Origin: an uncultured archaeon
GTDB taxonomy: Archaea; Asgardarchaeota; Thorarchaeia; Thorarchaeales; Thorarchaeaceae
NCBI GenBank assembly: GCA_964473825.1
Contig: CAYYQL010000016.1
Location: 1-57,059, forward strand
Reading direction: 5' to 3'
Length of the DNA: 57,059 nucleotides
Part shown: positions 1-57,059 of the stretch, piece after piece
Position numbering within the stretch: the first letter of the stretch is position 1
Layout of the letters: each line of letters begins with the position of its first letter
Program-made: the position numbers and the translations under genes
Notes under the pieces: generated by a model
The model's input: only the letters and a program-made list of their open reading frames with translations
What the model was told of the DNA's origin: nothing
Databases searched by the model: none

Positions 1-85
1 GTGACGATGTAACCTCTCCATGCGCCATCATGTCTTAAATACTGCAATTCTGATGGTCCCGTTCCAGCAGGCACGGTGAATCAAG

Positions 86-955
86 TTGTGTGAATGGTGC
101 TTCAAACACGGTGAAGGCGGTAAGTGGTACAACAACGCCCGCCTCTATTCTGATGAATTGGCTGACGAGTACAACATGCGGGAGTACTTGGAAGAGCAAT
201 GGAAAAACATGGAAACGCTGTTCATCCGGAAGATCATGGGTTTCAGCTCGGTTGGTCTTGGCTACAAGATGCAGATGCCAATCATCGGACGCGTTGTGCG
301 CGCAGCGGCTGAACGCCAGATACACAGTGAGAGCCACGCCCGGGTTCCAAAGAGGGCCGACGGGCACTTTGGGCAGGTCCTTCCTCTTGAGGATGCGCAA
401 CATATACTCGGTAACCTTGCTGCTGAACCGATTATCAAGAACTATTGCATCTGCCGATGGATGCAGCGAGGCGTAAAGGACGCAGTATGTATCAACTTCG
501 GTCAGCTATCTGGCGTCATTGAGAAGCTCCCACGGTATATTCCTGAGAATACCAAGTACCGTCTCGACCGCGAAGAGGCGATAGAAGCACTCGAACGGCA
601 GAACAAGAAGGGATACGTTGCATCCGTCTGGTTTCAGCCCGTGCCATATATCAATGCCATCTGTTCGTGTGAGAGTCCCGAGTGTGGCGGTCTCAGGCTC
701 CGAAATGACTTCGGTCTGAAGACCGTGTACAAGGGAGAGTATGTCATCAATGTCAACCAGGACAACTGTCAGGGTTGCCAGCAATGTGTCAGTATGTGCC
801 AGTTCAATGCCCTGAGGTACCTACCATCAGTTGGCAGAGTCATTGTTGATATGGACAAGTGCTTCGGTTGTGGGGTCTGCAGGCATGCATGCAATCATGA
901 TGCCCTCGAATTGGTTCCGCGTGAGGAGGTTCCAGGTCAGGCTGGAAACTATTAG
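86..955 (+). CDS. 4Fe-4S dicluster-domain protein with Cys-rich N-terminal region
   Basis: TTG start after GGTGA RBS; N-terminal MCEWCFKHG, internal CICR and CSCESPEC; two C-terminal CxxCxxCxxxC motifs (CQGCQQCVSMC, CFGCGVCRHAC). Confidence 0.85.
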   Translation: MCEWCFKHGEGGKWYNNARLYSDELADEYNMREYLEEQWKNMETLFIRKIMGFSSVGLGYKMQMPIIGRVVRAAAERQIHSESHARVPKRADGHFGQVLPLEDAQHILGNLAAEPIIKNYCICRWMQRGVKDAVCINFGQLSGVIEKLPRYIPENTKYRLDREEAIEALERQNKKGYVASVWFQPVPYINAICSCESPECGGLRLRNDFGLKTVYKGEYVINVNQDNCQGCQQCVSMCQFNALRYLPSVGRVIVDMDKCFGCGVCRHACNHDALELVPREEVPGQAGNY

Positions 956-960
956 GAGGC

Positions 961-1248
961 ATGAAGGTGAAGAAGACTAAGATTACGGTTGATTACTCGA
1001 AATGTGGCCCGGGAGCCCCTCAGGACCCTCGTGAGTGCAGGAAGTGCCTGTATGTCTGCGATCCAGCGGTTTTTCTCATGCATCCGACATTGGAGGAACA
1101 CCCCGACCCATGGAATCCGGAGAGATGGAAGATTACACCGGTCTGGCCCTCCATGTGTATGGGCTGCATGAAGTGTGTCGATGCCTGTCCGGAAGACGCA
1201 ATCGCTGTCGAGCCCGGTCAGTCACTGCACATGCTCAGAGCCTCATAA
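961..1248 (+). CDS. Small 2x[4Fe-4S] ferredoxin-like protein
   Basis: GGAGG RBS, starts 5 nt after the previous stop; C..CRKCLYVCDP and CMGCMKCVDACP. Confidence 0.85.
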   Translation: MKVKKTKITVDYSKCGPGAPQDPRECRKCLYVCDPAVFLMHPTLEEHPDPWNPERWKITPVWPSMCMGCMKCVDACPEDAIAVEPGQSLHMLRAS

Positions 1249-1603
1249 TCGACCCTCTCTACAATTTCGGTCAGCTCTGAAGCATTGATTGCTACACAAG
1301 TCATTGCTTGCTATACGATATCGAATGGAATGCCAGAGAATCAAGAGGGATATCGCAGGGACTGAGTTCGCTCGGAGTAGCTCTCGTGGACCTGTTCGTT
1401 CCCCGGTTGAATTCTGTGTTTGGTGTTCTCAACGATATCGTGGTGCGGTCATTGTCACCGTCCGCCTTAAGCCTGAATGCAGTCTACCCGAGACCCATGC
1501 AACACCCTCAGCTTGCTCTGAAACGTGCGAGTCAAGAATGGCCCGGGAGATTGCTGCATGATGTTCTACTCATCAAGACCCTCACAATCTGCATCAACAT
1601 GTT

Positions 1604-2587
1604 CTAGGACCTGCTTTGGAGCGTGGTGATTGGTCGTGCCTGAAGAAGAATGATGCCGTTGTCATCTAAACACCACTCTATGTCTTGTGGTTTCCCCATC
1701 TTCTTCTCAACCTCCAATCCAGTCCTTGCAACTTGCAGGACCTGTTCATCGTCGAGCGAGAGTTCTGCTCTCTTCTTAGTTGATGTTTCAGCGACCGCGA
1801 AGCCGTCCAGATCAGATCCTGTACTGGGCGTCGCGGTGAACTTCTTCGACCCCAACCTTCTCTGCAGGATATGAAGTGGGTCTTTCTGCACAACGAAGCT
1901 GTCCGGCGTAATCTTTCCTGCTACAATCATTTCTCCAAGCCCCCAGCTCGAGTCTATCAATATTCTGTCGGGCCTTGACTCAACGATATCTTCAGTGAAC
2001 ATAACCCCTGACACATCTGCCGCTGCCATCTCCTGCACAACAACTCCCATGCGCACATCTTCAATCCGGATTTTTCTCGCCTTCAGATAGAGCAGCCCCT
2101 CAAGCGAAAGGAGAGAAAACCAAGTCTCTCTTACCGAGGTCAAGACGGATTCGAGATCATGAACACAGAGGGATGTAGTCGCCTGTCCCGCGAAAGAAAC
2201 GGTATTTGTGTCTTCAATGTTCGCTGACGATCTCACCGCGTAACCGTGAGCTCCAAGACATTCACTTTCAAGTCTCTTGAAAGCCTCTACGATCTCTCTC
2301 TGTAGATATTCAGGAAGCGTGTAGTCATGTAGCGCATCTCTGATTTGTGCCGATGCATGAAGAATCTCTTCCGGTTCGGTAGACGCATTAATGTTGCTTA
2401 GAGCTTGCCCAATCATGGGCCTCAGTGTGAGCAGGTCCTGAAAACAGACGCATGGAATAGCAAATCCCTTAGGCACCCGAAAGCCGTGTCTGGTCAACCT
2501 TGCAAGACCCGAGGCCTTCCCGCCGTATCTTTCTGATTCATACGGGTCTATTTGATCTAAGAAGTTCAGATTTCGACTCTCCGTCAT
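1604..2587 (-). CDS. Stand-alone PEP/pyruvate-binding (ATP-grasp) domain of the PEP synthase/PPDK family
   Basis: YGGKASGL, VPKGF, AVRSSANIED, SFAGQ, VVVQEM, SGVMFT, WGLGE, PQDIEW, LQARPIT; ends with no His or PEP-binding domain. Confidence 0.9.
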   Translation of the reverse strand: MTESRNLNFLDQIDPYESERYGGKASGLARLTRHGFRVPKGFAIPCVCFQDLLTLRPMIGQALSNINASTEPEEILHASAQIRDALHDYTLPEYLQREIVEAFKRLESECLGAHGYAVRSSANIEDTNTVSFAGQATTSLCVHDLESVLTSVRETWFSLLSLEGLLYLKARKIRIEDVRMGVVVQEMAAADVSGVMFTEDIVESRPDRILIDSSWGLGEMIVAGKITPDSFVVQKDPLHILQRRLGSKKFTATPSTGSDLDGFAVAETSTKKRAELSLDDEQVLQVARTGLEVEKKMGKPQDIEWCLDDNGIILLQARPITTLQSRS

Positions 2588-2605
2588 ACTGACCTATTCC
2601 CACCT

Positions 2606-2959
2606 CTAATCGTTGAGCAATAGGAGTCCGGCGCCGTTATCGTCTGGGCGGATAGTGACAAGTCTTCTATCCAGGTTCTCAGCGGTCTCAAGAGTGGTTC
2701 CCATCAGTGCAGGTATCTCAAATTCCCGTGTAACTATGGCTAGGTGTGAGCCGAGGGCGCCAGAGCTGCAGACGACTCCTGCAAGCTTGGGCATGATGGG
2801 GCCCAGTGTTGTAGTTCCCGCATCTTCGACCAAGGCAATCTTTCCCTCAGCCCCTTCTTTCCAGAGACTAATCACGTCCTGGATCGACTCGATTACTCTG
2901 AGTTCCCCAGTGGCTTCCAACTTCAATGTGATTAGTCCCTTTCCAATTCTCTTCAACAT
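2606..2959 (-). CDS. Stand-alone PEP-utilising enzyme mobile (phospho-histidine swivel) domain
   Basis: GALGSHLAIVTREFEIPALMG matches the phospho-His signature (G..SH.AI.ARE.GIP); 18 nt upstream of the ATP-grasp gene. Confidence 0.85.
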   Translation of the reverse strand: MLKRIGKGLITLKLEATGELRVIESIQDVISLWKEGAEGKIALVEDAGTTTLGPIMPKLAGVVCSSGALGSHLAIVTREFEIPALMGTTLETAENLDRRLVTIRPDDNGAGLLLLND

Positions 2960-3158
2960 GGGAACGCTCTCAGATGGTTTTCACTACGAATCATCATGAA
3001 TCTTAAAAGAATGCTGAACATCAGTTCGGTGTTTGTCGTTGATTGCCCAATAGTATTCACGGATATCAGAAGATGCCGAATCGTCGTTTCACTTCTCCTG
3101 ATATACTTAATACGTGCCCAGCATTGGACAGATTTCTCAAGAGAGGAGCAGAATCCAC

Positions 3159-4316
3159 TTGAAAACCAGAGAGATCAACAAACTCATTGCACACCTATCC
3201 GGTGTATTCTCCGACATTCTTGTTGAACGGGGACTGCTTGAATCGGAGCTCTTTCCGGTCAATGAATACATCTGTGTCGGTTTCTATCAGACCTATGAAC
3301 GACTCTATGATGTCATGAGTCAGGTCTGGGAGCGGATATCACCTGAGGAGCTTGCGCAGCAGAGCAAGACGCTGCTATCAGAGGTACATGGCCTATCCAT
3401 CAGCTACCTCTGGTTATACTATGCTTTGGCGAGGATGGGAGTTATCTTCAATAAACTGGATGGTGACCCGCCACAAGAGCCAGCTGAGCGTCAAGAGCAA
3501 TGGAAGTACATGTTGGAGAACTGGTATAGTCTGGCAACGAATTACTTCAACTCGGGCGAGCCGACCATAGCAGCATCGGGGGCAGTCAACCGTGCAATGG
3601 ACAACGAAACCGTTGACTGGCTAATGAGCATAATAGAGCCCGTTTCAGAAGACCAAGTCAAGAAGACGCGTCGCATGATGGGTTCTGTTGATCTGTACGC
3701 ATTCCTGGACGAGTGTGAGGCACGGGCGAAAATCATCGATCATGGGCCCTACTCTGTGAATGACAAAGAGATTCTGGTCTTCTCAGAATACACGAACCTG
3801 CATGACGGTCGGGGCGATCTCTGGATGCCTTGGTCAGATACTGAGGCAAAGCTGCCCACCTCGAGCCTTGGAGTTGCAATGACTATCAAGGGCGTGGATG
3901 TACGATTCAATGACATAGGAACGATGACTATTGAGCCAGGTGACTACTCCAAGTATGTTACGGGAATCGGTGCGTACACGAAAAAGGGCGATAAGGTGGT
4001 ACGTCTTGGACTTGACGAGCTCCCAGGGTATGCTGAGGCAGCTGATGCGGCCCAGGCTGAGCTATACATGAAGTTCGCTGAGTGGGATAAACGGAGACTG
4101 ATGATTGCTGGTGCTGAGGTCTACTGGCGCGGATTCAAGCGATTCACCGATAGAGCGGGTATCACCAACAAAGTAGATTGGAAACTCTCAACGGATGTGA
4201 TTGAAGAACATGTGCCGTTCTTCATGGAGGAAGAGGCCGACCCTGCCTTCATTCGACTGTTCAGGCTCGACGATGAGATGGAGTCTGATCCGACATTCTA
4301 TTTGCTGCCTGAATGA
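3159..4316 (+). CDS. Hypothetical soluble protein (~385 aa); candidate acceptor-binding partner of the split dikinase
   Basis: Long ORF with protein-like composition; TTG at 3159 follows GAGGAG (track start 3114); divergent from the dikinase genes; no recognisable catalytic motif. Confidence 0.7.
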   Translation: MKTREINKLIAHLSGVFSDILVERGLLESELFPVNEYICVGFYQTYERLYDVMSQVWERISPEELAQQSKTLLSEVHGLSISYLWLYYALARMGVIFNKLDGDPPQEPAERQEQWKYMLENWYSLATNYFNSGEPTIAASGAVNRAMDNETVDWLMSIIEPVSEDQVKKTRRMMGSVDLYAFLDECEARAKIIDHGPYSVNDKEILVFSEYTNLHDGRGDLWMPWSDTEAKLPTSSLGVAMTIKGVDVRFNDIGTMTIEPGDYSKYVTGIGAYTKKGDKVVRLGLDELPGYAEAADAAQAELYMKFAEWDKRRLMIAGAEVYWRGFKRFTDRAGITNKVDWKLSTDVIEEHVPFFMEEEADPAFIRLFRLDDEMESDPTFYLLPE

Positions 4317-5233
4317 ACAATCAACATGGGGGAACTCCAAAGATGACTGAACTCGATTCAACTGCAGAATACTTGCACGAGGTTGGAGAGCGACCAGACT
4401 GGCGAGAGAGTTATTACTTCAATTGGGTGGACTCTGATTCTGAGGTATCTGGATTCGCAACCATCGGACTGCTACCCAACGTGAACAAACGAGAGTTCGT
4501 ATTTGCTCTATTCTATGATGACAGGCGAGAAGTATATTTCATGGAGCCCGAGGGTTCTGTTCCCGGGGATATGGGAGCGGCATTGGACGATGGGGCCCTG
4601 TCCTTCAAGATGAACCAACCCTTGAGCGACTGGACCATCCACTTCACGGGTCCCACGCTGGAGGCAGACATTCGATGGAAGGGCCGTTTCCAACCCTTCG
4701 AATTCGGACGAGGGAGTGGCACTTCATGGGCCGGCCATTTCGAGCAATCGGGGCAGGTCAAGGGGAGTATCACCATCGAAGACGGACGAACCCTTCAACT
4801 GAATGGATTGGGGCAGCGTGACAAGAGCTGGGGATCTCGTGATTGGCACATAGATAGTTGGTATGCGTTTCATGCTCAGTTTCCCGATTTCTCTATCGGT
4901 CTTCGTCGTGACGTTGTAAACGGAGAGGCACACCCGTCTGGAGGACTCTCAACCAAGGACGGGTACGTTCCGGTCAAATCCGTGGATGTCGAGACTCAAT
5001 TCGTAGATGAGCCAATCAGAATGCCCATTGGGGCTCTCACCACAGTAATCACTGAGACCGATGATGAGTACAGATTCAGATCCAAGGTCATCTCTCCGAC
5101 TTCTTTCGTCCGATTCGAGCGGAAGTTCGGACAAGGTCGTACTGAGCTCTTTGAAGAGATGGCAATGCACGAACTACTCGGTAGCGACGAAGAGGGTACA
5201 GGTCTCATAGAATGGCTCTTTACCAAGACGTAA
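4313..5233 (+). CDS. AttH/CrtC/tocopherol-cyclase-like beta-barrel protein
   Basis: WRESYYFNW, HFEQSG, GLGQRDKSWGSRDW; ATGA overlap with the upstream gene (alternative start 4343). Confidence 0.65.
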   Translation: MNNQHGGTPKMTELDSTAEYLHEVGERPDWRESYYFNWVDSDSEVSGFATIGLLPNVNKREFVFALFYDDRREVYFMEPEGSVPGDMGAALDDGALSFKMNQPLSDWTIHFTGPTLEADIRWKGRFQPFEFGRGSGTSWAGHFEQSGQVKGSITIEDGRTLQLNGLGQRDKSWGSRDWHIDSWYAFHAQFPDFSIGLRRDVVNGEAHPSGGLSTKDGYVPVKSVDVETQFVDEPIRMPIGALTTVITETDDEYRFRSKVISPTSFVRFERKFGQGRTELFEEMAMHELLGSDEEGTGLIEWLFTKT

Positions 5234-5326
5234 TACGGCCGAGAATCGAGCATCGATTACCTCGCCTCAGGCTCTAATCTTGTAGCCAATCATCGGGCTT
5301 CTTGTTTGAACATAGCATTACAGGAA

Positions 5327-5953
5327 TCATAACTGAACGCGGCTCAGACTCTCGCTCTTAGTCTTCATCTCCAGCCAGCCATTCGCGAACTCAATGACCT
5401 GCCGGATTAGTTCCTCTGCTTTCTTTCTTGGAATGCTTGAAGACACAGTCTTCGGGTCAATCTTGGTCGCATGCAGTGCCTCGTTCCGTATGATACTCCC
5501 GACGCCTCCGAATATGTCTTGGTCGAGCAGCACATCCGCGATAACCCGGTTATCGCTGCCCATCGCGTTGAGGGCTCGTTTTCTATCGAAATCTTCGGAC
5601 AGCACATCGCGATTGGGCTGATTGTGTTCTCTGTATTCATCGCTGTCTGGATCCAATAAATTGACGTTGTCGATGGAAAGACTGAATGTGTCTCTTGAAC
5701 AGCTGATGACCAGTTCCTCTGGGTCTATCTGGTTCTTGTTGATACTGTAGCTCCCGTCCATATTGAAGTCAGCTACCATGGAGGGGCCAGTTGTATCAAT
5801 GAAGAGACGATTTCCAACGGCTTGTACCCTTTCAATTTCCTCCCCTTGTAGGCGAACAAGAGACCTAGGGGTATTCCCGTGGAATTCTTGGATAGTCTGC
5901 CCCTCAAGCACACTGAGTTGTCTTGCTGCGAGATGAACTGAAGGTCCTTCCAT
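5327..5953 (-). CDS. Fpg/Nei-family DNA glycosylase-like protein, degenerate
   Basis: N-terminal MEGPSV (canonical MPEGP); H2TH motif IADVLLDQDIFGGVGSIIRNEAL; no C-terminal Zn finger. Confidence 0.7.
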   Translation of the reverse strand: MEGPSVHLAARQLSVLEGQTIQEFHGNTPRSLVRLQGEEIERVQAVGNRLFIDTTGPSMVADFNMDGSYSINKNQIDPEELVISCSRDTFSLSIDNVNLLDPDSDEYREHNQPNRDVLSEDFDRKRALNAMGSDNRVIADVLLDQDIFGGVGSIIRNEALHATKIDPKTVSSSIPRKKAEELIRQVIEFANGWLEMKTKSESLSRVQL

Positions 5954-6200
5954 TTTGAGCACTTCAGTTTCTGCTTCAATCACATATCAAAGTCATTTGT
6001 GTTACCGGCACTCTTCAGGGCTTCTCTCAGGCAGGACTGGAATTCGTACCGATTTCAGCATCGGCTCAAACCCGTCCGAACCACGTGATTGAAACCTAGT
6101 GATGGGCGTTCTTTGGTGATTCTTGCATTGGTTTCATTTGCTAGTTACATACCTCTTATAACTCTCTTCCGAGCGCACACCTTCATAGCGTGACCTGATA

Positions 6201-7532
6201 ATGAACGAAACGCAATCGCTTGCGGGGCCTGAGATTCATCGCCCAGCATCGATGAGACCATTTGCTACCATGTGGGTGGGACAGGCGTTTTCGCTTTTCG
6301 GCAGTCGTCTGGTACGTTTCGTTATCGTCTGGTGGCTTACTCTGGAGACAGGGTCTGCAACGGTTCTTGCAATAGCATCAATAGCAGCCATCGCTCCACA
6401 GGTTGCTATCACTCCCTTTGCTGGCTCTCTGGTCGACAGATGGGATCGTAGGGGTGTCATGATTGTGGCAGACTCGCTTACTGCAGTTCTCACCGGGGCT
6501 TTGGCACTCCTATTCTATCTGAATTCCTTCGTTCTACCCGGCATTGTTCAGATATGGCATATGTATGCTGTCATCCTGTTCGGGTCAGTATTGGGTTCCT
6601 TTCATTGGCCAGCGATGCAAGCATCGACAACAATGCTTGTTCCCGAGGAGCAGCTTCCACGTGTTGGCGGCATGAATCAGGCTCTGAATGGCCTCGCCAA
6701 CGTGCTGGCCCCGCCTGTCGCAGCTCTCCTATTTGTCATCCTGCCCATTTATCAGCTACTGCTAGTTGATGTTCTAACTGCAGCGGCTGCTGTGTCGTCC
6801 TTGGCTTTCATTCGCATCCCAAAACCCCCGCGGGAAACGATGGAGGCAGGGAGTAATCCGTTGAAGGACATGGTCGAAGGCTTCAGATTTCTACGGGGTT
6901 GGCCAGGGGCAATTCTGATTCTGGCTCTCGCTATGGTACTGAACTTGGTATCGACTCCAGCATTCTCTCTTATACCGATTCTTAGTACCGTTCATTTCGG
7001 AGGTGATGAAGTCACTCTTGCTCTTCTCCAGTCAGCCAGTTCCTTGGGAATGGTTCTCGGAGGAGTACTCCTGACGATTTGGGGCGGTCCAAGTCGGAAG
7101 ATGCGAGTAGCACTCTTTGCCCTCGTAATCGAAGGAGTCGGGACTGTGCTTGTGGGCCTCACGCCACCTGCTTACCTCCATTTTGCTGCATTGATGCTCT
7201 TCTTAGTCGGATTCATGATCCCCATATTCAATGGACTGATTTTTGCCCTCCTCCAGATTGCTATCCCTGCTGACATGCAGGGACGGGTCTTTGCTCTTAT
7301 TGTCAGCGGTGCCTCCGCCATGTCGCCTATCGGTCTTGCAGTAGCCGGACCCTTTGCTGATTCTTTCGGTGTTCCGCTGTGGTTCCTCATCTCTGGCGTA
7401 GTCACCGCTGTCCTCAGTGCAGCCGTCATGTTTGTACCGGCTACCCAAAAATTGGAGGCTCGCGCAAACGAGAGAACAACTCCCAAAGACGAGGTTCTTG
7501 AAAGGGAGTCCCAAGTTGCAGCAGTTGTGTGA
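6201..7532 (+). CDS. MFS transporter (DHA3/MefA-like efflux family)
   Basis: About 12 hydrophobic segments; MFS motif A GSLVDRWDRR; WVGQAFSLFGS; MQGRVF. Confidence 0.9.
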   Translation: MNETQSLAGPEIHRPASMRPFATMWVGQAFSLFGSRLVRFVIVWWLTLETGSATVLAIASIAAIAPQVAITPFAGSLVDRWDRRGVMIVADSLTAVLTGALALLFYLNSFVLPGIVQIWHMYAVILFGSVLGSFHWPAMQASTTMLVPEEQLPRVGGMNQALNGLANVLAPPVAALLFVILPIYQLLLVDVLTAAAAVSSLAFIRIPKPPRETMEAGSNPLKDMVEGFRFLRGWPGAILILALAMVLNLVSTPAFSLIPILSTVHFGGDEVTLALLQSASSLGMVLGGVLLTIWGGPSRKMRVALFALVIEGVGTVLVGLTPPAYLHFAALMLFLVGFMIPIFNGLIFALLQIAIPADMQGRVFALIVSGASAMSPIGLAVAGPFADSFGVPLWFLISGVVTAVLSAAVMFVPATQKLEARANERTTPKDEVLERESQVAAVV

Positions 7533-7743
7533 GCTACTCTAGAAACTCCTTTTTCTGCTCCTGCAACCGGGTTTGTTGGAACATGTGTTCCAAGACAAAT
7601 CAGTTCCCCTGGGGTGTTCTATTTCAAAAGCATGAAACGGAAGGCTCAGCTTCGGATACATGTCATGGCCCCACCCGATGTGGTTCAACACATTGAATGA
7701 CGCACGGTCCGACAAACACAGCCTCTAAGTTCTCATACACTGG

Positions 7744-9303
7744 CTAGAGGATGTCTTTGTAGCAGTCGGATGGATAGACGTTGCTTTCTCCCCTTGAGTG
7801 ATTGGGGTACCAGACCTGCGCGAAGAATGGATTCTTTTCAGCAATCTTGTCGTAGTCCCAAGGTGGAGGAGCACACTGGGGGCACCAGTGTCCTGTCTTC
7901 AAGACGAGGTAGGGGCTTGCCATGAACTCGTGCCCGAACGCACATCTCCATTCCAGCTTCTCATACATATCTCCACTCCACTCTACCGACAGCAATGTTC
8001 CCCCACGAAACTTGGCAGCATCCTCAAGGTCTAGGATTTCCAATATTTCCTTCGACTCATTGTATCCATGATGCAACCAATGCCATTCCGGCTTCAGATC
8101 TGGCATATCTGGGTCGCCCCAGTCACCAATCTCCTCGTACGCCTCGATTGAACCATAGAACGCAGTCATTCTCTGGGTCATGCTGTTTTCGTACCAGTAG
8201 CGTGTTCCGTCCCTTCGTGAAACCATGTCTTCCATTATTCTTCGGGCCGCCCACTTGATAATCACACGGAGCCCCGGCATTCTTATCATGATTCGAGCCA
8301 CTCTGATGGGCAGAGGGAGGTTATCGAGAACCTGTTGATAGTAGTCCTGAAGCGAGTCGCCCCAGTTGTGGATATATTCATTCAGCACATGACTGTCTTC
8401 AAAGTAGTGACAGTGGAAGTTCCTCAGTGCAAACCAGCGTCTCTCCAGTATCTCCCTGAAATCTCCAAGTCCCAGGAGATCGAACATGTCCTTGAGGTAG
8501 TCGTAGTAGACAATTCTGCAGGATGGTCCGCCACCCATATTGTAGACCCGTCGCCAGAAGTCCGAGTCTTCGGGCACATCGAGGCAGTTCACGAGGCCTC
8601 GGCCTGCGTCTCTGCTGGTGTTGAGCTCGATACACGTGTCTATCGGCTGGTGAAACATAATGGGGTCCATGAGACTCATGGGATCAGGAATCGCGATGTA
8701 GGTCTGACGCAATGATGCCCAATACCTCAACCCTGATTCAATGACTGCTCGTTCTCCTGCAGTCTTGCATGTTGCATAGAAATCGAAGATACTCGGCTTC
8801 AGGGGATCTCCGACTCGCCCCATATGTATCTCTTGAAGCCTGTCACCCGTCTGGGCTACCGATCCGATGTAGATGAGTTTGACATGATCCTGCCCTCCAT
8901 GTTCATAGATTGCATCGATGATATATCGGATTGCAGTGGTGTTCACTGCCTCCGAGGTCTCTGGGTCATGATCTGCAGCAGGAGAGATGAATGCCATCGG
9001 GCAAAGTATCCAATCAACATCACGGACAGACTCAAGCATATCTGAGTATACTGTAGCGTCGCCCCAGACTATGCGAAGCCCTCCTCCCTCAACACATCCT
9101 GTACCGCTGATGCTCTCGATGCCACATTCTTCTTCAAACGGTGCAAAGAGCTTCTTGTTCTTCTTGGACGGACGAAGTAAGAGAACTATCTTGTAGCGAA
9201 GTCCTCTGTCCTCCTCCCTTCTTGCCCAGAGCTCTCTGAATGCCTCAAATCCCATTGATCCCGATGCGCCAAGTAGAAGAACAGTTTCGCTGGTCATACT
9301 CAT
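7744..9303 (-). CDS. Extended SDR (NAD-dependent epimerase/dehydratase) with C-terminal Zn-ribbon-like domain
   Basis: LLGASGSMG Rossmann motif; YATCK (YxxxK); C-terminal CAFGH...WCPQC; start uncertain (9312, 9303 or 9297). Confidence 0.8.
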   Translation of the reverse strand: MSMTSETVLLLGASGSMGFEAFRELWARREEDRGLRYKIVLLLRPSKKNKKLFAPFEEECGIESISGTGCVEGGGLRIVWGDATVYSDMLESVRDVDWILCPMAFISPAADHDPETSEAVNTTAIRYIIDAIYEHGGQDHVKLIYIGSVAQTGDRLQEIHMGRVGDPLKPSIFDFYATCKTAGERAVIESGLRYWASLRQTYIAIPDPMSLMDPIMFHQPIDTCIELNTSRDAGRGLVNCLDVPEDSDFWRRVYNMGGGPSCRIVYYDYLKDMFDLLGLGDFREILERRWFALRNFHCHYFEDSHVLNEYIHNWGDSLQDYYQQVLDNLPLPIRVARIMIRMPGLRVIIKWAARRIMEDMVSRRDGTRYWYENSMTQRMTAFYGSIEAYEEIGDWGDPDMPDLKPEWHWLHHGYNESKEILEILDLEDAAKFRGGTLLSVEWSGDMYEKLEWRCAFGHEFMASPYLVLKTGHWCPQCAPPPWDYDKIAEKNPFFAQVWYPNHSRGESNVYPSDCYKDIL

Positions 9304-9375
9304 TCCGGCCAACTATCATGGGTATTGCGCTGCCGCATATTTCTATGTTGGTGCTAGAGTGTTGGACAACGGATA

Positions 9376-10188
9376 CTACTTGGAACGAAGTAATGACTCG
9401 ATGAAGAACTCAATAGAGAATCTACCCTTGGTCGCCTCGAGGTACCATGGCGGCTCATACCCCATCTCTGCGATTATTTCTGAAACTGACTTGCCCTGAT
9501 CTCTGAGGTCCATCACTCGACCACGTGCGGACCTAAGATGGTCGATTCGTTTCTGTATATGTTCATGTGGCGATATTATCGGTCCCAAATGTCCGTCGAA
9601 GAGAACTTCGATATTCATCCTCTGAATTTGCTCCATGGTTGTGATCATTTGGAGGATATCCTCTTCTGGCATAGCTATATACTTCCTCGACGGTAGAGGT
9701 ACAGCATCCGCCGAAAAGAGCCACTTCTCTGTGCGCTCTAACAAACCGATCATATTGCTGTGGTGGCCCGATAGATCTACTACCTCCAATGTATACTCTC
9801 CTACAGATATCCTCTCCGGGATTGGCCGAACCTCATGAACAGGTTCTGGTTGCCCCCATACAAACTCGAAGAACTCATCCAGTTTGGGTGGATTCAGAAG
9901 CCTGTCAATTGCCGAAAGATGTGCATACACAATTGTGTCATCGCCCAAGACAGATAGACCTCCACAATGGTCTTCGTGTGGATGAGTGACAAGAGCTATT
10001 CTGATGGTGGTCTGTGAAAGATATTCTTCAAGCTCATGAGATGCATTTGCACACCCTGCATCAATCAAGACATCCCCCATCTGGTATGCATAAGCCCACA
10101 TGATAGGTTCATTCCCCTGCCCTGTGGCCGTCTTGAGACTGAGTATGTCATCGTTGAAGGGCACACATTCGAACATGATGGTCAACAT
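9376..10188 (-). CDS. Metallo-beta-lactamase-fold hydrolase
   Basis: LIDAG, THPHEDH (HxHxDH), GHH, FSADA, FDGH. Confidence 0.88.
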   Translation of the reverse strand: MLTIMFECVPFNDDILSLKTATGQGNEPIMWAYAYQMGDVLIDAGCANASHELEEYLSQTTIRIALVTHPHEDHCGGLSVLGDDTIVYAHLSAIDRLLNPPKLDEFFEFVWGQPEPVHEVRPIPERISVGEYTLEVVDLSGHHSNMIGLLERTEKWLFSADAVPLPSRKYIAMPEEDILQMITTMEQIQRMNIEVLFDGHLGPIISPHEHIQKRIDHLRSARGRVMDLRDQGKSVSEIIAEMGYEPPWYLEATKGRFSIEFFIESLLRSK

Positions 10189-10264
10189 GGAGTCTTACTG
10201 AATTCACTCTTTCGGAAGAATCTGCTGTGGTCCCTAAGCGAGCCGTGATTCTCTTCTCATCGTA

Positions 10265-11095
10265 TCAGCGTGCTATTCTGAAACGATTTGCCTCGGTTCG
10301 CTCAACGAGGCCGTCCTCAGTCAATCTCGTGACAATGGCTCTCACTCGTTCGGCACTCGTATCGCTGCAGCCTTGGTGGGCGACTAGGTCTTCAAGGGAG
10401 AGTTCTTCACAATGCGCGAGAATCCGGACGATGTCCCCTCTGAGTTGCCGCGATGACCCCTCAAACCCATTCTGTTGTGAGATTGGCTTGATGCCTGTTG
10501 ATGCTGATGTCAATACCTTCGATCCGTAGTCCATGAGTGCATTGTGCCAGTCACGAGCCCTCCCCCTCAGTAGTAGGCGTTCTGCCACTTCTTGTAGTTC
10601 TGACCGAGATGTGCATTCATCTGCAAATCCGGATGCAATCAGGATTCGGCGAATGTTTGTGTCAATCGCGGCTAAATCCTCATTGAATGCGAAAATGAGA
10701 ATCGAGCGCGAGGTGTAGGGGCCAATACCCCTCATCTTTCTGAGATTTTCCTCGTTTCGGGGGAACTCACCTCTGTCTACTATTGCTCTTGCGGCATCTC
10801 TCAGCCATAAGGCTCTTCTATTGTACCCCAATCCGCTCCAGACCTGAAGCAGGCGCTTGGTATCCGCCTCTGCTAATGCCTTGAGATCGGGGAACTCCTT
10901 GAGAAACTCGGTATATTTGGGTACCACTCTACTGACTTGCGTCTGTTGCAACATCATCTCTGACACGAGAACATGATAGGGAGTGGGGTGTTTCCGCCAG
11001 GGAAGCTCTCTAGCATTGTTGCTCCACCATTCTATGACCTTCTCTTGGAATGCGTTGACTGACTCCGAGCTTATCTCCTTCATTCTGAACCTCAT
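10265..11095 (-). CDS. mutY: MutY-like A/G adenine glycosylase (HhH-GPD) without the 4Fe-4S motif
   Basis: RELPWR, VSEMMLQQTQV, WSGLGYNRRA, HhH motif GIGPYT, DTNIRR; no Cys4 cluster motif. Confidence 0.8.
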   Translation of the reverse strand: MRFRMKEISSESVNAFQEKVIEWWSNNARELPWRKHPTPYHVLVSEMMLQQTQVSRVVPKYTEFLKEFPDLKALAEADTKRLLQVWSGLGYNRRALWLRDAARAIVDRGEFPRNEENLRKMRGIGPYTSRSILIFAFNEDLAAIDTNIRRILIASGFADECTSRSELQEVAERLLLRGRARDWHNALMDYGSKVLTSASTGIKPISQQNGFEGSSRQLRGDIVRILAHCEELSLEDLVAHQGCSDTSAERVRAIVTRLTEDGLVERTEANRFRIAR

Positions 11096-11211
11096 GAGTC
11101 CTCTAGTCTGACATAAAATGATAGGCCTCGACTTCCGTTGCTGTGATTCATCATATATTCATTGATACAGGAGCTATCTTCAGCTCTCAAACTGGAAAAT
11201 CTTAGTCATTG

Positions 11212-11218
11212 TTTATAT
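11212..11218 (+). promoter_or_regulatory. Putative archaeal TATA box of the four-gene signalling operon
   Basis: TTTATAT about 25 nt upstream of ATG 11243, in the divergent intergenic region. Confidence 0.4.
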
Positions 11219-11242
11219 GCTCAAAATGTACAGAATATCAAA

Positions 11243-12703
11243 ATGGAGATTAGTCGTACATCAATGAGGAACACAGAGTCCCTGATATACGACATTTTTG
11301 TCAGAACCACGAAAAGAGGCGTCGAGATATACACAATCGACTACGACGAGAAACTCAAAGTATTCTCTCCTGCCGGGAAAGAAACAAGTTCTCGAAAATG
11401 GACCTCCAAGGTCAGAACCGTAGCCATCGGTGATATCGATGCTGACGGTTATGATGATATTGTCGCAGGCACGAAAGACTGTGTAATAGTCATTGGCAAC
11501 AAAGGACAGGTCATCTATCAGATAGCAAAGTCTAGTCCGGTCATTACCTGTGATGCGGCCGATGTTGATGGCGACTATGCGGACGAGTTTGCAGCTGCCA
11601 TGCGGGACAACACGGTGTCCTTGTGGAACGATGACATGAAGCTGTTCACACGGTCGTTTCCGTCACCCGTTGTTTCTGTCAGACTAGAGAACATCACGGA
11701 TGATCCGGAATATGAGATAGTTGTAATGGAGCGCAGCGGCAATATCAGCATCCTATCTGCAGCTGGCTACCTGTTGAAGCAATTCACAGTTCCTTCGAAG
11801 ATACGAGTGGGTACCGTCCTGAACTTGGAGAACGACAAGCTGTTTGCCACAGGGGACAAATCGAACAATCTGAAGATTTGGGATATGGGAGGCCGATTAG
11901 TTCAGGAATTGAAACTCTCAGACCGCCCATTTGCCCTTGATGCAGATCGACATCCACGTAGTGACAGTCTTTACTTGGCCATTGGAACACGGCTTCCTGC
12001 CCTAGAGATATATCGTGTGAAGGGCGACACGATGTCTTCACTTACTCGACGAGTTATCGACGAAATATCTTCTACTAAGGAGACCGTCTACCGGCGAGCA
12101 ATTCGATGTGGTCATTGTGGTGCCCCAGTCTCGCCAGAGACTCCAAGCTGTGCGAATTGTGGGGCGATATTGGATGCATTACAGCCACAGCAGATTGATG
12201 AATTCATCAGTGAGACCATACTGTCTGTGACATCGCTCAATCCCCGCATCGCTTTGAGAGAACTTGACAGAGTCATCAGACGATCACTTCCCCGTCCCGC
12301 TGTCTACAACCTGCGCAGTCAGCTGCAGGAAATGGTCAGATGTGAGTTGATATCCGGCCACTTTGAAGATGATGGTAGAACCTTCGTCTTTACTGGCTTA
12401 AGAGGGGCTTTGGTTACCCCGTCCATGTCAAGACGCGATGCAAGGAAACTGCTATCCCGTGTGGTTTCTGGTAATAAGATCGAGCTCGGCGAGCTCCTTG
12501 ATATGAAGGCCGCACTGCAGGATCCTGACGTAGACCATGAGCTCGATGCGGCGACCATACGTAGAGCGCTTATTCTGCTGCGTGGCAAAGGACAGATTTC
12601 AGGCGAGTTCATTGACACGAAATCCTTCGCTTTCGAGTCAAAGGAAGAACTTGACAGAGTAGTTGATGAGATTATCGAGTTATTGAGTGCGCAAGGGAGT
12701 TAG
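11243..12703 (+). CDS. Cytoplasmic FG-GAP-like beta-propeller + Zn ribbon + two PCI-like winged-helix domains
   Basis: GDIDADGYDDIVAG, ADVDGDYADEFAAA, ENITDDPEYEIVV; WD-like LKIWD; CGHCG...CANCG; winged-helix ends ELISGHFEDDGRTFVF and GQISGEFIDTKSFAF; no signal peptide; start 11243 or 11264. Confidence 0.7.
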   Translation: MEISRTSMRNTESLIYDIFVRTTKRGVEIYTIDYDEKLKVFSPAGKETSSRKWTSKVRTVAIGDIDADGYDDIVAGTKDCVIVIGNKGQVIYQIAKSSPVITCDAADVDGDYADEFAAAMRDNTVSLWNDDMKLFTRSFPSPVVSVRLENITDDPEYEIVVMERSGNISILSAAGYLLKQFTVPSKIRVGTVLNLENDKLFATGDKSNNLKIWDMGGRLVQELKLSDRPFALDADRHPRSDSLYLAIGTRLPALEIYRVKGDTMSSLTRRVIDEISSTKETVYRRAIRCGHCGAPVSPETPSCANCGAILDALQPQQIDEFISETILSVTSLNPRIALRELDRVIRRSLPRPAVYNLRSQLQEMVRCELISGHFEDDGRTFVFTGLRGALVTPSMSRRDARKLLSRVVSGNKIELGELLDMKAALQDPDVDHELDAATIRRALILLRGKGQISGEFIDTKSFAFESKEELDRVVDEIIELLSAQGS

Positions 12704-12707
12704 GCAT

Positions 12708-15452
12708 ATGTTTGAAACCTGGAATATTACAAAGAAAGTGACAAGAGGCCTTAGCGCTTCAGTTATCATCTCCGTGCTTCTGATTGCTTCATACATGGTT
12801 TCTAGCGTGTATTTTATGTCAGAACAAAACACGGGTGAAGCCGCAGAAGCTTTGACTAGGGAGGAACTGGGAAGTCTGCAGAGAGTCACGGCTGATACTG
12901 CAACCTTCATTGAGGAGCGGATAGAGCAGTACTTCCATGGTGTCTACATTATGGAGGACTATGCCGAGAATTTATTCAACGGACGGTATAATGCTAGCCC
13001 GCGTCACTCCTACTTCTGGAATCCCAGTTTCGAGCTCGCCAATACGGGCTATACAGTCCCTAATCTGCAATCCATTGATGAGTATGAATCGGACAGCATC
13101 TCATTCGATGTCAGCTGTTACTATATGCCTCGAGACTACTACATCGATGACGATCCATTCCAATGGAATGATGATATGCGCTATGTCTTGGATACCTCCT
13201 CCAATATGGACAACGTATTCCGGTCCCTTCATGAGATGAGTTCGGACTACATCTGGTTGTATATGGGGTTTGACCTCTCACTCTCGGATCGACACCTGTT
13301 CCGGAACTACCCCTATGACAATCTGGAATATTTCTTGGACTGGTATGGAGAAGGGGAGGATTATGATCCCAATTCGGAGGAATGGTATGTCAATGCTGCC
13401 GAAATCTTGGATGGTTCCATAGCTGTCACAGAACCCTATGGCGATCCCTCCACTGGGCTCGTATTATCCATGGGTCGTCCCATCAGATTTGACAACAACA
13501 CTCTGATTGGTGTTGTTTCGGCTGACGTGACTCTTGACACAATTAACAACGAAGTACTCTCTCAGGAAATCAGTGAAAACGGGTATGCTTTCCTTCTTGG
13601 CACCACCGGGGGCCTGATAGCACACCCCTCGTTTACGGCTGAAGGCCAAGATATCTATGATGTCGAGTTTGGCGGCTCCACATCTTCAGAGGCCGTTGCA
13701 TTCTCATCGATTCTCCCTGACATTCTGACAAACAGCAGTGGCCAGATTGAATACACGAAGCAAGGCCGAAAATGGTTTCTAACATATGAGAGAGTCCCTA
13801 CAACTGGAATGGTTCTGTGTACGGTCACTCCTGAGACAGATGTGATCGAAGCTGCAATTGCTCTCTCTGCAGCGATTGGCCTTCAGAGCCTAGTAATCAT
13901 CGGAGTTCTTGTTGGTTGTGTAGCAGTCACAATCTATGTTTCCTCGAAGTATGCAGCCAGAAAAGGTGAAGAGATGGCCAAGCCGCTCGCACAAGCAACA
14001 GATGTCTTGGTCAATATGAGCCGGGGGGACTTGACTGGAATGGTTCCCATACATGACCTGCGGTATAAGGAACTGCAGATCACAATGGAGGCAATTCAGA
14101 ATCTCCAAGACTCGATGCGAGCTGGCAACAAAGAGTTCATCAGAGGGAACTTGTCACTTGCTCTGGAAACGTATACTCGGCTTCGACAGCTCTGTGTTGA
14201 TTTCAAGGTGATTCAAGGCATCCAGGCTGCAGACCTCAATATCGGAAATGTTCACAGACAAAGAGGCCAACTGCAAGAGGCATCGGCGAGGTATCAGTCT
14301 GCTGAGAAACTAGCTCGTGAGATGCTGAACAAAGCAAAGACCGACTTAGAACGAAAAGACGCCCAGGTGCGTATTGCTGATGTCATGCACAACTTCGGCG
14401 CCCTTGAGATGTCACCAAAGATGCAGAACTATCGCAAGGCCCTCACTCATCTGGAAGAAGCCTTTGAAATCAACAAGAAACTCGGAAACACTCGAGGTAT
14501 GGCCAATCAGTACGATACCATGGGGGTCTGTAAGATGGCCCTGAAGGAGTTTGATGAAGCCAGAGAGATGTTTGACAGAGCGCTTGAGATTCTTGAAGGA
14601 ACATACTATGAGCGGTCCAAATCGTATGTGTACTATCACAGAGGGATGATGTTCTACGAAATGGCAATGTTCGAAGATGCACGGTCCAATCTTGTTGAGG
14701 CTGCCAAGATGTCACAGGAGAACGAGGAATGGCCTCTTGCGGGGAGGTCGCTCTCACTTCTGGCTGATGTTCTTGAAGATATGGGCGAGCCAAGTCATGA
14801 AATCCGTCTTCAGGCGGAGAAGATTCTGGGTTCCACCGTTAGACAGCGAACAAGGCGTGCCATTGTCTTCGTCATTGATAAATCAGGGAGCATGGGGCAG
14901 AGCGGCAGAATAAAGGCTGCAGTTGCCGGCGCTCAGAGGATGGTTGATTCTGTAGCCCAACCCGAAGACAGTGTTGGTGTGTTGGCATTCGACACGGTAG
15001 TCAGCGAACTCCGCAGGCTTGCACCATTAGGCCCAGACTTTTCTACTGCAAGGAGGGAGATTGCCCGTGCCCTTCGCCTCGGCGGGGCCACAGCTTTCTA
15101 TGACGCACTCGGTCTGGCTCTCATGAACATTGCCAGCCAGCAGGATGCTGAACGGTGGATTGTCGCGCTTACCGATGGTGAGGACAACTCATCGAGAACC
15201 CATAATGAAGACTCCATCGTCCGGCTGGCCAATCGTTTGGAGGGCGACATCAAACTGCGAATCATCGGAGTCATGTGCAGTTCAGAACATGAACGGGTCC
15301 TGGAGCGAATGTGCAAGCGGATTGAAGGTGCAACCTACCTGCCGGTTTCAGAGGCTGGAAAGGAACAGGAAGGAATCCTTCAGAGATTCGAGGGCATCGA
15401 GGACGAGATGCAGACACAACTCGAGATGGGAGGAACACAGGTGGATTTCTAA
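12708..15452 (+). CDS. Membrane receptor: TM-dCache-TM-HAMP-TPR repeats-vWA
   Basis: TM1 SVIISVLLIASYMVSSVYF; Cache motifs YDPNSEEWY, TEPYGD, IGVVSADV, GYAFLL..G.LIAHP; TM2; HAMP AKPL...RGDL...E; TPR-like helices; vWA MIDAS DKSGS/T/LTDGED; ATG at 12708. Confidence 0.85.
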   Translation: MFETWNITKKVTRGLSASVIISVLLIASYMVSSVYFMSEQNTGEAAEALTREELGSLQRVTADTATFIEERIEQYFHGVYIMEDYAENLFNGRYNASPRHSYFWNPSFELANTGYTVPNLQSIDEYESDSISFDVSCYYMPRDYYIDDDPFQWNDDMRYVLDTSSNMDNVFRSLHEMSSDYIWLYMGFDLSLSDRHLFRNYPYDNLEYFLDWYGEGEDYDPNSEEWYVNAAEILDGSIAVTEPYGDPSTGLVLSMGRPIRFDNNTLIGVVSADVTLDTINNEVLSQEISENGYAFLLGTTGGLIAHPSFTAEGQDIYDVEFGGSTSSEAVAFSSILPDILTNSSGQIEYTKQGRKWFLTYERVPTTGMVLCTVTPETDVIEAAIALSAAIGLQSLVIIGVLVGCVAVTIYVSSKYAARKGEEMAKPLAQATDVLVNMSRGDLTGMVPIHDLRYKELQITMEAIQNLQDSMRAGNKEFIRGNLSLALETYTRLRQLCVDFKVIQGIQAADLNIGNVHRQRGQLQEASARYQSAEKLAREMLNKAKTDLERKDAQVRIADVMHNFGALEMSPKMQNYRKALTHLEEAFEINKKLGNTRGMANQYDTMGVCKMALKEFDEAREMFDRALEILEGTYYERSKSYVYYHRGMMFYEMAMFEDARSNLVEAAKMSQENEEWPLAGRSLSLLADVLEDMGEPSHEIRLQAEKILGSTVRQRTRRAIVFVIDKSGSMGQSGRIKAAVAGAQRMVDSVAQPEDSVGVLAFDTVVSELRRLAPLGPDFSTARREIARALRLGGATAFYDALGLALMNIASQQDAERWIVALTDGEDNSSRTHNEDSIVRLANRLEGDIKLRIIGVMCSSEHERVLERMCKRIEGATYLPVSEAGKEQEGILQRFEGIEDEMQTQLEMGGTQVDF

Positions 15453-15466
15453 GAGGAGGGAAATAG

Positions 15467-16909
15467 ATGGCAAAGAATAGAACAACCGGAACTAGCTTCA
15501 AGAGAACAATGCTGGTGGCCTTTCTGGTGATCACGACCGCATCTGTCGCTCTAACGACTGCTTTCTCAATGGGCTTTGGGGTATTGATAGGTGACACAAC
15601 GACTTCTCGGAGCATAGATGCTCTCAAGGGTCAGGCAATCAATGATATGTTGGCCACAGGTGTCACCACATCAAATGTGATAAACCAAAAACTCACCACT
15701 GCTGAAGGCATGGTTATCAGCATGGCTGAAGAGATAGAACGACTCTTCAGTGACGAGAATACTTACTTCGCCCGAGAGACCTACTACGACTACTTCTTCG
15801 AGAACCCCTCTGAAGGCCCACATCCCGCCGATATAGAGTTTGACCCGGACTACGGAATCAATGTGTCGTGGGAGTACAGCAGCTGGTATATTCCTGGTTC
15901 TGACAGCTCGAACTGGGAAACCTATGCAGGTGACTACTCAGAACGCCTTGGCCTTGTGTCGAACATGGATAATGCCTTCAAATCCATTCGAAATCGAGTT
16001 CCCGAGTTCAGGTGGCTCTATTTCACATTCGCAGACAATGACATGTTCATCAACTACCCCGGGAGTATCCTCGGCGGAACCGATGCAGAGAGGCAGCTGG
16101 ACCCGTGGTATCCCACTCTTGATGATTGGTATCTTGAGATTGAAGCAGGAGATGGAGATATCGTCTTTGTAGAACCATACTATGATCCAATTGATGAAGT
16201 ACTTCTGATATCGATTGGTAAGGCTGTGTTTTATGAGAATAACCAGATAATCGGCGTCATTGCAGGAGACATAACAATCCAAGACATCAAGAATCGCATT
16301 TTGGACATAGATGTGTATGACAATGGTTACGCAGCTCTGATACAGAGCGATGGCATGGTAGTTGCACATCCTGAAGTACCCGATTCTGCATACGAAGAGG
16401 GGCTTCCCGCATTCAGTGCGGTCGAATCAGATTCGCTAACACCCCTCCAGATCGATGCAATCACTTCAGGAGAGGACGGTTCTCTCGAATACAGACGAGG
16501 AGTAGAAGAACGGCTCCTTGTGTATACCCCTGTTGGCAAGAGCGGATATATCTGTGTGCTCATAGTCCCCCTCGATGAGGTCTTGGATGCGATTCCTTTG
16601 TTACAGAATCGGATTACAACCACTCTACGACTCACGATTGAGCAGATCATGTATGTCGGGCTGGTTGGCATAATCATCTCAGGCATTCTCGGCTATTGGG
16701 TTGCAGGCACAGTGACAGGACCATTGCAGGAAATAATGGAGCGAATACGAAAGGCTGCAGTGGTGAAATTCACCAAGAGCTCTATAGAGCCGCTAGAGCT
16801 GAAACTCAATGTCAAACAGACGTCTCGGGGTGACGAGATTGGTGACCTATCCCGGGCATTCGACAGCCTGATGGATGTTCTTATTGATGAAACAGAGGAG
16901 GAAGAATGA
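15467..16909 (+). CDS. TM-dCache-TM-HAMP protein with no output domain
   Basis: GAGGAGG RBS; two TM segments; WYPTLDDWY, EPYYD, IGVIAGDI, GYAALI..G.VVAHP; HAMP TGPL...DEIGDLSRAFDSL; ends in an acidic tail. Confidence 0.85.
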   Translation: MAKNRTTGTSFKRTMLVAFLVITTASVALTTAFSMGFGVLIGDTTTSRSIDALKGQAINDMLATGVTTSNVINQKLTTAEGMVISMAEEIERLFSDENTYFARETYYDYFFENPSEGPHPADIEFDPDYGINVSWEYSSWYIPGSDSSNWETYAGDYSERLGLVSNMDNAFKSIRNRVPEFRWLYFTFADNDMFINYPGSILGGTDAERQLDPWYPTLDDWYLEIEAGDGDIVFVEPYYDPIDEVLLISIGKAVFYENNQIIGVIAGDITIQDIKNRILDIDVYDNGYAALIQSDGMVVAHPEVPDSAYEEGLPAFSAVESDSLTPLQIDAITSGEDGSLEYRRGVEERLLVYTPVGKSGYICVLIVPLDEVLDAIPLLQNRITTTLRLTIEQIMYVGLVGIIISGILGYWVAGTVTGPLQEIMERIRKAAVVKFTKSSIEPLELKLNVKQTSRGDEIGDLSRAFDSLMDVLIDETEEEE

Positions 16910-24700: not shown

Positions 24701-27453
24701 GTTTCTGGAGCCTCCGTGTCAATCCCCACTTCGATTGACTTTGTTTCCTCGACATTGCCTGCTCCATCAATGGAGTAGTAATAGATAGTATAGACTCCGT
24801 CATCTGCCAAAACGAATGGGTCAGTATAGATGATCCAAGATTCTTCGTCAAAGCTGTATAGAGACTCAGATACCCCAGAATATGCATCCGTTGCTGTGAG
24901 AGTGATCGTGACATCTGTATAGTACCACATTGTCGATGTGAAATCGCCCGTCAGAGCTGCAGAGGTCTCAGGTGCACTCTGGTCGATGTAGAATGTGACA
25001 GACTTGGTATCCTCGACATTCCCTGCAAGATCAACTGCTCTGAAGTAGACTACAAGGACACCTTCATCCCCGACGAGTATTGGCCCATCGTAGAGCTGCC
25101 AGAGCGGCGCAATAGTTGCAGGTTTAATCATTGTCGAACTGCTCGGCCCACTTCCGGAAGTATCGCCAGACACTTCAACGTGATACTCAATGTAGTCTAC
25201 TCCCAGACCGGTCTTTTCTGGATAGTCCACTGCCGTGAGAGTCACTGTGACCTCCGAGGTATACCACTCGTTCAACCCCCTCTCTCCCGATACGTCTGCA
25301 GTGGTCTCCGGTGGTTCAATATCTTGTACGACAGCAAGAGTGAAGGTATCGGACAGAACCCCTCCCCCTTCCACGGTAACCTCTAATGGATAGAACTGCT
25401 CAACCAGCGGAGTCGCGTTTTCAATGACTCCGTCGTTGCTCACCGTGAACCGAGTATCATTGATGCTCCAGGTAAGGTCAGGCCAGGATGACTCGGCGTC
25501 GAGGTCATAGATGAATGGTTCGATAGTCTCCATCTGCTGATCAGTGGGGGCAGTCACCCAGTACAACGGGAATACTGGAGTCGGGTCGTGGTTACCTGTG
25601 AATGCATACGGGGTATCACCAATTCCGTCATTGTTCAGGTCAACTCCAGTGTACCCCCACCATGCATTCTGTTGGAAGACGTTTCCACTTCCATGGTCTA
25701 CGGCATCAGCAGTTCGACCCCTGAAGACATTGCCCCGGAAACCACAATCTGCTGTACCTGCACCAAGATACACTCCATAATCGTTGTATGAGAGGATGTT
25801 GTTTTCTAGCCATCCAATTCCGTCTGGGTCCACGGACCCTGTACAGTCCTCAAGAACGAGCCCATGACCCCCATTGGCAGAGCAGTTGTTCGAACTGAGA
25901 GAGAACTCGTGCACATTGTAGAGGTGGATGGCATCGGATCCAGACTCGGTTATTCTATTGTCTGAGATTTGCACATTCCGTGAGTTCTCGGCGTAGACTC
26001 CGAACTCTTGGCTGCCCGTGATAGTATTGAGACTCATCAGGCACCCCGCCTGTGAAAGAAAGACTCCCACATCATTATTCATGAACTGATTATCAACGAT
26101 GTTCGCGAATGGTTCAGCGTACGGTTCTGATACGTCCGCCTGAAGCAGGACGCCATGGCCAGTCTCAGAGATTGTGTTCTGTTCAACAGTCACAATCGTG
26201 TTCACGTTTTCAATATGAACTCCCGATGTTCCATATGAGAGATGGCAATTCTGAATGGCAACATGTTTTGACATCAGGTGATTGATGCTGATACAGGCAT
26301 CAGTGCCGCCTTCAATGCGGTAGTTTTCAAATACATACGGGTTGCTTGAACTACCATCTCCTACCCAACCCTCTCCCAGTGCTCTTTCTTCAAGATCAGA
26401 GTCGCCATCAATGACAAGCGGGAGTCGGTAACCGTTGAGCCATATCCTGGGATGGTGGTCCTCGAAACTTGGTCCTGTGTGGGGCGTGTCACCAATACCA
26501 TCATAGTCTGCATCAACACCCTCGTAGTCTGACCAGAGGTTTGAGTCCACATTGCTGGCGCTGAGGGCGATGCCGAATTCTGCGTTGACTTCATTGTTCA
26601 GTAGGATGTTTCTCAAGAGAGTTGTGTCTGTCGCATCCTGAATGCTTAATCCTTTTCCGAGATTACGGCGAATCACATTCTCGGTGATTGATGTCTGATC
26701 GGAGAACACAACCTTGATGCCGACATCACTGGAGAAACCTATTGTATTCCGATGGATAGTGTTTCGCTGGGAGCGAATCACCTTATCAGCGATGGCATCA
26801 TATATGTGATCGATTTGAATGCCGAATGCACAGCCATTGCATGTGTTATCCTCTATTATATTGTCAGAAGATCCGCGAACGACAATCCCTTCGGCAGAAC
26901 CACTGAGATCATTGCCCTCTATGATGATGAAACTTGACGTAAAACTTTCACTAAACTGGTCACGTGCACCTAGTGCTATCCCGATCTGGTTGCCAGGTAA
27001 GATATTGTTTTTCAGTTCGCCATTCTGTACGCCAATGAGGCGTATGCCACACCCCTCGCCGTAACCGTCGTCGATGCTTGCTCCCTTCAGCAGACAGTCA
27101 GATATTTGGAAATGAACGTCAGTTCCCTCGATTGTGATACAGCTACCCGACCCTCCACCGACATCAATCTCTAGGCCTGATATTACATAGGGGTCGTCAG
27201 CAGTTCCTGAGCCTGGCCATCCATTCTCTTGAGCCATTAAAGTAAATTCGCTGTTGCCTGTGATTGTGATGGGCGAATGCTGCTCCCTACCAGAAGCAGA
27301 GTATCTTGATTCTGGGTTGCTTTCTACAAGGTATTCCCTGTAATCATTCTCGCGGGTCTGCAAGGTGGACGACAGAATTGGGGCAGCACTCAGTAGTACT
27401 GTCAAGAATCCAAGTAATGCTAGAAACAAGAATACGTTTCTTCTCGTGCCCAT
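21775..27453 (-). CDS. Giant secreted/surface protein: two NosD-like right-handed beta-helices, nine Ig-like repeats, C-terminal beta domain
   Basis: Signal-like MGTRRNVFLFLALLGFLTVLL (ATG 27453); GWPGSGTADDPYVI, N.I..N repeats, N.WSDY.G.D...DGIGDTP twice; D..PP.T repeats; FVTGGGWI. Confidence 0.85.
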   Translation of the reverse strand: MGTRRNVFLFLALLGFLTVLLSAAPILSSTLQTRENDYREYLVESNPESRYSASGREQHSPITITGNSEFTLMAQENGWPGSGTADDPYVISGLEIDVGGGSGSCITIEGTDVHFQISDCLLKGASIDDGYGEGCGIRLIGVQNGELKNNILPGNQIGIALGARDQFSESFTSSFIIIEGNDLSGSAEGIVVRGSSDNIIEDNTCNGCAFGIQIDHIYDAIADKVIRSQRNTIHRNTIGFSSDVGIKVVFSDQTSITENVIRRNLGKGLSIQDATDTTLLRNILLNNEVNAEFGIALSASNVDSNLWSDYEGVDADYDGIGDTPHTGPSFEDHHPRIWLNGYRLPLVIDGDSDLEERALGEGWVGDGSSSNPYVFENYRIEGGTDACISINHLMSKHVAIQNCHLSYGTSGVHIENVNTIVTVEQNTISETGHGVLLQADVSEPYAEPFANIVDNQFMNNDVGVFLSQAGCLMSLNTITGSQEFGVYAENSRNVQISDNRITESGSDAIHLYNVHEFSLSSNNCSANGGHGLVLEDCTGSVDPDGIGWLENNILSYNDYGVYLGAGTADCGFRGNVFRGRTADAVDHGSGNVFQQNAWWGYTGVDLNNDGIGDTPYAFTGNHDPTPVFPLYWVTAPTDQQMETIEPFIYDLDAESSWPDLTWSINDTRFTVSNDGVIENATPLVEQFYPLEVTVEGGGVLSDTFTLAVVQDIEPPETTADVSGERGLNEWYTSEVTVTLTAVDYPEKTGLGVDYIEYHVEVSGDTSGSGPSSSTMIKPATIAPLWQLYDGPILVGDEGVLVVYFRAVDLAGNVEDTKSVTFYIDQSAPETSAALTGDFTSTMWYYTDVTITLTATDAYSGVSESLYSFDEESWIIYTDPFVLADDGVYTIYYYSIDGAGNVEETKSIEVGIDTEAPETSAEIEGVAGNQQYYLSEVTVTLTSSDATSGVNSIWYSLDQETWGLYDGPFTVTMEGQTVFYYYATDNAGNEEPVRSTTIIIDTVSPATTVELEGESTESGWFTSEVLVTLSATDTGSGVEQTAYSFDGNAWLAYDSPFTISLPGITTVYYNSTDVAGNTEITKTVEIRIDGTPPETSITLTGTKGLNEWYISEVEVSLIAVDAEGSQVVTTYSLDGESWIIYTEPFVISTEGIHIIHYNSTDEAGNVEDTRTETVRIDLTRPEGGIHLVGQEGMSDWYLSDVEVTIIATDSPSGILHVRYSLNNGPWMDYNGPFTITTESSNFVEWELVDRAGWTEDGSFAVNIDKTPPTTSLSYEQISGMGSIVTLTAIDSVSGLAAISYSTEGVTWSTYSEPFLLSEGGIVPVYFNATDVAGNVEEPKMELVEVDVLPPETSISLDGDLGLEGWYISDVIVSLSAVDDLMGVDRIAYSFDGLVWTEYSSPFVITDDGLTVIYFNATDLVGNREDTKVEEIRIDKTAPTTTLTISPEPYSTDPIYVTTLSEFELEAADSLPGSGVERTEYRVSEGSWIIYDSPFVIDSIGHYELHYRSIDVAGNEEAIQSVTIIVNATTIHYVGETSGVYSDPVHLKATLVDLASQSPIPGATVVFSIGNQFVSAITDSDGNASAILILEQPAGVYTVSALFDEGDVYLASSDQTDFIIHRENAEVHYTGSTVVPTTAESIWLRATVFDDDDGYWGNLTTVYVTFCIYLTTNDEITLLQSVGPYAVEMANIEGVGSTVGEIPNLPEGDYLVVVILEKEYNNYYEAPDSEGVSITVFAPTRDFVTGGGWIWDKNGQRSHFAFVIRYDKRGMTKGQVVYTYIEGDWLHIVKSRTILGLAIEEEHAFFEGTGFIVKLNLRTGCLIWTNEEYMFRIDVWDKGKRGREDVFQIRILDPHGIVYHENGFDHSGNLGGGNITIHYSKKNCMRCCKRKKRR
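22885..25329 (-). repeat. Nine tandem ~85-90 aa Ig-like protein repeats
   Basis: Recurring D..PPET....G..G...WY.S.V.VTL.A.D..SGV....YS.D...W..Y..PF.....G...(Y)...D.AGN.E. Confidence 0.85.
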
Positions 27454-27941
27454 TGATACTCTCTCTCCTTCAGTGGGAGTGTCTTTGATGTGACTCAAGA
27501 TCGGTCGAAACACAGCCGCCAAGGGGTTGCTGTATTTGGTCTTCTCCCCTAAGCAACTCTTGTATTGTGCGTATAAACATCATATTAGTCTTCGCTCCCT
27601 TTTTCTTTTTCGAGAGCGGTCTGAAAAAATACGCATCGGCACTCGTCATATGATCCCTAGCCAGATTTCACCGGGGCCGGAGGCAGGAAGTCTTAAGCAT
27701 GCCTCCATCACTCGGCTCTCAACAAGGTCAGCATAATTCAGAAGATGTCACTGAGTAAGACAAGAGATCTAAGAGAGGCTGGGGTTGGTGTCGTCTAGCC
27801 ATTGTTGCGGGACTAATTTGCCGGAGGACCCCTTACCACGATCTTATCGGTTTCGCTTGGTTTCTGTAGTCATCACGGTTAGGTGTTCATTGTATGCTGG
27901 ACAAACTTACCAGAGAGTTATTCCCCAGATAACGGCACTGG

Positions 27942-27968
27942 GTGTTACAAAATTCCAAAAAGTAACAC
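27942..27968. promoter_or_regulatory. Perfect palindromic operator GTGTTAC-N13-GTAACAC (NikR-like) abutting a TATA box
   Basis: GTGTTAC at 27942-27948, A-rich 13-nt spacer, GTAACAC at 27962-27968, TTATAT at 27969-27974; about 50 nt upstream of the ABC operon. Confidence 0.7.
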
Positions 27969-28019
27969 TTATATGAATCTGAACTCGGGAAAACTCAGGA
28001 ACTCGTGGGACGTATCCAG

Positions 28020-29114
28020 ATGCAAAAAAGCAAGATCTTTGCCATTGTAGCAATAATTGTAATCATGACAGCTGCCGTCGGCACTGTTTATGTCATCACC
28101 GAAAACATGGGGCCTTTTCAACCAACGGAAACAACAGTCACGGATGCCTTGGGGAGAACAGTAAACATTCCACAACAGTTAGACTCGATCTTCTGTATAG
28201 GCGCAGCTTCCTTGAGGTTAGTATCCTATTTCGAAGCGGTTGAAAAAGTTCAGGCTCTAGAGCCTGCTGGGACTTTCAATACCCGTCTCGACCAGACCTA
28301 TTACCTAGTCAACAATGAAGCATTCTCTGAACTGCCACAAGTAGCCACCACTCCTGAAGCTATTATAGACCTAGACCCCAGTCTCATTATCACCTCTAGA
28401 GCGCAGGATGCAGCAACCGCTGACACACTTCAAACCCAAACCAACATCTCTGTTTACGTCATTAACGCTGACCTAGAATTCGGGCAAGCTTTCTATGACC
28501 AGATCACCTCTCTCGGTACTTTGTTTGGTGAACCTGCGAGAGCTACCCAACTCAATGAAGGCATTGCTAACATGATCAGCGACATTGTATCCGAAGCAAC
28601 TACTGCCAGCAACGAGAGCGCATATGCCTGCGGCATGTTCTTTTATGGCGGAGCATCATTTCTGAAAGGATCTGGTAACTACCTCCCCTTCGATTATTCC
28701 AATATTGCCAACGCCATCGAACCTGCTTCTAATGGTCAACCATATACCATCACGCTAGAAACACTAATCGATGCTAACCCCGACTACATATTCATAGACA
28801 GCATAGATCTGGACGGTGTTATCGGCTCGATTAACGGATACATTGATGCGATGACCGGATTAGAGAATGTATCCGCAGTGGTGAACGGCCAACTCTATTC
28901 AACCATGATCTACAAGTGCTACGGCACGAATTGGGAAAACCAGTTGATGAATGTCTACTACGTCGCATCGACTGTGAACGGACACCTTTACTCTTGGAAT
29001 TTCGAGGAGAAAGCAAACGAAATCATCCAGCTCTTCTATCCCGGAACCACAGTGGATTATTCAGGAATCGTAGATGCTCAATCAGGTACTGGATGCGCCC
29101 CAGTCACATTGTGA
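28020..29114 (+). CDS. Metal-chelate (FecB/BtuF-type) ABC substrate-binding protein
   Basis: N-terminal membrane anchor; VTDALGRTVNIP, PEAIIDLDPSLII, LETLIDANPDYIFID, SAVVNGQLY. Confidence 0.88.
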   Translation: MQKSKIFAIVAIIVIMTAAVGTVYVITENMGPFQPTETTVTDALGRTVNIPQQLDSIFCIGAASLRLVSYFEAVEKVQALEPAGTFNTRLDQTYYLVNNEAFSELPQVATTPEAIIDLDPSLIITSRAQDAATADTLQTQTNISVYVINADLEFGQAFYDQITSLGTLFGEPARATQLNEGIANMISDIVSEATTASNESAYACGMFFYGGASFLKGSGNYLPFDYSNIANAIEPASNGQPYTITLETLIDANPDYIFIDSIDLDGVIGSINGYIDAMTGLENVSAVVNGQLYSTMIYKCYGTNWENQLMNVYYVASTVNGHLYSWNFEEKANEIIQLFYPGTTVDYSGIVDAQSGTGCAPVTL

Positions 29115-29169
29115 ATGGTCAACAAGGCCGTTCTCCAATTTCCAATGGTGCTGTTAAGGACCGAGTAAA

Positions 29170-30282
29170 ATGCCAATAATGAAGCACAACAATGAACAGG
29201 ATGCATTCGACATCTATGAGGAGAACGAAGAAGGCGACAATCAAGCTTCAAAGATGTACCAAGGATTCGTGAAGAGGAAACGCCTTTTCCTTATAGTTGG
29301 GCTTCTAGTGCTAACTCTTTGCGTAATAGTAGCAGCTCAGAACGGACCGATGGAAATCCCTTTTCTGGACGTCGTTATGCATATCTTCACCTTTGACAGT
29401 TCGGGAATGGGCCGTATCGTTTGGAACATCCGTATGGTAAGGATTGTCGGGGCTATGGCTGCAGGCGCTGGCTTGGCAGTGACCGGGGTGGTGTTGCAGT
29501 GTATCCTCCGAAACCCCTTAGCATCATCATATACTTTAGGAATATCTAGCGCCTCAGCCTTTGGGGCGTCCTTTGCTATCATCTTTCTAGGCGCCGGTAG
29601 CAGCATGACCTCAACAGTCTACATCTTCAACCCCTATGCAACAACGATATGTGCGTTCCTGTTCTCTCTATTGGCGACAGGATCCATACTGGCCCTCACT
29701 AAGATCACGAGAGTGAGCGCAGAAACAATGATACTCTCGGGGATAGCCATCAGTGTAATGTTCTCTGCCGGTTTATCCTTTATGCAATATATAGCCACAG
29801 ATTCACAGTTAGGCAACATTGTGGCTTGGACCTTTGGTGATCTAGGGAAAGCAACGTGGTCATGGAACATGTTGATTATCTTGGTGCTTCTTCCATGTTC
29901 ACTTTACTTCTTCTACAGAAGATGGGATTATAATGCGCTGGAAGCGGGCGAAGACACTGCCAAAGGGTTAGGTGTCAAAACCGAAGAAGAGAGAATCCTG
30001 AGTATGCTTTTGACTTCAGTTCTAGCTGCAGTCATAGTTTCCTTCTTCGGAATCATTGCTTTCATAGGTCTTCTGGCACCCCATATCGCGCGAATGCTTA
30101 TCGGTGGCGACCACCGCTACCTCATCCCCTTTTCCATGATCCTTGGAGCTATCATTCTACTGATAGCGGATGGAGTTGGACTAGTCATCCTCTACCCCTC
30201 CGTCATACCCGTGGGCATCATCACTTCGATGTGTGGAGGACCACTTTTCATTTACCTCTTGATCAGGAGATACAGGCAATGA
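29170..30282 (+). CDS. FecCD/BtuC-family ABC permease
   Basis: IVWNIRMVR, Q.ILRNPLA..YTLGISS, GEDTAKGLGV, GIIAFIGLLAPHIAR, PVGIITS..GGP.FIYLL. Confidence 0.93.
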   Translation: MPIMKHNNEQDAFDIYEENEEGDNQASKMYQGFVKRKRLFLIVGLLVLTLCVIVAAQNGPMEIPFLDVVMHIFTFDSSGMGRIVWNIRMVRIVGAMAAGAGLAVTGVVLQCILRNPLASSYTLGISSASAFGASFAIIFLGAGSSMTSTVYIFNPYATTICAFLFSLLATGSILALTKITRVSAETMILSGIAISVMFSAGLSFMQYIATDSQLGNIVAWTFGDLGKATWSWNMLIILVLLPCSLYFFYRRWDYNALEAGEDTAKGLGVKTEEERILSMLLTSVLAAVIVSFFGIIAFIGLLAPHIARMLIGGDHRYLIPFSMILGAIILLIADGVGLVILYPSVIPVGIITSMCGGPLFIYLLIRRYRQ

Positions 30283-31052
30283 TGTTCTTCGAAGTGAACG
30301 GCATCAGTTTCTCCTACGGTAGCAGAAGGGTCTTAGACGACGTTTCATTTACTGTGGAGAGAGGTGACATCCTCTCCATCTTAGGCCCAAACGGCGTTGG
30401 AAAAACCACCTTGATTAAGTGCATAAACAAAGTACTCACTTCAGAAACAGGTACCGTATTCATCGAGGGAGTAAATCTTCACCAGATGCGGAGAAGGGAC
30501 ATCGCCAAGAACATAGGATACGTCCCACAAAAAAGCGAACCATCCAGAACCACAGTGTTCGATTCGGTCCTATTGGGACGGAAACCGCATTTTGAATGGG
30601 ATGCCTCCAAAAAGGACATTCGATTGGCTGGAAGAGCGCTTCATCTCTTAGGCTTGGATGAACTAGCACTGAAATATGTTGATGAAATTAGTGGAGGAGA
30701 GTACCAGTTGGTTCAGATTGCGAGAGTGCTGGTTCAACAACCCAAAGTGATGCTCCTAGACGAACAAACAAACAGTCTTGACCTCTCTAACCAGCACATG
30801 ATCATGAATCTGATCCGAAATATCGTTGAAAAGAACCATATAGCCGCCATCATGATCAGTCACGACCTGAACTTGGCTATCCGCTATTGCAACAGATTTG
30901 TCTTGATGAAGGACGGCATGGTTTATGCAGCAGGAGCCCATGAGGTCATCACTCCCGAGAACATCAAGGCCGTGTACAACACCGATGCGTATGTGGAAAA
31001 CGTGCGGGGGATACCTGTAGTTCTCCCCCTAGACATGGAGGCAAAGCATTGA
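30279..31052 (+). CDS. FecE/BtuD-family ABC ATPase
   Basis: GPNGVGKTT, YVPQ, ISGGE, LLDE, SHDLNLA; ATGA overlap with the permease. Confidence 0.93.
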   Translation: MMFFEVNGISFSYGSRRVLDDVSFTVERGDILSILGPNGVGKTTLIKCINKVLTSETGTVFIEGVNLHQMRRRDIAKNIGYVPQKSEPSRTTVFDSVLLGRKPHFEWDASKKDIRLAGRALHLLGLDELALKYVDEISGGEYQLVQIARVLVQQPKVMLLDEQTNSLDLSNQHMIMNLIRNIVEKNHIAAIMISHDLNLAIRYCNRFVLMKDGMVYAAGAHEVITPENIKAVYNTDAYVENVRGIPVVLPLDMEAKH

Positions 31053-31663
31053 ATTCGACGAGGATTCATCCAAAACAGAAGGACTTCTTCAACGAGAAAG
31101 CCGAGGTATGGGACGAAATCAGCATCCACGATCTCGAAAAAGTTGAGTATATCGTTGAGTTACAGAAAATAAACAGCGGAGATAAGATACTGGATGTTGG
31201 TACCGGCACTGGGATCATGATACCGTTTTACGAAAAACATCTAATAGACGGCAGTGTTGTTGCAATAGATTATGCAGAGAAGATGATTGCAGTAGCCCGC
31301 TCGAAATATCCTGAAGAGGAGCATCCTATGATTTCCTTTTTGGTTTCTGATGTTTACGATCTAGAATACTATGAGGAATTCGATTTGGTCATGTGCTATT
31401 CTTGCCTTCCCCATTTTGTTGACAAACCTTTAGCTATCCAGATATTATCTAAGGCTCTTAAGAAAGGAGGGCGTTTAGTAGTAGCGCACTCCGATTCAGC
31501 AGATGAAATAAACGGCGTCCATATGAACACTGGTGGAGAGATAAAGAACGATTTCTTACCCGACATGCAACAGCTTGAACAGATAATGAAGGAGAATGGG
31601 CTTAGAGTTAGATTCTCAAGGGATGATGAAAGTTATTTCATCTGTATCGCAAGAAAGCATTAA
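31049..31663 (+). CDS. Class I SAM-dependent methyltransferase
   Basis: ILDVGTGTG, AIDYAEKM, FDLVMC, LKKGGRLVV; TTGA overlap. Confidence 0.88.
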   Translation: MNSTRIHPKQKDFFNEKAEVWDEISIHDLEKVEYIVELQKINSGDKILDVGTGTGIMIPFYEKHLIDGSVVAIDYAEKMIAVARSKYPEEEHPMISFLVSDVYDLEYYEEFDLVMCYSCLPHFVDKPLAIQILSKALKKGGRLVVAHSDSADEINGVHMNTGGEIKNDFLPDMQQLEQIMKENGLRVRFSRDDESYFICIARKH

Positions 31664-31746
31664 CATAATACTCCCAAATAGAACATGCCGTGACAGCATG
31701 CAGGTAGCCTTCTATCTTAGACTCTCTCTTCATGTGATACGGCGCC

Positions 31747-31971
31747 CTAGAGGCCAATGCAGGTCTCTGTCTGCGCGACCCCTGGAATCTCATGGATTTC
31801 AAAAATCACGCCTCTATACTCAGCGCGGTCCGGAAGATCAACATATGCAATAACGTCGTATGGCCCGGTCACAAGATGAACCTGCTTGACGCCGCTTAGC
31901 TTACTAATCTCTTCGTAGACCTCTTTCGCTTTTCCACCTGTGACATGAATGAGAACAATTGCAATAACCAT
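31747..31971 (-). CDS. Stand-alone Lrp/AsnC ligand-binding (RAM) domain protein
   Basis: VHLVTGPYDVIAYV, IHEIPGVAQTETCI. Confidence 0.85.
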   Translation of the reverse strand: MVIAIVLIHVTGGKAKEVYEEISKLSGVKQVHLVTGPYDVIAYVDLPDRAEYRGVIFEIHEIPGVAQTETCIGL

Positions 31972-32406
31972 CGCGATTCGACTTCACCATTATTATGACA
32001 CGAGAGATAATATGCATTCTTCCCGGCCTGAAGAAAGTGAAGGTAGTTAAGAGCTCACAGTATGGTGGGAACAAGTCTCCTCCGAACACCGAAATGTTTT
32101 GGTCGTCAGGCTAGTCTGTAGTTTTCGTGTATGGGCAATGGGCTTGGAATCTTCTGGTTGTGCATTCATTGCGGTCTGCTCCTCCGATTCTGAACTTCAA
32201 GCTCTTACCTTGGGTTGGCGCATAGTAGTAGACACCAGAATAGAATATGATGCGAGACGACCCTTGGGCAAGTGGTTTGTAGACGGCAAAGCACGACAAT
32301 CCAACCATATGTCGATTTGTTCCAAAAGGTATATTATCCTCCGAAAGGGACTAAGCCGACAATAACCGTCTTCGGCTATGTCATATCGGTTCAGGAGAAG
32401 ACCGGA

Positions 32407-33201
32407 TTGTCCTCAACTAACGATTTCATCCTTAGCACGAGCGAGCTGACCAAGAGCTTCGGCGGACTGATTGCAGTCAACGATGTTAGCCTTGACATAG
32501 AACGAGGTTCAGTAAAGGCAATCATTGGTCCCAACGGTTCCGGAAAGACCACATTCTTCAATCTCGTCACAGGGGCCCTCTCTCCCTCGTCTGGAAGAAT
32601 CTACTTCGAAGGCGAAGATATCACTCGTCTGTCGATGCATCAACGTACGCGAAAGGGCATATCAAGATCATATCAGATCACCAACATCTTCCCCTATCAG
32701 ACGGCCTTTGAAAACATCAGATTGGCAGCTCAGGGCTGCAGTGGAGCAAGAGTGAATTTTCTTGCGATGCTAAAGAAAGCGGGCTCGTTTGGCAAATTCC
32801 ATGAGAAAGTGATTGACATAGCAACCATTGTTGGTCTGGATCCTTCAAAGCTCTATATCCCGGCAGCCCTGATACCACATGCCGAACAGCGAAAGCTAGA
32901 GATTGCAATGGCTCTTGCCACAGAGCCAAGACTCCTGTTGCTTGACGAACCAGCGGCTGGAATGGCCATTGAAGAGATACCAGATGTGATTGATGCCATC
33001 TTGCGGGTTAAGGAATCCTATGGCGACCAACTGACCTTACTGGTCGTTGAGCACAAAATGGACATCGTCATGCAGCTCAGCGAGGAAATCGTGGTGCTTT
33101 CAGAGGGGAAGATGATAGCCAAAGGGTCTCCAAAGGAGATTCAAGAGAATGAAGAAGTACTGACTGCTTATTTGGGTGGGACAGATGAAAAACTTGCTTG
33201 A
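32407..33201 (+). CDS. livG: Liv-type ABC ATPase (LivG-like)
   Basis: TTG 32407 after AGGAG; KSFGGLIAV, GPNGSGKTT, LLLDEPAAG, VEHKM, AYLG. Confidence 0.9.
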   Translation: MSSTNDFILSTSELTKSFGGLIAVNDVSLDIERGSVKAIIGPNGSGKTTFFNLVTGALSPSSGRIYFEGEDITRLSMHQRTRKGISRSYQITNIFPYQTAFENIRLAAQGCSGARVNFLAMLKKAGSFGKFHEKVIDIATIVGLDPSKLYIPAALIPHAEQRKLEIAMALATEPRLLLLDEPAAGMAIEEIPDVIDAILRVKESYGDQLTLLVVEHKMDIVMQLSEEIVVLSEGKMIAKGSPKEIQENEEVLTAYLGGTDEKLA

Positions 33202-33904
33202 GATCACAGACGCTCACGTATACATTGGTTCCTTCTATATACTGCAAGGAATCTCCCTAGTCGTGCCAAAGGGCGAGGTCACCCTCTTGCTCGGGAGGAA
33301 TGGCTCGGGAAAGACAACAACTATGAAGACCATCCTTGGTCTCTACCCACCTAGGCAAGGGAGTATTGTCTTCAAAGGGGAAGAAATATCCAAACTGCCA
33401 ACACACGAGATTGTGAGCCGAGGGATCGGATACGTTCCTGACACCAGAAGGATATTCGGAACTCTGACCGTTGAGCAGAACCTGATTGTATCAATGCGGA
33501 AGGGAGGGCTTGAGGGTGATATCCAAGAACGACTGGACTTCATCTTTGACCTGTTTCCAGATCTGAAACGATTCTATAAGCAAAGGGCACGTTCCCTGTC
33601 GGGCGGGCAACAGCAGATGTTGGCCGTGGCTCGCGCATTGATGAATGAGAATGACCTATTGCTAATCGATGAACCCACTGAGGGCCTGAGCCCTCTTCTG
33701 GTCAAGAACCTGATAAATGCCCTTGATCGCCTCAAAGAGTTCGCCACAATCTTGCTGGTTGAACAGAACTTTCGAACCGTGTCCAAGCTTGGTGACAACT
33801 ACTACATCTTCGATAGTGGGAAGATTGTTCATGAGGGTGACAACATGGCTGAGTTGGTCGACAACAAGGAGCTTGTTGCACAGTACCTGGGAGTAAGCTT
33901 ATGA
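33185..33904 (+). CDS. livF: Liv-type ABC ATPase (LivF-like)
   Basis: GRNGSGKTT, LSGGQQQMLAVARAL, DEPTEGLSP, LLVEQN, YLGV. Confidence 0.92.
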   Translation: MKNLLEITDAHVYIGSFYILQGISLVVPKGEVTLLLGRNGSGKTTTMKTILGLYPPRQGSIVFKGEEISKLPTHEIVSRGIGYVPDTRRIFGTLTVEQNLIVSMRKGGLEGDIQERLDFIFDLFPDLKRFYKQRARSLSGGQQQMLAVARALMNENDLLLIDEPTEGLSPLLVKNLINALDRLKEFATILLVEQNFRTVSKLGDNYYIFDSGKIVHEGDNMAELVDNKELVAQYLGVSL

Positions 33905-33914
33905 TGAGAAGAAG

Positions 33915-35033
33915 GTGAAAGAAGCAATGCAAAGAAGAATCTATGCAATCCGCGATTACTTCGAGGAGAATCCAAGAATCCGTAGACTCATCAAACCTTT
34001 GACAGTGATTACTGTCATGGTGCTAGCTGCAATTCTGATTGCTGCCGCAATATACGCCTATACCTGGGAGGGATTCCTTGTAAGGACTGGCAAATCGATA
34101 GTGAATGGCCTTGCTCTCAGCATGCTACTCTTCCTGATGGTCTCTGGCTTCTTCTTGATCTTTGGACTATGTGACGTGATCAACTTCGCCCATGGCGCAT
34201 TCTTCATGCTAGGAGGTTTCTTGGGATTTGTCATCTATCTCGGGACCGAGGCGGTCCTTCTAGATCCTGCCCTACCCTTCTATCTCATCTTTGGGGCCAA
34301 CTACTTCGCTCTGTCAGTTACGGCATTTATCGTGAGTGCCCTTGGGGCAACTGCAATCATGGCTCTCATTGGTGGAGGAATAGAGTTCTTCACGATTCGA
34401 AGGCTATACGGCAATCCCATCGCTCAGATCCTGCTGACTGTTGGTTTCATGTTTATTATCACTCAGGTCGCTGAGATCATCTGGGGCCCTCCACAGTTTT
34501 CGTACTTCGTAGTTCCTAACTCACAGATAAACTACTTCTTCATTAGCGGCGTTCTTGATCTCGGCGGAAACGTCCAGTTTCTGTTTTATCGTATCTTCCT
34601 GATATTCCTCGGGTTGGCTGTTGCTGGACTCATGTTTTTTGGGTTCAGAAGGACACGCATCGGTCTCCAGATTCAGGCTGGAATAGAAGACTCAGAAATG
34701 GTCGAAGCATTAGGGACTGACATCAGAAAACTGTTCACAGTAGTGTTCATGTTAGGTGCCGGTCTTGCTGGCCTCTCAGGTGCTGTCCTCGTTCCTTGGA
34801 TTGGAGCAAACTCGGGACATGGCCTTACCTACCTCATCTATGCCTTTGTCATCGTTGTGGTTGGCGGTGCACATTACGGTCGGTTTGAAGGGACATTCTT
34901 TGGGGCACTCATCGTCGGTTTATCGATGCAGTTTGCCGCCTATTTCATCCCATTTCTTGAGAACATCATTGTCTTCATTATTATGGCAATTATCTTGATA
35001 GTACGTCCAGGAGGATTGACGGGTCATGAGTAG
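33915..35033 (+). CDS. livH: Liv-type ABC permease (LivH-like)
   Basis: NGLA, G..LIFG..VINFAHG, RTRIGL, AFVIVVVGG, RPGGL. Confidence 0.88.
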   Translation: MKEAMQRRIYAIRDYFEENPRIRRLIKPLTVITVMVLAAILIAAAIYAYTWEGFLVRTGKSIVNGLALSMLLFLMVSGFFLIFGLCDVINFAHGAFFMLGGFLGFVIYLGTEAVLLDPALPFYLIFGANYFALSVTAFIVSALGATAIMALIGGGIEFFTIRRLYGNPIAQILLTVGFMFIITQVAEIIWGPPQFSYFVVPNSQINYFFISGVLDLGGNVQFLFYRIFLIFLGLAVAGLMFFGFRRTRIGLQIQAGIEDSEMVEALGTDIRKLFTVVFMLGAGLAGLSGAVLVPWIGANSGHGLTYLIYAFVIVVVGGAHYGRFEGTFFGALIVGLSMQFAAYFIPFLENIIVFIIMAIILIVRPGGLTGHE

Positions 35034-36645
35034 CGAAGATGTCCATGCAAGCGAGTCTGCAGGGCATACAAAGCATGGAGTAGTCGAGAGCATTCTCTCC
35101 ATACTGTCGAATAATAGAACAATGGTCGCTGTTCTTGCCTTTCTGTTTCTGCTCCCACTCGGTACAACTACAGGCACATCTCCCGTCCGGGCTCTCATTT
35201 TCCTCTTCACTCAGATAATGATCTTTGGGCTGCTTGCCATGTCCTTTGATCTGCAATTGGGTCGAGCCTCAATTCTCAATTTCGGACATGTTGCTTTATT
35301 TGGTGTGGGGGCCTATTTCATGGCCTTCACTCTGGATGTGGATTTCCTTCCTCCACCCTTCAATCTTGTTGCGACCATTCCATTCCCATTCACCATAATC
35401 ATTGCGATGTTTATTGGAGCTGGACTTGGATTCATAATGGGGTTGACTACTAGTCGGATGAAAGGCACTGCGTTTGCATTCACTGCACTGGCAATAGCGA
35501 TGTTCATCTACAATTTCTTCTTTCAGAGCCCGGACATTTCAGGCGGAGAAACAGGACTGAGAGTACCAACCCCAGATCTCATCCGAACAGCTCCTCTCTA
35601 TCTGTTATTTGTTGGAGTTGCTTTTGTATTTCTTGCAGCGTTTATGGGAATGGTCATCCTCTACCTGAAGAAACGGACAGACACCTCTGGGCTCATCCTT
35701 GTCACTCCTGTTTTTGCAGTCTTCACTGGTGTCCTCTTGTTCTTTGGAACGAACGTTGTTGGGCCCACAGTGGTTTTGTTTGCCTTTCTTGGTGCTGTTC
35801 TTCTCTTCTTGATGGAAAGGCGGAGGGTCATCACTAATCCCGTTGAATACGCAGAGAAGCAACAACAGACAGAGGAAAGAAAGCCAACTGATACGATGGT
35901 TTCTTTTGGATTACCTGTCGTCATCATCGCCATCTTTCTCGTTGGTGTGGCAATAACCTTCGGGGCGAACATTGCTCAAATGTTGTCGCTATGGTTTGAG
36001 GACACAACCACCTTCTACTATACCATTCCAGTGCAATACTACCTTGTGCTCTGTTGTCTAGTGGTTGTCTACTTCTTCATGAGACGACTAATTGCATCAC
36101 CATTTGGGAGAATGGTGACCGCCGTCGCTCAGAATGAGGAACGAGCGCAGGCCTTGGGGTATGATAGTTATCGCGCCAAGATTGTTGTCTTGGTCATCAG
36201 TGGTGCAATCGCTGCTCTTTCGGGGGCACTGTATGCACCTTACATTCGCACCATTGATCCGGACACAGCACTGGGAGTGGGAGTCACCATAGACGCTATG
36301 ATATTCACCATTATCGGAGGAATAGGTACGTTATTTGGCCCATTACTCGGAACCGCGCTGGTGAAGTACTCAGAGCTCAATCTAGTCGACTTCATAACGG
36401 ACGGACTCAACCTAGATGGAAGGTTGTGGTTAGTTGGTTTGGGAGTAATGTACATTGCCATTGTTCTCTTCTTGCCGCTTGGTATTGTTGGTTCTATTGA
36501 GAGGAGGTCACGCTCAATTAAGGAACGACTTCGACGGTTCAAGATTGGCCGATTTGAGTTTGGAGTGAAAGATACTGACTACTGGGTATTTGCATTGATA
36601 GGCATAATCGGACTGTTCCTATTGTTACTATTCCTCAGTTTCTAA
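35026..36645 (+). CDS. livM: Liv-type ABC permease (LivM-like, enlarged)
   Basis: NFGHVALFGVGAY, GGETG, SPFGR...QNEERAQALG, IIGGIGTLFGP; extra TM insert. Confidence 0.88.
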   Translation: MSSEDVHASESAGHTKHGVVESILSILSNNRTMVAVLAFLFLLPLGTTTGTSPVRALIFLFTQIMIFGLLAMSFDLQLGRASILNFGHVALFGVGAYFMAFTLDVDFLPPPFNLVATIPFPFTIIIAMFIGAGLGFIMGLTTSRMKGTAFAFTALAIAMFIYNFFFQSPDISGGETGLRVPTPDLIRTAPLYLLFVGVAFVFLAAFMGMVILYLKKRTDTSGLILVTPVFAVFTGVLLFFGTNVVGPTVVLFAFLGAVLLFLMERRRVITNPVEYAEKQQQTEERKPTDTMVSFGLPVVIIAIFLVGVAITFGANIAQMLSLWFEDTTTFYYTIPVQYYLVLCCLVVVYFFMRRLIASPFGRMVTAVAQNEERAQALGYDSYRAKIVVLVISGAIAALSGALYAPYIRTIDPDTALGVGVTIDAMIFTIIGGIGTLFGPLLGTALVKYSELNLVDFITDGLNLDGRLWLVGLGVMYIAIVLFLPLGIVGSIERRSRSIKERLRRFKIGRFEFGVKDTDYWVFALIGIIGLFLLLLFLSF

Positions 36646-36712
36646 GATGGAGTTGATGATATGTTCAGGATTGCATCAAGTGAGAAAGTCGAAACAGAAA
36701 TTGGTGATTGCT

Positions 36713-37531
36713 ATGCCATATGAGTCGGTTGGAGACCTCGATATCTACTATGAGATTCATGGACCGTCTGATGCTCCCCCTCTTGTACTAATAGGAGGAT
36801 GGGCCAGTTGGAATTGGATTTGGTTTCGGCAAGTCCCGACCTTCAAGGAGAAATACAGATGTATCATCTTTGATAATCGAGGGGCCGGGAGGAGCTCAAA
36901 GCCAGACTACCAGTATTCAATGGAGATGTTTGCGCGAGACACTGTTGGCCTGCTTGATGCATTGCAGATAGAGTCTGCGCATGTAATGGGGATTTCCATG
37001 GGCGGGATGATTGCACAACAGATTGCGTTCTCTTATCCGGAGAGGGTTAGAAGCTTGATCATTGTTTCCAGTAATTTTGGGGGCTCCAATGCCGTTCCAA
37101 TGGATGACAAGACAATGGCTTTGCTTCTTGCTGTACCCACTGAAACAATCTCCATCGAGCAAGCAAGGCAAATGCGATATCGTGCCACCTTCAGTCCTGA
37201 GTTCCTTGAAGAGAACCGAGATGTGTTAGAGCAGATTGATGAATGGGCACAGAGATATCCCACACCCCTTTATGCTCAAGTACATCAGAGTGCCGCTGCA
37301 GCAGGCTTTGATTTTGAATCACAAGTCAAACAAATAACGGCTCCCACGCTCGTCCTACATGGCGATAGGGACAGAGCGGTGCCGACCAAGAATGGAGAAC
37401 TGCTTGCTCGGATAATACCAAACTCGAAGCTGGTTATTCTCAAGGGCGCCTCACATTTCTGCATTATTGAGAAGTATGAAGAGCTCAATAGAGAGGTAAT
37501 GAGCTTCATAGATGAAGTAGAGAGAGGTTGA
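36713..37531 (+). CDS. Alpha/beta-fold hydrolase
   Basis: FDNRGAGRS, GISMGG (GxSxG), HGDRD, GASH; ATG 36713 after GGTGA. Confidence 0.9.
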   Translation: MPYESVGDLDIYYEIHGPSDAPPLVLIGGWASWNWIWFRQVPTFKEKYRCIIFDNRGAGRSSKPDYQYSMEMFARDTVGLLDALQIESAHVMGISMGGMIAQQIAFSYPERVRSLIIVSSNFGGSNAVPMDDKTMALLLAVPTETISIEQARQMRYRATFSPEFLEENRDVLEQIDEWAQRYPTPLYAQVHQSAAAAGFDFESQVKQITAPTLVLHGDRDRAVPTKNGELLARIIPNSKLVILKGASHFCIIEKYEELNREVMSFIDEVERG

Positions 37532-37603
37532 CTTGCTTAGAGATCCTGCAAAGAAGGTGGTTCGGCAAGGAGAAGCGTGTCTCCCTATAGATAAATTCAG
37601 AAG

Positions 37604-38623
37604 ATGTTGCTCATGGCTCGTTCAGCAGTAGTCACAGGGTTGGGTATCTACATACCGGAAAAAATGTTGACCAATGAAGATATAGAGAAGATGCTTGACC
37701 GTCCAGGAACAGCAGATTGGCTAGTAAAGAATGTCGGTATCAGAGAACGGCATATCATGGCCGACGATGAAGTCACGTCCGATCTCGCACTACATGCCAG
37801 TCGGGAGGCATTAGAGAATGCGGATGTGGAACCGGAAGACCTTGACCTGATTATTCTCAGTACCGACACTCCAGACTATATATCTCCTGCAACATCAGTT
37901 GTGGTCCAGTACAAACTCGGGGCAGAGAATGCAGGAACGTTCGATGTAAATTGTGCGTGTGCTGGATTGGTCACTGCTATGGACATCGCCTCTCGATACA
38001 TCCAGACGGATTCTGAAATCGAGAGAGTTCTCGTGGTCGGTGCATATGGTATGACCAAATTCGTGGACTGGACTGATCACTACACCTGTACACTATTTGC
38101 TGATGCCGCTGGAGCAATGATACTGCAGGCTGATGATGAACGAGAAGGTCTCATTGCCTCCAAACTGATTGCTGATGGCTCCTTCCATGACCATCTAGGC
38201 ATCTTCGTTGGAGGAACTGCAGAACCACCAACCGTTGAGGCAATCCAGAACAACAGACATCATCTGGCATTTCGGAAGCGGTTTCCTGCAGACACGAACC
38301 TACAGCACTGGCCGCAACTCACACGAGACTGCGTTTCTAAGGCGAATCTCTCCCTCAAGGACATAGACTGGTTCTTCTTCACCCAAGTGAATCTCCGGAC
38401 TATTGAGGCAGTCATGAGGGAATTGGATGCTCCACTGGAAAAGACGCATAATGTCATGGACAAATGGGGATATACAGGTTCGGCCTGTATCGCATTAGCA
38501 ATGTATGATGCTGTTGACCAGGGGAAGCTTCCACCTCCGGGTCAGGGTAATGGAGAGAACATCGCCCTCTGTTCATCAGGAGGAGGATTCAATATGGCAG
38601 CTGCAGTATTGAAATGGTGGTAA
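37604..38623 (+). CDS. 3-oxoacyl-ACP synthase III (FabH/KAS III)-like protein with altered catalytic triad
   Basis: GIRERH, TDTPDY.SP.T, FDVNCACAG (Cys intact); TQVN at the HQAN position and GYTGSA at the GNTS position. Confidence 0.85.
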   Translation: MLLMARSAVVTGLGIYIPEKMLTNEDIEKMLDRPGTADWLVKNVGIRERHIMADDEVTSDLALHASREALENADVEPEDLDLIILSTDTPDYISPATSVVVQYKLGAENAGTFDVNCACAGLVTAMDIASRYIQTDSEIERVLVVGAYGMTKFVDWTDHYTCTLFADAAGAMILQADDEREGLIASKLIADGSFHDHLGIFVGGTAEPPTVEAIQNNRHHLAFRKRFPADTNLQHWPQLTRDCVSKANLSLKDIDWFFFTQVNLRTIEAVMRELDAPLEKTHNVMDKWGYTGSACIALAMYDAVDQGKLPPPGQGNGENIALCSSGGGFNMAAAVLKWW

Positions 38624-38644
38624 AAATCCTAAGAAGGGATACTA

Positions 38645-40210
38645 ATGGCCAATCAGTTCGATTATCTATCCAAGCGTGAAGTCTTCTCGCCTGATGCTGA
38701 GGCAATCGTTGATGTCACGTCGGGCAAGAGGTACACTTACTCAGACTTCAACAAACGAGCCAATCAGGTGGCAAACTTCCTTCAGCAAGAAACCGGGTTT
38801 AGGAAAGGAGACCGTCTCTGCATTATTGCCCATAATAGCCTGGAATACTGGGAATCTTTCTTTGGATGTCAGAAGTGTGGTGGCATCTTCAGTCCTCTAA
38901 ACTGGCGTCTGGTGGCCCGAGAACTGGCAGGTCTCATCGAAGACCTCTCTCCTACTGCTTTGCTCTATGATAAGGAGATGCTCAGTGTTGTAGCTGAGAT
39001 GAAGAATGATGTTGCTGTTGAGCATTGGATTTCACTAGATGGGGAGGGAACAGAGCTTGAGGGCTCTGTGAGTTACGAAGGAGGGATTGACGGAGTAGAA
39101 TCCAACTCTCCTGAGGCTGTGAAACTCTCTTACGAGGACGCTATGGGGATAATGTATACTGGCGGAACAACGGGACTTCCCAAGGGTGCTATGATCACCT
39201 ACAGACATGTCGCATTCAATACCCTCAACACGATTCGAGACATCCTTCCGAATGACATCTACATCAACCATCTGCCGCTGTTTCACGTGGGCGGACTCTA
39301 TGTGTACGCCATCCCGCTCTTTATCTTCGGGGGAAAGGTCATTCAGATGAAGCAATGGGGCGTAGATACCGTCGTAGAACTGATCAACAAGGAGAAGCCA
39401 GACTTCTTCTTTGCAGTCCCCACGCAGTATAGAATGCTGATGAACCACCCCGAGTTTCAGTCGATTGATTTCAGTACGGTGAGGTTCTTAACTTCTGGAG
39501 GTGAACCCTTGTCTCTAGATATCATCAAGACATATCGGGAGGTCCATGGAGTCAAATTCAAACAGGGATTCGGAATGACAGAAGTTGGACCCGGGTGCTT
39601 TGCTCTCGATCCGTGGGATGCAGAACGGAAGGTTGGCAGTATTGGCACGCCGAACTTCTTCATCGACGCAAAGGTTGTTGATCCAGAAACTGGAAAGGAA
39701 TGTGGCACAAATGAGGTTGGTGAACTCCTGTTCAAAGGTCCTACAGTCACGAAGGGTTACTGGAACCGACCCCGGCTGAATAAGACTATGCTAGATGAGG
39801 ATGGTTGGTTCAGAACAGGAGACGTGGTGCGGTTTGATGACGAAGGATACTACTTCGTAGTCGATCGTGTGAAGGATATGTTCATCTCTGGAGGGGAGAA
39901 TGTTTATCCCCGAGAAATCGAGAATGTGCTAGAGGAGCATCCAAAAGTCGCTCAGGTTCAAGTGATTGGCGTGCCGGACCCCAAGTGGGGCGAAGTAGGA
40001 AGAGCTATTGTTGTCCTTGCGCCAGGAGAAGAAGTCTCAGAGGATGAAATACTCCAGTATTGCAGAGGGAAACTAGCGAAGTTCAAGATTCCAAAGTCGG
40101 TACGCTTCATCAACAGTTTCGAGGCCTACATCTCTGGGGCAGGAAAAATCCTGAAGCGACAATTACGAGAAGACTACGGGGAGGAATTATCTTGCCGTTC
40201 AAGAGTGTGA
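38645..40210 (+). CDS. Acyl-CoA synthetase (long-chain fatty-acid/MenE-like AMP ligase)
   Basis: YTGGTTGLPKG, LPLFHVGG, QGFGMTE, GWFRTGD, DRVKDMFISGGENVYP, GKILK. Confidence 0.93.
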   Translation: MANQFDYLSKREVFSPDAEAIVDVTSGKRYTYSDFNKRANQVANFLQQETGFRKGDRLCIIAHNSLEYWESFFGCQKCGGIFSPLNWRLVARELAGLIEDLSPTALLYDKEMLSVVAEMKNDVAVEHWISLDGEGTELEGSVSYEGGIDGVESNSPEAVKLSYEDAMGIMYTGGTTGLPKGAMITYRHVAFNTLNTIRDILPNDIYINHLPLFHVGGLYVYAIPLFIFGGKVIQMKQWGVDTVVELINKEKPDFFFAVPTQYRMLMNHPEFQSIDFSTVRFLTSGGEPLSLDIIKTYREVHGVKFKQGFGMTEVGPGCFALDPWDAERKVGSIGTPNFFIDAKVVDPETGKECGTNEVGELLFKGPTVTKGYWNRPRLNKTMLDEDGWFRTGDVVRFDDEGYYFVVDRVKDMFISGGENVYPREIENVLEEHPKVAQVQVIGVPDPKWGEVGRAIVVLAPGEEVSEDEILQYCRGKLAKFKIPKSVRFINSFEAYISGAGKILKRQLREDYGEELSCRSRV

Positions 40211-40986
40211 ATGGAGTAAAACTCTACTACGAGATTCATGGAGAGGGAGAACCGATTATTTTTGGGAATGGAGTCTTCTCAAACACGCTGGGTTGGGTCT
40301 ATCAGCATCCAGTCATCTCCAAAAAGTATCAGGTCATCCTCTACGACATGCGTGGCCAGGGTCAGAGCGAGAAGCCCGAGAGTCCTTATTCTTTTGATAT
40401 TCATGCTGAGGACCAAAGGGCTCTTCTCGACGAGCTTGGTATCTCTGAGGTCCACCATGTGGGTATCAGCTATGGAGCTGAACTAGGCTTGGTCTTTGCC
40501 CTGAACTACCCAGATGTGGTGAAGAGCCTTGTTGTCTGTAGTGCAGTTTCACACATCAGACCGTTACTCTACACTATGGCTCAGTTGTGGAGGAATGCAT
40601 GCATGCTTGCTGATCCTGAGCTGTTCTACAATGCTACTGTACCCTTGAATTTCGCCGAAACCTTCATCCAAGAACAACAACCCCTTCTTGAAAGAGCAAA
40701 GGAACGGTACGCACAGCTGAACTATCCTGCACTTGTGCGGCTGATGGACGCCTTTCTTGAGCTGAATATCACTGATAGACTGTCGGAGATTGAATGCCCC
40801 GCCTGTGTCATTGCTGGTGAGAAGGACATCTTGAAGCCAGCTGACCCGTACTCGCGACTAATCCATGAAAAGTTGCCAAACTCAGAGATGGTAATCATTC
40901 GTGATTCTGGGCATGCAGTCACCTTTGAGAGGCCTGAAGAATTCAACAGTGTGGTCCTAGGATTTCTAGCCAAACAGCCTCAGTAA
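40192..40986 (+). CDS. Alpha/beta-fold hydrolase
   Basis: TTG 40192 after GGAGG; YDMRGQGQS, GISYGA, GEKD, SGHAV. Confidence 0.9.
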   Translation: MPFKSVNGVKLYYEIHGEGEPIIFGNGVFSNTLGWVYQHPVISKKYQVILYDMRGQGQSEKPESPYSFDIHAEDQRALLDELGISEVHHVGISYGAELGLVFALNYPDVVKSLVVCSAVSHIRPLLYTMAQLWRNACMLADPELFYNATVPLNFAETFIQEQQPLLERAKERYAQLNYPALVRLMDAFLELNITDRLSEIECPACVIAGEKDILKPADPYSRLIHEKLPNSEMVIIRDSGHAVTFERPEEFNSVVLGFLAKQPQ

Positions 40987-41138
40987 CAACCCATTACTTA
41001 GAAAAACAGGTGTTTGTATTGATAGGCGTTACATATTTTAATTCCAAAATAGATTTCCTCAACAGATATATAGCTTAGGACTATTCTTTCCCAACTCAAA
41101 CAGTGTTTTCTAGTAGAACCTGTTGGGGAGGATAGAAG

Positions 41139-42584
41139 ATGAAAAAGATAAGACTGTTTTCTCTGTCTCTCTTGTTGCTCTTCGTATCATCCCTTGCTAT
41201 GTCTGCTTTGTTCGTACCTAGAGTTGCAGCACAGGCTGACGATCCAATCAAGATTGGAGTCTTCGTCCCAGAAACAGCCGGTCTGACAGCCTATGGTCCA
41301 TGGACAAAGCAAGGCTTCGAGCTTGGTATGGTGTATGGTACAACGGAGATGGGGTATGACAACGAGAACAAGACCCAAGCGGGTCGACCGTATGAGATTA
41401 CCTACTATGATACGAAAGGCGATGTGGTCGAAGCTGCTACCGTAGCAACACAAGCTATCGAAACAGATGGTATTGATATTCTAGTCGGCGGCACGTCAAG
41501 TGCCGTTGCTGCAGCAATATCGCCCATTGCGGAGGACTATGAGAAGCTCTTCTTCATAAGTCCAGCTGCCGCTTCTTCACTGACTGCATCAGAGTTCAAT
41601 CCATACATCTTTCGAATTGCCAGAAACAACTGGCATGATGCCTATGCGGGTGTCACATATGCCATGGATTACCTCAACTATACGAAGTTCGCCTTTCTTG
41701 CTGCTGACTATTCCTTTGGGTATGATGGCGTTTCTTCAATGACAGAGGTGATTCAGGAGAAGGGCGGAGTGGTGCTCAGTTCTGTATATGCGAATCTCTT
41801 TGATACTGACTTCTCCCAGGAGATTGATGCTCTCAAAGCTGCTGACGCAGTAAACGACATCGAGTACCTGTTCATCATCTGGGCTCTCGACTTCTCATAT
41901 CTGTACAATGACCTTACAACCTACGATCTTGCAGCAGATATGGAAATCTCTGGGGCATGCATTGACATCCTTTCAATGAACGCCATTGAAGCGAGTCTCA
42001 CACCACCTGCGACTTACGTCGGGGCTACTGGGTTGAGTCTCTACGGATATGAGTTGCCAGACAACGATGTCAATGACTGGATGGTGCAAGAACATGTCAC
42101 AAGGAACATCATGCCGAATGGCCAGTACGGACTAACATATCGGGTCCCCGAGCTTTTCACTGCGAGTGGTTTTGCCACAGCTCAGTTCTTGGTGAATGTG
42201 ACCAATGCTGTACCAGATCTCAATACTGATGACATGATACGGCATCTGGAGAGTGGACTCACCATCGACACTCCGAAGGGACCGACGTACCTCCGGCCTG
42301 AGGACCATCAAGGGCTTGCTGAGATGTATATCGCTGAAGCCTGGCTGGACGACCGGACGGGGTCCGAAACTGAGGGCTTCATCATTGCCAAGCATGTTGC
42401 CACTCTCGACCGATTCACGGTCGCTCCTCCAGTGGAATCCGGTTATACGCCGACGACGACCACAACCACCACAACCACCACAACCCCGCTAGTATTCGAT
42501 CCCCTGGTCATCGGGGTGATTGTTGTCATTGCTGTAGTGGCGATAGTTGTCATAGTATGGATCGGCAAATCTCGAGGAACGTAG
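41139..42584 (+). CDS. Liv-type ABC substrate-binding protein with Thr linker and C-terminal TM anchor
   Basis: Signal peptide; PIKIGV, GFELG, VGGTSSAVA, NPYIFR, ADYSFG, TPKG...R.EDHQ; 11-Thr run, then hydrophobic helix and KSRGT. Confidence 0.9.
   Translation: MKKIRLFSLSLLLLFVSSLAMSALFVPRVAAQADDPIKIGVFVPETAGLTAYGPWTKQGFELGMVYGTTEMGYDNENKTQAGRPYEITYYDTKGDVVEAATVATQAIETDGIDILVGGTSSAVAAAISPIAEDYEKLFFISPAAASSLTASEFNPYIFRIARNNWHDAYAGVTYAMDYLNYTKFAFLAADYSFGYDGVSSMTEVIQEKGGVVLSSVYANLFDTDFSQEIDALKAADAVNDIEYLFIIWALDFSYLYNDLTTYDLAADMEISGACIDILSMNAIEASLTPPATYVGATGLSLYGYELPDNDVNDWMVQEHVTRNIMPNGQYGLTYRVPELFTASGFATAQFLVNVTNAVPDLNTDDMIRHLESGLTIDTPKGPTYLRPEDHQGLAEMYIAEAWLDDRTGSETEGFIIAKHVATLDRFTVAPPVESGYTPTTTTTTTTTTTPLVFDPLVIGVIVVIAVVAIVVIVWIGKSRGT
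42453..42485 (+). repeat. Poly-Thr linker, including (ACCACAACC)x3
   Basis: Eleven consecutive Thr codons before the TM anchor. Confidence 0.8.
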
Positions 42585-42597
42585 AGTTCGATCTGGA

Positions 42598-42637
42598 AGG
42601 TTCAAGTGGGTATAGCTTGAACCTCACCCTTTCTTTT
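42598..42637 (+). terminator. Hairpin plus T-rich tract after the substrate-binding protein gene
   Basis: AGGTTCAAG (42598-42606) pairs with CTTGAACCT (42616-42624); TTTCTTTT follows. Confidence 0.6.
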
Positions 42638-42916
42638 CTAGAATACAAGACCTGGTTGAGGAATCTCCCACAGGTCAATCCTTGTTGCAGGGAAGAAGCA
42701 CCAAGCGGCAGAGGATTTCTGCGAACTTGTTATAATCGAGATGGAATATCTTGTTCATGGCAACGTTTCCGCGAGGTTTCAGTCTTGCACTAGTTATATG
42801 TGTCGCATTTGCGACGAACATCGAAAAACAGGATTGCAGCGTTCCGTTGTCTATTCAATATTATGGGTTATATAGCATATCGCATAATCCCCCATCTTGG
42901 GCGGTTGCATTAAACT

Positions 42917-43294
42917 CTATACAGCTGGGGAATCTTTCTCAGCTGACTTGGACTTGTCCCTCTCCATCTTCCGGTGGGCTGCGATAGATCCTGCCACCAA
43001 TCTCATCTCATCCAGAGGTGTCTGGGGCCTCGCGCCACGATCGATTCTCTCGGGAATCACCAGGAGCCGGTATGCACGCTTCCCGTGAAGAGTCTCTTCC
43101 GAAACAAAGCCTTTTGCCTCCATACGTCGAAGGTGCTTTCTGAATTCTCCGGTGGTCATCACTGATCGTTTGGCGGAAATATGGAGAAATCTCTCGTACA
43201 GTAGTTCCTCCGTCACCAGAATTGCCCAGCCGAAGGACTTGATGATGTCCAGCTCTATAGGATCTGGGCGGGGGGCATCTAGACCTGTGGCCAA
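42917..43294 (-). CDS. Hypothetical protein, possibly winged helix
   Basis: TTG start after GAGGTGA RBS; EFRKHLRRMEAKGFVSEETLHGKRAYR resembles a wHTH recognition helix and wing. Confidence 0.6.
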   Translation of the reverse strand: MATGLDAPRPDPIELDIIKSFGWAILVTEELLYERFLHISAKRSVMTTGEFRKHLRRMEAKGFVSEETLHGKRAYRLLVIPERIDRGARPQTPLDEMRLVAGSIAAHRKMERDKSKSAEKDSPAV

Positions 43295-43561
43295 TGTATC
43301 ACCTCGTCAATAGTTCATTTTACTATTCACATACTTTTCTAATAAAACTACGCGGTACGGCAATGCACAGGATTTTGCCATTCTAGTTCGACCGAGTGGT
43401 TCCTTCTCTTCTAGTCCTGTTGCGAGGCCGTACCGACGAAGATGAGATGTCGTCAATCTAACTGCTTGCCGCCTATTCGAATAACTTGTATTGTGATAAT
43501 AATTAGAATAGGAACAGATATGATTAGGAGTTTGGTACAAAAGCGGCAACCACCTACCATA

Positions 43562-46500
43562 ATGGAGAGGAAAGCACGTTTGAAAGTGAAGCATGCCCTA
43601 GTACTGGTTGTATCTCTGCTGATGATTGGAATGCTGATTCGTCCAGCGGATATATCTATGAGTAATCCTCGTGAGGAATCGTCGTCTTTGACTGTGGAAA
43701 CCCTCGAAAAGATTCAGAATGTTTCTGATGAACCTGATTCAGCAGGAAACATGCTCATCAATGTCAATGAGAATCCAAGTTTCGAGTACTGGGCTGGAGA
43801 TATGCCGGCGGATTATGATAATGCATTTGCGTCATCATATCGTGACGCGGATTTTGACTATGCTGGCCCGGGAGTCACTGGTAGTTATGGGGTTTTGGTT
43901 GAGTGTGAAGCTTCAACCACATCAAGTGCACTAGGAAGTGTAGATTCTAGCATCCCGTTGTCGCCTGTTCCTTTGGTTGAACCCGGAATCTCTCTGACCT
44001 TTGACTGGAATACTCTACAGAATCCGGTGCTTGATGATGGCGGATATATGTATGTCGAAGTTCAGACATGGGACGGAGGCTCCGCGTATCGCAACTTCTA
44101 CTACTACCTCTCAAGAGCTGCTATCTCCGGGTCAAATGGAACATACGATGCAGGATTCTATCTCAATGATACGATAAATGAGTGGCATTCCTTCAATCGG
44201 AACATAACAGCAGATTATGTTGCAGTCTGGGGCGCTGGCGACCTTTCCAGTAGTCAATATGTCGTCTTGGTCCGGCTTCGAACCTATAGCCCCGCCGCTA
44301 CAAATGGCGTAATCAAAGCCGCCTTTGATAATGTAGTTTTGACAAACGGCAGCTATTCTGATTGGATAGGCAACGGTGACTTTGAAACAGGAGATTCGAC
44401 TTCATGGACTTATGCTGACGGTTCAAAGGGATACTTAGAGCAGAGTACTGATAGTACCCACGAAACCTACTCAATGAACATAAGCGTACCTGAGATTACG
44501 GCTGGTGGTGGTAGTGTATACCTCTACAGATCCTTGGATTATCCTGGTGGGTACTTTGCATCTGCTCTTGGGATGATGTACGTTGACATAGACTGGAAAT
44601 ACAATGACTCATCATTGGGTGGGGGAAGTCAATCTGCCTATCTTGAGTTGAGGTTCATCAATGAAACATCTTACTACCATATCTATCTCTACTTCGGTAC
44701 TCAGGATAATATGCTGCATCCAACAAACTCTACAAACCACCTCTATTTCGAAATCCCTGGATTTGGGACCAAGGATATCTGGCAAAACTCACGTTTTGAC
44801 GTCTATGATTACTTGGACTCTGCTGGGTTCTACAATGTCTCTTTGAATCATGTTTCGTTCCGCTTGGCAAATTTCGCTCCCGGCGCATCGGTATTTCTGC
44901 TTGTCGACGACTTCCAAATCACAACCTATCCACTGGGAGACCCTGGGTTTGAGGAAGACTGGTACATGGACTCAGATACACCATTTGCGGGTTGGGACCA
45001 GTACAATGGCAACCTAGAAAACATCCGGAGGACTACTGATGCACTGCAGGGAAACTATGCCTGCAACCTCACAGGGACATATCTGAACACAGTAGGTATT
45101 GTTCGTTATGAGAACATACCAGTACATCCCAGTGACCTAACGAATTTCTCATGGCGTCTTGATGAAATAGGGGATGATAGTGCCTGGGCATACATACGAA
45201 TCCGCTACACAGATAACAATTACATCAACTATCTTCTAGGAGCCGGTTCTGACCATGGTTTTAGTAATGGTAGTACATCCTGCACAATATATGCTGAATT
45301 CTTCAATACTACAGGATCATGGAATCTCTTTCGACGCAATCTCACTGCAGATTACGAGGAGGCATTTGGACCATCTTCAAATCTCGTAATTGACGAGATT
45401 GTTCTACGCATTTCGGTATCGACAAACGACGGTCTCACAATCCTCTTCGACGAGATGCACTTTGTTGACGGAGCTCCGCCCGTCATCGATGGTGTTTCAT
45501 TCCTACCATCTTCTCCGATGTACTATGATTCCGTGCAGGTTGACATCTACGCACACGATGATCGAACTGGCATCGGAGAGGCGTACGTCGATTACCACAA
45601 TGGAACAGGATGGAATAAACTCCCAGCGACTGATATGGGCAGTTCCTATGCAGCTGTCATTCCTGCACTTCCCTATGGGACCACCATTCTCTTCGAAGTG
45701 ACTGCCATGGATGTTGTAGGCCTAAGCATCACGGACGACAATGGAGGCCTCTGGTACTCCTACACAGTTGGTGATGACGTTGAACCAACGGTCACCATGG
45801 ACTCTCCCGACAATATGACGGAATGGGAGGGATTTGCACTCTTCCAAGCCACTGCTGATGATGCGGGATCCGGGATAGATTATGTGGAATTCCTGTTGGG
45901 TGCGTCACTCATGGCGATAGACTCTGAGGCTCCGTACTCTTCCCCATTGAACCTGAACCTGTTGCCTCTTGGACAGCACACTATAACCGCTGTGGCACAC
46001 GATGCGGCTGGCAATACAGCAAATGATTCTGTGAGCATCATCGTGGTGGACAATACACCGCCAAGCATTGACTCTCCTGCAGACATAGAGTTTGATGAAG
46101 GTGATATGGGTCACTTTGTTGTATGGGATCCCTCTGATCACCGTCCTGCAACCTATGAGGTGTATCTGGACGATATCCTAACATTCTCGGGTGTCTGGAA
46201 CTCTTCATCAGAGAAAGTGAACATCTCTCTCGATGAGTTGGCAGTCGGTGTCCGCAACTACACCCTTCTTGTGACAGATGATGGTTCTAACGTGAACACC
46301 GATACGGTCATTGTGACTGTGACTGACGGTGCAGTTCCGAGTATCGATTCTCCTGAGGATATCGAATGCGATGAGTTCTCTACAGGGCACTCAATAACAT
46401 GGTCCCCTGCTGATCTCAATCCAATGAGCTATACTATCTACAGGAATGGAAGTCTGTTGCGGTCTGGACCCTGGAACTCCAGTGCTGAAACCATCACGGT

Positions 46501-47050
46501 ATCAGTGGATGGTCTTGGGCTTGGAGTGTACAACTATACGATCGTCGTGACTGATGTTGGCTCCAACACTGCCACCAATGAAGTCTGGGTAGTTGTACTG
46601 GACGGTACACCACCAACAATCGACAACCCCTCCAATGTGGAGTATACCGAGGGAGATACTGGCAATGAGATTGAGTGGAACCCCTACGACCTTCATCCTT
46701 TGAGCTATGAGATACTGCAGAACGGCACATCTCTGGCCTCTGGTGTCTGGGAGAATGGCTCTGAGCCCGTCTCTCTCTCCGTCGACGGTCTGGATGCAGG
46801 TACCTACAATTTTACCATCGTGGTGGAAGATGTGGGTGGGAATACGGCATCTGATACGGTCATTGTGACAGTCAACGCTGCGACAACAACCAGCACAAGT
46901 ACAACGACAACGACTGCGACTACAACCACGGCCACCACAACTTCTCCGCCTCCTGAGGAAGTTTCGCCGATGATGATACTGATTGTGGGTGTTCTTGGTG
47001 TGGCTGCGATCATCGTCATCATTGCTATGATGCGAAGACGAGGTAGTTAG
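43562..47050 (+). CDS. Large cell-surface glycoprotein: three jelly-roll/CBM-like modules, Ig-like domains, Thr linker, C-terminal TM
   Basis: Signal-like N-terminus; NPSFE, NGDFE and DPGFE module starts; three D..PP.IDSP.D.E..EG-type repeats; Thr-rich linker, hydrophobic helix, RRRGS. Confidence 0.85.
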   Translation: MERKARLKVKHALVLVVSLLMIGMLIRPADISMSNPREESSSLTVETLEKIQNVSDEPDSAGNMLINVNENPSFEYWAGDMPADYDNAFASSYRDADFDYAGPGVTGSYGVLVECEASTTSSALGSVDSSIPLSPVPLVEPGISLTFDWNTLQNPVLDDGGYMYVEVQTWDGGSAYRNFYYYLSRAAISGSNGTYDAGFYLNDTINEWHSFNRNITADYVAVWGAGDLSSSQYVVLVRLRTYSPAATNGVIKAAFDNVVLTNGSYSDWIGNGDFETGDSTSWTYADGSKGYLEQSTDSTHETYSMNISVPEITAGGGSVYLYRSLDYPGGYFASALGMMYVDIDWKYNDSSLGGGSQSAYLELRFINETSYYHIYLYFGTQDNMLHPTNSTNHLYFEIPGFGTKDIWQNSRFDVYDYLDSAGFYNVSLNHVSFRLANFAPGASVFLLVDDFQITTYPLGDPGFEEDWYMDSDTPFAGWDQYNGNLENIRRTTDALQGNYACNLTGTYLNTVGIVRYENIPVHPSDLTNFSWRLDEIGDDSAWAYIRIRYTDNNYINYLLGAGSDHGFSNGSTSCTIYAEFFNTTGSWNLFRRNLTADYEEAFGPSSNLVIDEIVLRISVSTNDGLTILFDEMHFVDGAPPVIDGVSFLPSSPMYYDSVQVDIYAHDDRTGIGEAYVDYHNGTGWNKLPATDMGSSYAAVIPALPYGTTILFEVTAMDVVGLSITDDNGGLWYSYTVGDDVEPTVTMDSPDNMTEWEGFALFQATADDAGSGIDYVEFLLGASLMAIDSEAPYSSPLNLNLLPLGQHTITAVAHDAAGNTANDSVSIIVVDNTPPSIDSPADIEFDEGDMGHFVVWDPSDHRPATYEVYLDDILTFSGVWNSSSEKVNISLDELAVGVRNYTLLVTDDGSNVNTDTVIVTVTDGAVPSIDSPEDIECDEFSTGHSITWSPADLNPMSYTIYRNGSLLRSGPWNSSAETITVSVDGLGLGVYNYTIVVTDVGSNTATNEVWVVVLDGTPPTIDNPSNVEYTEGDTGNEIEWNPYDLHPLSYEILQNGTSLASGVWENGSEPVSLSVDGLDAGTYNFTIVVEDVGGNTASDTVIVTVNAATTTSTSTTTTTATTTTATTTSPPPEEVSPMMILIVGVLGVAAIIVIIAMMRRRGS

Positions 47051-47373
47051 CATTCTTGAAGGGATTCCACATAGACTGAAGATGAAGGGGTTCGAATATG
47101 ACCAATGTCAATGAGTGAGGGAGCTTGGATCTTTCTCACTCATCCATATTCTGGTCCATTCATGTGTCTTGCATCTAGGAGACGAATCGACCAGATGACT
47201 GCCTATGGTTTGCAGAACTACCATGTTCCCAGAGAGTCCTAGGACTGTTCCTACTGTCACTTGGTGTCGAAGTATGGAGCTGCCTCTCAAAGGATGTAGC
47301 GGGAAGAATAGTCTCGGAAACGACTATTCTGAGGGAGTTAATATACCCACATGGGGAACGATGTTAGGGAGAT

Positions 47374-48948
47374 ATGGTGGTCGATGCCCGAATTGCAGAG
47401 CTTGTTTTGCATCGAGAATACGGCAGGCTGAGAAAATATGCTCAGGAATACTTGAAGACCAGTGACTGGCCTAGCCTCTTGAAGGATATCGGACAGGCTG
47501 ATTCTCGTGGGAGGGGCAGAGATGCAGTGGTTTCCCTCTTGGAACTCGAGGCGGTTGGAGGAACGGACTCGTATCTGTTCAAGAAGTTCTCGGACCTTGA
47601 GGGGTCATCTCTCCAGCAAGTGCAAGCAAATGCAGTCGAGCGCGTTATCGATATTCTCAAGGAGCAGATAGAGAACAGGCACACGTACTTTCTCGATCTA
47701 GAGGCAATGGTGGAAACCCCCTATATCATCATGGCAAAGGAGATTCTTGACGCAAGACAGAGCGAGCTGGCTGAGCTGGGTAATAGTCCATCACGGATCG
47801 ACGTGCTGGGCACCTTCTACGGTTTCATGATACTCATGGCTGATGGTTCACGACCTTGTGTCGATTCAACAGGGCAACAGGGGAGGTATAGATATCGATA
47901 TTGGGGACGAAGAACCTGGCTTGATGAGAAGATCACTGACTCGGCAGCAGATGCTGTGAGGGCAATCACTCGAGAGTTTGCAGAAGAGGTGGAGATGGAC
48001 AAGTCGTATCTTACTCTTGGAAGCAGCCGGGTCTTCAAGAGTAGATGTACACCCATAACAGCCCGCATTCTGGCCAACGCCGTTCGTATCGCTCTCTACA
48101 AAGCCCCGGGGAACCGTGGGGCGGCTGCGGCTGCCTTGGGTGCTACTGAGGACTCAAGGTCGCTGCCTTTTCTGCATCACACTCTCGGTGTCGAGAAGAA
48201 CAGGAGAGTTCGAATGCGTATCGTTAAGGCTCTGGGGAAGGTGGGTCACGATGACTCATTGGCTCTTCTGAGGGATAACGTGGAATTCTCACGGAGAAGC
48301 ATCACCAAATACAACCGGGCCATAATCAGTTCCATTGGAGGCATCTACTCGAAAAAGGCCGAAGAAGTCCTCATTGACATCATTGAGAAAGGAGGCAACA
48401 CCATGAAAGCAGCAGCAATCCGTGCTCTCGGTTCACAGGCTCGAAACGGGTTGTTGGAACGCATCGCTCCGTTTCTGACACATAGGAGTCGCCCGGTTGT
48501 GAGAGCAGCCGTGTTAGTAGTGACGGATTTGGGCTGTACAGGGAACAAGGCGATTAAGGAGAACCTCTCGGTGATACTCAAGCGCATAGGTAACGACAAA
48601 TCCTCACAAAATGCAGTAGTCAAAGTACTCCGGATTCCCGGTGTAGGACAAGATGCATTTGTTCAGAGGTTCTTTGCCAAGAGGATTGACAAGCTCCGAG
48701 AAGACTTGGAGCGATATGAAGAACGTATGAAGTCCTCGTCATACACATGGTATCTAGGTCGGAGAATTGCAAGAACTCAGAGTTCCCTGAGGACTGTCCT
48801 ACGAATGGCCGGTGAATATCTCGAACCGCTATTCGAGCCGGATCTATTGCGTTCAGTGAAAAAGGTAATTGATGCGCTCCCCCATTGGGATAAGGGTGCT
48901 CTAGGTCAAGGCAGACTCATAGCGGCTGCAGCTGAAGAGTCCTGGTGA
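47374..48948 (+). CDS. HEAT-repeat (PBS lyase-like) protein
   Basis: RGAAAAALG, VRMRIVKALGKVG, MKAAAIRALG, VVRAAV helical repeats; GGGAG RBS. Confidence 0.75.
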   Translation: MVVDARIAELVLHREYGRLRKYAQEYLKTSDWPSLLKDIGQADSRGRGRDAVVSLLELEAVGGTDSYLFKKFSDLEGSSLQQVQANAVERVIDILKEQIENRHTYFLDLEAMVETPYIIMAKEILDARQSELAELGNSPSRIDVLGTFYGFMILMADGSRPCVDSTGQQGRYRYRYWGRRTWLDEKITDSAADAVRAITREFAEEVEMDKSYLTLGSSRVFKSRCTPITARILANAVRIALYKAPGNRGAAAAALGATEDSRSLPFLHHTLGVEKNRRVRMRIVKALGKVGHDDSLALLRDNVEFSRRSITKYNRAIISSIGGIYSKKAEEVLIDIIEKGGNTMKAAAIRALGSQARNGLLERIAPFLTHRSRPVVRAAVLVVTDLGCTGNKAIKENLSVILKRIGNDKSSQNAVVKVLRIPGVGQDAFVQRFFAKRIDKLREDLERYEERMKSSSYTWYLGRRIARTQSSLRTVLRMAGEYLEPLFEPDLLRSVKKVIDALPHWDKGALGQGRLIAAAAEESW

Positions 48949-49022
48949 TTGTACATCTCAGAGACCTGTTTCGACTGAGTATGCAACCACATCTTAGGCT
49001 CCTAGAGTGTATCCTTGTGTTC

Positions 49023-49075
49023 AAAAGAAAATGAGCGCAGGGGTGACCCAGACCGAGCTGGTAGCCACCACCTGC
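49023..49075 (-). terminator. Hairpin plus T-tract downstream of the subtilase
   Basis: Minus strand GCAGG(T)GGTGGC...GTCACCCCTGC, followed after a short spacer by TTTTCTTTT. Confidence 0.45.
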
Positions 49076-49091
49076 CTGTTTTGCGTTTGGT

Positions 49092-50132
49092 CTATCTCTG
49101 AATCAGGCCCCATCCGTAGGCTGGATCCCATCCTGATGGCCCTAGGTCTAATGCGGTGGTATGTAGGTAGCCCCGCATGGTGCTGTCATCGGTATCATCA
49201 AATGTACCGACCGGCATCTTTCCGTTGATTGCGATTATGAGCGCAACGAGCCCGGATACATGTGGGCATGCCATTGATGTGCCCGAGAGAGTATCATACC
49301 CTCCGCCCTTGTAGGTGCTGTAGATAGACACTCCTGGTGCTGCAAGCTCGAGATATGAACCTGTATTGGACCACGAGGCTATTGCATCATCCTTATCCGT
49401 AGCACCGACCGCAATCACCTCTTCATAGTAGGCTGGATAGGAGATCTCTTCGGTGCTCGGGTCTCCATCTCCTTCATTCCCTGCAGCTGCTACGAGTACA
49501 ATTCCAAGATTGTATGCATGTTTGATGGCATCATGCACTTCTGCTGGTGCTGAAGATGCTCCCAGACTCATGCTGATGACATCCGCGTCATCTTCTGTAC
49601 CTTCCACGCCATCAGGTCCCTCGCAGGAGAGATATATTGCTGTGATGAAATCGTTCCAATCTCCTCTTCCACCGGCACCAAGGACCTTGAGAGCATAGAT
49701 CTCAACATAGGCATACATCCCAACAACACCTGCATTGTCGCGTATTGCCCCGATGGTGCCCGCAACATGGGTGCCATGCCCATTCTTATCGTCAGGGTCA
49801 CCCTTTCCGGTGGCATCAACGGCCCACGCGATGTTCGGCTCAAGGTCGGGATGGTCTAGATCGATACCTGAGTCCAGTATCGCTACTTGGACTGGTGTGG
49901 TATACTGATCACCATCATAGTTTCCATTGAACACACGTTCAATACCCCAAGGGGTCTCAGGATCATCATCCTGCCATTCGTACGTTGTATCGTCGCCACC
50001 ACCTATCCAAGATGGGGGTCCTGGATACAATGTGAACCCCTCGTCCAGCGGTTCCGTTGTATTGAATACAAGCGGCACGAGCGGGACGACTAGGAAGAAT
50101 AGAATTACTGCGGCAAAAACCTTTGCTTTCAA
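49092..50132 (-). CDS. S8 subtilisin-like serine protease
   Basis: Triad ILDSG / HGTHVAG / GTSMACPHV; oxyanion AAAGN; N-terminal hydrophobic signal. Confidence 0.95.
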   Translation of the reverse strand: MKAKVFAAVILFFLVVPLVPLVFNTTEPLDEGFTLYPGPPSWIGGGDDTTYEWQDDDPETPWGIERVFNGNYDGDQYTTPVQVAILDSGIDLDHPDLEPNIAWAVDATGKGDPDDKNGHGTHVAGTIGAIRDNAGVVGMYAYVEIYALKVLGAGGRGDWNDFITAIYLSCEGPDGVEGTEDDADVISMSLGASSAPAEVHDAIKHAYNLGIVLVAAAGNEGDGDPSTEEISYPAYYEEVIAVGATDKDDAIASWSNTGSYLELAAPGVSIYSTYKGGGYDTLSGTSMACPHVSGLVALIIAINGKMPVGTFDDTDDSTMRGYLHTTALDLGPSGWDPAYGWGLIQR

Positions 50133-50314
50133 CTTTCAGTCTCCTGTCTTGGCGAATTCCAAGAATTCATTTTTCAAGACACAACTCGGAAAGAACCCTG
50201 CGATATAAATGTTGGGTAGAAATATAAGAAAGGACTAATTTTCTATATAAACTATTCAGCCTGGTTTGTGGATGCAAGGGGAATTCGTAGAAACTGTGTA
50301 CAAAGAACTGAGAA

Positions 50315-50361
50315 ACAGAAAGAAAGAGTATAGGCACGAGAGACAAAGACTTCTCTCGTGC
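50315..50361 (-). terminator. 10-bp hairpin plus T-rich tract downstream of the PLC-like gene
   Basis: GCACGAGAGA (50334-50343) pairs with TCTCTCGTGC (50352-50361); minus strand continues CTATACTCTTTCTTTCTG. Confidence 0.6.
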
Positions 50362-50369
50362 AATTCTAG

Positions 50370-51680
50370 TTATACTTCGTAGGAGTCAGTGGTCTCCACG
50401 TTCAGGGATGAGTCGTAGACCCAGTCCGTCTTGACAACATCGACAACCGTCACTGTATGCGTTCCCGACTGCACACCTTGCTGCACAAATGAGGCAACGC
50501 CACTAGCATCGGTCGTGGCTGTCAGGGTTATCACGGTCCCGTCGGGATGAGCCCAATCAATCGTGACTTCTGCACCATCGACAGGGTTTCCTGAGGTATC
50601 GAGGATAGTGACGAAGCATTCCAGATCCGTTCGAGGATATCTCCCTCTTACGATACTCTTCTCCCAAGAGATGTCAGACACATACATAGTGCCAGGTTCT
50701 GAAGGCTCTCCTCCGCCATCGTCAGTGACTCCTGCCTCGGTAGAGGCGTGGTAGATGATTCTTCCGATTGAGCTAGCGCCGAGCTGCATGACCTCAACAT
50801 TCCAGGCATAGAGCTGATCAGTTGTTCCCTCCACAGTGATCCCGTGATGGGTCGTGCAGATCTTGTTTGTGAAGCCATAGACAATCTCTTCTAGAAACTC
50901 CTGATAGTGGTCCCCTACGTCCTGCCCCTCGTATCCAGTGGTTCTACCAGTTCTGTCTGCGCCCATATTGGCGAATTCGGCACACCACAAGGCCTCGTCG
51001 TGTGCATTGTCGTTTTGAAGTGGCTGGGTGACATCTGGTCGGATTGCATTGAACTCGTATTCGTAGGCTTCAAGAGCTCGGTCAGTGGCCTTCTCGTGGC
51101 AGCTGTGATAGCTCATACGATACATGTAGTTTCCAATTCGCCCCGAGTAATCCTCGTGCTCCTTGCCTGAGTCGGTTGCATCATCGTCAGTATGCATCGG
51201 ATTGGACAAGTCCGACAAATAGTGTACCAGTAGGCCCATGGATTTTCGTGCATCAGATGCATATTCTGAACCTGCCGGCTGCCCATGCCCAACCCACAAC
51301 GTTAGATTACCAACTGTCCAGTCATAGCAGTTCTGTACGGCCTGTGGGCCACCCCTGTCTGGCGGGCCGCCGCAATATCCGTAGTCACCGAAGTCGTAGT
51401 TGTGATTGGTCCAGTCCTGGTAGACCATATCGGGTACTTCCGTCCAGTAGTAGTATTCAGCCAAGTCTTCCTCCAACCATGTGACCAGGTGGGGGAAGTC
51501 TTGTTTCACATAGGTCATTCCATATTTGGCGAACTGATCGTGTGTTCCGTAGTCAGGATCACTCTCACTGTTGCTTTTCCCGCCATTACTCCATGCAGTA
51601 CAGCTGTCAATGCCAACAACCATAGCACAGAGAAAGAGCGCGATAACAAACAGTACGTTCCTTTTCACTTTATACGCCAT
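50370..51680 (-). CDS. Secreted Zn-dependent phospholipase C / S1-P1 nuclease-fold protein with C-terminal Ig-like domain
   Basis: Signal peptide ending TA|W; W...GTH, PD, HYLSDLSNPMH, HSCHE metal ligands; C-terminal beta-sandwich (GNPVDGAEVT...TTDASG). Confidence 0.78.
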   Translation of the reverse strand: MAYKVKRNVLFVIALFLCAMVVGIDSCTAWSNGGKSNSESDPDYGTHDQFAKYGMTYVKQDFPHLVTWLEEDLAEYYYWTEVPDMVYQDWTNHNYDFGDYGYCGGPPDRGGPQAVQNCYDWTVGNLTLWVGHGQPAGSEYASDARKSMGLLVHYLSDLSNPMHTDDDATDSGKEHEDYSGRIGNYMYRMSYHSCHEKATDRALEAYEYEFNAIRPDVTQPLQNDNAHDEALWCAEFANMGADRTGRTTGYEGQDVGDHYQEFLEEIVYGFTNKICTTHHGITVEGTTDQLYAWNVEVMQLGASSIGRIIYHASTEAGVTDDGGGEPSEPGTMYVSDISWEKSIVRGRYPRTDLECFVTILDTSGNPVDGAEVTIDWAHPDGTVITLTATTDASGVASFVQQGVQSGTHTVTVVDVVKTDWVYDSSLNVETTDSYEV

Positions 51681-51806
51681 ACCGTTTCTCTCCAGAGATG
51701 TTGTTCTGGCTAGACGGTGGGTGGAATATTAATCTGCTGGCCTCAAGTTTTATAACCCATTCTAACAAGTGTATACTGTAGATTTGAACCGTTAAGGAAT
51801 GAATGA

Positions 51807-52370
51807 ATGATGAATAAGAAGGCTGGTATAGTTCTGGTTATTGTTGTTGCCGCGTTGGTGATTCTGCCGATCGCCATGTACGGAACGAACGTAGATGTTG
51901 CACAGGTGTCCCTCGGGCTATCAGTGTCCTCACCCTTGTCCACCGCATCGCTTTCGGATGTTGATTCGAAGCAGGCTCCTGTATTCAACGTAGGGTTGAC
52001 AGATGTGGAGGTAGATGTCACCTCGATGAACCCGTACGAGTACATGTTGGCGAGGAATACTGGAAGGACTCAAGTGAGCGGAGACGACGATCAAGAGGGA
52101 GCCATTGTTGAGATTACTATAACCTTCAATCTTACAACGCCGGCAAACACGAGTCTGGTCTTTGTTCTAACTCCGGGCAGCCTGAGAGGGACGGGTGCTA
52201 AAGAAGTCATCACGCTTCTTGGTCCAGAGGATGGACTCACGACAGGTGGCGAGTTTCACCTGACTATCACTATCGCTGTCAAAGTCACTCCTCCCGGCTT
52301 TGATAACCCCGTTGTGGACCTCACTCTTGAACCAGTAAGCAGGACCTTCACCGTACCACAGAGTGGCTGA
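51807..52370 (+). CDS. Hypothetical membrane-anchored beta-rich protein
   Basis: MMNKKAG followed by a hydrophobic helix; alternating beta-strand pattern. Confidence 0.65.
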   Translation: MMNKKAGIVLVIVVAALVILPIAMYGTNVDVAQVSLGLSVSSPLSTASLSDVDSKQAPVFNVGLTDVEVDVTSMNPYEYMLARNTGRTQVSGDDDQEGAIVEITITFNLTTPANTSLVFVLTPGSLRGTGAKEVITLLGPEDGLTTGGEFHLTITIAVKVTPPGFDNPVVDLTLEPVSRTFTVPQSG

Positions 52371-52514
52371 GAACGTCACGAGATTACTGATGACTCCGTA
52401 GGTGGTCATTCAGTTTCAATAAGGAGGGGGGATTCGACCTTCAGCATTGGGTACATTATGAAGCTGCCTCTCAAAGAATTTATATCACATTCTGCTCAAC
52501 TCTATCTGATTCCT

Positions 52515-53009
52515 ATGAGAAAAACTACAGTGTTAATCCGTTCTGTTATGACCCTCATGCTGTGTGTGGGTCTAATCACGATCCTGCCTGTAGTTTCTGC
52601 CTCTACAGCTACAACGCAAAGCACCAACGAACAGGTCTCCATCACGCTTGAGATCACTGACGCATACTACTGTGATGCAGATGATGATGGGCTAGAAGAC
52701 GATGTGGTCGGATTCTTCGACATTTCGTTATCGGGCCAGCAACGTTACACATTTGATGTGTATCTCTCTCTAACCCTTCCGTCGGGCACAGTATATTCAT
52801 ACGCGTATGTGGTGAATACTCGCCTGGACTTGCTGCACTGCGTGATGTACTTCTACAATCATGCTACGGAGAGTGGGGACTACACCTTCTCGGTCGAGAT
52901 CGTTTCCTACACCGGGGGAGTTGCATACTGTGCAGCAGAGTACACCTTTGATCCACCTGGTGGCTCGGGCGATGCGGACCCCTGTGGGTCTTTGGTTGTT
53001 ATGGCATAA
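52515..53009 (+). CDS. Hypothetical secreted protein
   Basis: Signal-like MRKTTVLIRSVMTLMLCVGLITILPVVSA; acidic loop DADDDGLEDD; FDPPGG. Confidence 0.65.
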   Translation: MRKTTVLIRSVMTLMLCVGLITILPVVSASTATTQSTNEQVSITLEITDAYYCDADDDGLEDDVVGFFDISLSGQQRYTFDVYLSLTLPSGTVYSYAYVVNTRLDLLHCVMYFYNHATESGDYTFSVEIVSYTGGVAYCAAEYTFDPPGGSGDADPCGSLVVMA

Positions 53010-53098
53010 CGGAGAGACCAAACAGACTTCGAGATTTGTAATGAACAACTGATGTGACTATATGACAAGTAGGCCTCTGGTGGTGATGAGCTCTGACA

Positions 53099-54196
53099 TT
53101 GAGTGAGCTTGATCTCAGAATACTGCAGATTCTTGAGTTCAGCCCTACGATACCAGTGAAGCAACTCGCTGAGAATGTTGGAACGAGCTGGATCACTGCA
53201 AATAGACATATCGAACACCTGAGAGAGTCCGGTATTCTATCGAACTCCTACGCAGTCTTTGACCCAGGCCGCCTTGGTCTTGTTCGACACGTCGTGTTCT
53301 TCACCGCTTCATCTGAGACACAAGTGGAGAAGTTAGAGATGGCTTGCGATCTTCATCCATATACACACTACAGAGCCAGGATCTACGGTCCGTCTACTGG
53401 CCTCTTCACGCAATTCGACATACCTCTCTCAGGGACCCAACACCTCTCTGAGTTTCTGGAGGCTCTTCAGGATCTCGGTTTCTCTAGCGATGTGCAAGAT
53501 ATCCCGAGCACAGGTCATAGAGTGTCAACTCCTGCCAATCTTGAGAGGTTCGACTCTCAGAACCAGTCATGGAACTACGATTGGAACCAATGGCCGAATA
53601 TCATTGATAGCTGTACCACAGAGATTGAAACTCCTGAACAAGACCTTCAAACACCTGAACTCAGCTCAGTTGAACTGGGTGTACTGAGAGACCTGACCTC
53701 GAATGCGGACATCTCTCAGCGCGAGATACAGGAGAAGTATTCAGTCTCACAGAGCACAGCAAGCAGGAAGATGGCATTGGTAGAAGAGCAGTTCATTGAG
53801 TCTATCCGTGCCAGGATTGATCGCTCACGATTCGATGTCACTTCCACAAAGCTCTTCTTCAGCACACAGGCCGAACAAGGTGCCCGAGAGAAACTATTCA
53901 ATGCTCTTCAAAGAGAGGATGCACCCCCATTTCCTCTGTCCATCGATCTCTTGGATGAAGGTGCACTTCTATTATGGGGACGAATGCCTCCCACTCACGA
54001 GCACAATCTCTTCTATGCACTCTGGAGATATCTGCCCGAAATCAGAGTCTTCACCATGGATACGGTTGGGAATCACAGCTCGCTCTACTGGTTCTATCCT
54101 GAGAACTATGATTTGGACAGGAACAGCTGGAAAGTCAGCAAAGAGTGGATGGTCACAATACCGCTTGATTCACTGAAGCGGAAATACCCCAACTAG
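53099..54196 (+). CDS. Lrp/AsnC-type transcriptional regulator with two wHTH domains
   Basis: LDLRILQIL...VKQLAENVG.S..TANRHIEHLRESGI and VELGVLRDL..NADISQREIQ...SQSTASRK; TTG start after GGTGGTGA. Confidence 0.8.
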   Translation: MSELDLRILQILEFSPTIPVKQLAENVGTSWITANRHIEHLRESGILSNSYAVFDPGRLGLVRHVVFFTASSETQVEKLEMACDLHPYTHYRARIYGPSTGLFTQFDIPLSGTQHLSEFLEALQDLGFSSDVQDIPSTGHRVSTPANLERFDSQNQSWNYDWNQWPNIIDSCTTEIETPEQDLQTPELSSVELGVLRDLTSNADISQREIQEKYSVSQSTASRKMALVEEQFIESIRARIDRSRFDVTSTKLFFSTQAEQGAREKLFNALQREDAPPFPLSIDLLDEGALLLWGRMPPTHEHNLFYALWRYLPEIRVFTMDTVGNHSSLYWFYPENYDLDRNSWKVSKEWMVTIPLDSLKRKYPN

Positions 54197-54332
54197 CCCA
54201 TTATCATCGGTCCGTGTCATCGCGGAATAACGGCCCTCTCAACTGAGATAACGCCTGTGTGGCTAGTGATTGGACAAATCAGAACTGTTAAATATCGAGT
54301 TAACCATGGTGAATTTCAATCGGGTGATTCTT

Positions 54333-56822
54333 GTGAAGCGCCGCGCAGTTGCAGTACTTGTCATCCTTATTGTTGGAATTGCAGCTGGAGCCTATGTCTA
54401 TCTCCAGTTGTCGAAGTCCGAGCCACCTGTTGAAATGAGAGATGTGCCCTCTTCCTCATCTCAGGCTGTTCTGGTAAACGAGGTACTCCCCAGTCAAGAT
54501 GATTCTCCAGGGTATGTGGAGCTCTACACAGACGGAGGTCTTGAGGACATCACCGGCTGGATCCTCACAACCTATGATGAGGACCGCATTGTGTTGCCCT
54601 CTCTGACCGGTGACTCCGAGTTTGTGTTTCTCCTCATCATATTTGGAGAGGGGACTGATGACCTTGATGTGAGTGACGGACAGGCGACCATCTATACGGG
54701 TGTAACGACTGAATATTTGGAGTCTCCCGGGGATGAAGTCGGACTTCATGACGATACTGGTGCTCTGGTCAGCTTCATGCGGTATGGGGGCGGAAATGGT
54801 GATCCTGTTATGGGTGATTGGCCTGATGACGAGCCGGGTGTGAACATCCCTACCGAGGAGGACCACTCCATATCACTCATGGGTAATTGTGAAGGATACT
54901 CCAGCTCATGGATATCAGCCGCCCAGACCCCGGGAGAGCCGAATGCCGAGGCCTTTACAACAACGGGGGACTTCGGCGGAGAACAGATTCTGCTGATCAA
55001 TGGCATCAGGGTCGTCGATGACTTTGACGGAATAGTACGTCCAGATGTGGGACGCGGAGAGAATGTGACAATCACTGCCGGCCCCGGTGTGAACGCATCC
55101 GTGGTTGACCTGGTGAAAGAACACATCAACTTCTCGCTGAACTTCTTCAGAGAGCATAACTTCACTGATCCTGCTACGGCAGCCGGAAATGAGATCAAGA
55201 TTCGTCTGGTGCGAAGCGGCTCATCTGAGTCAACAGGCGTGTCCAGGAGTAATGGGGAGATTGTCATCAGAGTGGGAACCAAGGCAACGAAGGAAGAACT
55301 CAAGGTGGTCGGAGAGCACGAACTGTTCCACCTCTTCCAGTTCAAGACCCGTACGGACTCACTGGGCGGCTCGTATTATCCCCTCCATGAGCCCGACTAC
55401 TGGTGGGATGAGGGTATGGCGGAGTTCTGGGGAGTCTACTCCATGCTCCGGAACTATCCAAACATGAGCATGTCGGCCTGGAATGACATGGCTCGTGCCA
55501 TCGGCTCGCTTAACTGGTTCGACCACTTCCGTGACACCAATGGGACCAGCGCATTCCACGGCTGGGATCACAGCTGGAACTCCTATATGGCATCATTTCT
55601 GTTCATCAAGTTCATCAACGAGACCTATGGGGCCGAAAAGCTTCTTGAGGTCTTCAATGCGACCAGATACTACGGACCCGGAGATGCCCGCAACGTTGAT
55701 CCGAAGGATGCTCTTGCGGCCGCGCTGAACATGACCTGGTCTGAGATATATGCGCGGTTCCTCAGCTGGCTCTTCCTTGATTCTCACCACGCTAATGGTG
55801 TCCCGATCTATACACCCCACGTTAAGTTGAACTACACTGGAGAAGCAATCGGTGATACCGTGGGAGTTCGGGGCGGCGGCGGTACTGTGATTGAGGAGGT
55901 CGAGATATCCAACAGCACTTCCTTTCGAATACAGCTCAATTACAGTGGGCCTGCTCAGAACTGGACTGCTGTAGTTCTTGTCTTTTACGAGGATGGCACG
56001 AATGCCACAATCCTGGTCCCCCTGAACAAGACAACACAGGAGGGTGAGGTCTTTATCGAGCCGGATGGGGACAAGAAGATATCTCGTGTGTGGGTGATCA
56101 AGTCGGTCACAGAGGGAGCCGCCAGCGGGCGAGTATCCATGAGGGTTGTTCCAAGCATAGAGCTGACCTACAACAACGAGACTACGGGCGACACCACCAC
56201 GGTCCAACCCGGCGAGTCTGTGTATGAGGTGGTTGATATCAACAGCACCCAGGCCTTCTCCGTATTCATGAACTGGAGTGGTGACCCCTCGCACTGGAAG
56301 ATAACCATATTGCGATTCTGGTCAGATGGGACAAATGATACATTCGTGAAAGAGATAGTGAACGGGACATGGCCGGGATATGTTATTGATCCGATAGCAG
56401 GACCCACAACCATCACTCGAATGATATTCATCAAGGAGAATGTCCTCGATACCTCTGCCAATATCACTATGATGGTGACGCCAACCACCGAGCTGCCGTC
56501 CAATGCTGATGATCCCATTCAGGCTGGCGAGAGTTATCACTGGTTTCCGGACGCATGGGACCCATATGGAGGGCTGCTTGAAGGATACATCTACATTGAG
56601 TTCGGTCTTGCCTACGACTTCATCGCAGACGAGCTTGCCGGCGACTTCTTCGGAATGGTGCTTGCCTCCAACCTCACAGTTGTGCAGGAGTTCATCGTCA
56701 CACCCAGTACTCCCACCCTTCAATTGCAGGGGTATGACACGGGACTCTATTACTTCGTGCTGTTGGAAGGACCGCCCGAGGGGCTCTTCTGGGTGGAAGT
56801 AAAACCATATGATTGGCCTTAG
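54333..56822 (+). CDS. Membrane-anchored protein: lamin-tail domain + gluzincin metallopeptidase + beta-sandwich repeats
   Basis: GTG after GGTGA; N-terminal TM; LTD motifs VLVNEV, YVELY, DITGWIL, GDEVGL, TPGEPN; HELFH...DEGMAE. Confidence 0.8.
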   Translation: MKRRAVAVLVILIVGIAAGAYVYLQLSKSEPPVEMRDVPSSSSQAVLVNEVLPSQDDSPGYVELYTDGGLEDITGWILTTYDEDRIVLPSLTGDSEFVFLLIIFGEGTDDLDVSDGQATIYTGVTTEYLESPGDEVGLHDDTGALVSFMRYGGGNGDPVMGDWPDDEPGVNIPTEEDHSISLMGNCEGYSSSWISAAQTPGEPNAEAFTTTGDFGGEQILLINGIRVVDDFDGIVRPDVGRGENVTITAGPGVNASVVDLVKEHINFSLNFFREHNFTDPATAAGNEIKIRLVRSGSSESTGVSRSNGEIVIRVGTKATKEELKVVGEHELFHLFQFKTRTDSLGGSYYPLHEPDYWWDEGMAEFWGVYSMLRNYPNMSMSAWNDMARAIGSLNWFDHFRDTNGTSAFHGWDHSWNSYMASFLFIKFINETYGAEKLLEVFNATRYYGPGDARNVDPKDALAAALNMTWSEIYARFLSWLFLDSHHANGVPIYTPHVKLNYTGEAIGDTVGVRGGGGTVIEEVEISNSTSFRIQLNYSGPAQNWTAVVLVFYEDGTNATILVPLNKTTQEGEVFIEPDGDKKISRVWVIKSVTEGAASGRVSMRVVPSIELTYNNETTGDTTTVQPGESVYEVVDINSTQAFSVFMNWSGDPSHWKITILRFWSDGTNDTFVKEIVNGTWPGYVIDPIAGPTTITRMIFIKENVLDTSANITMMVTPTTELPSNADDPIQAGESYHWFPDAWDPYGGLLEGYIYIEFGLAYDFIADELAGDFFGMVLASNLTVVQEFIVTPSTPTLQLQGYDTGLYYFVLLEGPPEGLFWVEVKPYDWP

Positions 56823-57059
56823 TCTTCATTGCAAAGACCGACATACTATCTGGGCCGTTCTTGGCGATACGGTTCGCTCTAGGTCGGACAGCAAAGAGAG
56901 GCCTCCAAAGACCGCGTTGAAACGACTCTCTGGCGTCCAAGTAACCCCGACTCACAATGAACGGTTGAGTTCGACGGCCAGACAGGCGGTTTTCTCTCGC
57001 TTGAAGAATACACTGAACGAGAGAATTATTGGTATGATGAAAAAGGCTGCCGTCTAAGG

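What the first reader, a model, noticed from the sequence alone, without database searches (positions are those of the whole stretch)
12708..15452. dCache-HAMP-TPR-vWA receptor, possibly a eukaryote-like architecture
Seen: HAMP runs directly into several TPR-like repeats (AGNKEFIRGNLSLALETY...LNIGNVH...) and a C-terminal vWA with intact MIDAS (DKSGS, T, LTDG). This is not a standard prokaryotic output. From memory and unverified: Cache-TM-TPR-vWA proteins with a similar 'NIGNIH' first repeat occur as expanded families in ciliates and other protists, which would make this a candidate eukaryotic signature protein. Unlike calcium-channel alpha2delta subunits, the vWA here is cytoplasmic rather than inserted in the Cache domain.
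Basis: partly seen in the sequence, partly recalled or inferred. Interest (0 to 1): 0.8.

Follow-up and report, generated by a model that had tools for sequence, protein, structure and literature searches.

The report
Asgard sensor with TPR-vWA output arm
This gene encodes a membrane sensor of an Asgard archaeon whose inner end is a protein-docking arm rather than an enzyme; close relatives with the same layout turn up only in other Asgard archaea, in giant-virus genome bins and in golden algae, which looks like a signalling gene pair that moved from Asgard archaea into the eukaryotic world.

Summary

The window is a Thorarchaeota genome. The family is single-copy and occurs in 125 of 400 sampled Asgard genomes (40 of 85 genera). 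The 80 best of 98 relatives found in a pattern scan of 185,579 prokaryotic species genomes were all archaeal and none bacterial.

The gene sits in a conserved block: beta-propeller/Zn-ribbon protein, long receptor, short dCache-HAMP paralogue, arginine decarboxylase. This scan had already described that operon on another genome (e1-4834932).

New here:
- Specific full-length homologues exist in three giant-virus genome bins and in eukaryotes, including the chrysophyte Chlorochromonas/Ochromonas danica, an MMETSP transcript and a contig with eukaryote-only neighbours. No ciliate was found.
- In the eukaryotic forms the short and long genes are fused.
- Paralogue-rooted trees place the virus and eukaryote clade inside Asgard diversity, next to a Heimdall-labelled subclade (AU p=0.048, borderline).
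- A complex model docks the helix between TPR and vWA onto the propeller's top face (ipSAE 0.67, best control 0.00).

Reading: an Asgard-born scaffold-output receptor pair was exported to giant viruses and chrysophytes. It is probably not a LECA-inherited signature protein.

The parts
11243..12703 (+). Upstream partner gene: cytoplasmic beta-propeller (about residues 1-260), helix, Zn ribbon, and two winged-helix-like alpha/beta modules
   Evidence: Pfam FG-GAP_3, BBS2_Mid and Zn-ribbon hits. AF2 model pLDDT 80.5. Propeller fold Z 22 against NHL and WD40 propellers. It is a conserved neighbour in Thor, Hod/Heimdall, Loki, Hermod and Sigyn loci. It is predicted to bind the receptor.
12708..15452 (+). 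Long receptor gene (914 aa plus stop): dCache_1, TM, HAMP-like, TPR, vWA
12762..12818 (+). TM1 (residues 19-37 of the 914-aa protein)
   Evidence: hydropathy scan; helix in the AF2 model
13350..13823 (+). Core of the dCache_1 match (residues 215-372). The PctA-type pocket keeps Y219, W226, Y227, Y244 and D273 but has Glu224 where the carboxylate-binding Arg126 sits
   Evidence: Pfam; phmmer alignment to PctA 5ltx; column counts
13872..13928 (+). TM2 (residues 389-407)
13929..14144 (+). Degenerate HAMP: AS1 continues from TM2, loop at 439-453, AS2 at 454-479 with the GDL...E..L motif
   Evidence: family alignment; AF2 model; Pfam HAMP in 21 of 42 homologues but not here
14151..14843 (+). TPR solenoid, about 12 helices (residues 482-712), beginning with the family motif R-x-G-N ... 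N-I-G-N-V-H-R
14784..14843 (+). Last helix before the vWA (residues 693-712), with motif S-H-E-I-R-x3-E: the predicted docking site for the propeller
   Evidence: interface residues of the complex model; motif conservation; co-occurrence with the propeller neighbour
14853..15416 (+). Cytoplasmic vWA domain (residues 716-903) with MIDAS D724-x-S726-x-S728, T795 and D823
   Evidence: Pfam; invariant columns; Rossmann-like alternation of strands and helices in the AF2 model
15467..16909 (+). Short paralogue: TM, dCache_1, TM, HAMP, ending a few residues after HAMP
   Evidence: It lies directly downstream of the long gene in Thor, Heimdall, Hod, Hermod, Sigyn and Loki loci, beside it in giant-virus contigs, and is fused to it in eukaryotes.
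16906..18705 (+). Arginine decarboxylase (speA); its start overlaps the stop of the short receptor
   Evidence: NCBIfam PRK05354 350.6 bits and Pfam Orn_Arg_deC_N; adjacency conserved in Thor and in several Heimdall and Hod loci

Best explanation
The gene encodes the long subunit of a two-receptor module that arose in Asgard archaea. An extracellular dCache_1 domain senses a small molecule. In this Thor lineage the ligand is probably an amine such as agmatine or a polyamine rather than an amino acid, because the carboxylate-binding Arg is replaced by Glu and speA is in the operon. The signal crosses the membrane through TM2 and a degenerate HAMP, whose second helix is continuous with a TPR solenoid that ends in a MIDAS-bearing vWA domain. 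The output is therefore not enzymatic: it is a change in what the TPR-vWA arm binds. The best candidate client is the beta-propeller/Zn-ribbon protein encoded just upstream, whose conserved top face is predicted to clamp the conserved helix between TPR and vWA. The short dCache-HAMP paralogue encoded just downstream most likely pairs with the long one, probably as a HAMP heterodimer, because the two genes stay adjacent in all lineages and are fused into one polypeptide in eukaryotes. In evolutionary terms, the long and short genes were exported together from a Heimdall-like Asgard lineage to giant viruses and chrysophyte algae. Shown: architecture, topology, MIDAS, phyletic range, gene-order conservation, the fusion, and the tree positions. 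Inferred: ligand class, heterodimer, propeller docking, direction of transfer, and any downstream effect.
For: Architecture and topology. MIDAS core (D724, S726, T795, D823) invariant. Range: all 120 listed full-length hits carry Asgard names where named. The 80 best of 98 relatives in GTDB species genomes are archaeal, nearly all Asgard-labelled, and include the cultured Lokiarchaeum ossiferum. The family is in 125 of 400 Asgard genomes, 40 of 85 genera and 66 of 85 genomes in the window's own family, mostly as one copy. Conserved block propeller-long-short-speA. Eukaryotes: P0291 is from EukProt Chlorochromonas danica; there are further EukProt entries and one MMETSP transcript. P0286 lies in a 45.6-kb contig beside BART, CCDC81, RWD, OST3/6, FAST and G-beta genes. 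Giant viruses: L085, L102 and L103 are IMG/VR GVMAG contigs; the L085 and L102 bins carry NCLDV capsid genes; P0159 is a UniRef 'viral metagenome' entry. Fusion and nesting: in the paralogue-rooted tree the long/short split has support 99/99; eukaryotic N-halves plus viral short genes fall inside the Asgard short clade; eukaryotic middles plus viral long genes (97) are sister to a Heimdall-labelled clade (98). In the full-length tree the non-Asgard clade has aLRT 100 and its union with the Heimdall-type clade has 100. Forcing Asgard monophyly costs 29.5 lnL, AU p=0.048. Ligand: Arg126 of PctA aligns with Glu224, with the amine-binding residues kept; the role of R126 is stated in PMC10589655. 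Partner: ipSAE 0.67, 0.67 and 0.58 against a best control of 0.00, a mark reached by 58 of 80 solved complexes and 2 of 110 mismatched pairs. The runs agree in at least 58% of contacts and the partner's pLDDT is at least 74 (own alignments were used, so those counts hold only roughly). Interface residues are conserved on both sides: Y16 in 25 of 26, Y34 in 23 of 26, S55 in 22 of 26 and R58 in 20 of 26 sequences; H697, R700 and E704 in about 20 of 42. The helix motif co-occurs with the propeller neighbour: 51 loci have both and 14 have neither.
Against: No experiment exists for any member. HAMP is not detectable by Pfam in this protein. The complex score is a model's own confidence and no MIDAS ligand was identified; the MIDAS is the most conserved feature, yet the predicted interface does not use it. 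Hermod and Sigyn loci have the propeller but only a variant helix motif. The propeller was not found next to the viral or eukaryotic genes, so the output there must differ or the partner is encoded elsewhere. About a third of family members keep Arg126, including the Heimdall-type, Loki and viral forms, so the amine reading applies only to some lineages. The trees are 'quick' or 'fast' searches on long, compositionally biased branches, and the AU test is borderline under a simple model. Virus assignment rests on binning: capsid, VLTF3 and D5 genes lie on other contigs of the bin.
Confidence: 0.6

Rival explanations
1. Genuine eukaryotic signature protein: the module was inherited vertically from the Asgard ancestor into early eukaryotes, lost in almost all lineages, kept in chrysophytes, and picked up by giant viruses from their hosts.
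For: The non-Asgard clade is sister to a Heimdallarchaeota-labelled subclade, where eukaryotes are expected to attach. The family is absent from the bacteria sampled. An unfused group of unknown origin (P0231, P0244, P0245, P0255) branches at the base of the virus-plus-eukaryote clade, and two of its members have no DNA contig on record, which would fit transcriptome-only eukaryotic sources.
Against: Only one named eukaryote, a chrysophyte, and a handful of unnamed EukProt and MMETSP entries were found in collections that include UniRef, nr, EukProt and MMETSP. Hodarchaeales copies group with Thor, not with the eukaryotic clade. Viral diversity (at least 14 divergent clusters) exceeds the eukaryotic diversity seen.
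Confidence: 0.12
2. Reverse direction: the module arose in eukaryotes or giant viruses and was acquired by Asgard archaea.
For: Without the paralogue root, the TPR-vWA tree shows only a clean split between Asgard and non-Asgard sequences. The AU rejection of Asgard monophyly is borderline.
Against: The family is present in at least eight Asgard lineages, in an operon with conserved order. Paralogue rooting nests the non-Asgard clade inside Asgard in both the long and the short subtree. Long-branch attraction to the outgroup would pull the long viral and eukaryotic branches to the base, which is the opposite of what is seen. dCache-HAMP receptors are typical of prokaryotes.
Confidence: 0.08
3. 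Different output: the propeller is not the client. The vWA MIDAS binds another acidic ligand or a metal-dependent partner encoded elsewhere, the TPRs serve oligomerisation, and the short paralogue is an independent sensor or a decoy.
For: MIDAS is the most conserved feature, but the predicted interface lies outside it. Viral, eukaryotic and Heimdall-type members lack both the propeller neighbour and the helix motif yet keep the TPR-vWA. Module variants exist without Cache, with a single TM, or with 8 TM helices.
Against: The propeller is a neighbour across distant Asgard lineages despite 20-25% identity. Its conserved top-face residues meet a conserved helix motif. No MoxR-type ATPase or other usual vWA partner lies nearby.
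Confidence: 0.2

Closest known systems
dCache_1 amino-acid chemoreceptors (Pseudomonas PctA/B/C, Vibrio Mlp24/Mlp37)
   Same: Same TM-dCache_1-TM-HAMP front end. They are the best PDB sequence and fold matches (PctA E 5.7e-11; Mlp24 TM-score about 0.75 by target). The amine-binding pocket residues are conserved.
   Different: The output is a TPR-vWA arm rather than a methyl-accepting signalling domain. The carboxylate-binding Arg126 is Glu in this protein.
Calcium-channel alpha2delta and CACHD1 (eukaryotic Cache plus vWA proteins)
   Same: They combine dCache_1 and a MIDAS-type vWA in one protein. They give weak sequence and fold hits (8s7c E 2e-5; alpha2delta Foldseek E about 1e-8).
   Different: In alpha2delta both domains are extracellular, the vWA precedes or is embedded in the Cache region, and there is no HAMP or TPR. 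Here the vWA is cytoplasmic and C-terminal. The likeness is at domain level only and shows no orthology.
Bacterial dCache-HAMP receptors with SpoIIE/PP2C, GAF or HisKA outputs
   Same: The sensor, membrane topology and HAMP are the same. These are the nearest whole-model neighbours in the ESM Atlas after the Thor cluster.
   Different: Their outputs are enzymes. None carries a TPR-vWA.
Giant-virus and chrysophyte homologues (for example UniRef A0A6C0EBL0; EukProt EP01039 Chlorochromonas danica P003973)
   Same: These are true family members: alignable end to end (24% identity, E 2e-54 over residues 136-878 for the GVMAG protein), with the same motifs and MIDAS and the same pairing with a short dCache-HAMP gene.
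   Different: The viral gene order is short then long. Eukaryotic proteins are short-plus-long fusions of 1,520-1,690 aa with four TM helices and Cys-rich ectodomains. One adds a PARP domain. They retain Arg126. No propeller neighbour was found.
Bacteroides BatA/BatB-type membrane vWA-TPR proteins (recalled from memory, not tested here)
   Same: They are membrane-anchored proteins that combine vWA and TPR.
   Different: As recalled, the domain order is the opposite, they lack a Cache sensor and HAMP, and they are associated with a MoxR ATPase. No such ATPase lies near this gene.

Membership tests
dCache_1 extracytoplasmic sensor (PF02743) | Profile match above the curated cut-off, located between two TM helices | tested here: met
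   72.5 bits against a cut-off of 45; TM helices at 26-44 and 396-414 of P0001; double-PDC fold in the AF2 model with pLDDT above 90
dCache_1AA amino-acid sensor subfamily (Gumerov motif) | Y121, R126, W128, Y129, Y144 and D173 (PctA numbering) all present | tested here: not met
   R126 aligns with Glu224; the other five residues are present. Heimdall-type, Loki and viral relatives do meet the motif.
HAMP (PF00672) | Profile match; helix-connector-helix directly after TM2 | tested here: inconclusive
   No Pfam hit in this protein at E<=0.1. The homologous columns hit HAMP in 21 of 42 relatives. The AF2 model shows helix, 15-residue loop, helix. A dimeric four-helix bundle was not modelled.
TPR | Repeated helix pairs matching TPR profiles | tested here: met
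   TPR_12 63.5 bits (cut-off 30.1), TPR_2 42.7, TPR_1 41.6; about 12 helices at 482-712
vWA with MIDAS | vWA profile match and the D-x-S-x-S, T, D metal-site residues | tested here: met
   VWA_2 48.7 (cut-off 27) and VWA 41.1 (cut-off 23.8); D724, S726, S728, T795 and D823 present and conserved across the family, with D724, S726, T795 and D823 invariant. Metal binding itself cannot be tested here.
alpha2delta / CACHD1 | Extracellular vWA followed by or embedded in dCache domains; no cytoplasmic signalling arm | tested here: not met
   The topology places the vWA in the cytoplasm after TM2, HAMP and TPR
Eukaryotic signature protein (Asgard-eukaryote family inherited through LECA) | Rare or absent in bacteria and other archaea | tested here: met
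   The 80 best of 98 relatives in 185,579 species genomes are all archaeal, and all but one 'Methanobacteriota'-labelled MAG are Asgard-labelled or unlabelled archaea. This was a pattern-based scan, so distant bacterial members could have been missed.
Eukaryotic signature protein (Asgard-eukaryote family inherited through LECA) | Specific eukaryotic homologues with the same domain order | tested here: met
   Chlorochromonas danica and other EukProt proteins, an MMETSP transcript, and a contig with eukaryotic neighbours
Eukaryotic signature protein (Asgard-eukaryote family inherited through LECA) | Broad distribution across eukaryotic supergroups that traces to LECA | tested here: inconclusive
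   Only chrysophyte-type hits were found. The word-indexed searches are not exhaustive, and no per-proteome scan of eukaryotes was possible.

The most novel reading that the evidence does not exclude
A ligand-gated scaffold receptor pair invented in Asgard archaea was captured as a two-gene unit by giant viruses and passed to (or exchanged with) chrysophyte algae, where the two subunits fused. This would be a documented Asgard-to-NCLDV-to-eukaryote route for a signalling module, and the natural fusion would show that the long and short receptors work as a heterodimer.
Probability: 0.45. Interest if true: 0.75.

Novelty: new variant of a known kind. Interest (0 to 1): 0.66.

Why it matters
Cache-HAMP receptors are the commonest extracellular sensors of prokaryotes, and almost all of them drive an enzyme or the chemotaxis machinery. 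A widespread Asgard version that drives a TPR-vWA protein-docking arm instead would be a different way of signalling: recruiting or releasing a client protein.

The family's range is unusual. It covers many Asgard lineages, several giant-virus bins and chrysophyte algae, with no bacteria seen. That makes it a concrete case for asking how genes moved between Asgard archaea, giant viruses and eukaryotes.

The eukaryotic short-plus-long fusion gives a testable prediction about how the subunits pair. The link to speA and the Arg-to-Glu pocket change give a testable ligand. A member in the cultured Lokiarchaeum ossiferum makes experiments possible.

Tried and rejected
- Acidic tail as MIDAS ligand. 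I asked whether the acidic C-terminal tail of the short receptor (D-E-T-E-E-E-E) is the MIDAS ligand. The tail is acidic only in Thor and is Lys-rich or different in Heimdall, Loki, Hermod and the viruses, so I dropped the idea.
- Pattern scan with A1. The search for related loci with the 34-sequence alignment A1 found no stretch conserved enough. The 12-sequence subset A2 worked.
- AU test in treekit. It did not finish, lost its answer, and was then killed. I replaced it with a hand-run IQ-TREE constraint and AU test under LG+F+G4.
- Same-contig virus hallmarks. In bin G401 the receptor is on contig C1, while capsid and VLTF3 genes are on C4 and D5 is on C8. The virus assignment therefore rests on binning and composition.
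- Contig L084. This 354-kb AT-rich contig could not be searched as a record.
- C-terminal half of the propeller protein. The wide PDB search was filled by propeller matches. The winged-helix reading rests only on the secondary-structure pattern of the model.
- Literature. I found no paper describing a Cache-HAMP-TPR-vWA family in Asgard archaea or giant viruses. The assembly accession GCA_013565615 was not found in any paper.
- MoxR or AAA+ partner. None lies among the flanking genes, which encode a metallo-beta-lactamase-fold protein, an HhH-GPD glycosylase, MGMT, a thiamine-binding protein and a Ras-family GTPase.
- Ciliates. No ciliate-labelled protein appeared in any search. These searches are not exhaustive.
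- Eukaryotic species behind L089. I did not identify it.
Full report
**What is there**

An ORF spans window:12687-15452(+). The ATG at 12708 lies 5 bases after the stop of the upstream gene and gives a 914-aa product identical to a database protein.

Pfam matches are all above the curated cut-offs:
- dCache_1 at residues 222-379 of the 921-aa frame
- three TPR_12 stretches between 480 and 680
- VWA_2 and VWA at 726-877

Two strongly hydrophobic helices, at 26-44 and 396-414, bracket the Cache domain. The Cache domain is therefore outside the cell and everything after residue 414 is cytoplasmic.

An AlphaFold2 model built on 42 homologues has mean pLDDT 84.7. In 914-aa numbering it shows:
- a double-PDC ectodomain
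- TM2 continuing as one long helix to residue 438
- a low-confidence 15-residue loop
- a second helix at 454-479 that runs without a break into about 12 TPR helices (482-712)
- an alpha/beta vWA fold at 716-903

The MIDAS residues D724, S726, S728, T795 and D823 are present. D724, S726, T795 and D823 are invariant in every family alignment made.

Pfam HAMP does not hit this protein, but it hits the homologous segment in 21 of 42 relatives. The G-D-L...E-I..L motif of HAMP helix 2 is visible in the family alignment.

**Whose gene it is**

All named full-length hits are from Asgard archaea: Thor-, Hermod-, Loki-, Sif-, Hod- and Odinarchaeota. The nearest are Thorarchaeota, so the window is a Thorarchaeota genome.

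- A pattern scan of one genome for each of 185,579 prokaryotic species found 98 relatives. The 80 best are all archaeal. They include Heimdall, Sigyn and the cultured Lokiarchaeum ossiferum, with one MAG labelled Methanobacteriota and no bacterium.
- In 400 sampled genomes of the phylum the TPR-vWA module is present in 125. That covers 40 of 85 genera and 66 of 85 genomes in the window's own family, nearly always as one copy. The window's genome has one copy.
- In the ESM Atlas the whole architecture is found only in a Thorarchaeota cluster. Bacterial neighbours share only dCache-HAMP, joined to SpoIIE, GAF or kinase outputs.

**Genomic context**

In almost every Thor locus the order is propeller/Zn-ribbon protein, long receptor, short dCache-HAMP protein, arginine decarboxylase.

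- The short paralogue follows the long gene directly in Heimdall, Hod, Hermod, Sigyn and Loki as well.
- A propeller gene of the same kind (20-25% identity) is also a neighbour in those lineages, downstream or on the other strand.
- speA adjacency holds in Thor and in several Heimdall and Hod loci.
- No MoxR-type ATPase is nearby.

An earlier follow-up in this scan described the same four-gene operon on another genome (e1-4834932). I re-derived its gene-order claims independently.

**The eukaryote question**

An exhaustive HMMER search of 1.84 billion representatives with the HAMP-TPR-vWA half gave many single-stretch, full-module hits. Besides the Asgard-like proteins, three further groups appeared.

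1. Long forms of 1,520-1,690 aa.
   - One is EukProt EP01039 Chlorochromonas danica (Ochromonas danica, a chrysophyte).
   - Others are EukProt entries and an MMETSP transcript.
   - One lies in a 45.6-kb contig whose neighbours carry eukaryote-only families: ARL2-binding BART, CCDC81, RWD, OST3/OST6, FAST and G-beta WD40.
2. Proteins of 860-890 aa with the full Asgard-type architecture in AT-rich contigs (28-32% GC) of 96-137 kb, rich in ORFans.
   - Their neighbours include collagen repeats, ankyrin, ATG8, NFACT, DPP3 and photolyase genes.
   - Three are IMG/VR giant-virus bins. Two of these bins carry several NCLDV capsid genes. One protein is a UniRef 'viral metagenome' entry.
   - The capsid, VLTF3 and D5 genes are on other contigs of the bin, so the virus assignment rests on binning and composition.
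3. An unfused group of 930-990 aa of unknown origin.

The viral protein aligns with the window's protein from the Cache domain to the end of the vWA (24% identity, E 2e-54). All these groups keep the R-F-G-N...N-N-x-G-N first-repeat motif and the MIDAS. The similarity is therefore specific to the family and not generic TPR or vWA likeness. No ciliate protein was seen.

**Fusion and direction**

Viral contigs carry a roughly 500-aa dCache(-HAMP) gene directly upstream of the long gene.

The eukaryotic long forms have four TM helices. Their N-terminal halves match short receptors over the full length, weakly (E 1e-5 to 6e-8). Their middle parts match the Cache region of long receptors (E 3e-22).

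A tree of the dCache-TM-HAMP region was built from 72 sequences with long and short paralogues rooting each other. It used IQ-TREE under an LG+C20 PMSF model, a quick search and SH-aLRT support. It shows:
- The two paralogues separate with support 99/99.
- Eukaryotic N-halves and viral short genes sit together (93) inside the Asgard short clade.
- Eukaryotic middles and viral long genes sit together (97) as sister to a Heimdall-labelled subclade (98), inside the Asgard long clade.

Other trees agree:
- The TPR-vWA tree is compatible with this placement.
- A full-length tree gives aLRT 100 for the non-Asgard clade and 100 for its union with the Heimdall-type clade.
- Forcing the Asgard long receptors to be monophyletic costs 29.5 log-likelihood units, with AU p=0.048 under LG+F+G4. 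This is borderline.

Attraction of the long viral and eukaryotic branches to the outgroup would push them to the base, not into a nested position. I conclude three things:
- The eukaryotic proteins are short-plus-long fusions (well supported).
- Both genes travelled together (well supported).
- The source was an Asgard lineage (favoured, not proven).

The narrow eukaryotic range argues against inheritance through LECA, though that cannot be excluded.

**How it probably works**

Sensor:
- PctA is the best PDB sequence match. The pocket residues Y121, W128, Y129, Y144 and D173 are conserved, but R126 aligns with Glu224. R126 hydrogen-bonds the ligand's carboxylate (PMC10589655).
- Glu or Asp at this site is typical of Thor, Hod and some other lineages (16 of 42). 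Heimdall-type, Loki and viral members keep Arg (15 of 42).
- Together with the speA linkage, this suggests an amine ligand such as agmatine or a polyamine in this lineage, and amino acids in the ancestral state. This is inference.

Transmission:
- HAMP helix 2 is continuous with the first TPR helix, so a HAMP rearrangement would lever the whole solenoid.

Subunits:
- Conserved adjacency in all lineages and the eukaryotic fusion point to a long/short heterodimer. This is inference of the Rosetta-stone type.

Output:
- A complex prediction of the TPR-vWA half with the upstream propeller protein passed its controls. ipSAE was 0.67, 0.67 and 0.58, with a best control of 0.00. That mark was reached by 58 of 80 solved complexes and 2 of 110 mismatched pairs. 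The runs agree in at least 58% of contacts and the partner's pLDDT is at least 74. I used my own alignments, so those counts hold only roughly.
- The interface is the last helix before the vWA (residues 693-712, motif S-H-x-x-R-x3-E) lying on the top face of the propeller.
- The propeller's contact residues are conserved: Y16 in 25 of 26, Y34 in 23 of 26, S55 in 22 of 26 and R58 in 20 of 26 sequences.
- The helix motif co-occurs with a propeller neighbour. 51 loci have both, 14 have neither, 11 Hermod and Sigyn loci have a variant motif, and 4 have the motif but no detected propeller. Related loci are not independent of one another.
- The model supports binding but does not show it.
- The propeller protein also has a Zn ribbon and two winged-helix-like modules. 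Their role (DNA binding or scaffolding) is open.
- The ligand of the invariant MIDAS was not identified. This is the main gap in the mechanism.

**Comparison and novelty**

- The front end is an ordinary dCache_1-HAMP receptor.
- The combination of Cache and vWA recalls alpha2delta and CACHD1, but there both domains are extracellular and there is no HAMP or TPR.
- I found no paper describing this family.

I class it as a new variant of a known kind: a Cache-HAMP receptor with a non-enzymatic TPR-vWA scaffold output. It has an unusual Asgard, giant-virus and chrysophyte distribution.

Noticed in passing
window:20228-21139(-): Ras/Rab-family small GTPase (Pfam Ras 146.6 bits, Roc, Arf), a classic Asgard eukaryote-like protein. 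Another first-stage note reports an in-frame amber codon after it.
   Followed up: no
window:21775-27522(-): A 1,915-aa protein with NosD/right-handed beta-helix and Big_13 domains, probably a giant surface protein.
   Followed up: no
L083 (VGTL01000063.1) and proteins P0141, P0149, P0155, P0156, P0172, P0179: A distinct clade of the family whose only named member is a MAG labelled 'Methanobacteriota archaeon' from a deep lake. Either the label is wrong or the family reaches beyond Asgard. It has no propeller or short neighbour in the flanks.
   Followed up: partly
P0131, P0134, P0166 (505-533 aa); P0171 (806 aa); roughly 580-aa ORFs in family f22 genomes: The HAMP-TPR-vWA module also occurs behind a single TM helix without Cache, and behind an 8-TM domain. 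It therefore behaves as a portable output module.
   Followed up: partly
P0289 (2,134 aa, Logan contig): A long-form relative that carries an N-terminal PARP catalytic domain in front of the two Cache units and the vWA (Pfam PARP 42.9 bits).
   Followed up: no
L089:10001-14842 and its flanks: In the eukaryotic contig the stretch holding the receptor gene has 47% G+C, against 37-38% in the flanking 5-kb blocks. This could reflect a foreign origin or only coding density.
   Followed up: no
ESM Atlas: Fifteen to sixteen clusters of 1,300-1,400-aa 'hypothetical proteins' with no common Pfam family and no recorded taxa score 0.97-0.98 by language-model features against both the Thor and the eukaryotic protein. 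A 1,145-aa cluster carries MCP-like_PDC_1 plus VWA_4. Their origin is unknown and they could widen the family's range.
   Followed up: no
L104 (JGI 3300042934, 13.6-kb contig, 49% G+C): An unfused 988-aa family member (P0255) lies convergent with a 534-aa dCache gene among ORFans. Its group (P0231, P0244, P0245, P0255) branches at the base of the virus-plus-eukaryote clade. Two members have no DNA contig on record.
   Followed up: partly
L084 (JGI 3300050207, 354-kb contig, 29% G+C): A fused 1,521-aa form (P0170) sits among intron-less genes for U-box/ankyrin, C2H2 and CCCH zinc-finger, Sel1 and RNase T proteins. The contig looks like giant-virus DNA or a very AT-rich protist, and this is unresolved.
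   Followed up: partly
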